Shown here: positions 1 through 64,000 of the stretch, in pieces
How positions within the stretch are numbered: position 1 is the stretch's first letter
Layout of the letters: every line of letters begins with the position of its first letter
Translations under genes and position numbers: made by a program
The notes under the pieces: generated by a model
Database searches by the model: none
What the model was told of the DNA's origin: nothing
Seen by the model: the letters and a program-made list of their open reading frames with translations, nothing else
NCBI GenBank assembly: GCA_964016885.1
Contig: OZ024740.1
Span: 127,596,001-127,660,000 of the forward strand
Length of the DNA stretch: 64,000 bases
Reading direction: 5' to 3'
From: Eledone cirrhosa
Taxonomy: Eukaryota

Positions 1-103
1 TATTTAACTGTCAGTGTTCATATCCTATACTCCTTCTCGCCTCAGTCTCTGTCTTTCTGGTCTCTCATCCATCATGTCTTTCTCCCTGTTACTCATTCTC
101 TCT

Positions 104-336
<233 letters not shown>

Positions 337-1311
337 ATGGGGAGGAGACGTTTCCAGATGAAAAGAACACCAAAGAAACTTCGAATACATAGTCAAATGG
401 CATATTTCAGGGAATATTTGACGGTTTTGATATATGAACACACCTCACAACCCCAACCCCCACTCAATACACACTCACGCGTGCACACACACACACACAC
501 AATCAAACAAACAAACACACTCATATTTATGAACTGTATGTAGCGTGAGTTCAATTATTCACAGGTATCTTAATGCATGATAGAGTCTTGCGTCGAGGAT
601 TACGTATGGGCATCCTATTGTTCAACCAACTGAAAAATCTATTCATTGAGTTAACTTGCGAATTATATGAGTATTGTACAGATAATGCCACGTGTATTGT
701 TCACATAATGCTGACTGTTAAAATACAGACTCTTAGAATACCAGAGCTGCAATCTGCACGATGGTCTTCCATACCTAGACCATCAACACCAAAGGTTCTC
801 AACCCATTTCAACCCTTTTTTTTGATATTTCACTGTTAGCTATTGTAATATTTTGACTGGATAGACAATTCTACAATTCAAACTGTAAAGTCAAAATACA
901 AAAGGTGCAAAATATGAAGAATTTCTTAACTTTCTCTGAAATCACAAACTCGGGGTAAAAATAACACCTTGCAAAATAAAATATCTCGTAGCAAAATAAA
1001 ATACTTAGTAGCAACGAATGAATTGAGAATCATGGAAACAGTGAGAAAGCCATATCTGTATCCCTTATATATATACATAAATAGATACACACACACATAA
1101 ACGCGCAAACACACACGCGCGCACACGCACACACACACATACATACACACACACAAGCCTGTGTGCGTACGCCTTGGTTTTGGTACAGAAACAGTTTGTC
1201 TCCAGTTTGTATTGCCAGGTCAAAGGCCACTGCTGTTTTCAACAACGCCATATATATATATATATAGATAGGTAAATATACACGGGTGTGTATGATTGTG
1301 TATAGAAGATG

Positions 1312-1697
1312 ATATTAATAAGAGGAATTCCAACTTTGTCTGATTTACTCGTTTTATTTACAATCCTTTAAAATATATATAATGGTATTATAATGAAATA
1401 GTATGATAGAATATTAAATTCTAAGTGTTAATTGAACAAGTACTTTCATGCTTTCGCAATCTTCAGGTTCATGATATGTGGTGACAGTCGAGTTTGCAAT
1501 TTTCAACAGTTGAAATTTGCAAACTCGACTGTCACCACATATCATGAACCTGAAGATTGCGAAAGCATGAAAGTACTTGTTCAATTAACACTTAGAATTT
1601 AATATTCTATCATACTATTTCATTATAATACCATTATATATATTTTAAAGGATTGTAAATAAAACGAGTAAATCAGACAAAGTTGGAATTCCTCTTA

Positions 1698-1704
<7 letters not shown>
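1312..1704. repeat. Near-perfect palindrome (~196-bp arms, 1-nt spacer at 1508); fold-back PLE pLTR fragment
   Basis: 1312-1507 is the reverse complement of 1509-1704 (one mismatch seen near the centre); each arm carries an HHR; abuts (TA)n. Confidence 0.92.
1545..1583 (+). ncRNA. Minimal type I hammerhead ribozyme (mirror copy on - strand 1433-1471)
   Basis: tgaac-CTGAAGA-t-tgc-gaaa-gca-t-GAAA-gtac-TT-gttca: stem I tgaac/gttca, core boxes, palindromic loop III GTAC. Confidence 0.8.
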
Positions 1705-1773
<69 letters not shown>

Positions 1774-1777
1774 GGTA

Positions 1778-1980
1778 AGTTATTCCGGGTGGAAGCGGAG
1801 GTAACCACAGTAAATAAGGTACTCAATACATAGCAGAGTATAAGACTTTTAATATAGATGAGATTTTACAGGACTAGAGCTGTTTCATGCTTTAGAAATC
1901 ATCAGGAATCTCCTATGATTCCTGATGATTTCTAAAGAATGAAACAGTTCTAGTCCTGTAGAATCTCATCTATATTAAAA

Positions 1981-1981
<1 letters not shown>
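1778..1981. mobile_element. Fold-back pLTR mini-element (arms 1847-1910/1917-1980) with degenerate HHR core
   Basis: Inverted arms; CTGATGA-tttctaaagaat-GAAAC; same element at 16838-17031; flanked by (TA)n. Confidence 0.75.
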
Positions 1982-2027
<46 letters not shown>

Positions 2028-2171
2028 GAAGAGAGAAAGAGGGAAGGACAGAGAGAGTAAGAAATATGTGTGTGTGTTTGGTACACGTCTATCTATCTAT
2101 CCCTAACAGGGGGCTCAAACATGGTAGACCAGACTTAATAAAGAAAATATATATATATGTGTGTGTGTATT

Positions 2172-2305
2172 ATACGTCCCTTTACGATCTGAGTTCAAAT
2201 CGCGCCGAGGTTGATTTTGCCTTTCATCCTTACGGCGTCGATAAAATAAAGTACCAGTAATGCACTGTGTCATTTGCTGGCCTTGTGCCTAAAGTATAAA
2301 CAAAT
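2172..2305 (+). mobile_element. tRNA-derived SINE family 1, 5'-truncated
   Basis: B-box GAGTTCAAAT followed by the gcctttcatccttacgg..gtcgataaaataaagtaccag core shared with the full copy at 20942. Confidence 0.85.
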
Positions 2306-2611
2306 ATATATATATATATATATATATAAATATGTTTTTTATCATTTAGGTTTTATCATTTATTTTGTTTGACCTGTTTAGCTTGATTTGTTTTGGGCTT
2401 AGGTGGTTAATGCCTTCTTAACCAGTTTTTCAGTTTGAATGGCGTTTTAAGTTATTGTTTAGCTTTAGTTTTTAAACTATTGAGCGCTTGCCAGCATTTC
2501 TACGATTTTGCGTTTCGTTTCTACCAGCCGAAATACGATTCAGGCTTAATTATATATATATATATATTAATTCAAAATATTAACAAAAATAGACATTCGT
2601 GTGATCAAGTA

Positions 2612-2678
2612 TATTTTATTATTCATATTTCAGAGGTGTTGAGCTATCTTCAACAGTACGTCCTCATCAGATAAAATA
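2612..2678 (-). ncRNA. Type I hammerhead ribozyme in the PLE1 pLTR
   Basis: Minus strand: tattttat-CTGATGA-gga...tgttga/tcaaca...tct-GAAA-tatgaa-TA-ataaaata; 8-bp stem I. Confidence 0.8.
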
Positions 2679-3039
2679 AGATGACGCGTGACATACCCTG
2701 ACTAAGTAGATGGTTAAAATTCAGTCATGGCAGTGAATAAGATATGACAACACTCAATATTTATATACCTTAAGATTGAGACATGAAAAAATTACATATA
2801 ATACAGAGGGTGCTTTTGAGAAAGTGTATTAAGATACATAATATTAAACAACTACTAATATAATAGAAACCTACATAACTGTTAGATATTCAAATAATTT
2901 AAATTATTGAAAAAAGAAGTGAAAGACAGAGAGAGAAACAGATGAGGAAAAAGAGAGTTACTAGAATAATAGAAATATCTTATGCACGAAACAAAAAGAA
3001 AATTGATTGAGGATAGAGAGACAAGGAAGAATAATTATT

Positions 3040-5150
3040 ATATTGTGATGTTGCTATTCCATTCATGTTTTCTATTTAATTTTGGTTGGAGTTCATTTAT
3101 GTTTACTGCCCCTGTGATTTGTCTAAACATTGCGTCTTTTCTGTCTGTAGATTGTATTTTTATATCTATGTTCTCTAATTTGCCCTTACGTTCTATTTTA
3201 GCATGTTGGTGGAGCATTGATGATTCTTTTTTATCTTGAAGCTCTCGCCAGTTTTCATTTAACCGTTCTCCTATTCTACGAGCTGTCTCACCTATTTACA
3301 CTATATTCTTATATTTACATTGTCCTTCAGTACATCTTATGCTATATACTACATTTCTAGTTTTACAGTTAATATGAGGGCTTAGTTTACAGATTATGCA
3401 TTTCTTATCTATACAGGGAGGTCTTTGAAAAGGGTATGTATTACTAATAAGTGTTTTTATGGAGGTACCTGCTCTTTCTATCTTAATATTAAGTTTAAGT
3501 TTATCTAGGGCCCTTCTAAATGTGTAAGCTAATTCACCTCTAATGGTTGTATTGATGAACATTACACTCTGGTATTTATTGCTATCATACCATGAGTTTA
3601 TTCTATTAACCTTATTCCTAGTTATTTCTATTCTATTCCAAAATTTGCTCCTATACAAGGAGCAGGTCCCATTTGTATCATTATATGCAATTTTTTCCCA
3701 TTTGGTTATACTCTGATTTATCTCTCTGATTGTAACCACAGAACTGCATACGGTGGATGAAGTGTTGTATATGTCTCTGTAGTTCTTTGGGGTTGCACAT
3801 TCGGGACACGTTTCTCATCACCCGTACCAAATCTGCAATCAGTATGTTGATTTTAGTGTGATCCGAAAGAGCTGAGTTTCGGTGGATCAGATATTTGGAA
3901 GTCATGGGAATGGAGGATTTGTTTTTTGTTATTAATGGTTTCTAACCAGAGCTCTGTGTCTAGTACAGGTAATCGATAGTTTGGGTGTTTGCTTGGGTAG
4001 TCTATGGTAACTATAATACTGTGGTGGATGAAGTTAGCTATTTGCTGGATGCTTTTCATGGTGATTTTTCTCTAATTCCTGATTGTTCTCTAGTGGGGCG
4101 TTTTTACTACGATGTTTATATCATCAACGTAGTGGGAGTACATTATCAGGGTTAAGAGGTTGCTATCTTCTAATTGTTCTTTAAGTTTAAGTTTAAGTTT
4201 ATTGTCCCACCATACCATGAATAGGTTAGCTATGTCACCTGCAAAGCTAACACCAATGGCTGCTCCGTCCTCTTGGGCATATGTTTTTCCATTAAATTTG
4301 AACATATGTTCCTTAAGGGTTAGTTTTATACTGTCCGCCACCGCATGTGCAATCATTTTCTTTAGTTCATCGTGGTTTTCGGGGGACCGTATCGCTCTGG
4401 TCCACCCGTTCCATCTTTCTGTGTGGGTTTTCTTGGCCATTGAGGTAATGCTAGGTGGTCTGCCTCTTCTTGGTCTTGTAGGTTGTAGGGCACTGGCTGC
4501 TAAGGTCATACGTATCTAGATAATTATTACTATAGGTAAGTTTAATTAGGAGTCCTAGCTCACTGGTATCAATCGCACAGAATTCAACATTGCACTCACT
4601 GATCATTTCTACGCATTTCTTCACAGCAAAATCTACGTCAATGGAAGGAAATAGGAACACAATATCCATACTACCTATTATACAGTCTGTTTGGTCCCTA
4701 GATCGGTTATTTTCGCTGATTTTGCTGAGGAGGTCCCCCGTGCTGTCACATATATCTGGGGACATTTTAATGATGGGGCGTATGATCAGGGAGAGGAATT
4801 AGGAAAGTCTGTAGTTACTATCAATGTTAGCTCCACAGACTGGCCATGTTGGTGGTCCTGTGATAGGGTCACTCTTCGTCTCATGGTATTTTCGAAGCCC
4901 ATACAACGCTGGCACGTCATTGTTCCAGGCCTGGAAGTTGTTGGCAGTCCTTTTATCGGGATGCATTATGCTTGTCCACATCATCATATGGGCATTGAGG
5001 ATTTTCTCCCTATCCCATGCTCTCGTGGTATTACTTCTCTTGTATTATTGATGTGGGTATGCATTGCCTGGATGTTGTTTGACAGACTGTCAACCGACAT
5101 TCTGCCAGACTTTTCTGTTCGAAAGCATGCAATCTCTCCATTACGCAAGC
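3040..5150 (-). pseudogene. PLE reverse transcriptase/GIY-YIG endonuclease, multiply disrupted
   Basis: ORF-track fragments 4799-4987, 4451-4765, 4090-4509, 3853-4059, 3681-3905 and 3296-3739 are colinear in different frames; TAA at the Tyr of YIG. Confidence 0.9.
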
Positions 5151-5181
5151 CATTTGCAGATTTTTCTCCCAGATTTGTCTC

Positions 5182-5340
5182 CCGTTTCGACGGCTATTTC
5201 TGGACAGAAATAGCCGTCGAAACGGCTTGAGCTCTGCTGTCGGGGTTAAACATGTTCCTATTACCCACTCTACTACCCTAAGTATTGAGTACTCTGGTGC
5301 GTTATGGTCCATCAGGTTCCTTACCACAGCTAATTCTTTA
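5182..5340 (+). mobile_element. pLTR-like terminal fragment with a 21-bp hairpin (related stubs at 8022-8187 and 28122-28180)
   Basis: ccgtttcgacggctatttctg/cagaaatagccgtcgaaacgg hairpin; shared ctaagtattgagtactctggt...ggttcctta terminus running into (TA)n. Confidence 0.6.
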
Positions 5341-6310
5341 TATAAATATACATATATATATATAGTAATATTAATCAATTTGAAGACTAAAATCCAAATA
5401 GGGCTCGATAAGGATAAATATATATCAAATATATAAGAACCGTACAGCAAATATTATATATATATATATATATATTAGGAAGGGATGAACTACGAAGACA
5501 CACTGTGTCTCGGTGCATCTACCATTTCACGAAGTCACCGAGACCCAAGGATGGCTTACTTAACACGCTACCATTGAAATATTTCCTTTGAATTATCGCA
5601 ACAAATTGAGCCACAAGCAATAGTGTTATAGTAATAATCACTATTCAAACGAAGAAAAAACAACCCCATATTTAGTTCAATAAAACACAGAGACATTTAT
5701 ATATGTTTATGTTATACTATAAGTCGTGAATATTTGTGCTTAGATATCCGTACGTATGTAGAACATAAAACAAAGCAATCAACATTAAACTCGAATATTG
5801 TTTTTTTAAATATCCCTGCAAAATAAAGAAATTATCATGTTAGTCGTCTAATTAGTTAAAATATGTAACAGAGTATCTTTTTCAATTAAACTTGAAAAGA
5901 TAATAATTTGGAATAATGAGACAACGGCATAACATTTAAAAAGTATTAACTTTTATGATGATTTTATTACAAGTAAGACGTATGATTGGAATAATCTAGG
6001 TAAGCTCCGATTAAATATTTAGCAGTATCTGCTTCCGGATTTTTTACGAGCATATTACAAATCCCAGCGAGGTTGGATCTGATTTTTCTTCCTCGAAGTT
6101 TTTGATAAAACAAGAATTAGTTATGCACTGAGATAGATATCATTGGCGATTCGCCTTTCGAATATAAGAACTAGTGCATCCATTTAGTGCTAACATGACT
6201 CCAGAGCTTTTAGAGTGTATACCATTAGACCAAAATAAAAACTTCAGATTTATAACAGAAATTTCAACCAAACTCCATAGACATATGGGTTCCATTTCCT
6301 TCCCTCTACG

Positions 6311-6381
6311 ATGGTAACGATACCTAATTTAAGGAAAAGGTCAAACCATGGTAACGATACCTAATTTAAGGAAAAGGTCAA
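6311..6381. repeat. 34-bp tandem duplication (period 37)
   Basis: atggtaacgatacctaatttaaggaaaaggtcaa occurs twice. Confidence 0.9.
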
Positions 6382-6939
6382 TATTTCTTTCTTGTATTTT
6401 GTTATGGTGGAAAAACTTGTTTCCAAAATAGACGATGAACTAATTTAAAGGTTTTGACAACATTTTGTCAGAGTCATATATAAATGTTCAGGGCTTGATT
6501 AATTTTTCTTTTTGGGTTGATTTTAGTTCTACAATTCTATTTAAATGTTCACATGTAGCATTTCTATTTGGGGAATTTTTTTGAAATGTTGCTTTTTCTT
6601 ATTTATGTATATAGCGTTTACCACGATGTATTTATTATATAAATATGTTAAAATGTATGTAACGTTTATATAGATATGATACAATGTATGTCATATTTAA
6701 AAACTTATGCAGTCATATTCGTGTGTTTTGTAATTTACCGCTTCCAATATATGGTATGTTGCCTTCATATTAGCAGTACTTATACATGTTCGATTATCGG
6801 AGTGACTACAACAGTCACCCGTGTATGTATGTTTTTCTGGTATCATCCACAAAGAAAGTTAAGTTCGTATTTCTGTCTGCCTGTGAGCCTATGATATATC
6901 CTTCACATTTCTTGAGCAGAAAGGACAAAGGGTTTAATC

Positions 6940-7007
6940 TATGTATGTATGTATGTATGTATGTATGTATGTATGTATGTATGTATGTATGTATGTATGT
7001 ATGTATG

Positions 7008-7036
<29 letters not shown>
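6940..7036. repeat. (ATGT)n microsatellite
   Basis: Directly visible. Confidence 0.95.
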
Positions 7037-7038
<2 letters not shown>

Positions 7039-7973
7039 GCACGCGTACACGTATGATTGTATGTAAATATGTAAATATGTATGTATGTGTTTATGTATTT
7101 GTGTGTATGTATGTATATATGTATGTTCTTTGATTTTATAATTTCACAAATTTGTTTACCAATAGAGAGAGAGAGTCGGTTTCTAACATAGACACAAAAC
7201 TCTCTCATTGGAATTTACACAACATCAACTACGTAGATATGTATGCATGCCTGCATGTGTACATTTGGATGCTATTGTATGTGTGGATGTGTATGTTTTG
7301 AGTTGTATCTGTACATGTGTATATGCAGATATTAGATGCAAAATGTTTGGAATGTTTTACATATTTTTACTGTTCCATTAATGGATTGTACTTGTAATTT
7401 CCTAACTAGTTGTGTATGTGTGTAAGTATGCATGTATAAATAAATGAATGGAAGTATGCATGTTCATCTATGTAGAACAATAGTTTTAACGTTTAGGACT
7501 CCAGAAATGTATTGGAAGATATAATGAGAGTGTGAAGAAGAAGTAGAGAGATAGGCGAGAGTATAAAAAAGTTTGAAGGACAAACATGAATGGAGTTATT
7601 TAGCCATTTTGAAAGATTGCATTTGCGAATACGACCTGTGTATTAAAGTAGCATTGGAGAGTAGATAAGAATCAAGGAGGTAGAAAAAGTAAGTGTGTAT
7701 GTGCGTGTGTTTATATCTAGAAGTATGTGATCGAATGAAGTGTGAGATGTGGTTTTGTTGATCACTGCGATTCAACGACCATTTCCAGTGTACTGATGTA
7801 AATGTGTTATATTTTCAAATTTGATATCGATGAATGGATCTTCTTCACATGAAAACTAGAAAATACAAATACACACCAGCACATATATACAAATATGCAT
7901 GCACATACGCTCATAAAATATTAATATACATTTCTATATTATCTTTCTCCTTACATTTATACACATCTAAACA

Positions 7974-8015
<42 letters not shown>

Positions 8016-8186
8016 AAAATAATCAGGACCCCAACAGCTGAGCTCCGTTTAGAGAGCTAGTTCGGATCTAGCTGTCGAAACGGCCGGAACTCAGCCTTCA
8101 GGTTCTTGACTCTTTTCCGATTAGCCACTCTCTACCCTAAGTATCGAGTACTCTGGTCCACATGGTTCCTTACGATACTTTCCTCG

Positions 8187-8229
<43 letters not shown>

Positions 8230-8232
<3 letters not shown>

Positions 8233-9000
8233 TAATAATCCACCTCCTCATCATCATCATCATCATTGCGACCACAGCCTAACATTTCTCAGACTGTCTC
8301 TTCACAGTTTCCGATTTTCCATTGCTGCTGGCAACTGCTCCCTACTGAATATTTCATTGTCTGAGAGATGATCGATGAATATTCGAACAATTCTTCCTCT
8401 ACTGCGTCTCGCTTCAGTTGGTTCCCACAATAGTAGCCTGTGTGTAACCTCCTGCTTACTTCTCCGGAAATGTCCTGCAAATCGTACCTCCTGAGCAATT
8501 GTACTTTTTTATCGGTAAAGTTTCCGTTTAAAATTTCATTTGTAACACGCTGACGCCAGTTTATGTTTTGTACAAACTTTAGCATTTTATTGTATTTATC
8601 ATGTAGTTGAGTCAGGGTACATTTAGCTTATTCATATAACAACATGGACTAAAAAGATGTCCAGAAGAATTATATTTTGACTTTTCTGCGTAGATCTAAC
8701 TTACATATTCTTGCCATTTTGTTCATTGCAGACCAGAATCTGTCAATTACCTTTTCTTATGAACACATCCAGCTGCCCCAAAATAGGAAATCATCAACTC
8801 GATTTTGTATTCTACCAGCCAGTGTAACAAGATGTTCATCTTCTTGGCTTAATGTCATGTAATCTGTATTAATAACACATATTAGGTAAATACTTTTGCC
8901 AAAGAACTCGAATTTATGAAGTAGTGCATAAGATTGATCAATGGTATTTGATAAATGGATTGGCGCACACGCTCCATTTAACAGAGAATGACAGGTTTAT
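8230..9000 (-). mobile_element. Decayed RTE-group LINE 3' end with (GAT)n-like tail
   Basis: Translated fragments LSNTIDQSYALL, VDDFLFWGSW, MLKFVQNINWRQRVTNEILNG, FAGHF/RLLLWEP resemble the RTE RT C-terminus; trinucleotide tail at 8230-8266. Confidence 0.7.
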
Positions 9001-9080
9001 AGGAGTTGTGTCCCCTGTTCAAATTAGCAACTGGAAAACCAGCCATGACTAAGCAATATATATATATTTATATATATACA

Positions 9081-9917
9081 GTATTTTCCGTTGTGTTGTA
9101 ATATAAATATTACACACAGTAGATTATCAGCTCACGTAGAGTTTGCTCGACGGTTCCAGTTGTAGTTCCAAAAGTAATCCGGAGAAAAATAGAAAGATTT
9201 GAATGGATACAGTTTAGTTGAAAGGAATTTATTGACACGTGTTTCTATAACAGTTACATAACCTAAAACAGCTGCTATCTACAAACTTTTAGTTATGCAG
9301 ACATTCAATATTTCAATGTTATTATTTACTGTCATTACATCAGAATAATATTACTGAGGACCTATTTAGTTTTTATAGAGAATATGAGGAGGGAGGGGTG
9401 AAGTTGTTAGAAGAATAGTTGAAGGAGTGGTTTTCGATAGCAGTGAGAATTCTTGGTGGCAGTGAGTAATTAGATTCCCATCTGTTGTTTTGACATTTTT
9501 TATAGAATATATTATTGGTTATTTTTCTAAATCTATAGAAGGATTAGAGATAGTAAAGATATTCGTGGTTGGTTTTGTGTTTGCACTTAATTAACGTTCA
9601 GACTTAAATGTTTCTTTCAAGTGTACGTATCCTTTCACCCACGCATTCACACACAAATATATTTGCACACCTCTACAAAATACATATACTCACAATTCAC
9701 ATATTTATACTTACATATGTATACACATGCATACACATATATATACACACACGTATTCATGTACATACATACGCGCTCGTGTGTATACATTTTCATACTC
9801 AACTTATCTTTATATACACACGTATAGACACACACATATATACATACTTACTCTAGTCCATGTGTACACACATACACATACATACACATCTATATACACA
9901 TACATACATACATATAC

Positions 9918-9958
<41 letters not shown>

Positions 9959-10360
9959 CACACATATATATACATATATATATACATATATATATAAGCA
10001 CTTTAATACATGAATACACTTACATCTAACTATACACATCAAACATATATATATATTTACTTATTTATATACATTTTCACATATATATACATACTTATGG
10101 ACGTTTTTAGACACATTCATTATCGCATATTTGCACCTATTCTCATCAGCATATCTTTCCATTATTAGTGTGGTAATTTAAGGTTATTAATATATGTTGA
10201 GAAGAGATTGTTTTTATATTTTTCTAACTAGATTAACGTTTATATAGTTGGGGGATGTCCCTCTTTTATGTAATATTCGGCTTGTAGTGGGAAAAAAGGG
10301 TTTTAGTTCTGTGACGGCAGAATAATGTTCGTTCAATTCTGTTATTCAGCAGTTTCTTCT
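9081..10360 (-). mobile_element. Degraded PLE 3' end(s)
   Basis: KKLLNNRIERTLFCRHRTK (10300-10360) matches the LNxRxE..CRH end seen in PLE2/PLE3; GAAAC-ACGT-GTC half-HHR followed by AATAAA near 9228-9245. Confidence 0.5.
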
Positions 10361-10387
10361 TATATATTATATATATATATGTATATG

Positions 10388-10558
10388 ATCAAGGTTTAGC
10401 AAATAAAAAAAAGTTTCAAAATAAATTTCAAAAAATTAACTTTACTTATTATAGTTACCTTTACCGAATCGTTTTCGAGTCTCAAAAATAAACAGAGTCC
10501 ATACGGCAACCGTTACAAAGAAAAAGTCTCGTCAGAAGGAACTTTTCATTCGAAGAAT
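10388..10558 (-). mobile_element. Diverged copy of the 59002-59567 family with degenerate HHR (10457-10539)
   Basis: Reverse complement aligns to 59395-59565; cctt-CTGACGA...ctc-GAAA-acgattcgg-TA-aagg. Confidence 0.8.
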
Positions 10559-10567
10559 ATTTATATA

Positions 10568-10694
<127 letters not shown>

Positions 10695-11375
10695 AAAGTA
10701 TGTCCATTGAATCATTTGATAAGATATATACATCTTCTCTCCCAATTAGCATAATCAACCACACAAAAAACCAATTAGAGCATTAAAAGACACCTATGAA
10801 GAAATAATGGATAAATAAACGACAGCCATCTATTCGCGATCAACAGCTATAGAATAGGTACCCAGCATTTCAATAGCACGTGGAAATCGATTAAATATAT
10901 CGTCAACCATACACAATTAGGTATAAAATTAAAGTTAGAAGAAAACATGTATATAAACATACCAAGATTACGTTTCTACCTACCCCATGGGGTTTCATTC
11001 GCTTTTGGAAATATCCGATCGAGTTTCGAAATCATCAGGAAACAAACTCACTTGGACGAAGATGATTGTTAAATGATCCCCGCCAGAAACGAATTCAAAA
11101 TGCCTAAGAAAGAATGAGATTGGTGCCTTACGGCGAGGGGGCTGGTTGCTAGAGTGCGCAGCCTAATATTACCTAAATTGCATCTTAAACTTATGGGAGA
11201 TTATTAAATATAAAGATTTATATATACACAAACTATACAAAGTCATAGATAGATATATATATGTTTTTGGCAACCATTTACGATGTGACTCAATGACAAA
11301 TTAATTAATTAAATAATCAGAGCAATATACAATAAAGGGTGTCCATATATATATATATTATATACATATATATGT

Positions 11376-11462
<87 letters not shown>

Positions 11463-11514
11463 TAATAATAACAATGAATAAAAACACAGAAACAGTTCCT
11501 TATATTAAAAAATT

Positions 11515-11650
11515 CATCATTTTACGATCGTTTCTAGGATATATATGTGTGTGTTGGTATGTATATCATATAGATCTATGTAAACGTTTTACAAACTATC
11601 AGAGGGAATATACATGCCTACACATATATATGATGTCTTCAGAAATAATG
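11515..11650 (-). ncRNA. Hammerhead-like motif with ~100-nt extended stem II
   Basis: cattattt-CTGAAGA-(~100 nt with atatatatgtgt/acacatatatat pairing)-GAAAC-gatc-GTA-aaatgatg; base of stem II is mispaired. Same pLTR end at 60337-60371 and 63292-63395. Confidence 0.6.
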
Positions 11651-11738
11651 ATATTTGTTTATTGAAAAAATCCAACAAAGATTTAATATAATAGGTCTAT
11701 TTGGTAACAGGTTTTGAATTGATCAATTCAACACAGGT

Positions 11739-11915
11739 TTCCCGAATAAGACGAATACAAGACACGTGTGCATTCGTTCTTCAGACAAGGCAATTTAAAA
11801 ACATAGTGAGATGTTTGAAATTGCCTTGTCTGATGAACGAATGCGGACGTGTCTTGTATTGGTCTTATCCGGGAAGCCTCTGGTACTGAGGTAATTATAC
11901 TGTATTGTTTATTAA
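11739..11915 (+). mobile_element. Fold-back pLTR fragment of the PLE2 family with degenerate HHR (11819-11896)
   Basis: Inverted arms ~11739-11803/11811-11875; homologous to 38730-38835 and 41725-41812. Confidence 0.75.
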
Positions 11916-11948
11916 GTATATATATATATATATATATAGATATAGATA

Positions 11949-14118
11949 TAAACGGAAAAAATGAAACGAAATTTCATTTTCCACTCTTAGTACGGCTCTT
12001 ACTTAATAATAAGTATGTACACGTACATACATATATGTACACAGACGTATTGTAGTATGTATATATATATACATACATCCACACATATATATATGTCCGT
12101 ATGGCTTTACCGAACATTTATTATAATACTCGGTGTGTTTGTAAACAAACATCCCGTATTAAGCCGTAGTGTCTAGCAACCATCGTGGCTCGTTTGTTCA
12201 ACACTGACAAAGGAACGTTGTACTAGTTTCAAGCTTATTAGGGATCGTCAGCAACGTATACCTTCCTGCCACATTGTTGAACGTATATACTTACCTTATG
12301 CATATTGACGGCTGAGTACCCCAATTTGCATTTCGAGTGGGTTAATCGGCCGGGTGCACCGAAAACATAAACGGAAAAAATGAAATGAGATTACATGTCC
12401 CACTCTTAGTACGGCTGTTACTTAAATATAAGTATGTACACGTACATACATATGTGTATACAGACGTATTGTAGTATGTATATATATATATACATACATG
12501 CACACATATATATATGTACGTATGGCTTCACCGAACATTTATTATAATGCTCGGTGTATTTGTAAACAAACATCCCGTATTAAGCCGTAGTGTCTACTCA
12601 GCCGTTAATATGCATAAGGTAAGTATATATGTTTAACAATCTGGCAGGAAGGTATACGTTGCTGGCGATAGCTAATAAGCTTAAAACTAGGAACGTAGTG
12701 TCTAGCAACCATCGTTGCTCGTTTGTTCAACACTGACAAAGGAACGATGTACTAGTTTCAAGCTTATTAGCTATCGTCAGCAACGTATACCTTCCTGCCA
12801 CATTGTTGAACTTACCTTTGCATATTAACGGCTGAGTAGCCCAATTTGCATTTTGAGTGGGTTAATCGGCCGGATTCACCGAACACGATAAACGTAACAA
12901 ATGAAATGAGATTACATGTCCCACTCTTAGTATGGCTGTTACTTAAATATAAGTATGTACACGTACATACATATGTGTATACAGACATACAGTAGTATGT
13001 ATATATACATACATGCACACATATATATATGTACGTATGGATTCACCGAACATTTATTATAATGCTCGGTGTGTTTGCAAACAAACATCCCGTATTAAGC
13101 CGTAGTGTCTAGCAACCATCGTTGCTCGTTTGTTCAACACTGACAAAGGAACGCTCTACTAGTTTCAAGCTTATTAGCTATCGTCAGCAACGTATACCAT
13201 GCTGCCAGATTGTTGAACGTATATACTTACCTTATGCATATTAACGGCTGAGTAGCCCAATTTGCATATCGAGTGGGTTAATCGGCCGGGTGCACCGAAA
13301 ACGATAAACGGAAAAAATGAAACGAAATTTCATTTACCACTCTTAGTACGGCTGTTACTTAAATATAATATGTACACGTACATACATATATGTATACAGA
13401 CATACAGTAGTATGTATATATATATACGTAGATGCACACATATATATATATGTACGTATGGAATCACCGAACATTTATTATAATGCTCGGTGTGTTTGTA
13501 AACAAACATCCCGTATTAAGCCGTAGTGTCTACTCAGCCGTTAATATGCATAAGGTAAGTATATACGTTTAACAATCTGGCAGGAAGGTATACGTTGCTG
13601 GCCATAGCTAATAAGCTTGAAACTAGTACAGCGTTCCTTTGTCAGTGTTGAAGAAACGAGCAACAATGGTTGCTAGACACTGCGGCTTAATACGGGATGT
13701 TTGTTTACAAACACACCGAGCATTATAATAAATGTTCGGTGAAGCCAGAAGTACATATATATATGTTTGCATGTATGTATATATATATACATACTACAAT
13801 ACGATTTGCAAATTGGGCTACTCAGTCGTTAATATGCATAAGGTAAGTATATACGTTCAACAATCTGGCAGGAAGGTATACGTTGCTGACGATAGCTAAT
13901 AAGCTTGAAACTAGTAGAGCGTTCCTTTGTCACTGTTGAACAAACGAGCAACGATGGTTGCTAGACTGTACGCCTTAATACGGGATGTTTGTTTACACAC
14001 ACACCGAGCATTATAATAAATGTTCGGTTAATCTATACGTACATATATATATATGTGTGCATGTATGTATATATATATACATACTACTGTACGTCTGTAT
14101 ACATATATGTATGTACGT
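11949..14118. mobile_element. Array of ~419-nt non-coding HHR monomers (family A) in tandem and inverted orientation
   Basis: Period 419 (cggaaaaa at 11953 and 12372). HHRs on - strand at 12215-12257, 12744-12786 and 13151-13193; on + strand at 13880-13922; two degenerate + copies near 12656-12690 and 13592-13634. No ORF. Confidence 0.9.
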
Positions 14119-14792
14119 TGGATGGCGCGCGGTTTCCGCAGGTCGCAGAGCGGCGTCCCGGCGAGAAAACGAACATTCGCATATGTCAGGTCACCAGATG
14201 GTGCTACTTGTAACATGTATCCCAGTACAACCTGTATCATGGTCGGGTCGTTGGCGACTAAACTGGCAACCCCATCAAGGTTTATTCGTGAGGAGGGTGA
14301 CTTTGGACATCCTGCAGGACTAAAATCAAAACCTGTCAAAGGGCAAAGAAACTCTTAAGAGTCAATGGCCATCCAAAATCAGCGGGAGAGATGACCCCTT
14401 AGCCTTTCTCAAGGCAGAATTCTAGGAGAAGGAAAACTCTGATATAACACCTGCAACCCTTATGGTATCCAATGATGTTGACTTGTTCTCCTTTTTGGTA
14501 AATATCATCTTGGTTAAGAGAGTGGGACTGGCTTTGTGCAGTGCCTTTGCTCACTATAAAAGCTTCACGGCACAGGCATTGCTTTATATCTGGAGATCTC
14601 TCTGCACTTGTCGTCACATGGTACCATGGGCCCAGCACTATGTGTCAATAATTGTCTCAAGTGTAGTGTTTGTAGCAGAGTTTTCAAGTCGCTGGCTGGA
14701 CTAAAAAGTCACACTCGTTCAGCGCATCGGTAGGGGTTCTCCTACATGGATATAAAGTAGTGGCCGTGCTCGAAAACGAGTTGGCAGCCACC
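14119..14792 (+). mobile_element. Bipartite non-autonomous RTE derivative (5' UTR + 3' end), flanked by ATGTACGT direct repeats
   Basis: RTE 5'UTR-like ctaggagaaggaaaactctgat; terminal C2H2 CSVCSRVFKSLAGLKSHTRSAH* at 14662-14733; ATGTACGT at 14111-14118 and 14793-14800; second copy at 30357. Confidence 0.75.
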
Positions 14793-14816
14793 ATGTACGT
14801 GTATATATATATATAT

Positions 14817-16080
14817 AAATAAAATAACAGGCGGCTGGAATGGTCTAAATCCTTGAAAGGTTTATTATACTATGATCATTTCAATGACCGGGTTCCATAT
14901 GAATCCGGTGATATCATCAGGCATTGGAATATAACAAAGGAATATGTAAAAAGCCATGGGTCCGAAAAGTCAGAAACAGAGGGGACGGCTGGCGGACTAG
15001 CTTCTCAGCCAGCCAGCACACCCACCACCATGAGGCAGCCAGTCTTCAGTGGAAGAAATGGAAATTAATTTTTCCGAGTACTCTCGGAACGTAGCTAACT
15101 TTGGACCCGGGATCGCTAGTGGGAACTCCACAATTTTGACAGGCCATCGTCTATACCACAAATACTATTAAATCAAACATTAGGAGTTTATTTACATGTC
15201 AGTGGAGGCATGACAATCCTGGAGTTTGTACAAGTATGATGTGGCGGCCAAAAAAGGCGGCGCGATGGGACCGGGGCAAAGCAACCCGCTCAGAGTAATT
15301 TCATTTACCGAAAGAGGAGAAATTTATTTTTCCGAGCACTCAAGGAAGGCTGAACTTTCCGAGTGCCCAGCGCGCAGCCGGGAAAGGTCACCACACAAGT
15401 CGAAGGTAACAACCCAGTGAAAAGTGCAAATAGGCCAACATTATTTTAAAGTCCCAGTTAGTCCGGGTTATAGGTAGTGTGGATCTTAGGTGGGTAGGGG
15501 GCTATGAAAGGTGCATAATGACCTGAGTAAGGAAAAGTTACAAAAAAATAAAAAAATATGAAAAAATAATATAAAGATAGAATACATTGATGAAAATACA
15601 TTAATAAAATAATAAAAAATATACATTAATAATAAAATATACATTAATGAGATAGAAAAACATTAATAAAGGTAAATAAGAATCAATATAGATCAAGTTG
15701 TAGTAAGATAATACAAGTTGTACATATAGAAAAAGATATAGAGGATGGAGGAGATCGTATGGTAACGGGTTGTACCTAGTGTAGAGTTCAGTGCGAGTCA
15801 CAAAAAGCCCTGAGGTATAGAGTAGAGAATTCAGTCCATACAATACATGTTTTAGTATAATACGTAGAGTGTTGTCGTAATCGGAATCATCCCGACAAGG
15901 AAAGTAGTATCAGGTGTCGGTAGATAAGGCGCAGAGCAGCCAAAATCCGAATGGTAAGTAGATCAGTTAATCCCATGCTGGTAATAGCTGTACACAGAAG
16001 TCAGTGCCGCTGTTCAATATTACATTTTGAAGTGCTCAACATTATAGGAGCATTATTTCTTTAGGTTGTTGGTTCACACT
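14817..16080 (-). mobile_element. PLE 3' end/pLTR
   Basis: HHR followed by AATAAA near the terminus, ending in (TA)n; ILNSGTDF remnant near 16000-16020 resembles the PLE ORF end. Confidence 0.55.
14867..14924 (-). ncRNA. Type I hammerhead ribozyme
   Basis: atgc-CTGATGA-t-at..accgg/ccggt..at-t-GAAA-tgatca-TA-gtat; palindromic helix III. Confidence 0.75.
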
Positions 16081-16124
16081 GGATAGAACTGGATAGAACT
16101 GGATAGAACTGGATAGAATTGGAT
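16078..16124. repeat. (ACTGGATAGA)x4 minisatellite
   Basis: Directly visible 10-nt unit. Confidence 0.9.
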
Positions 16125-16152
16125 GCTTATTAAATATATATATATATATATA

Positions 16153-16777
16153 TTTAGTAAGCATCCAATTATATTATTTTCTACTAGATTTAATAATTAA
16201 GGCATTAATTTAATTAGACAATTCTTTTGATTGGTTAATTATTTGTGTTTGTTTAATAACATCTGGTCAAGAGCTTATTCTGAATGTTAGCGGAAATTAT
16301 AATATTTCCTTTGTCTAACATTTTGAATGGCCCGCCGAAAACCGGGGGTTATTTCCCTTGCTGGAAATAACACGTGACAACTAAATATACGATTCGCTGT
16401 TGCGACGGCAACATTTAGCATCTCGTCCCGTTCTTTGATAGAACGAAAACCTGTTGATGAATTGAATCCTCTGTTCGATCATGAATACCACGAACTTGCC
16501 AGTTACATAAGTCTGATATTTGATTTCGGATTCATAGAAACACTTTAAACGTATAACGTTTGATTTGTCCAGGTGTATTTTTTCTCAACCTGTTAGTTCT
16601 TTCGTTACTTTGGTATTGTGTGTTAGATTCTGTCTAGCAGAATGTTCAATTTGTCAAGCTATTTAAACGTATGTTATCACTCTAAGGACCTACCTTGTCG
16701 AGTGCTTTGCTATCTTATTCATATAGTAGGTCGAATTTGCTTGCACACCGCCAAAGATTAGATTTTACTAAGCATCC

Positions 16778-16785
<8 letters not shown>
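16153..16785 (+). mobile_element. ~612-nt unit with short terminal direct repeats (taagcatccaattatat), possible old pLTR monomer
   Basis: Repeat at ~16158 and ~16769 plus an inverted stub at 16117-16135; bounded by (TA)n; HHR-like relic ctaagga-cctac..gtagg-tcgaa. Confidence 0.45.
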
Positions 16786-16837
<52 letters not shown>

Positions 16838-17031
16838 GTTATTCTGGGTGGAATCGGAGGTAACCACAGTAAGTAAGGCACTCAATACATTGCAGAATAT
16901 AACATTTTTAATATAGATGAGATTCTACAGGACTAGAACTGTTTCATTCTTTAGAAATCATCAGGAATCTCCTGATGATTTCTAAAGAATGAAACAGTTC
17001 TAGTCCTGTAGAATCTCATCTATATTAAAAC
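16838..17031. mobile_element. Fold-back pLTR mini-element, second copy (perfect 61-bp arms 16906-16966/16970-17030)
   Basis: Homologous to 1778-1981; older relatives at ~22340-22555 and ~23025-23210. Confidence 0.8.
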
Positions 17032-17039
17032 TATATATC

Positions 17040-17072
<33 letters not shown>

Positions 17073-17487
17073 GTTTGTATGTATGTATGTATGTATGTAT
17101 GTATATTTATATAATATTATGTGTTTCTATGTGTAGTTTCTCTGTCTCTATGTAAATATGTGAGTAAAGTAAGTGGAAAACTTCAACTGACAAAATTACT
17201 AACAATAATTTTGTAAACATTTGTTAATCAATCTCACAAGAATATTATGTAACGACCAATGTAAATATTTGTTCTCATTATTCTTCACTGTTATACTACC
17301 GTTATATATAGGAATAGCATGACGCAGCTAAAGGCTATTCATTACTACCAACCGTGTGGTAGGTTTTTTTCTAGTACCCGAAGGCTTAGATTTCATTTCA
17401 TTTTCTACTGTTTTCACGTTCTTCATGGATAAATAAATTAACAAAATGTTATCTCTCAACATCTCTATTTCTTCCTCCCTGTGTATA

Positions 17488-17607
<120 letters not shown>

Positions 17608-17645
17608 TGCGTGTGTGTGTGTCTGCGTGTGTGTGTGTGTGTGCC

Positions 17646-17689
<44 letters not shown>

Positions 17690-18041
17690 TGTGTGTGTGT
17701 TGGCATGTCTGTGTGTGAGAGTGTTGAATTTGAATTTACACCAACGATATGAGGAAATTAATCAACACATATTGTAAGGAAATATATAAAATGGTATAGT
17801 CCGTTAGTTATAAAGCATTGTTTGGTTTGATTTCAGCGGGTCCTTAATAATCACCAGGCAGATAAAATAAAATATCCTCTTAAATGAATATCAATGACCT
17901 GTGTGGGTTGCCAACAGACCACAGAGCATGAGGTATTGACATGTGTATTTAAAAAATATATTAACTGGCGTATCCAAGTAACTACATTCGTCTAGTTACC
18001 TATTTCTCGTCTGTAACTTAAAACTAATATTTGTCAGGACT

Positions 18042-18155
18042 AACAAGGCCAGCAATTATCCCAGTACATTACTGGTGCTTTATTTTATCGACCCCGTAAG
18101 GATGAAAGGCAAAGTTAACCTCGGCGGGAATTGAACTCAGATCGTAAAGGGACGT
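18042..18155 (-). mobile_element. SINE family 1, partial
   Basis: Reverse complement of the B-box and core. Confidence 0.85.
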
Positions 18156-19974
18156 GGGCTAGTGAAAATGAGTTGAAATTATGCGTGTTTTGCAATATGA
18201 TGTAGTGAATTATGCATATAAATGCTGGAGAACGGAAGTATCTCGTAATATGTTAATATCGAAAAGGGTAAAGTCTCACTTTTATGGGTGCAGTTAAATA
18301 CCATTCAATCAGATGATGGCATAATCGTTTTGCATTTCAGTAGGTAAGCTCTGAATTACCAACTTCGGTCAGAATCTCTGATCTGTTATTTAAGATAGAT
18401 TGACCTTTTCTCAATGTTGTTAAATTTGAGAATCTTTCGCCCTATACATAAATAGCAACAAGCATGTACCTATGTGTATGCATGCGTGAATATGTGCGCG
18501 TATGTACAGGACATATTTCTTTTGAACTTATTACTGAAACAAAATCAATGTCTACTTTCAACGTTTTTATACATAGTTTTCCTATATCATCATTAGATCA
18601 TTATATTTTCTTTAGAATGTTTAATCGTAAAGACCCATTGCATTCCAGAATGTTTTCGTTCTTATTCTCTTGATTAACTCATTTTAAGAACAGTTATTAT
18701 TCCCGTTTTGTAGTGTTCAATATTTGCTATAACATTTTATGTATATTTCTTATTTCTAGTCGTAAGAATTTAACCTTTTTGACCATAGACGTTAGTTGTC
18801 TTTCAATATTCAGGAAAATATTTGTTCTTGGTGTCCGTTATTACATTGCTCTTTACTTGCTCAGTCTGCGTTGCTTTTCATGATATATAATGTTATTGAT
18901 ATCTAGCATAAGCGCAATGCCGTCTACCGCTGAGATGAATATAATCGATTAGATCGATGCCAGTACTTAACTAGTAAATATTTTATCGCTTCCAAAATGT
19001 GAATAACTAAAGTGTACTTGAGCGTGATTTGAACATAGTTCGTAAGTATAAGGAAGAACATTTTGCATGGTAATTTGCCCAAAAGCACTTAGGCTTCTCT
19101 CATTAAACGACCCTTCCGATGTATTATTGGTGTAGCTTCACTGACCAGCCTTCTAATGTGTGTCAATTTCTATATAAGAGAATTGTTTTAGACATGCTAC
19201 ATAAATGTTTTTCTTCTATCTAATGTTGTCTCACGTGTCATAATATAAGGATTTGGAATGGCAACTTTTTATTAATGTTTATATATCAGCTTAGCGAGAA
19301 AATATTTACTTTACTTGGAAGTGTTATTTTCGTGTCTAATACGGTTGCCACATACATGAATGCATGTGAATGGATATATTATATTTGTATTACATAATGT
19401 TTATTAAGTTGCTTGCAGGATGTTCATATTTATTTTTTCTTCCTGATACAGAAGTATATTTCTTTTTAGTTTCGAAGCATATTATCGTTGGTTAAAAGCT
19501 GTTCATTCTGTTTGTGGCGTTCTTGGCAATATGTCTTCATTTTTTTAAAAGTTAGAACACGCGCATAAGATAAATGCTTGTTTGTGTATTTGTAACAGCA
19601 GTTTTCATATTCTGTGATACTTCTTTCTATCGATGAGATATATTGTGACTAAAGCAACATTAGAATTAAATTGAGTACAATATCAAAAGTTATTGAAAAT
19701 CTTGTTATGTAATGCGGAAATGAATGTTCTATGATCACATTCTGACAAATATACCATTCATTAAAAAATATATGCAGTGGCTAGCATTCCGAGAAATCGA
19801 GTGGTGATGAGTAAGCAACCACATGAGATATGATTAAACAAAAGTTCGCTTTAAGAAATCCAATGTTATTGAAAATCAATCTTAAAATAAGATTTGACAT
19901 GTTTGAAAATACATAAGAGACTCATTCCGCAATTTTGGTTACTTGACAATTTATATATATATATATATATTAAG

Positions 19975-20672
19975 AGTAATAATAATAAATGTGAAGACTA
20001 AAATCCAATAAGGATAAATATATATCAAATATATAAGAACCCTAGAGCAAATATTTATTAAAATAACAGATTAGAGTTTAAGCAAAGCATCGCTGCTTAA
20101 CGGGATCTTCTGGAACTATTAAAATCAATCTGTGAACGCAGAAGTAAATATTTCGAAAAATGTTGCAACAGACGTAAAACAGGAAGACGATATTTTGGTT
20201 CGTGAAGACGTTCCCTGGCAATGAACGGTAAAAAGCGAAGATAATACGTCGATACGTGGAGCAATGAGAACAATTACACGCAAAGACAAAACCACTTTTA
20301 TGGTATAAATGGAGTCGTAGACTAATATTCTATTTAGGAAACCGAATTATTCTCGGCTTCAGAGTTAAGAATAATATAAATAAATTAGTAGAATGAAAAT
20401 GACAGTGTTGGCCACATTTGTACATGTATGTGTAGATGTATGCGAAAATCACATAATAACATCCTTGGATAAGGGAGATAAGCTTCCTAGGCACCCCGTA
20501 GTGCAGGTATATCAAAATTACAATTTATATCTAACCTTTTTTGACATTATCCTCAGTCATTCATTCATTTAGCTCTATCACTCTCCCTGGAGCATACTCC
20601 AAATAAGGTTAGATATAAATTGTATCAAATAAGGTTAGATATGAATTGTAATTTTGATATATTTGTATATCA
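19975..20672 (-). mobile_element. Old pLTR-like element with terminal inverted segment
   Basis: 19975-20055 matches the stub at 5365-5455; inverted repeat ~20508-20543/20625-20662. Confidence 0.45.
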
Positions 20673-20941
20673 AGAAAATGTTGAATGCAATTTCTCATTT
20701 GTATATTTACTACGAAAATGTTATCCGTAATGTATTACTGTAATTACCAATTAATTACACTTCTAAGAAAAGAAAATATTACCCACAGTTTCAAAAATAT
20801 GTTCTCAACACTGTCATATTATAGGCGAGGAACTTGGGTATATATTGTAACCTGGGGAAATAACTCCAATACTATCAACCTTTATTCCTTTAAGCTAACA
20901 TAGACTCAAATAATGCTTATTCTTAGTATGTGATTATTCGT

Positions 20942-21148
20942 AGGGCGGTGGATTGGCAGTATCGGTAGAGGGTCGGACGCCATGCTTTCCAGCATAGTTA
21001 CGTCCCTTTAAGATCTGAGTTCAAATCTCGCCGAGGTTGACTTTGCCTTTCATCCTTACGGGGTCGATAAAATAAAAGTACCAGTAATGCACTGATAAAA
21101 TAAAAGTACCAGTAATGCTGGCCTTGTTCCTAAAGTAGAAACAGTTAT
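20942..21148 (+). mobile_element. SINE family 1, full length (tRNA-type head, Meta/MESC-like core)
   Basis: A-box TGGCAGTATCGG, B-box GAGTTCAAATC, core ccgaggttgactttgcctttcatccttacggggtcgataaaataaaagtaccag; internal tandem duplication at ~21066-21118. The Meta/MESC label is from recollection only. Confidence 0.88.
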
Positions 21149-21340
21149 TTGTGATGAATGTGTTTGACTTCAAATTTTAGGTCGTCGAGTTTTAAATAAA
21201 ATTATTCGGATTATATACTTGACGAACTAAATCTTTTATATAAAAAAAGTAGTGTGCCTATTATAGGTTCCTTTTATACGTACATTTTAGAAAATATATA
21301 TTTAATTTATATAAATTAAATAATTTAATTTTTTTTTTTT

Positions 21341-21471
21341 TTTTTTTTCGTCGATCGACTTTCGTCAAATCTGACGGAGGAAACAATGCTTCCATTGGTC
21401 TTACCAATTGGAAAGACCAACGGAAATATTGTTTCCTCGGTCCGATTTGACGAAATTCCATCGAAAAAAAA
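21341..21471. repeat. Imperfect palindrome centred on ccaattgg, bounded by oligo-T/oligo-A
   Basis: ttcgtcaaatc..gaggaaacaat..ttggtctt / aagaccaa..attgtttcctc..gatttgacgaa. Confidence 0.8.
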
Positions 21472-22089
21472 TTTACTAAATAATCTTCCTTTCCCTGTAA
21501 GGCATTTTAAAGTAATGTAAATAATCACTGAGTAAAAAATCTACTAAAATACACAACGTACAAAAAAAAAACCATGTTATTACAAATGCTTGCATCATGA
21601 AATATAGAAGCACATTTACGCAATATTCTAATGGAAAAAGTCAATGTCAACTCATTTGCAACAAATTTCCTAAATCCATGATTTACTCCACATTTCTAAA
21701 AATTTAGTCACTTAATCAGGAGTTTGTATAATACTTAATCTCTTTTTTATTATGACCTTTTAAATCACTTTGTTCTTTCTTGACCAGTATATAATGGTAT
21801 CCTTACCAAAGTTAAAAATAAAGCTTTACTGTTAGATATAATATGCGGCGTGAGTTGCAATTCATCAAATGCTTATACTGTTTCTGTGATTAACATTGAA
21901 CTTCGACCTAAATATTTATATAGCCATTGAAATATTAAAATTATGTGAAAAACAATTCTGGTTATGAGAATGTGAAACAGTAGATACGTCGATTATATGT
22001 AGATTTAGGGTATTTTTCTTCCAAACGATATATGAATTAAGTATAGGAAAATAAGCAAGTTTAATTTCGTAAATGTCCTATTTTTCATC

Positions 22090-22336
<247 letters not shown>

Positions 22337-23211
22337 TATTCATTTTATTATAGAAATGATCTTTTAAGGACTAAAAATGTTTTGTTCGTTAGAAGTCACC
22401 GGGAAAAGCCTTTATGATGATTTCTTACGAATGGAACAGTTTAGTCCTGTAGAAATCATTACCGTAACAAAATGAATATACCTATACTCGAGTAACGTTT
22501 TAAATAACGTTTTTAACAGTAGTCGCCTCCTGATTTACTTCCGTTTTCTACTTAATAAATAATAGAATTGCATATATGGGCTTGCATGCATATCTCCATA
22601 AATGTGAGTCTATGTTGTTATATGCACCTTTGAACATAGTCGCGGTAAGATGTGTGTGCAAATTTATTCAATTGCTTCTATTCTCTATGAGATATAGCTC
22701 TGAAATTGCGATTGGCTCTACTGACCTATTAGTAGACTACCTGATGTAAATTTCAAAGAGATAAATGAAACCAAGCAGGTAGAAATATGTGTTCTGCTAA
22801 TAAACACAAGGAAACACAAGCAGTAAAACGAAGACATGACCAATCAACTTGTAGTATATTATATATTTTTGTCAATAATTTTTCTTCTACGTGTATATAT
22901 GTATGTTATATACGCGCGCGCACACACACACACACACACAGTCACACACACACACATACAAACACACACAAACACACACACATATATATATATGTGCAGA
23001 AAGTTCATATAATTACATAAATATATTCATTTTATTATAGAAATAATTTCTTTTTGGACGAGAAGTGTTTCATTTATAAAAATGATTTTTTACGAATATA
23101 GCAGATCTAGTCCTGTAGTAATCATGTAAAGGAATATTCCTATACTCTACTCACAAATAGAGCAACCTTTTTAACACAGGTTGCCCACAATTTAGATTGG
23201 GATTCTGATTC

Positions 23212-23257
<46 letters not shown>

Positions 23258-23466
23258 AATATATATATATATGTGTGTATAAGGGAGAGTGAATGAGTGC
23301 ATATCTGTAATAATTGGGAAGACGCATGGCTTACTGGTTAGTGTGTTTGTCTCACGTTTGTAATTTCGGGCATTCGATTGAAAGTCTCACCGATTCGACG
23401 GAGCCTATGGAGACCAAACACAGAACAAAAATAATATACAGTCTAACACACACACACACGCACATG

Positions 23467-23512
<46 letters not shown>

Positions 23513-23897
23513 AGAGAGTGTGTGTGTGTGTGTATGTGTGCGTGTGTGTGTGTGTGTTTGTATGTGTGTATGCGTGAACGTATGTGTGTATACAGAGATA
23601 ATGAAAGAGATAGAGATAGAGAGAGAGAGAGAGAGAGAGAGGTGTTTGTGTAGGCAAATGTGGATATGTTTGTCCTTGAGTTTTGTGAGTATGTGAATGT
23701 GTCCAGATATCTAGATATGAGTGATGACCTTGTATGCTTTGCAGCTATGTGTATCATTATATGTGTACAGTATATCTTTACATGTATACAGATACATAAT
23801 CCGTGCAAATGTGTATTAAAAGGCAGAGACATAAATAGATTAATACATATACCTAAACACACACACTAACGCATACGAAAAGAGTGAGAATGAAAAT

Positions 23898-23929
<32 letters not shown>

Positions 23930-24051
23930 CGGAGAGAAAGAGAGAGAGAGAGAAAGAGGGATGGGAAGATGAATAGAGAGCAAAGCAATAAACTTCTATA
24001 ATTGATTGTGTCATATTAATGTATGTGGTATCACGTAATTGTTAGTTACAG

Positions 24052-24130
<79 letters not shown>

Positions 24131-27100
24131 GCGTGTGTATATATATATATGTATATATATATATGTGTGTGTGTTGGTGTGTGTTCGTATGTATGCACAT
24201 ATACACATATATGTATATATATAAATGTATAAATGTATACATACTTACATATAAATGTATATATATATATCCAAAAGGAGAAAAAGATTCTGATATTAAA
24301 CGAACACATATATAGCTATAGAGATAAAAATCTGAAAGTAATATAAAAAGGAAACTGTATAAAAGTGTAATAAAAGAAATTATTGAAAAAATAATATAAA
24401 AAAAATAAAAAAGAAAAAATATATTTTGCCATAAGCAAAATGGAGTATGAGCCAACTATTATCACGTCATTGCCACATAAATTTAACTGGTTACTTTCTT
24501 CCGTGTCGATCTCAGGTCAAAGTGCCTGGTAGATTTTTATCAGTGACTTCAAGCTGTTAGGAAATTTTATTTATATATTTATTTTTGGATGTAACAAAGT
24601 CGCTCGTTTCAAACGGAGACAGCCAAATGTCCATTTCGCGTCACGCAGTATAAATTTTCCATTAATGTAAAGTAGTAAAAAGTTGGGATTTAAAGAATAT
24701 CAAATTCCACTGTACGACAACAAAAACAACAGCAGCAACCAACAGCATTAAAAACAATATAAATATAAACAATAACCACAAACCGAAATCAACGACATCA
24801 ATATCAAAATTGTTACTGACAACGGTCTGGCAACGTTACTTCTTCAATATTGTGCCACACGGAAGGACTAAATTAATAAAAAGATGAAATAAAATAGAAA
24901 TAGAACAAAACAAAAATCACCAACATACTAAATAGTTTACATGAATATTATAGAATACCAAGAGATCTTGAATAATAGTTATTTTCAAGTTTAGGACAAT
25001 AATTTACATTACACGTGTACAGTATAAATCTACACAATACAACTCTGCAATATTACAAAGCATTATACTCGTATTAAAAAAATGAAAAATTTTACTTATT
25101 CTTGTGGCTTTCCCTCTTCAAATTTTAGTTTGGAATTCATAAACATTTCAACAACAAGAACAACACCCAGCAACGTTTTATTAAAGCAGAATTTATGTTT
25201 GCTGTTCTAGATTTCAAAGAAATAAAAAAACTAAAAATTCTAATGAGACAGGCAATTCAATATTGCAAAGGCATTGTATCGGATTTAGCGAAATTCCACA
25301 AACGTTACCACAGTGAATGAGAATAGTCTGAAATAACATAATCACACACTGCACAAGCAAACTGCCATACATATATTTCTTGAGCTTACCTTCAAATAAA
25401 GAAACAGGGAAAAAAATCAATCATACTTCTACTGGGAACATAGTTTCATGTCTTCTTTGTGCTTAACACTCGAAAACCAACCAATAGAAACATATAAAAT
25501 AATAACCCCACGATAGCCTGGTATAATCACAAATGTTAGAATTAAAATTCCGTGGGCCTGAAGGAATATCTCCGTACAACAACATCTACAATAAATGTAA
25601 CAACTCTGCCAAATAACACGAACCAAGATTTTCGGGGAGATCATGACTGTTTCAAATCCAAATAACTGCCTTCCCATGTATAATCTTGAACATTTCTTCG
25701 TTTCGTAGGCGATAGACAAGATCCTAGATATCACTTACCGAGTAAGCTGGAACAGGTCAATTCAGATAATGGAAACAATGTTCGCATTGTTTTATCCATT
25801 GCTGATACTATCTATCGAAACATTTTAGATAAAATTATTATTCACATTGCTAGCCGTATTTCCCTATTCAATTAAACCAGGAATTCATACAACTACTACA
25901 CTCAGCTACGACACAATCGGTCAAACATTTTTATAATAACTGCAAAATACCGACTACACCCAGACCCCACGATCAAAGCAAAATTATAATGTATAACACA
26001 GTCACTGGCTGGAAAATTAACTGTCATATAACAAAAATATGTAAAGTACAAAATTTAGACTTCCAAATTTCAAGTTTCCCGAATGGATTGCTACAATTAG
26101 TCATCCGGTACACGAATATTATTAATCAACTCAATAAGGAAATATATGTAATATATATATATGCTTATTGTTGACAAAATAGGAGCAATATAATGCTTTG
26201 CATGATCTCCTTGAAGTAATTCGTTCCTTTACAAATATATATTTATTCACGTGTATTACTGTGGTGTGGGTGTGTGCATGGGTGTATGAAATATAAAAAG
26301 GTGATCATTAGGCTCATAATGTTTCACATTACCGCTTTTAATGTATAGCATTGAATTGATGTAAAGATTCCCTGTGTAGGATGTTTTTATATTACACGTG
26401 CATATAGCCGAACTTTTAGTTGGTTTCATCGCTCTAAACAGTCTGTTGCAGTTTATAAATATATATATGTATGTATTTATAAATATATGTATCTATGTAG
26501 GTGTGTATATGTATGTGAGTGTGTGTATGATATTACTGACATTTGGTTACGCGTGTTTTTATCGCTATCTGTTTGAGGATTGTTAACTTTCATTTCCTCT
26601 TTTCAAAAGATACCTGTTTCTGTGTATTTTTTCCAATATAAGACTAGCATAGGAAATGTTAAACCTCTTTGAATATTTCATATTTTCTTTTATGTGTCAA
26701 CCTAATATAGTAAATTATTGATCTCAGATGCTGTTCTTTCGTTTTTAAATGGGTTGGTATATATATAAATATATACATATGTGATGCATGCGCGCGATTG
26801 TTTCCGCCTGTGTGTGTGAGTGCGTGCATATGAGTGAGCAGATATGTGGGTGTGTTTTGAGTGCACGCGCTTATGTTTGCATGTGTGTGTGTCACACACA
26901 ATAATAATTATGAGAGTATGAGAGACTGTGATGGTGTTTTTTTTTTAATCTGTCTTTTTCTTTTTTTTTTCTTTTTCTTCATAGGGTGTGTCAAAGGTAA
27001 AACATATATTTATGAAAATAACAGGAGTAAAGCAGTGTACGCTCTTCAGACGTTATAAAGAAATATTAGTTATTCTTTCTGAAAAGGACTAGTTATATAT

Positions 27101-27609
27101 ATATAACATTGCATATATTTATTCAACTCGTATGTGCCTGCATATACACACATATATATATACATATATATATATAATATATATATATACATATTTTTTA
27201 TGATATATTATAATCACTAACGTATTGTACACATCAAAACATATCAATCAACGCCGAGATGTGAGTGATTATTGCAATTGTCTTCGCTATACGATGAAAA
27301 GCAAACATTTCTGTTTCCGTTGCTGTCATTCTTATTATGCATTCTTTAGAATAGTTCTCCAAAGAGAACGATACATTTCCCAATATTGCTTTTTCCAATA
27401 ATTAACTTTGATTTTTTCACCAACTTTGTGTGTGGGAATATGATAAATATGATTTATAAGCACAAATATGAATAAAGATGCAAAGAAATAATATATACTC
27501 GGTCATACAGCCAAACAAATAATATAGAGAAATATAAGATATATTTTTTGTCTAGTCACCTGTAGAATATTACTAAAAATTGCATATATTTATTCAACTC
27601 GTATGCGCC

Positions 27610-27742
<133 letters not shown>

Positions 27743-27863
27743 TATAAAATATACATACATATATATTTTATATATGTATATTTTTAATATATATATATTG
27801 AAAAAACAAGATGGCGTAGGACAGAACAAAGGAGAGGCACGAAAACAAAGAAAATAATCCCCA

Positions 27864-27906
27864 GTCACGGAAGAGGTCACAGAATGTGTGACGAAAGAAC
27901 TTTGAC
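27864..27906 (+). ncRNA. Degenerate minimal HHR (U4G) in a pLTR-like segment ~27800-28095
   Basis: gtca-CGGAAGA-g-gtcac/gtgac-GAAA-gaac-TT-tgac. Confidence 0.6.
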
Positions 27907-28201
27907 ATAATATATGAACAATCGTCTGGTTGTGGAACCAACCGGAAACTTATAAATTTAATTTATAATAAATTGAATTGAAACATCTGGTCCGTGTGTT
28001 TCTTATTGGCAACATGACCCTCCCAAAGCATAACAATATCGGTTTCAACACACGTTTTCAGATAACGAATCTTGCTAAACAAATTCAGAAACGAAATATA
28101 TATATATATATATATATATATACTAACGAAGGAAATGTGGTAAGGAACCAGATGGACCATAACGCACCAAAGTACTCAATATATATATATGCATATATAT
28201 T

Positions 28202-28271
<70 letters not shown>

Positions 28272-28282
28272 TATATATATAT

Positions 28283-28383
<101 letters not shown>

Positions 28384-28846
28384 GTATATATTTGTATATA
28401 TAACTGCCCGAAACTGCGGAGCATGTATTAAAACTGAATATTAGTAATATAAAGTAAATAATATTTCAGTCTTCTGATTAAAATTTCTATTTGTTTTTTG
28501 TACAATAGATCAAAATTGTTGTATCAATAAGAATGTCTTGTTAGTTTAATCTCTTCCGTAATTTTAGCGCCTTTTTCCATCGGCGATCGAGGCGTTATTG
28601 GTCAACTAGTCGATATATTTTTATATACCCATAATTTCATTATATTCACTCCCATGTTCCTATACATATGTTGTGAGGAGCTATTTGCATTATTCCTCCT
28701 GCCTTGCACTGCCCAAGACTGAAGCAGTTCATGCCACAATCGGTATGCAAGGAATTTGCCGGTTATATACTACGAGTATGTTTATCTTTAAAACATGAAA
28801 TTTAAACAAACGATGTATAATTGTCGCTAAAACTCTTTGAGTGATA

Positions 28847-28978
28847 TCAGCAGCAACAGCAGCACGTAAAGTAGTAGTAGTAGTGGTAGTAGTAGTAGTA
28901 GTAGTAGTGGTAGTATTATTATTATTATTATTATTAGTAGTAGTAGTAGTAGTACTAGCAGCAGCAGGAACGGCAAAA

Positions 28979-29052
<74 letters not shown>

Positions 29053-29073
29053 GAGTAATAGTAGTATTAGTAT

Positions 29074-29106
<33 letters not shown>
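28847..29106. repeat. Compound (CAG)n/(TAG)n/(TAT)n microsatellite
   Basis: Directly visible; source of the poly-L/S/V ORFs. Confidence 0.95.
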
Positions 29107-29111
29107 GGAAA

Positions 29112-29430
29112 TGGTTGTTGGAGCACCGTCAGTTTTCGACGACGAGTGTCCTTGTACGAAATTCGTAACCCCCCCCCCATGAAATGAACGTGCAATTTGC
29201 CGAATATTCACCGATATATGTACCCTTAACATATTTCTCAGGAAGATTCATTATAGCACAGCATGTGTCAAGGTTGACCACTTGAGTTTCATGTACCAAT
29301 CATTTTTGCCAGTTGAGTGAATTGCAGTAAACGTGACGCGTTTTGTTCAAAGACGCAACGGGCTGTCGTCAATCGAATTCAAAGTCGTAAAATCATGCGT
29401 CGAACTCCTTTCCATCTAAACCATGATCCT
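29112..29430 (-). mobile_element. SINE family 2, old and diverged (second copy ~52890-53182)
   Basis: tRNA-like head (gaattcgatt, tctttgaacaaaac) and ~300-nt body colinear with 52890-53182. Confidence 0.55.
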
Positions 29431-29710
29431 TCATTGTGATAACAGTGGTTTTAAGAGCAAACAAATTCGTTTGCTTGCTCCCAGTTATAATGTGTGATTG
29501 ATATTCTGTTAAAACAGTCTAAATATAATAGATAATAATTTCAATTATATAGTCATATTCAAGTAAAATTAATGAAAAGAAAAAAAAAACATATCCACAA
29601 ATAGATGAAATAAAATTAGGGAAAAGGGTTATCTTTCCCGAATTTTAACTTGATCATTTTAAATTTTGCCGTAGGTATATTCAATAGAATATTACAAACA
29701 TGTATTTCGT

Positions 29711-29895
29711 ATAATTGTTTCTACTTTTGGCACAAGGCCAGCAATTACCCAGGGCATTACTGGTACTTTATTTTATCGACCCCGTAAGGATGAAAGGCAA
29801 AGTTAACCTCGGTGGGATTTGAACTCAGATCGTAAAGGGACGTAACTCCCCTGGATAGCATGGCGTCCGACCCTCTACCGATACTGCCAATCCAC
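29711..29895 (-). mobile_element. SINE family 1, near full length
   Basis: Reverse complement of the 20942 copy. Confidence 0.88.
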
Positions 29896-30356
29896 ATGTC
29901 AAATGAAAAATGAAAGATTTTTTAAGAGAAATGAAAAAAAGCGATGCAGAGAAAGAGAGAGTGGGCAGAAAAAGAAAGTTGTGAGAAAGAGAAAGAGTCA
30001 GAGATAAAGACAGACGACGGAACTAGAGAGATGTATGACGGATAGAAAAATCAATGATGGATAGAAGAGGAAATGGATTCCGTGAAGAAAGAAAGAAAAA
30101 GATTCATAGAAAACAACACGACGCAAATACCAATATTTTACATATACACATACATCTTACAAGACATACACAAAGAGGCAAACATACATAATTATACAAG
30201 TATATACATTCATTTACATACATATACATACATTTATTTTATATGTGTGTGAACCCTATGTGCGTTCCAGCGAATTGCATGAATCTGAGTGCATACAAGT
30301 ATAATACAAATATGTGTATATATGTATGTATGTAATATGTATGTATGCACCAACTT

Positions 30357-31370
30357 GTGTCAGGTCACCAGTTGGTGCTACTGGTAACATGTATTCCAGT
30401 ACAATCTGTCTCATGGTCGGGTCGTTGGCGACTAAACTGGCAACCCCACCAAGGTTTCTTGGTGAGGAGGGTGGCTTTGGACATCCTGCAGGACTAAAAA
30501 CAAAACCTGTCAAAAGGCAAAGGGGCTCTTAAGAGTCAATAGCCATCCAAAATCACCGGGAGAGATGACCCCTTAGCCTTTGTCAAGGCAGAATTCTAGG
30601 AGAAGGAAAACTCTGATATAACACCTGCAACTCTGATGGTATCCAATGATGTTGAATTGTTCTTCTTTTTGGTAAATATCATCTTGGTTAAGAGAGTGGG
30701 ACTGGCTTTGTGCAGTGCCTTTGCTCACTATAAAAGCTTCACAGCATAGGCATTGCTTTATATCTGGAGATCTCTCTGCACTTGTCGTCACATGGTACCT
30801 TGGGCCCAGCACTATGTGTCAATAATTGTCACAAGTGTAGTGTTTGTAGCAGAGTTTTCAAGTCGCTGGCTGGACTAAAAAGTCACATTCGTTCAGCGCA
30901 TTCGTAGGGGTTCTCCTACATGGATATAAAGTAGTGGCCGTACTCGAAAACGAGTTGGCAGCCACCATGTATGTATATAACACCTGCAAACCTAATGGTA
31001 TCCAATGATGTTGACTTGTTCTTCTTTTTGGTAAATATCATCTTGGTTAAGAGAGTGGGACTGGATTTGTGCAGTGCCTTTGCTCACTATAAAAGCTTCA
31101 CGGCACATGCATTGCTATATATCTGGAGATCTCTCTGCACTTGTCGTCACATGGTACCAAGGGCCCAGCACTATGTGTCAATAATTGTCACAAGTATAGT
31201 GTTTGTACCAGAGTTTTCAAGTCGTTGGCTGGACTAAAAAGTCACACTCGCTCAGCGCATCGATAGTGGTTCTCCTATATGGATATAAAGTAGTGGCCGT
31301 ACTCGAAAACGAGTTGGCAGCCACCATGTATGCATATATGTATGCATGTATGTATGCAAGTATGTATGTA
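30357..31370 (+). mobile_element. Bipartite RTE derivative, second copy, with tandem-duplicated 3' module and (ATGT)n tail
   Basis: 30357-30972 matches 14184-14797; 30976-31330 repeats 30617-30970. Confidence 0.85.
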
Positions 31371-32073
31371 TAACTACCTTGTCTAGATGAATACAGTTAT
31401 TGCTTAAGCACGTTTAACTATCACACTGGCTGTCATTTCTCGCCTAGCTATTTTCTCGTGCTAAAATATCATTTAATCTTTCTGCTTATGTAAAAGAAAG
31501 ATTATATAGATTTAGTTTTCTAGAAATTTCACATAACCAAATCAGTAATTTTCTATATTTTCATCTTCTGTTCCTTCAGCCCACTCTCTCTCTACTACTT
31601 TATTTCACTGAAACACTCATTTTCTCTTTCTTTAGCCCTGTTCTCTCTAATCATGTTACTCTCTTTCAATCTCTGCCATATTACCATGCACTCTCCACTA
31701 AAATACACTCGTTTGTTTTCTCTCTCACAATCTTTTTCTCTCTCATTCAACTTTATGATACAATGCAGCCATATAGAAAAATATTTTTTAAATGTAATTT
31801 TTAGTAAATCTTCAATAGCCATGTTTTTATTATTGTAATATACTTTTTTTAATTTTTATATATATTTTTAGTTTCTCTTCTGCAAATTATCCTGTACATT
31901 TTCTACTCAAACACCCTAACGTACATATACACAATCTACAAATACGGACACATGTGTGTATATATAATCTGTGTGTTTTTATATGAACCTATGAGTATAA
32001 ATATATATATTCATGTACGTACATTTTTGCGGAAACACACATACACACACTTACACATACATATATTTATATA

Positions 32074-32131
<58 letters not shown>

Positions 32132-33976
32132 TATATATATTGTGTATATATATATATATTGTGTATATATAGTATGTGTATATATATATACACATACTCA
32201 CAGACATATATACATATATATATATATATATATATTGTGAGTATGTGTATATATGTATACACATACTCACAAACATATATATATATATATGCGTCCAAGT
32301 ATATTCGTGAATAACTGAGCATGTGAGAGGGAGTGTATGGGAGTGTGTTACATGTGTGCACAGAGAGAAAAAATATATTCTCATTTGAAAGAATATCAAA
32401 CGGCATAATGTATTTTTCAATTCTGCTTAATATGACACCATGAAAGCCAAAAATGACAATTTCCATGGCATCTTTGCTGCGTTTCATTTCAAGACGATTT
32501 CTAATGTTTGCCTTCTTTTAAATACCTATGATTTAAAAGCTTATGCCCCTGATATATATGAATAAAAATATTCAATTGTTTGTTTAAGCTGTTCTTGTAT
32601 CTTGTTTTTATTTCTTTTCAACCATGCGATTGAATATGTCATAAATTCCTTTCACATATTAAACGTGTGTGATTGACTGAATATACACCCCCCCACACAC
32701 AAATATATATATATATATATATATATGTTTATGTATGCAAACACACACGCACACACGTATACGTGCATTATATTCATTTGGTATTTACACGTAATAGGGG
32801 AATGTGCGGCAAACCTATAAACATTAACCTATATATATATATATATACACATGTAGTTTCTGTTACATAACGCATAATTAAATTTAAGTGTGTACACATT
32901 ATACTTATCAACTGATTCAAATAGAAACACCCAAGCGTACATATATATGCTAATAGATATTTTACGTACATTCTCACACACTTTATTTGATATACTATGG
33001 TATTTACAATCATATACGCGTTCAATAACACATATACACACACATGTTTCAACACTAACTTATTACACCACATACAGAAACATACTTAACAGATTTGCGC
33101 CAAGTGTTGTATCTGATCAAGCAACATCACACATAAAATAAGTTTAGTATATAATGCTGACACACGTGTGTGTGTGCGTGTGTGTGCTAGTGTGTGTTTG
33201 TACAGGTTTGCGTTCACCTATCTATATAATTACACACACTTATTCACATAATAAGCATCACATAATTTTGCACTAGCATTAGCGAAAACGTATGAAAAAA
33301 TATTACTTGAATAGCTACGATGCAGAAAATGTTACCATCAAACAAGAGAAACATGAACGAAAAGATGAAACACATATTAAGAAATAGGTTTTCTAGCAGC
33401 TGTTTAATGTCATACACTGTGAAATCATAGGAAAATATTACTAAGAAATAAACCCTACTCTAATACGAAACATTACAAAGCACCCCCTTGATGAGAAAAG
33501 AAAAAAAAGACAAATATATAATCACGGGGCGGATAGAACTACCACATGCAGTGGTTACATTTATTTTTAGCATTTTACATGACATTGCATTTTGGTATCC
33601 CACCGTTAGATTTGGATATCTTTTAAGATTTAACTAAAGAGTAACAATAATCTGATATACTTTCAAAGACTGGTCTTTCTACGTTTTGAGTTCAAATATT
33701 GGCTATGTAAACGATATTCACCCTCCAATTGTGTTGATAATATAAATTACCTGTCAAATTCTGAGATTTATTTAATTGAGTATGCTTGAATAATATAAAC
33801 GTTGTCTTGAAAAAAATTCATAAATCAAATCTTCCGATGATTGCCCTAACTGCTAAATGCCTATATGCAGGGGAAACAAATACTTTTATTGTTTCGATAT
33901 TGTTGTTCCTGACAGAACCTGCGGGAAAATTGCTTGATGACTGATCCTACGTATCCCTCTCAGTAATAAGTTGATA

Positions 33977-34058
33977 AAGAAGAAGAAGAAGAAGAAGAAG
34001 AAGAAGAAGAAGAAGAAGAAGAAGAAGAAGAAGAAGAAAAAGAAGAAGAAGAAGAAGA
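33977..34058. repeat. (GAA)n microsatellite (another at 48913-48968)
   Basis: Directly visible. Confidence 0.95.
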
Positions 34059-34486
34059 AAATTGAGGAGGTAAGTATTTCACGTTGTGGCCTGAACATTT
34101 CAGAAATATAATTTAGTTCCCACCGTGTCCTATCTGTATTCCAGCCCACAATATACACAATTATCTATTTCTAAAGCGCAAACAAATGTGGAGTAGGAGG
34201 TTAACTAATAAAATAAACTGCAGTACCTAACTGGTATTTTATCTCATATGCTCTCTATTGTTCGACACCCATACCAGCTGTGTCGGATGAGTAAAATCGA
34301 ATAAAAGATATCTACTGCAGCATTATGGTAATGGATAACCAAGCGACTAGTCATCGTATGTGATAATTCAGACATTTAACCATTTAACTAATCCAAGTAC
34401 CCAAAGAAGGAGCCTCTATATACAAACTAGGTTTGCTAGTAATTATAGCAAACAATATATTAAAATCGTAAGTTACAGCCTGAAGT

Positions 34487-34660
34487 AATAATTGTTTCTA
34501 CTTTTGGCACAAGACCAGCCATTATCCCAGTGCATTGCTGGACTTTATTTTATTGACCCCATAAGGCAAAGTTAACCTCGGCGGGATTTGAATTCAGACT
34601 ATAAAGGGCCGTGACTCTATGCTGCAAAGCATGCCGTCCGACCCTCTACCAATACTGCCC
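34487..34660 (-). mobile_element. SINE family 1
   Basis: Reverse complement of head and core, with a small deletion. Confidence 0.85.
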
Positions 34661-35269
34661 CCGGAAAACAAACAAGGATTCTGAGTAGGCACACGGTGTC
34701 AAAAACATCGAATTGGTTCTCTTAGCTGGTATTCGCACTCTGCGTTTCGCACCCATACTAAAACTTCTAAACCACATTGGTGTTGTAAAATCTAAACTGC
34801 AGGCTATGTAATTCTCTTTTCTGATAATGAAGCAGCACGCCTCCCCTTTTCATCATAATTATTTATTTTATTTACTCGTCTACACCATTGTACGTTTACA
34901 ATGCAGAGGGTTAGGGAATTATCCTGATTCTAGATATTTTCTTTAAATAACATTTTTATTCCATTTATCAAATCGGTTCAAATATTAAATATATATATAT
35001 TTGATAAGCCCATGAGATATTGTCTGTTAAGTGTTTCAAAACAGTATTCGGAGATCTATTTAAAGGGATTAATTTTCCTTCAGGATTGTATGAAACTGCT
35101 TAAAGGAAACATAAATAAACAATATATGAATAATAAGAAAATATGCAGTTTATTTTTGTTAATTGGCCCGAACATTGGGTGCTACATGCAAGACCCCAAT
35201 GCAGCGAAGTTTCTTTTCTTATGATACGAAGAATATAAAGAAACTGTACTGGATAACATAGAGAATGTA

Positions 35270-36542
35270 CAAGGTGACCCAAAAGTTCGGTTACATATTT
35301 GAGAGTTCTTAATTTAACATAAAATAGTGACAATTTTATCTTTATTTTATATCGTTTTAGATTTGTTGTTTTCTTTAAGGTTCTGAACTCATATTTAAGC
35401 TAAGAGATATATGTTTTCCTAAAATTAGAATGGAACGTAAATGATATGTAGTAGTTCAGCTATATTAATTGGGCAAGTCGCCATCAGTAATTTTGAATTT
35501 CAATTGACCGAAAATGATGAAAATGTCTACCTATCGAACCATCAATCGATTCAGGAATACTGGGGTAGTTCAACATCGAGCGAGAACAGGATGTTCCAGG
35601 TCAGTCAAGACTTCCAGGCTCAATACAATCATAAGTTCCAAAGTTCACAGAAATCCAATGCACAGATGACTGCTGAGCTGGGAGTTTCAAGATAAACTTT
35701 GAGGCGAGTTGTCAAAAGCGACTTGCTTCATTGAAACGCCGAAAAGTTCACGGCCTAACAACTGCTTCAAAGAGAAAGAATTCGCCAAAAAGCGTGCACT
35801 GTTTAAGTAGATAGATACTGTCAGTTTGGAGAATGTGCTCTTCACAGACGAGTAATTGTTCACTGTTGAAGAAGCTCACCACAATCAAAATATGGAAAAA
35901 GCTCAGTAATGTCCAGAGAATGCCAGAAATATCGGCCACACTTAAAAACCCTTATCTGTAATGGCTTGGGCTGGAGTGTCTTCGATGGGGAAAACCGACC
36001 TTGTTTTTGTTCCTGAAGGAGTCAAATTAATTTTACAAGCAATGAAGGACTCATTCTTAAGGACGTGGTAAAACATTTCAACTAAAAAATATTCAATAAT
36101 GGCCCCTTTCTCTTCCTCCAGGATGGAGCATATTCCTGCAATGCTATCATGACTCAGAGGTCGCTTTTCGAAAATTTACTAATTTTGTTTTCCAAGAAAG
36201 AATGTCTTTCCTCAAAAAAGACATCAACTCAATGGACTTTAGTATTTGGTCCATCTTGGAGGCCATTGCTTGTCCTCAATCTCATCGTCCACTAACGATT
36301 TTGAAGAGGTGTCTGCAGCGTGAATGGGATGAATATCTCTAGAAGATTTGCGTGCCGCTGTTAAGAAGTGCCTGGTAGAATTAAGGCTGTAATAAATAAC
36401 CGAGTGGATTTATTAAATAATCCTTTGGCCGTGACATTGCTGAAAATGTTAAAAACTAGTGTGCAAGTTTTCAAGTAAATTGGTTCAGATGTGGCTGAAA
36501 TAGATTGGTGAACCTTCGAAACAGAACTTTTGGGACACCTTG
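35270..36542 (+). mobile_element. Tc1/mariner DNA transposon relic, DD37D (maT)-type, with both TIRs and TA target duplication
   Basis: TA|caaggtgacccaaaagttc ... gaacttttgggacaccttg|TA; fragments FTDE (35841), VMAWAGVSSMGKTDLVFV, QDGA (36119), DINSMDFSIW; second to third Asp 113 nt (114 expected for D37D). Confidence 0.88.
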
Positions 36543-36803
36543 TATTGTATAAGCATTACAATAGAGGATTCCAACATTTAAAGAAACATAAACAAATAGG
36601 TTCGATTATCAGGCTGAATAGCATTATCAGTTCGATTGCGTTATTTAGAGATGATATTTCAAAACTAAGAACAGAAACAAAACATCAATTTCCTAAAGAT
36701 ATTTCGGGGATCCCTGTCTCAGTTGTCTTTGTTACACGATGTATGAAGTCATTTATGCAAATAATACAAACCATTTGATTTGGAAACAATTGGAAAAAAT
36801 ACT

Positions 36804-37684
<881 letters not shown>

Positions 37685-37820
37685 GTATAAATATTCATAT
37701 ATATATATATGTATATATATACATATATATATATATATGTATATATATACATATATATATATATATGTATATATATACATATATATATATATATGTATAT
37801 ATATACATATATATATATAT

Positions 37821-38592
37821 AATAATAAAGAATTCATATCTAGTAACATATATATACATACAGATGCATATCAATGCTAGCAAATATATAGGTTTTCTCT
37901 TAATAACAGTGTGGTTCAATGCATGGGGTTGCAGAACAATAATATAAGAGACGTAAAATAAGAAAATTATAAAATTAACTTACTTACTAAAATATCACTT
38001 CCAACTAATTAGTTTCTGGAATGGAGTAAATATATTTTCCGAAGAATAATATCGAGAAGCATTCCGTCGTCAGGAGAGTCTATTCTCATGTAAGTTTCCA
38101 GGCAATGCGAGGACACTGGAAACTTATTAAAAAATAATTCAGTGGATAGGAAATAGCGAAGCGTGGACTGAATTCCACGCCATTGAGAAAATCACTGCCT
38201 CTACGTCTGTGGCAAATTCAAAAAGAATCGAACACGTAACATCGAGGTCAATCAGTGGAAAGTGGTTTGCTAATAAGACAGCGGCCTGCCTACAACCGTA
38301 GCAGCAGTCATGGCCAATATTGCTCGCCAAATAATTTGGAGATAATAATAAAGTATTTATATCTAGTAACATATATATACATACAGATGCATATCAATGC
38401 TAGCAAATATATAGGTTTTGTCTTAATAACAGTGTGGTTCAATGCATGGGGTTGCAGAACAATAATATAAGAGACGTAAAATAAGAAAATTATAAAATAA
38501 GAAAATTATAAAATTAACTTACTTACTAAAATATCACTTCCAACTAATTAGTTTCTGGAATGGAGTAAATATATTTTCCGAAGAATAATATA
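37821..38592 (-). mobile_element. ~523-nt non-coding HHR monomer in partial tandem (~1.45 copies)
   Basis: 37821-38052 repeated at 38344-38592; bounded by (TA)n on both sides. Confidence 0.85.
37998..38078 (-). ncRNA. Type I HHR with AACTAATTAGTT palindromic helix III
   Basis: ctctc-CTGACGA-c-ggaatg...cattcc-a-GAAA-ctaattag-TT-ggaag; stem I weakened. Confidence 0.65.
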
Positions 38593-38597
38593 TATGA

Positions 38598-38655
<58 letters not shown>

Positions 38656-38729
38656 TGAAGTTTCCATTGAAAATTGAAAACATCATAGGAGTGAAGAGTG
38701 CTCTATGTAAGTTACAGAGCTAAAGTGAA

Positions 38730-41812
<3,083 letters not shown>

Positions 41813-41916
41813 ACATCATATGTATATATATATATATATTAATTCAAAATATTAACGAATAGATATTCTTGTGATCAAGTATATTTTATTATATATATAT
41901 ATATATATGTATGCGC

Positions 41917-41947
<31 letters not shown>

Positions 41948-42774
41948 CGTTTGTGTGTGTGTGTGTGTATATATATGAGTGTTTGTGTGCTTCTGTGCGT
42001 GTGTGAAACTATTAATACCTTTTCCCAGTTATTCATAAAAATAATTCCTAGCCATATAATACTTTTTGTACAAATTCCATTTATATAGCAGACATCTTGG
42101 CTTTCCTCCTAAAAAGACATCTTTTACAACGCATACATATCATTAACAATGATAATCATCAGCAAATCATTAACAATAAAATAAAAGCCGTTTCTGTCAT
42201 ACCGTGGTCACGATTTCATACAGCCATCGGAAGAAACATTCTAGAATATTTATTGAAGCGTATAACAGTATAAAGAAATGACGAAACCATCAATTCTTTT
42301 ATGATATAGGAATTTGCTCCTTTATATTTCGGTAGTTTTATTTTATTATTATCTTTCATTTTTTTGTCTAATCGTTTTCTTACTACTATTTCTATATATC
42401 CTTTTTATTCCCCCTTTCTTCGTTTCCATTTTTAGTTGTTTTCATTTTGACATCATTTCACGAGCTGGTGGGCATTGTAATGGTCTTTATTATTGCCAGT
42501 TTGGCTACAAACTGATCACTAAAAATGACATTTTCTTGTTGAAAACATAATGTAGTTTTCTTTGTTGTTATATTTTTTTTATCCGTATTTTTTTTACGTC
42601 TGACTCTAGGATGAAAAATAACCTCGTGAAAAAAAGAATTATCACAAGAAAATATTAACTTTAAGAATTCAGGAAATTGTGAATTAAAATGAAAAACATT
42701 TTCAGATCGGAGCATTCAAGTGTGTAGGATTCAAAATTATATGTACACATATATTTGCGTTTGTGTGTGTATAT

Positions 42775-42930
<156 letters not shown>

Positions 42931-42999
42931 ATTTATATATATATATATTTATATATATATATATTTATATATATATATATTTATATATATATATATTTA

Positions 43000-43040
<41 letters not shown>

Positions 43041-43061
43041 CTATCTATCTATTTATCTATG

Positions 43062-43092
<31 letters not shown>

Positions 43093-44526
43093 TTATATAT
43101 CGATCTATATATATATATATATATACACATCCATACACACACTCAAATATCTATGCTGAATATATGATGATATATCACAAGAAAATAATTGTTAATTGTC
43201 AATGTGTATGTGGGTGTTTTGCTTTCAGATCTCTGGAGGTAAAATAAATTCAGAAGTAGTTATGATAGGACACTTCGATCTTGAAAGTTACGTAGTGTAA
43301 TCTTTCAATACCGTGATATTTTAACTAGGAAACAATAAAAGCTGCAATTAGTAAAATCTTACAAAAAACAGACATCATTTTCAACGTGAAAGAACAAACT
43401 AGCAAAACACTTAACTTACTTCAAATAACAAAAGTAACATAAAAATTTAAATCTACACATTTGAAATTGTAAAGTTCATGACACTAAACATTACGTTAGA
43501 CACATTACTATGGCAGTTTCTAGTCAGTTGAATATGGACTTACAACGTGATACACACACAACATTTTATTACACCATGTATGCAATAACAGTTTATGAAA
43601 ATCGTTAGTTGGTAATATTACAATTCTATATAGAAATAAGGAAAGTAAGGGTGGAGAATGTATTACTATCAAAATATAAAGCTACATCAATATAGAGATA
43701 TAGTCTCTATGAACATAGTTATAGAATGTATCAGGCATTTACAAATGAATAATTTTCACCTCAGGTATCACTATTAGTCTCAGCATCATTTGAGACCTCT
43801 GATAATCATGCACACACTACAATTTTTCTGCAATTAATCTCATTCTAATGATGGACAGGAGTATCTCGATACGTTGATAGCCGTATGGATATAGGAACGG
43901 TATTGTTCCTAATCCAAATATAACGAGGAAAACTGGATTCTTTAGTAAGGAAAATTGAAAGATCCTTAATAAAGAATCCAAGCCTGAACTTGAGCATAGT
44001 ATTTTTCTTTTGAATATAATACCCCCTTATGTGTGTGCGTGTGAGTGCGGGCGCGTGTGCGTGTACTACACATACACACACATATATATATAATAAAAAT
44101 AATGAACAACGCTTGTTTTAATTTACCGTTTTCCCGATTTAATTTACCGTTTTCCTCACTAAATGAATCTGCCAAATTGCAGTAATGCAGTTGCAATCAG
44201 CTGTTCATAGTGCACACATTTAGTTAATAGCAGATAAATTGGCTGTTTTGGTTGAGATACAAGTAAATATATCAGCTCCTGGACGAGTTTATTTCTGTGT
44301 CATATAACTTCACAAATGCAGATATTACGTTCACAATGTTCATAAAACACGCATATATATATTTATATATATGCGTAAATATGTGTTAGTATATATATAC
44401 ATATTATATATATATATATACGTGTATATGTATATATGTATATTATATATATATACGTGTATATGTATATATATATATATAGTGACGAAACATAGGTTAA
44501 TTGCATGAACTCATAATCCCTTATTT

Positions 44527-44582
44527 ACTGCTATATATATTTCGATGATAGCCATTGAATTGCTATGACCTCATCAGGCAGT
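44527..44582 (-). ncRNA. Type I hammerhead ribozyme in a pLTR stub (44481-44645)
   Basis: actgc-CTGATGA-ggtcatagc/gctatcatc-GAAA-tatata-TA-gcagt; followed by a poly(A)-signal-like AAATAA and (TA)n. Confidence 0.82.
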
Positions 44583-44689
44583 TAGTCAGTTATTAGATAT
44601 GCCAGCTGTGTGTTTTTGGTGTTGATGTTTTCAGAGCCTTGGGACATATATATATATATATAAGTGTATATGTGTGTGTGAGTGTAAGT

Positions 44690-45090
44690 CTTCTTATTTT
44701 TCTTCGTCTTCACCTTCGTCGATATAATCCTGTCAGAAGCAACCATTTCCAACTTATCCGGCTGGATCCCCAAGCCTGACCAGCCAAGCTCATGGATATT
44801 ATCCCTAACCACTTGCCCATGGTATCGGAGCTGTGATCCGAAAGTAGGTGTTCTTCCTCGAGCGACTCTCTGATCTCCGAGCTACGCACTTCATGAAGTA
44901 ACATTAATCCAAAGACCCCTCGGAAGAACCGATTTCGGCCGCTTGTATTCCCATTCGTATTACTTCGGTCATTACCTAAGATTCATGAGCATAGAGAAGG
45001 GTTGGTACGAAAACCGAATTGGAGATAGAGCCTTTGGCATTTATGCCCCGCCCCCATTCTTACTGAATGCTGAAGCAGGCCCATCTGTAT
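44690..45090 (-). mobile_element. RTE LINE 3' remnant
   Basis: RMGIQAAEIG..GLMLLHEVRSSEIRESL and W..DNIHELGWSGLGIQP fragments; (GAA/GAC)-type tail near 44690-44720. Confidence 0.7.
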
Positions 45091-45395
45091 ACAAACATGT
45101 TGGTTCATTTAAAGGATTAATTACATGTATATTATTCCATAGTGAACATAATATTAACTATTGAAAGTGCTACATTAATAAGCACGCTTCAAATCCGACA
45201 CCACTAATCGTAACTTGATTATCAATTCACTGTTTAATTATAATAATTATTTGGCACACTATAAACCAGGACAATTACAGACTCTATCGTGTCTATTGAG
45301 GATATATTGTGCAAAAAGCTTCCCTCAACTTACCAAACATTATGGTAGAATACTCAGCAATAATCACTTAGATCTATCTATCTCTATCTATATTT

Positions 45396-45496
45396 CGAGG
45401 TTAACTTTGCCTTTCATCCTTACGGGGTCGATAAAATAAAGTACCAGTAATGCACTGGGTAATTGCTGGCCTTGTGCCAACAGTAGAAACAATTAT
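45396..45496 (+). mobile_element. SINE family 1, 3' half (diverged full copy at ~45803-46000)
   Basis: Core and tail match the other copies. Confidence 0.85.
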
Positions 45497-45623
45497 ATTT
45501 ATATATATGTAACTTTTTTTTGTTTTCTAGAGGACAATAGGCACCACTAGTTTATAAAATATCGTGACTGTGCTCCAATGGTTCTATTAGAAGTAATGCG
45601 AAGTGTTCTATGATATATATATG

Positions 45624-45654
<31 letters not shown>

Positions 45655-46358
45655 TTTTTTGTGTGTGTCTGTGTATGTGTGTGTGTGTGTGTGTGTGCGT
45701 GTTTGGGGGTGTATGTTTCTCAGTATGTGTGTGTGTGTGTTTGTGATTTTGACAGATATGTGTAGCCGTATTCAATTACTAAATAACTTTTCATAATATG
45801 TGGTATGGTATTGATAGTATTGCTAGAGTGTCAGACACATGCATTACGGCGTAGAGTTATGACCCTTTACGTTCTGAGTTCAAATCCCGCAGAGGTTACC
45901 TTTGCCTTTCATCCTTATGATGTCGATAAAGTAAAGCATTTTTAATATTTAAGGCATTGGGGTAATCACAGGTCTTTCGCCAAAAGTAGCGACAATTATT
46001 TGGTATGGCTAAGTAATGAATTGTATTGCTTCCTCCCCTCTTCACTCCTTTACTTTTTCCTCCACCCCACTTGAAATTTTCTACATTGTCTCCATTTCTT
46101 TGTTATCATCCTCCTTTGTGTTTCTCTTTCTCTTTTCTCTCTCCTTCGTCATACACTCTCTATTACTGTCCACATCTCCCCTGATATGCACCCCACCCCC
46201 ACGTAACAATCCAAATACAAAACCTGAGCATCACACATTTCCCTATTTATACAGTCTTTGTCACTGAACATTTTGTCTTTGTTCATTACATTCGTACACA
46301 GGTGTAATTCTAGAGTAACAAGATTTGAGCATAATAAAGAATTATATATATTTATAGT

Positions 46359-46404
<46 letters not shown>

Positions 46405-46406
46405 AT

Positions 46407-46973
46407 AAATAGGATTTCGCTTCAAGCATAGCTTTATACAAATATGTATAGACATTTCGTATTTCTAAAGAAACACGGTTTTAGGAAGCCGTAGCTATGC
46501 AAACACTGGGGTTAACGACCTCTGGTGGTGTCCAGCAGAAGTAAGAGGGACAACCGTCTATGCATGTCAGCCTTGACTTGCCTTCGTCAGGACGGTCCCT
46601 CCCACCGCTTGCAACTGCTGGACTTGAAAACAGTCGAGAATATATAGTTTTCTCGTCGGTGTAAATGAGGTGAATAATCTCATTTGCATATGAAACTGCA
46701 TAAGTTGGCTTAACTCATAATAGAAAAGAAATAGGATTTCGCTTCAAGCATAACGTTATATAAATATGTATAGTAATTTCGTGAAAACTATATATTCTCG
46801 ACTGTTTTCAAATCCACCAGTTGCAAGCGGTGAGAAGGACCGTCCTGACGAAAGCCAGAAATGCATAGACGGTTGTCCCCCTTACTTCTACTGGACACCA
46901 GCAGAGGGCGTTAGCCCGGGTGTTTTCATAGCTACGGCTTCCTAAAACCATGTTTCTTTAGAAATACGGAATT
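46407..46973. mobile_element. ~322-nt HHR monomer (family B): partial tandem plus inverted copy
   Basis: aggatttcgcttcaagcata at 46411 and 46733; 46783-46973 is the reverse complement of ~46455-46652; HHRs at 46553-46596 (-, GACA) and 46839-46873 (+, stem II deleted). Confidence 0.85.
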
Positions 46974-48176
46974 TATATATATATATATATATATCCAGTT
47001 TCAGCTCTCCAGTTCTAGCCACTGCCGATTTCATCTTGATGGAGATAGAGGATTGGACTGGTTCCTTATTTACCGATTCTCAAAAGAGGAAAAGAAATGC
47101 ATCCTTGCTGATATTTGAAATTACACGGCCAGATTCAATATAGCTGTCCAACAAATTATGGTTAAATGCTTTTTTGAAGAGGAACAGAAAGAAACCAAAT
47201 TTAAAGCAGGTACATTAAATAGTTTATGTAATTGCTTTATTTCACATAGAAATGACCTATAAAGGACAAGAACCGAATCTTTATACTGATAATTTTAAAC
47301 GAATGAAACATATCTCGTCTTGTTGAAGTTATTTCTGTTTCAAATATATCAAATATATCATATATATTTGTGTATGTGTGTGTGTGTATGACTGTGTATG
47401 AGTATATGTATGTGTGTATGAATACTTATTTCAGTTCTAAGAAAGGAAAGTTCCCTCACCTCTATATCAATACAATGCGAATATTTGAATAGTAGAGCTA
47501 AAATGGTAATCCGAGAATGCATGCTACATTGCTTCTGTTGTATAGCAATATACAAAGCATGTTATAATGTTAAAATACAGTTAACACAGCAAAGAAAAAT
47601 GTCTAAAATGTAACATTTCACAGGCGCAAAATTAAATAAACAAGGTGCTGCTAAAGTAGCATTCATTTAATGCTTCGAAGTTCTGACACAGGTTACAGTG
47701 AGAAATGCTACTACCTCAAAGATTATAATATATATTGTAGAGTTGAAATTTCATCCGAAGCAAAACATTTACAGTTCATAGTAATGGTATTATCTACCTA
47801 TCGAGCAGGTAGCCATCATTTGCTGTAATGTAGGTTCATTCTAGACCATGCTTAGAGCTACAGATGTCATACCCAATAGATTTCTCTTCGTGTTGAATGA
47901 CCATTACTATAACATTTTTGATACGAAATCCTATATAATGTAATACCTTCCAGTTTCATTTTAGAAAATAATTCTGTGCTATGAAAACACAATATATTAC
48001 TTCTGCTGTTGAATTTTCCACAACCGATAATTCAGATTTTCAAAGCTTTTAGTTAAAACTATAATTATATAGAATTTTATAAGTTTTTTGTTTTTGTTTT
48101 TTGTACATGAATAGAAACTACTGACGACAAATATTGCAAGTTTAATTTCATTACACACACTCACACACACACGGAG

Positions 48177-48209
<33 letters not shown>

Positions 48210-48938
48210 GTCTCTATCTCTTGTAGTTAGCTTTCAGCAATCCCAGTAGGGGACCCAGCTTAAATTTACTTTTGGAAGCATGTCATTTCAGATAATAAAT
48301 AAAACCTTATGTTCATAACATATAGAAGGAGCTGGAGAGAGAATTGGACTATTCCATAAACTAAATCAAAATTAGTAGGTACTGGCCCAAGTAAACATAA
48401 TCTGTTACATGACATATTCATTCAGCTTCATAAAACATTTATTATATTGTTGTTTTAATTTTGCAATTTTAAGATAGATTATTGAGCAAGAAATTCACGG
48501 TTTTCACGATGTTGTATACCCCATGTACTTTAATTTTTCTGCGCATTTCAGTTCATTCTAATGGTTTCGATTCACCTTACAAGATAATGAATAGCAACGT
48601 GTGTGCCTCTACGCGTTTTAAAAAAGATGACCATTGAACAACGTAGTCCTAGATGTACTAAGTGTCAAAGAATGAGTGGAACGAATCTATAGTCAGAGAT
48701 GAAACTGTTATGCTCATATGTTTGCTGAAGTAGGTGGTATCTGGCGGTAAACGACACTGAAGATAGTAACCAAGCTCTTCATGATTATGTATTATGCTTT
48801 CGCTTCCCTTTCGTGTTTTGTGCAATATTTGCCACTTACCATTAAAGTACTTACAGTTACTATAAGAACTTGTACGTCTGAGTATTAGGTTTGCCGGAGC
48901 CTATTTTGTCCATGAAGAAGAAGAAGAAGAAGAAGAAG

Positions 48939-48969
<31 letters not shown>

Positions 48970-50039
48970 GAGACAAGCCGGAGAGAAAGAAGTACAGGAT
49001 TTTGGTATTTGTTTATGGACTCAGAAAGAATGAAAGGCTAATTTGAACCCTTTGAGATTTGAACTCTCTCAATTCATCACCTTTACATTTATTATTGATG
49101 AGTCAGTGTATGTCTTAAAATGAATATTATATGTTCAATGTAAAACATAATATACGCGGCAAGTATTTGGAATGAATATTGCTGAAATATTTGATAATCA
49201 TAACCCCGCTCGGTATTATGGAAGACATATTCAGAGTGATGGGTATATATGTATACAAAGAGACAGATTATCAGTTAAACAGACAAACAGGCAGACAGTG
49301 GAAAATGATTTATAGTGCTCCATAGCAGAAATAGCATGCTGAAATTGTTTTCTAAATATCGGAGGCAAATAAAATACTGTCATTTTGTTTTGTATTATTA
49401 TCGTCCACATACCAATTTATTTCCCAAGTTAAGGAGTAAAATTTTAGAAGTGTACTCGTTTTTCCAATTATATTGATCATTCGTTATTTGCCTTTAAATT
49501 ATGTTCTGGCGGAAATAAGAGAACTAATTTACTTCTACTTGAAGAGGAATCAAACGCAGATACTTTCGAGAGGCACTAGAGAATCAGTATAAATCATGTT
49601 TCCATACCACGTGGAATGATACAGGCATAAGAACTTCTGAAATGCCTGAAGTAAATATATAAAATTAGATTTAATAAGGACAGGGTATATGATTTATGAC
49701 CGGATTGCAATAATTGCATAATGATGATGATGGTGATGATATTGATTCTCCTGGAAATGACAACGATCATGATAATTCTTCACGTTGAATCAAGTTAAGA
49801 TATACCTAGGGAAGAGATAATTTCAACGTTTCCTTAAACTGCAATTTAATACGGGTACCTTTAAAATCCTGAATACAGGAAATGTAAACTTGGCCGTTTC
49901 ATAAGATCAGACTATTAGTAAACACCTTATAACATCGTCGTACGAGCATTATTTTGTTTCCATCGTTCACTGTTTAAATATTCTACAAAAATTAATAATA
50001 TTAATATTAACAATTCTTTCTTTATTGTCCCCAAGTCCC

Positions 50040-50995
50040 TACATATAAGGGACAATAAAAAAGACAGGGGCAGTGGGGATGATTTTACACAAAATCAAGT
50101 AAATAATATACAAACAATAACGACAAACCAAAAAATTATAACATAATAAATTCCCTAATAGGGCAGAAATCCACCCAGCGACGACTCTTATACACCACGA
50201 ATTCTGAACTAGCCGATGCTTCAGAGCATTCAGAGAGGGCATCAAATCCAACATCAAATCCAACAGGCACATCATCAGAGTAGGTCCATTATCCCGGGCC
50301 ATTCTCACTATATTAACCCACCTTTTAGCAAATGTACTGGGGGACAGCACTTCACTCTCCACCCTCACATTCCTTTCTAAGTGAAACTTGAAAAAGGTGA
50401 TGAAGGATTGACGGAAGTGAAAAATGTCTGTCTTCAGTCCTTTCAACCTAGTCCACCATACAACCTATTTTACTACGACCACCAGGCAGAGGAATACTGC
50501 TTGCACTTCATGGACAAAAGAAAACGACGGAGTGATCTTCATCATGGACTAGCCGAATCCGCCATTCACATGCTAACTTCACAATTAGTAATGCATGGAG
50601 CATGAACGAGAGCGCGCATAACGGTTTTGTCGCTTTGCGCGCATGTAGGACAGGTCCGTCTGTCCACACATCCATACCTGGTAGCACTGCCAAGCGATAG
50701 ACATCTGTAAGCTATCTATAGTTTCCGGCTCGTCGCCCCACGCGTATCTCAGACATGCCCGGCTCACGGCATTTCCTTGCTTGTAAAGATTATCTCGAAC
50801 AAGACACACTCCCCGTCGGTATTGCAAGGCCAAGGATTTCTGGAAGTTATATATTGAAAGTCCTCCGGAAGATGATAGCTATTTAGCTTGTGTGGAAACC
50901 CAGATTTTCCCCACGGACGTCGTTACACTTGCCTTCCACTAACCCTCTATTAAAAGACAGGTTGGAGTTTCTAACGATCGCAAAACCCGATTTGC
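50040..50995 (-). mobile_element. L1/Tx1-like LINE ORF2 3' remnant
   Basis: zf-RVT-like LVRDNLYK..C....EPETID..C..VW and terminal FAKRWV motif typical of L1/Tx1 ends; several frameshifts. Confidence 0.6.
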
Positions 50996-53233
50996 AAAGT
51001 GTAGTTAGGACATTGATACATTCCAATTTCCATAATAATAAAAATAATAACAATAATGTCTTTATTAGTCACCCACGCCCCACATTGAGAAAACATTTAG
51101 GATATCAGAGGCTGGTGGGGAACGGCACAGGTTAGTAGTGGACGACAGAGAACGATACAGTGTTGGTTTGGCGTGCAAATGTGTAGGCCGTCAACGTGAA
51201 AGTTTATCCTGCGAAACTTCAGGATAGTGCTGCTTAAAAGCCACACACATTTGCTTGACACCAAATAATATGCACCTGAGGTGGCACGCCAAACATCGAA
51301 TTTTGAATGTTTAACGCCATTCGTTCTCGTTGAATTTGTTTCACGCCATTCGTCCCTTTGTGTGTAATTCCACGCGCCTTATCTCTGACAACACAACCCT
51401 GTTGTTTAGCATTGGATAATTAGTCCAGGGCCAATCTCGTCAGAATAATATTAATCCTGCATCCTTTTGGCAGTAATTGCTTAGCTTTTGAGAGATCAAT
51501 ATATATTCTTTAGAAAAATCTGACATTTTATAGCAGCGTTTAAGTGCACGTTTGCAATATGTTTCCATGAGTTCGCCGTTTAAATACCACAGCTGTGGTT
51601 GAAAAGGGCTCGAGCCTGTACTGTATTAATTTACTTTATTAGATAACTCGCCTCAAAATGTGTGTCCTCTACTAGTAGGAAAATTATCTTTTTTAGGTCT
51701 ATCTGATTTGATTTTGTTTCTCATTACAATTGAAATATATTAAAGAAAAGCTGAATGAAAATAATCAAATCAATGGAGGGAGGAGCGGATATGATGAGAG
51801 ATAAATACATATACAGAGAGAAAAGGAGAAAATAAATACATAAATACACACATAAATATATTGCAAGGACGAAAGACAAAATAAGACACGAGAGTAAACT
51901 TAGTGACTGTGAAATTATAAAGCCCAGAGGAAATATCATATACAACAGTGAACGAAATAAAGGAAAAATAAATGGCATCAGTTTCTCATGAAAAATGACG
52001 TTCTTAAAAGAAGAACCGCGATCATATGATATGAGACCATTGTCGAGATGAAGAATTAAAATATAAAATGTCCATAAGGAATTGTATTCAGTAATTGCAA
52101 ATTATTGACTTGAAATTAGGAAAGAAATTGAGAAATATATACTGACAAGATATTGAACAAGAATAATAATTATATTACTAATAAAGATATTTATTTACTC
52201 TCCTTTTAATGACTGCACTGCCGTGTTTTATTTTTGTTCTTATCTACTCCCACATCATAAAAATAGTTATCGTTTTACATAAGAAGTATTTATTTGCGTC
52301 CATGGGCCCTTAAATCCTGATTGACTCGTGAGCTCTCTGTCACGATATAAACATAGTGAGACATATCCCTCTTCCTGTCTCAACATAGTGGTTTTCTTCC
52401 AAAGAAAGAGAAAGTGAGAAAATAACAGAGCGAGAAAGGGGAAGAAATTAGAATAAGCTATAGCAGGAGTATCACTCCCATTACGGATACTTTATTTATC
52501 GACCTCCAAACGCGGAATACTAATGTTGACACCGGTGCAATTTGAAATCAGATCACAGTGAGACGTATCGGAAAGTGCGAAACACTCTATCCAACATTCT
52601 GATGACTTTATCAATTCTTCACCAATGTCGCTAGTGGTCATCAACTTGAAAGAAATTTTAGCGTACCTTCTTCTCAAGCATTGGTGAGTGGGGCAAAAGG
52701 ATGTTTTGCTACCGAATTCCAGTTACAGGTATCGGACTGCGGCAATATTTGAGCTCATCCTTCAAGAGTTGCAGAGTGACATAAGGACCCAAGTGATTAT
52801 TTCAGTCAGGTATTTATTTCATCCATTAATTTTTTAAATTTTGTTATTTATTTCGTCGTTTTCTATTAAATGTTGAACTTACCCTGTCTATGTTTTAAAT
52901 CTCCATCGCTTTCGATGATGAGAGCAACAACGTATGACCAGAGGAACATATTTCTCGGGAAATTAACGTGAAAATAGTCATAGAAACATTTACACTTCAC
53001 TTGAATTTCTGGAAAATTCCGCGTAATGCAGAATTAGACAAAGCTGGCAATATACTAGGTGAGCGGATTTGAGCGACGTGAAATAAATTGTCGTGCCCAA
53101 AAATATATTGCACCTCAGGGATTCGATATTATGATATTTAAATCGCGAGCCGAAAACACTAAACAATAAACCATACGCCTTCAGTCACAAACATACACAC
53201 ACATTCCCATAAATCACTCCCCCCATATATATA

Positions 53234-53342
<109 letters not shown>

Positions 53343-53604
53343 ATATGTGCGTGTGTATACGAGATAATAAATTAAATTTCTTTTGTTTAGATCAAATGAA
53401 TTATGTTTCAGGTAAATGCGCCAACAAAATAAATATGGACGACTGCTTTCGAATGAACATTGTATAAAGCAGTCAGCGGATGTAGACGGTTACGTAATTG
53501 TAAAGAAACATGTTAAAGATTGAACACACAATAAGTTTCTCCTGCTGTCCATTTCTTCCTGCCTAGCTTTTCCTGTTTCCTGCGACCATACTAATACTTG
53601 TATG

Positions 53605-54420
<816 letters not shown>

Positions 54421-57400
54421 GAAGCTCATCACCAGATATGTGTGTGTAAACTTGTCTTGTACATCGCCTTTCTGTATTTTCCTCTTCCACTCACCTCTTT
54501 GCGCCAGCACACTTTTCCTCCTTGTTCTCTTACTCTTTCGGTCTTTTCTATATTCCATCTGCCTGTAATCTACCTCGTGCATTGCCTCTCCTTTGACTAC
54601 TGTCACCGCTCTCTATCTTCAGATCCATTTTGTCCAGTGCTGTTTTTGAAAGCTTTTAGGTGTTTTAAGGTCTATACTAGCGATTAGTTTTCTCATGTTT
54701 TTATGTATTCAAATACACTCTTGTTTCGATTAAAGACAACATTGTTTAAATGAATATGTTTATGCACACCCGTACACATATACGCATGTTTATTTATTCC
54801 TACATACAGTTTCCATCTACCAATCAATGTTTAAATCGATGTTTTTGTGTGAGTATACACCTACATAAGTTACCACAAAATTGGGATAAAGTTCATAAAT
54901 ATGTAGTTGGAGAACAAATTCCTTGAAGAGGCCGCTCTTAACTTTATCAACTTTAACACTATTCATCACGTTCTGATCGACAATGCTATTATTCTTTCGT
55001 GTATTGCTTGACGACCTAGTAATCATATCCAAAGTTATTGAGATGTTCATTATCGTGATGTGACCCATGCTGAATACTTGCGTGTTTTCATTTTTCAAAT
55101 TTTTCAGAATGAAGAAAAACATTAAAAGTTTTTAAACCATATTTCTTTTCTCTCAACAAGAAATATCTATCTCCGGAAGTCATATTGCTAAATCTTCTGC
55201 ACGAAGAAAAAGCAGAATAAAGTAAATGATTGTTTCACACCAAAGGGCAAAATATATTCTACACACTTTTTAACATATCCTGCTGGATATGTTGGTGAGG
55301 AAATTACCAATAATCATAACCTAATTCAAAAAGGAATCAACATGTTGTAAATCCAATTGGATTTGAGATGAACTGCGATTGTCAAGACACAATAAAACAA
55401 TTATATAAGGAGTACTTCTCACTTTCCTCTTCTTTTACACATGGTGGCCTTGCTCAGAATAGTCAGCGCAAGGGCACGTTGTTTGAGGTTAGAGGAAACC
55501 TTACGCATGTAGCATCGACCACGAATTACACGTTCACCTCATTTGATGACCGCCTCAAGAAATCATTTTCTCTGCTAATAGCCTATCTCGAATTGAGGTG
55601 GGCCACACTATTTTGAACCTTGTCTCAGTTCCTACCAATCTAGAGATGCAAAACGGATCAGCACCAAACAAGTCAGTCGGCAATACTTATCGGTACCGTT
55701 CCGTCTTCCCAATCCGCCCCAGCCAGTTTGCAGCAACAGCAGTAATAGCAATAGCAATAGTACCTGTAGCTGTTACATTGTAGTATGTTTTTGTGTTTTA
55801 CATGTTGACCACAATTCATTAGGGCAAAATCTCAAAGAAAATAGAAATGTTTTAGTGGGATTGAGAAACTGCATTACAGAATTAAGTTGGATTAATTAAG
55901 TTTTCTAATATTCAAAGACGGTATGTGCTTTTGGAGAAAGATAAGCTTTGAAAATTTTGCCTTTATTTTATATTATTATTTTGATGAAAAATAAATACAC
56001 ATATAATTTTATTTCTTAGGCACAAGAGAATTCAATAGTATTTCTCTTATCTTTAGAACTTCTATTTTATATACTAACATTTTAGTTTGTATAACCTCGT
56101 CATATTGTTATCTATTGTATATTGGAAATTTTAAAATCTGGAGATTAGTTATTTAAGGTGAGTAGATCATTATTTAGCTAGACAATTATTTTCACTTGTT
56201 CGACAACAAATGATGGTTTTTAGGTTTCTTGAAGTAGAACCATAATAATTCCTAAGCTGTTTGACTGCTGTAAATTATCCGACACTGTTTACATTTCTTC
56301 TATTGCATAATTGACTACCAAGAGTACTTCTCGTGCTCTACATCACTTAAACTATATACAAAAGAAATCATGAAAAACACTTCACCAAAAAAATGTCGTC
56401 GATAATTTTTTGTTGGATTTTTTAATGAATATTATTTTCTACTGACTCACTCTTGCCATATATTCCAGAGATCATTAACACTTCCAAAACAATTCTAAAG
56501 CAGATTATACGAATCTAATCCTTCCTCTAATATATATATTTGAATGCGTTTATGGGCTGCAAATTCGAATGTTTACGATACAGGGTATTGTAAGTTATGA
56601 TGTAGGCTGCGACGTGGCAGAACTGCTAGAACATCAGGTAGAGTGATTTGGATATAAGTTCATGGTCCCTGAGTTCAAATCACTCTGACGTCAAATCCTT
56701 CCTTTGATTTCTTTTTATTCAATTCAACAAAAGATATATGCATTATTTTCTATAGAAAATATACAAGTTGACATTGCCTTTTACTGTCATATTCTTATAA
56801 GGAACATTTGATTATACTCTCCAAATATACAATTGTTAAACATAAACATTTTCGAATATCTAGCAAACGCTTCATATCAAATTTCTGACTAATATCTTTC
56901 TCGTATACATTTAGATATGTTGAATTAATATTACATCCTTTATAATGATGAATTCCCTCGCTGAGTTTATTTCAATGTATATATTTTTGTAGTATTGTTG
57001 TGTCATAAAAGAAAGTAAAATCTCAATTAATATCGAATGGATATTTAGGCAACTTATTTAAAAAAAAAAAGTGTATAGCTTAATATACAAAATATCTAAA
57101 GAAAAACATCAAAAATATTATATCTAATATTTTCAACATAATATGACACTTCATGGTCACTGAAAATGAATTCAGATTTTGAAGGACTTTAGTTCGTCGT
57201 TGATTTTAATTCGATTTCACTGGTCGGGAAATTAGACAAACATTTTTTTTACCATACCCTCATGAGAACAAAATATAGGAGAATGGGGAAACGTCATAGC
57301 AGTTTGTGAATAGAACGTTTTTCTTCTTCAAGCGGGGTTTAGACTCAATCCTTTATCAAGTTTAACACAACCACCTGACACTGGGGCGTTTAAGGAAGCG

Positions 57401-58818
57401 TTGTCTCAATTACATATATGTAGGTCAAGTCCAAGAACAATTTCCTCTATTTCTACAAAAGTGATGGTGACCCAGGAAAGCGTCATAGTTCCAGTCTTCC
57501 CTCTGAGTACACTTTTAAAAATTCGAAATCCGAACAACAATTATGGAATAGCTGGTGTGATATATCTAAATAGCCTGGTGGTGAAATTGAATGTAAAAAC
57601 CTCAATCAAAATAGTAATCATTTTAAAGTAAGTATACACTGGTTTTTAATTAAATAAGGCTATACAAAATAAGCGAAATTGTATTCAGATAAATGTTACA
57701 TTAGAGAAATCATATTCAAATATTCAATGCATTTGTGTTGCCATATTAGTAGTATCTAGAGATATTCACAAGTGTCCACTAGCTTAGCTTTGATATAAGT
57801 CACCTTGCCTTCTATAATATAATTTTATTCCCAATCTTTGACTCGAAATATACATTATGAGGTGGCAATAGGGAACTCAGTGAAATTATTTAAATGCCAA
57901 CCAAACACCTTCCAGTCATTAGATAGATCATAACAAAGTAGACGCAATGTACAAATGCATTTTTGCTGGCTTGTTATGGTCGCTTCAAATTGCCAGGAGA
58001 ACATAATTAAGATTGCTGTATGAGATACATCAATCGATTCCTGTAAATAATAAATAAAGCTGACACTGAAATTGTTTCAATCAAGATCAATGCGATACGA
58101 TGTGGCATCAAGTTCAATTTGAGAAAATTGTCCAACTACAATCTAGATGTTGGTATAAAATGGCAAGTATATTGCCGGAATCATACAACTAAGGGTGACA
58201 AAATTCTCAATGTTAACTTTAACATCTTTATAGTCAGGAATTAACATTTTATAAATATAAAAGCTTATAGGAAACATTTTTACACTTCATATAAGTTAAT
58301 ATCAGTCACGAAACTTGAAATGGGATGAAATCATTTCCAGTAGACATTAATTATATTCCCGCTGGATATTCCGTCTGAGACCTTCATACTATTAGAGTAA
58401 TTAGCTAAATTCTAGTCAAACTATAACTATAATAAAAGTTTAGTCTCCGGATTTGATGGCCGGCAATTAAATATACATATAATGCAACAGTGTTAATGCA
58501 CAGGTCAACAGTAAATAACAGATCAGAAAATGTTACTAACATTTCAGTTGAACCATCGTAATATCATGAGTTGCGAATTGACACGAATCCTTGGCTCCAG
58601 CTTTTCTGACTAGTGTCAAATGATTTATTGTGCACACACACACATACACACATACACCACACACGCACATACATCCATGTACATCTTTCTCTCTCTTTCT
58701 CGCACACTCCCTCTCTCTTTCTATATATATATATATTTATATTATATATATATATAAGCGTCAGTCATACAAAAGTGAGTTACAAACGAAACGAAATTTA
58801 ATTTCGTTTCGTTATTTG

Positions 58819-58899
<81 letters not shown>

Positions 58900-59001
58900 A
58901 CATATATATATATATATATGTATACATATATATATATATACATATATATTTATATATATATATATATACATATATATTTATATATATATATATATATATA
59001 T

Positions 59002-59563
59002 ATCGGTAAAGGTAACTATAGTAGGTAAAGTCAATTTTTTAAAATTTATTTTGAAACTTTTTCATTATTTACTAAACCTTGTTTATATTTGTTCTGGCTC
59101 GTTAATTTATTAACCCGCCATTGAACCACACTGGCATTTGGTTGGACAATACATGCGTACCTTGGCGCCTTGTGCGTGAAGGAACGTATTTCCTATTACT
59201 ACTACCTCCACTAACGTTGAGAACAAATTTGGTCGTTCCGACTGCTGCTAGCAATAGCTGTGGCTAGTTTGACCTACCTCCTTTTGCCTCTATCTTTGCT
59301 ACGGCCCTTGATAAACCTGTTCTACATCATCCACTCTCATCCCAGGAACAGTTTTTGATAGCGCTAGTTTGTGATTTAAATTCAGGAATTTTATATTCTT
59401 TGAATGAAAAGAACCTTCTGACGAGAATCTTTCTTTGCAACGAAGGCCGTGTGGTCTCCGTTTTATTTTGGGGATTCGAAACCGATCGGTAAAGGTAACT
59501 ATAGTAGGTAAAGTCAATTTTTTTAAATTTATTTCGAAACTTTTTCATTATTTACTAAACCTT

Positions 59564-59567
<4 letters not shown>
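59002..59567 (+). mobile_element. 483-nt non-coding HHR monomer with ~82-nt terminal direct repeat
   Basis: 59002-59085 repeated at 59485-59567; embedded in (TA)n on both sides. Confidence 0.88.
59413..59496 (+). ncRNA. Intact type I hammerhead ribozyme
   Basis: acctt-CTGACGA-gaatct...ggattc-GAAA-ccgatcgg-TA-aaggt; all three helices pair; GUA site. Confidence 0.9.
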
Positions 59568-59637
<70 letters not shown>

Positions 59638-59672
59638 ATTTATATATATATATATTTATATATATATATATT

Positions 59673-59705
<33 letters not shown>

Positions 59706-59779
59706 ATTTATATATATAATATATATATATTTATATATATATATATACATTTATATATATATATATTTATATATATATA

Positions 59780-59841
<62 letters not shown>

Positions 59842-59895
59842 AATATATATATTTATATAAATATATATATATATTTATATATAAATATATATATA

Positions 59896-59951
<56 letters not shown>

Positions 59952-60001
59952 AATATATATATTTATATAAATATATATATATATTTATATAAATATATAT
60001 T

Positions 60002-60072
<71 letters not shown>

Positions 60073-60097
60073 ATATACATTTATATATATATATATT

Positions 60098-60134
<37 letters not shown>

Positions 60135-60137
60135 ATT

Positions 60138-60170
<33 letters not shown>

Positions 60171-60335
60171 ATATTTATATAAATATATATATTTATATAA
60201 ATATATATATATATTTATATATAGATATATATATTTATATAAATATATATATATATTTATATATAGATATATATATTTATATAAATATATATATTTATAT
60301 AATTATATATATATATATATACATATTTATATATA
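59566..60335. repeat. Long interrupted (TA)n tract
   Basis: Directly visible. Confidence 0.95.
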
Positions 60336-60476
60336 AATTAATAAAAATAATGAATAAAAACAAAGAAACAGTAAAAGGGAAATCAAATTATGCAGTTCAT
60401 TAGTAGTAGAATATTAATTATAGGTCAACTAATTTAAACAAATGTGTTATTATAATAATTTCTAAAGTGTATATTA

Positions 60477-61965
60477 ATTAGGTTTATAGTATTTAAAAGT
60501 TCTTCTCAGTTTATGATTACATGATATAATTAATTCCTGTCATTTATTTAATAGGATATCCTTAGATTTCTTTATTTCAAAAAGTTCCTGGGAACATAAT
60601 CTACATTCATATCTATTATTTTGATAAGGGGTGGCCCTTTTGAGCACACTCCAGGTCAGGTCATAATCTATATTCCTCTTTCTATAATTATTAATTATTT
60701 CAGCTAAAGATGTTGTATTAGCTAATGCGGCATTTTTAAAACTGTGTTTGTGGGTATTAAATCTTACTTTAAATTGGTTAGAAGTAGTTCCTATATATGA
60801 ATAAATTGAGTCCTTAGTGTTATCTTTACATTTATATACTATGTTATTAATAAGGCAATTTCCTTTTAATGGGCAATTTGTTTTGTTTCTACAGTTACAA
60901 CAACTTTCGTGAATGCTGTATCAGAGGAGATAGTCCAATTAGGTGTGGAATTTTCACGACTTGTTGTATGTGAATGAGATGGTGGTTTGCTGTGGTTTAT
61001 TTTAGTATTATGGTTAGTTTGATGTATTGGCGGTATATTCATGTTTTTTTTTTACATTTATATACATTATAGGCACTTATATTTTGTTGTATGTTTTTGG
61101 TTGTTGAGTAGGAGAATTTAACCGTTGATCTATTTAAAATTTCATGGTATTTGTGGTTTGACGGGAAGATTTTCTCATGGATAGTAAACATTTTTTTAGG
61201 TATATTATCTTTAATTTGTAGATTAAATGGAGCATTATACCAAGTAACTCGTCTATTACGGTTTCGATGTTGTTTATTATTTTTATAGGATGTATCCTGA
61301 TGTTTATTAAGAGAATTATTGTTAATGATTTTATTACACATATTTTTAGTTAGATTCATTGATTTAGGTGTTTTAGCCTGTTTATTCGGAATGTTATTAT
61401 TAACATATATTGGAGTATTAGGATGAATAGTTTTTGGAAAGTTACTATATTGTATATTAGAAGAGTTAGATAAATTAAGTTTTATGTTGGTATTTTGGGG
61501 TATAGTGTGAGTGGCATTTAGGTGTGTATATTTCATTTGGTGTTTGTTGGTAATATTGGGTTGTATGTTTGTAGGGTTATTGGTACAAGGTATATATACT
61601 AATTTGTTTTTGTGGCCACTTCTAGCTAAAGCTTCGTTATAAAAGGTCGCGTTTTTATCAAATACATCCTGGTTAGACGATAGGTTAGAAATTGTGAGTG
61701 AGATATTATATGCTAGGTTTTTAAGGATAGATTTAGGGTGATTAGATTGTGAGTGTATGTAATGTAAGTTTTGGTTAGGTTTACGGTAAGGTTGGTACAT
61801 ACCCGTAGATAAGTCTAATGTTATATCAAGGAAATTAACTACTTTACTTGTGTTTCCAAATGTAATATCTAGACTATAATAGTCTTTGAGGAAAGTTCTA
61901 ATAAGTTTTTTATTTTTTTCAATTTCTGAGAGGCTAAGGTTATTGGAAAGAAGAAGACAGTCTAC
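60477..61965 (-). pseudogene. Penelope-like element 3 ORF: RT C-terminus, thumb and GIY-YIG (same subtype as PLE2)
   Basis: VNFLDITLDL..YRKPN..YIHSQSNHP, WYNAPF, VKFSYS; after frameshift CNC..CPLKGNC..IVY..YIGTT..FKVRFNTH..CRLC..LLNK*QE..CNH. Confidence 0.92.
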
Positions 61966-62129
61966 TAACACCCACTAACAGTATACTAACACCCACTAAC
62001 ACCTCTTCACCAAACTACACACACACCAGTACACCACACTCCTTCCATAGAACCACACACACCCTTCTCCCCCCGCTCCACCCACACCCCCGCTCCACAC
62101 TCACTCATCACACTAACACCCCTACTAAT

Positions 62130-62160
<31 letters not shown>

Positions 62161-63128
62161 CCTCACTCCAACTCTCACACCTACCCATCCTCGCCCCCTA
62201 CCATTCCACCGACTGCTGCTATGCCCTTCTGACCACCTCCCAGCACCAACAGACCACAGCACTCCCACTGCTGACCACTTCCTGTTGCGCGCGCACCCCA
62301 CATCTCTCCTCTTCCGACCACCGCTTCATGGATTACCCACACGCAGAAATTGACTTATAACCAAATCTCCAAACATCCTTGGAACTTACCAACTTTTCAA
62401 CCATCCTCTTACGTCATCACCTATATAACTCACCCACACACACACCCCAAAAATTTTTTTTCTCCACACGCCACCCACACCCACAACACGCTTAAACCCC
62501 ACACACACGTGCTTCCCACCAAATATTTACACCCTCAGCCTCCTGATTCCTCTCCCCCCACCCCCTATCCACACACGCACAGACACTCCGACTCACAAAA
62601 ACACCCCCCACACACACCTCTTCCTGAACATGCAACCCCGTTCTTCCCCCAACCCTCACTTTCACATACACACACACGCACACACACGCACACCTACACA
62701 CACACACACACCACCTTCAGCCCTCCCCGCTCGGACACCCCGTCTCCCTCTCCCCACTCCACCCGCCACCACCCCTACTCACCCCACACCCTTCCACCAC
62801 CTGTTTACCCCCCTTTTAATTTCAGTTTATTTTGATCATGCCTTTATTTTTAAATTTTCTCATTCCTTGTATTTTGATCATGCTTTATTTTTATTTTTAC
62901 TTTTTATCTTTATTTGTTAATTTTTCATTCGCACCGTTTCCTTTCGCTATATGTCTCTCCACCACTCCCCTACACACCTTTTGAACTCTATTCCCACACA
63001 CTTCTCACCTGAGGAAGGGCTTATGCCCGAAACGTCGTCCCCCACCTACCCTCCACTCTCCTGAGCATGAATTTAATAAACATTTGTTGTACTGCCTCTC
63101 TGTTCTGTCCCTGTTCAAATTTTTCATT
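61965..63128 (+). mobile_element. C/A-rich pLTR in opposite orientation, joined to the truncated 5' end of PLE3
   Basis: Contains an HHR core and AATAAA (63076) and ends in (TA)n; 18-nt duplication at the junction. Confidence 0.65.
63007..63038 (+). ncRNA. Minimal HHR core (short stem I)
   Basis: ac-CTGAGGA-a-gggc-ttat-gccc-GAAA-cg-TC-gt. Confidence 0.7.
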
Positions 63129-63429
63129 ATATATATATATGTATATATATATGTAGATAAATCTACCAAAAGTTTACGGTAGTGTCCAATCCGTATGAAG
63201 AACTCAATGTAATCCGGATATCATGGAAAGAAGAGATGCATTCAAAAATCACTTTCGGTGAAAGATAAACGGAATACAGAGTCAAGATAAAATATTAAAA
63301 AAATAATGAATAAAACAATGAAACAGTTCCTTATATTAAACAAAAAAAAGTTCATTATTTAACGATCGTTTCTAGGACATATATGTGTTAGAATTGGCAT
63401 GCATATATATATATATATATATATATGTG

Positions 63430-63528
<99 letters not shown>

Positions 63529-63593
63529 GTATATATATATGTATATATCTATAAATGTATATATATATGTATATATGTATAAATATACATATG

Positions 63594-63626
<33 letters not shown>

Positions 63627-63679
63627 GTATATATATACATATATATATATGTATATATATATGTACATATATATATGTA

Positions 63680-63710
<31 letters not shown>

Positions 63711-63784
63711 GTATATATATATATATGTATATATATAGATGTATGTATATATATATATATATACACATATGTGTATATATATAT

Positions 63785-63828
<44 letters not shown>

Positions 63829-64000
63829 GCAATTAAGTTAAAGATGTACATCCATATATGTATACTGAAATACTAGTATGTATATGAATACACACACGTA
63901 TACATATGTAGATGTACCAAGTTTTTTTCACTGGTCACTTTACTGTGAGTGGCCAGCTATTTTGTATGTAAACACACAGACAAACCGGTTTTTAGAGTCA

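What the first reader, a model, noticed from the sequence alone, without database searches (positions are those of the whole stretch)
59002..59567. 483-nt monomer starting almost at its own hammerhead cleavage site
Seen: the element begins ATCGGTA/AAGGT, about 7 nt upstream of the predicted GUA cleavage site and inside the ACCGATCGGT palindrome. It runs 483 nt through a fully paired HHR and then repeats its first ~82 nt. Inference: this slightly longer-than-unit, terminally redundant copy fits reverse transcription around a circular or re-ligated RNA template, inserted into (TA)n. An older family member is at 10388-10558.
Basis: partly seen in the sequence, partly recalled or inferred. Interest (0 to 1): 0.75.

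Follow-up and report, generated by a model that had tools for sequence, protein, structure and literature searches.

The report
Retrozyme copy, truncated near ribozyme cut
This is one of several hundred genomic copies of a 483-base non-coding repeat with a predicted self-cutting RNA motif (a known class, retrozymes); it was likely pasted into TA repeats by a Penelope-type jumping-gene enzyme, and its start near the predicted cut site lies in a modest stopping hot zone rather than at a fixed end.

Summary
In detail: a 483-nt unit with a type I hammerhead (predicted cut after 59491), an 82-87-nt terminal repeat, (TA)n flanks and a sister-subfamily copy at 10388-10560. It is one copy of a young non-coding family (594 exact internal matches) and files as an animal non-LTR retrozyme. 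The start near the cut site is not a family rule. 5' ends are scattered; they are enriched 2.6-fold within 10 nt of the cut (28 vs 10.8), but 85-90% of passes read through, and single-armed copies like this one show no significant excess. The fixed ends are the 3' ones, unit positions 87 and ~195. Of 87 two-armed inverted insertions, 81 pair 87 with 195, one pairs 87/87, none 195/195, and arms share haplotype (45 of 52). That suggests Penelope-type two-site priming from both DNA ends. A circular template fits homogeneous arrays of up to 9 units but is unproven: some arrays grew locally, and uncleaved multimers also fit. No autonomous partner was found. The one-sided tail and two start sites are in print, and this scan noted the same footprint on other DNA.

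The parts
59002..59571 (+). Whole insertion: one 483-nt unit plus 87 nt (unit coordinate q1 = 59002); single-armed, 3' end at q87
59002..59013 (+). 5' end: substrate half of the upstream hammerhead only; predicted cut after 59008; first 2 nt shared with (TA)n
59009..59080 (+). Predicted long hairpin (q8-q79) just 5' of the q87 start site; region 91-94% conserved in the sister subfamily
59153..59204 (+). Predicted hairpin q152-q188 and the family's second reverse-transcription start zone (q195-q203, 59196-59204), not used as an end in this copy
59413..59496 (+). Type I hammerhead motif: stem I, core 59418-59424, extended stem II 59425-59477, GAAA, palindromic stem III 59481-59490, predicted cut after 59491
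59485..59571 (+). Terminal repeat q1-q87 (2 mismatches); 3' end is the family's fixed start site q87 with TATAT microhomology to the target
58825..59001 (.). (TA)n target microsatellite, left flank
59572..60335 (.). (TA)n-rich target microsatellite, right flank
10388..10560 (-). Short copy (q392 to ~q87) of the ~82% sister subfamily, also in (TA)n

Best explanation
This is one 5'-truncated copy of a young, non-coding, hammerhead-bearing tandem retroposon (an animal non-LTR retrozyme), likely written into a (TA)n repeat by a Penelope-like RT/endonuclease that started at unit position 87, read backwards through the predicted cut site, copied one full unit and stopped 5-7 nt past the next cut site. 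Shown: unit, motif, ends, family architecture, shared haplotype of arms and copies. Inferred: (1) the enzyme is a Penelope-like element (PLE) protein acting in trans; (2) q87 and q195 are internal priming sites, each just 3' of a hairpin and at a short TA match to the target; (3) in most insertions both cut DNA ends are primed, one at each site, on RNA of one source, giving two head-to-head arms, and this copy kept only the q87 arm; (4) the template is mostly continuous across the cut site, most likely a re-ligated monomer circle (about 55%), otherwise uncleaved multimer; (5) a minority of templates are cut monomers, which would give the stop excess at the cut site.
For: 594 exact matches of an internal 21-mer, 233 exact q87-(TA)n and 138 q195-(TA)n junctions; controls 0. 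Of 133 non-redundant pattern-anchored insertions, 87 are two-armed: 81 pair q87/q195, 1 q87/q87, 0 q195/q195, 5 other. This holds from either anchor (54 of 56; 47 of 51). The sister subfamily shows it in 11 of 11 inverted copies, by eye, and a coding PLE family of the same genome has short + tailed ends in 3 of 3 inverted pairs. Divergence is 2.62% between insertions, 0.43% within an arm, 0.76% between arms. 45 of 52 arm pairs agree at all informative sites, against a null mean of 9.1. Arrays of up to 9 near-identical units occur in many lineages, with lineage variants in every copy. Six q195 arms stop at q6-8 vs 0.66 expected. In L107 the haplotype switches between q431 and q135 and the foreign unit ends exactly at q8. 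The circular monomer folds at z -2.4, 0 of 60 shuffles as stable. Literature: tandem cDNA from circles by PLE RT is hypothesised (PMC7229834); two internal start sites and extension of both strands are shown in vitro (PMC11167929).
Against: No autonomous partner: no similarity to the unit's ends in three coding PLE families (90 search loci plus 17 fetched) or in 30 variant-stem loci. Some arrays grew or homogenised after insertion (L015: four private variants in 2 adjacent copies only; L157, L010, L004), so array homogeneity does not prove rolling-circle copying. The arms overlap on the template (38 of 81 both cross the cut), which needs strand displacement or two RNAs; shared haplotype shows one source, not one molecule. 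In vitro, uncleaved RNA was the dominant PLE substrate and priming used no homology. The q6-8 window was chosen after seeing the data, and q150-152 is as strong a stop site (7 vs 1.0). Cleavage and expression were not tested.
Confidence: 0.7

Rival explanations
1. Same enzyme and start sites, but the templates are linear, mostly uncleaved multimeric transcripts of genomic arrays; circles play no part and arrays are kept long by local duplication.
For: Local duplication or homogenisation in L015, L157, L010, L004. Hammerhead cleavage was dispensable and unprocessed RNA dominant for the anole PLE in vitro. 8 of 9 Xenopus retrozyme dimers did not cleave in vitro.
Against: Many lineages (13 haplotypes with 2 or more insertions) each give homogeneous arrays; 11 discordant of 2004 adjacent-copy comparisons. 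Survival per lap is steady for q87 arms (109, 42, 14, 5). Both fit a monomer bottleneck better than many long master arrays.
Confidence: 0.3
2. Templates are cut linear monomers, and the RT jumps from the 5' end of one monomer to the 3' end of the same or another.
For: L107 switch and stop at q8; stop excess at the cut on both first and second laps (10/109, 6/42, 9/62, 4/18).
Against: Jumps to other RNAs should mix haplotypes at the junction; only 1 of 75 multi-copy arms shows a clear switch. No junction indels pile up at q7/q8 in the per-copy variant lists.
Confidence: 0.12
3. One reading: the element is designed to begin at its cleavage site, as a unit-plus-82-nt product of one lap round a circle.
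For: 2.6-fold stop excess within 10 nt of the cut.
Against: The 30 other single q87 arms range from 50 to 1647 nt with no peak at 566-570; single-arm excess is not significant; the 82-87 nt is set by the fixed q87 start.
Confidence: 0.07
4. Chance truncation of the pLTR of a coding PLE, or a satellite spread by DNA-level recombination.
For: Architecture matches coding PLE insertions.
Against: No ORF joined to any of 149 insertions; period is always 483; fixed 3' ends, variable 5' ends and (TA)n flanks (115 of 131 on both sides) mark retrotransposition.
Confidence: 0.05

Closest known systems
Metazoan non-LTR retrozymes (Cervera & de la Pena 2020, PMC7229834, parts 2-4 of 6 read; Li, Clavereau & Pollet 2026, 10.64898/2026.07.22.740005, parts 1-3 of 5 read)
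   Same: Non-coding tandem unit, one type I hammerhead per unit, GC 39%, monomers to multimers, PLEs abundant in the genome.
   Different: Unit slightly above the 150-450 bp of the 2020 paper (within the 51-972 bp of the 2026 one); long stem II extension; most insertions two-armed; expression, circles and cleavage untested here; no partner pLTR found. The parts read do not map insertion ends.
Endonuclease-bearing PLE insertions with inverted 5'-truncated copy and one-sided 30-40-bp tail (Craig et al. 2021, PMC8557442, 12 passages seen)
   Same: Partial tandems, adjacent inverted copy, tail at one end only, (TA)n preference; non-autonomous multicopy head-to-tail elements (MRC1).
   Different: No coding sequence; tail is ~108 nt; the paper ascribes the tail to endonuclease-mediated resolution, whereas the data here fit two priming sites.
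Anole Poseidon PLE in vitro (Frangieh et al. 2024, PMC11167929, parts 1-2 of 4 read)
   Same: Two internal RT start sites downstream of the hammerhead that bound the tail; both target strands cut and extended; predicted dimer.
   Different: There the sites are adjacent, without target homology and without strand preference; here 108 nt apart, at TA microhomologies, and almost always one per end.
L1 twin priming (recalled, not read)
   Same: Both target ends prime, giving head-to-head arms.
   Different: Second site here is fixed, and the arms overlap on the template.

Membership tests
Animal non-LTR retrozyme | Type I hammerhead motif in each unit | tested here: met
   motif and pairing only, no Rfam match at gathering
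Animal non-LTR retrozyme | [quoted passage not shown] | tested here: met
   Family arrays of up to 9 units; the window copy itself has one complete motif
Animal non-LTR retrozyme | No protein coding, no LTR, GC below 50% | tested here: met
   GC 0.39; no ORF of 120 aa in the unit; period 483 throughout; PBS/PPT not searched
Animal non-LTR retrozyme | Self-cleavage | not testable with these tools
   Indirect only: stops at q6-8 and L107
Animal non-LTR retrozyme | Expressed as circular and linear monomer RNA | not testable with these tools
   No RNA holder listed
Animal non-LTR retrozyme | Target-site duplication, when present | tested here: inconclusive
   Flanks are (TA)n, so a duplication cannot be read
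Animal non-LTR retrozyme | Homology to the pLTR of a coding PLE | tested here: inconclusive
   None in three families sampled; the genome holds many more
PLE-type insertion | 5' truncation, partial tandems, inverted copy, one-sided tail, microsatellite target | tested here: met
Autonomous PLE | RT and GIY-YIG ORF in the element | tested here: not met
   No ORF joined to any of 149 insertions

The most novel reading that the evidence does not exclude
A Penelope-type RT dimer grips one circular retrozyme RNA at two fixed sites and copies it round and round from both ends of the cut target at once; the insertion ends also record in vivo hammerhead cleavage (sharp stops at q6-8, one jump onto a cut monomer of another lineage). 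This would be a genomic record of rolling-circle twin priming that explains the PLE inverted repeat and one-sided tail.
Probability: 0.35. Interest if true: 0.75.

Novelty: new member of a known kind. Interest (0 to 1): 0.42.

Why it matters
How PLEs make their tandem, inverted and tailed insertions, and whether retrozymes travel as circles copied by PLE enzymes, are stated as open or hypothetical in the papers read. This family gives two exact start sites, an 81:1:0 pairing rule and haplotype-tagged arms, which define a small RNA substrate for an in vitro test. The single window copy carries little of this information; the family does.

Tried and rejected
Rfam at gathering: 0 matches. The repeat finder was swamped by (TA)n. 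Partner hunt: three coding PLE families from the window (compared in 50, 66), the sister query, a variant-stem-III pattern (61 matches, 30 read, all family members) and non-TA 5' flanks of 14 single arms gave nothing. The PLE fragment at 60540-61974 is an unrelated neighbour. Eleven inverted pairs of that family were uninformative because their ends lay outside the fetched stretches. A 'collision' signature (q195 arms stopping at q87, q87 arms at q195) was not seen: q195 arms 16 vs 11.6 at q78-117; q87 arms show an excess at q158-177 (11 vs 3.4), inside a hairpin. A parent-to-daughter test on rare alleles was inconclusive (9 all / 9 part among kin). Literature on twin priming in PLEs: one search gave 2 listings, not read, neither about PLE mechanism by title; searches added none. 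This covers only the open library, and supplements (Fig. S9 of PMC7229834, S1-S2 of PMC11167929, the preprint's tables) were not seen and may bear on it.

Full report
Observation. The element spans 59002-59571 between (TA)n tracts. The period is 483 nt and the terminal repeat 87 nt with 2 mismatches; 2 nt at the 5' end and 5 nt at the 3' end are shared with the microsatellite. Below, q1 = 59002 and the predicted cut lies between q7 and q8. The type I hammerhead has a 5-bp stem I, core CTGACGA, an extended stem II, GAAA and a palindromic stem III; the catalytic fold is 2.1 kcal/mol above the MFE. Rfam misses it and the region is not unusually stable. In 25 copies (18 distinct) from two subfamilies 93% of cells pair, with one both-sides change in stem II that amounts to a single event between subfamilies.

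Family. The genome (3.0 Gb) gave 1965 candidates, 40 scored, and 594 exact matches of an internal 21-mer of the young subfamily. To avoid bias on 5' ends I sampled by 3' junction: 91 of 233 q87-(TA)n junctions and 65 of 138 q195-(TA)n junctions, taken in listing order. Three q87 loci (L063, L086, L092) fell under a 92% identity filter. With the 30 loci this gave 149 insertions; 133 are pattern-anchored, 132 without the window. None joins a coding sequence.

5' ends. Arm lengths run from ~25 to 4270 nt. A survival analysis of 215 arms gave 28 stops within 10 nt of the cut against 10.8 expected (P 9e-6), the strongest of 24 bins. The excess is broad for q87 arms and sharp for q195 arms (6 at q6-8 vs 0.66, window chosen after seeing the data; q150-152 is as strong). 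Most passes read through: 10 of 109 and 6 of 42 q87 arms, and 9 of 62 and 4 of 18 q195 arms, stop on laps one and two. For single-armed copies the excess is not significant (4 vs 2.3), nor for the window's own zone (7 vs 4.2). So this copy's start is an ordinary truncation in a mild hot zone.

3' ends. They are fixed at q87 and q195 (also 197, 200, 203, each at a TA), just 3' of predicted hairpins; q2-197 is ~91% conserved in the sister subfamily against ~80% elsewhere. Of 133 insertions 87 are two head-to-head arms: 81 pair q87 with q195, one q87 with q85, none q195 with q195, five other or cut off. Independent choice of site at each end cannot give this from both anchors (54 of 56; 47 of 51). 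Second arms under ~25 nt are missed, so some 'single' copies are two-armed. The sister subfamily shows the same in 11 of 11 inverted copies among 27 distinct insertions. A coding PLE family with the CX2-5CxxC motif that Craig et al. give for Neptune/Nematis has two 3' ends ~50 nt apart and one of each in 3 of 3 inverted pairs.

Template. Divergence is 2.62% between insertions, 0.43% between copies in an arm and 0.76% between arms. At 27 informative sites 45 of 52 arm pairs agree fully (null mean 9.1, maximum 17), and adjacent copies disagree at 11 of 2004 comparisons. L036 has 8 full units differing by at most 1 site; L077 and L163 by none. L107 is the exception: its q195 arm changes lineage between q431 and q135 and the foreign unit ends at q8, as expected of a jump onto a cut monomer; it is one case. 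Against a pure rolling-circle reading, L015, L157, L010 and L004 carry private or rare variants in only some copies, which points to later local duplication. Arms often overlap on the template (38 of 81 both cross the cut), so one molecule is inferred from the asymmetry, not shown.

Mechanism. Most likely a PLE protein acting in trans cuts (TA)n, primes at q87 and usually also at q195 from the other end, and reads a template continuous across the cut site; the two cDNAs are then joined head to head, or one is joined to the target, as here. I put a circular monomer at about 55%, uncleaved multimer at 30% and jumping among cut monomers at 12%. The enzyme, cleavage and circularity are inferred. 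No partner was found and no RNA run was listed.

Known context. The class, its circles in coral, mussel and axolotl, and the hypothesis of tandem cDNA made by PLE RT are in PMC7229834. A PLE origin is argued in the 2026 preprint. The inverted copy and one-sided tail are described in PMC8557442, and two internal start sites with both strands extended in PMC11167929. I found no paper joining these into two-site twin priming (searches; open library only). Earlier notes of this scan report the same footprint in other genomes and elsewhere in this one; I looked them up after reaching this reading, and they are not independent support. No look-alike of this sequence was noted.

Verdict. A real, new member of a known class. 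The headline feature of the finding is weak; the family-level footprint is the useful part. Interest 0.42.

Noticed in passing
window 60540-61974 (-): Broken PLE fragment (RT thumb to GIY-YIG) of a young, abundant family with open frames up to ~800 aa elsewhere; 3' UTR has a C-run and an internal (TA)n; many copies form long inverted pairs.
   Followed up: partly
window 3296-5453 (-): Broken PLE with a CX4CxxC motif; its family carries a minimal hammerhead-like motif, two 3' ends ~50 nt apart, and a TAG at the same place in nearly all 150 matches, not examined.
   Followed up: partly
window 39943-40365 (+): GIY-YIG fragment of a third PLE family; no similarity to the unit.
   Followed up: partly
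L107 (G000:C3:159225564-159226792): Two-lineage insertion: a foreign monomer ending exactly at the predicted cut.
   Followed up: yes
L298, L317, L324: A third, more distant subfamily (~77-80% to the unit) with the same two ends.
   Followed up: partly
L009, L011, L095, L074, L061, L002: Six single arms of different haplotypes stop at q338-343 (709-716 nt); possible pause or transcription start, not significant in the binned test.
   Followed up: no
L244, L254: A separate short hammerhead-like motif with a palindromic stem III near other PLE loci; part of the same sequence flanks L037, so it may be another abundant family.
   Followed up: no
L219, L306: Young and sister subfamily copies inserted side by side in the same (TA)n tracts.
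   Followed up: no
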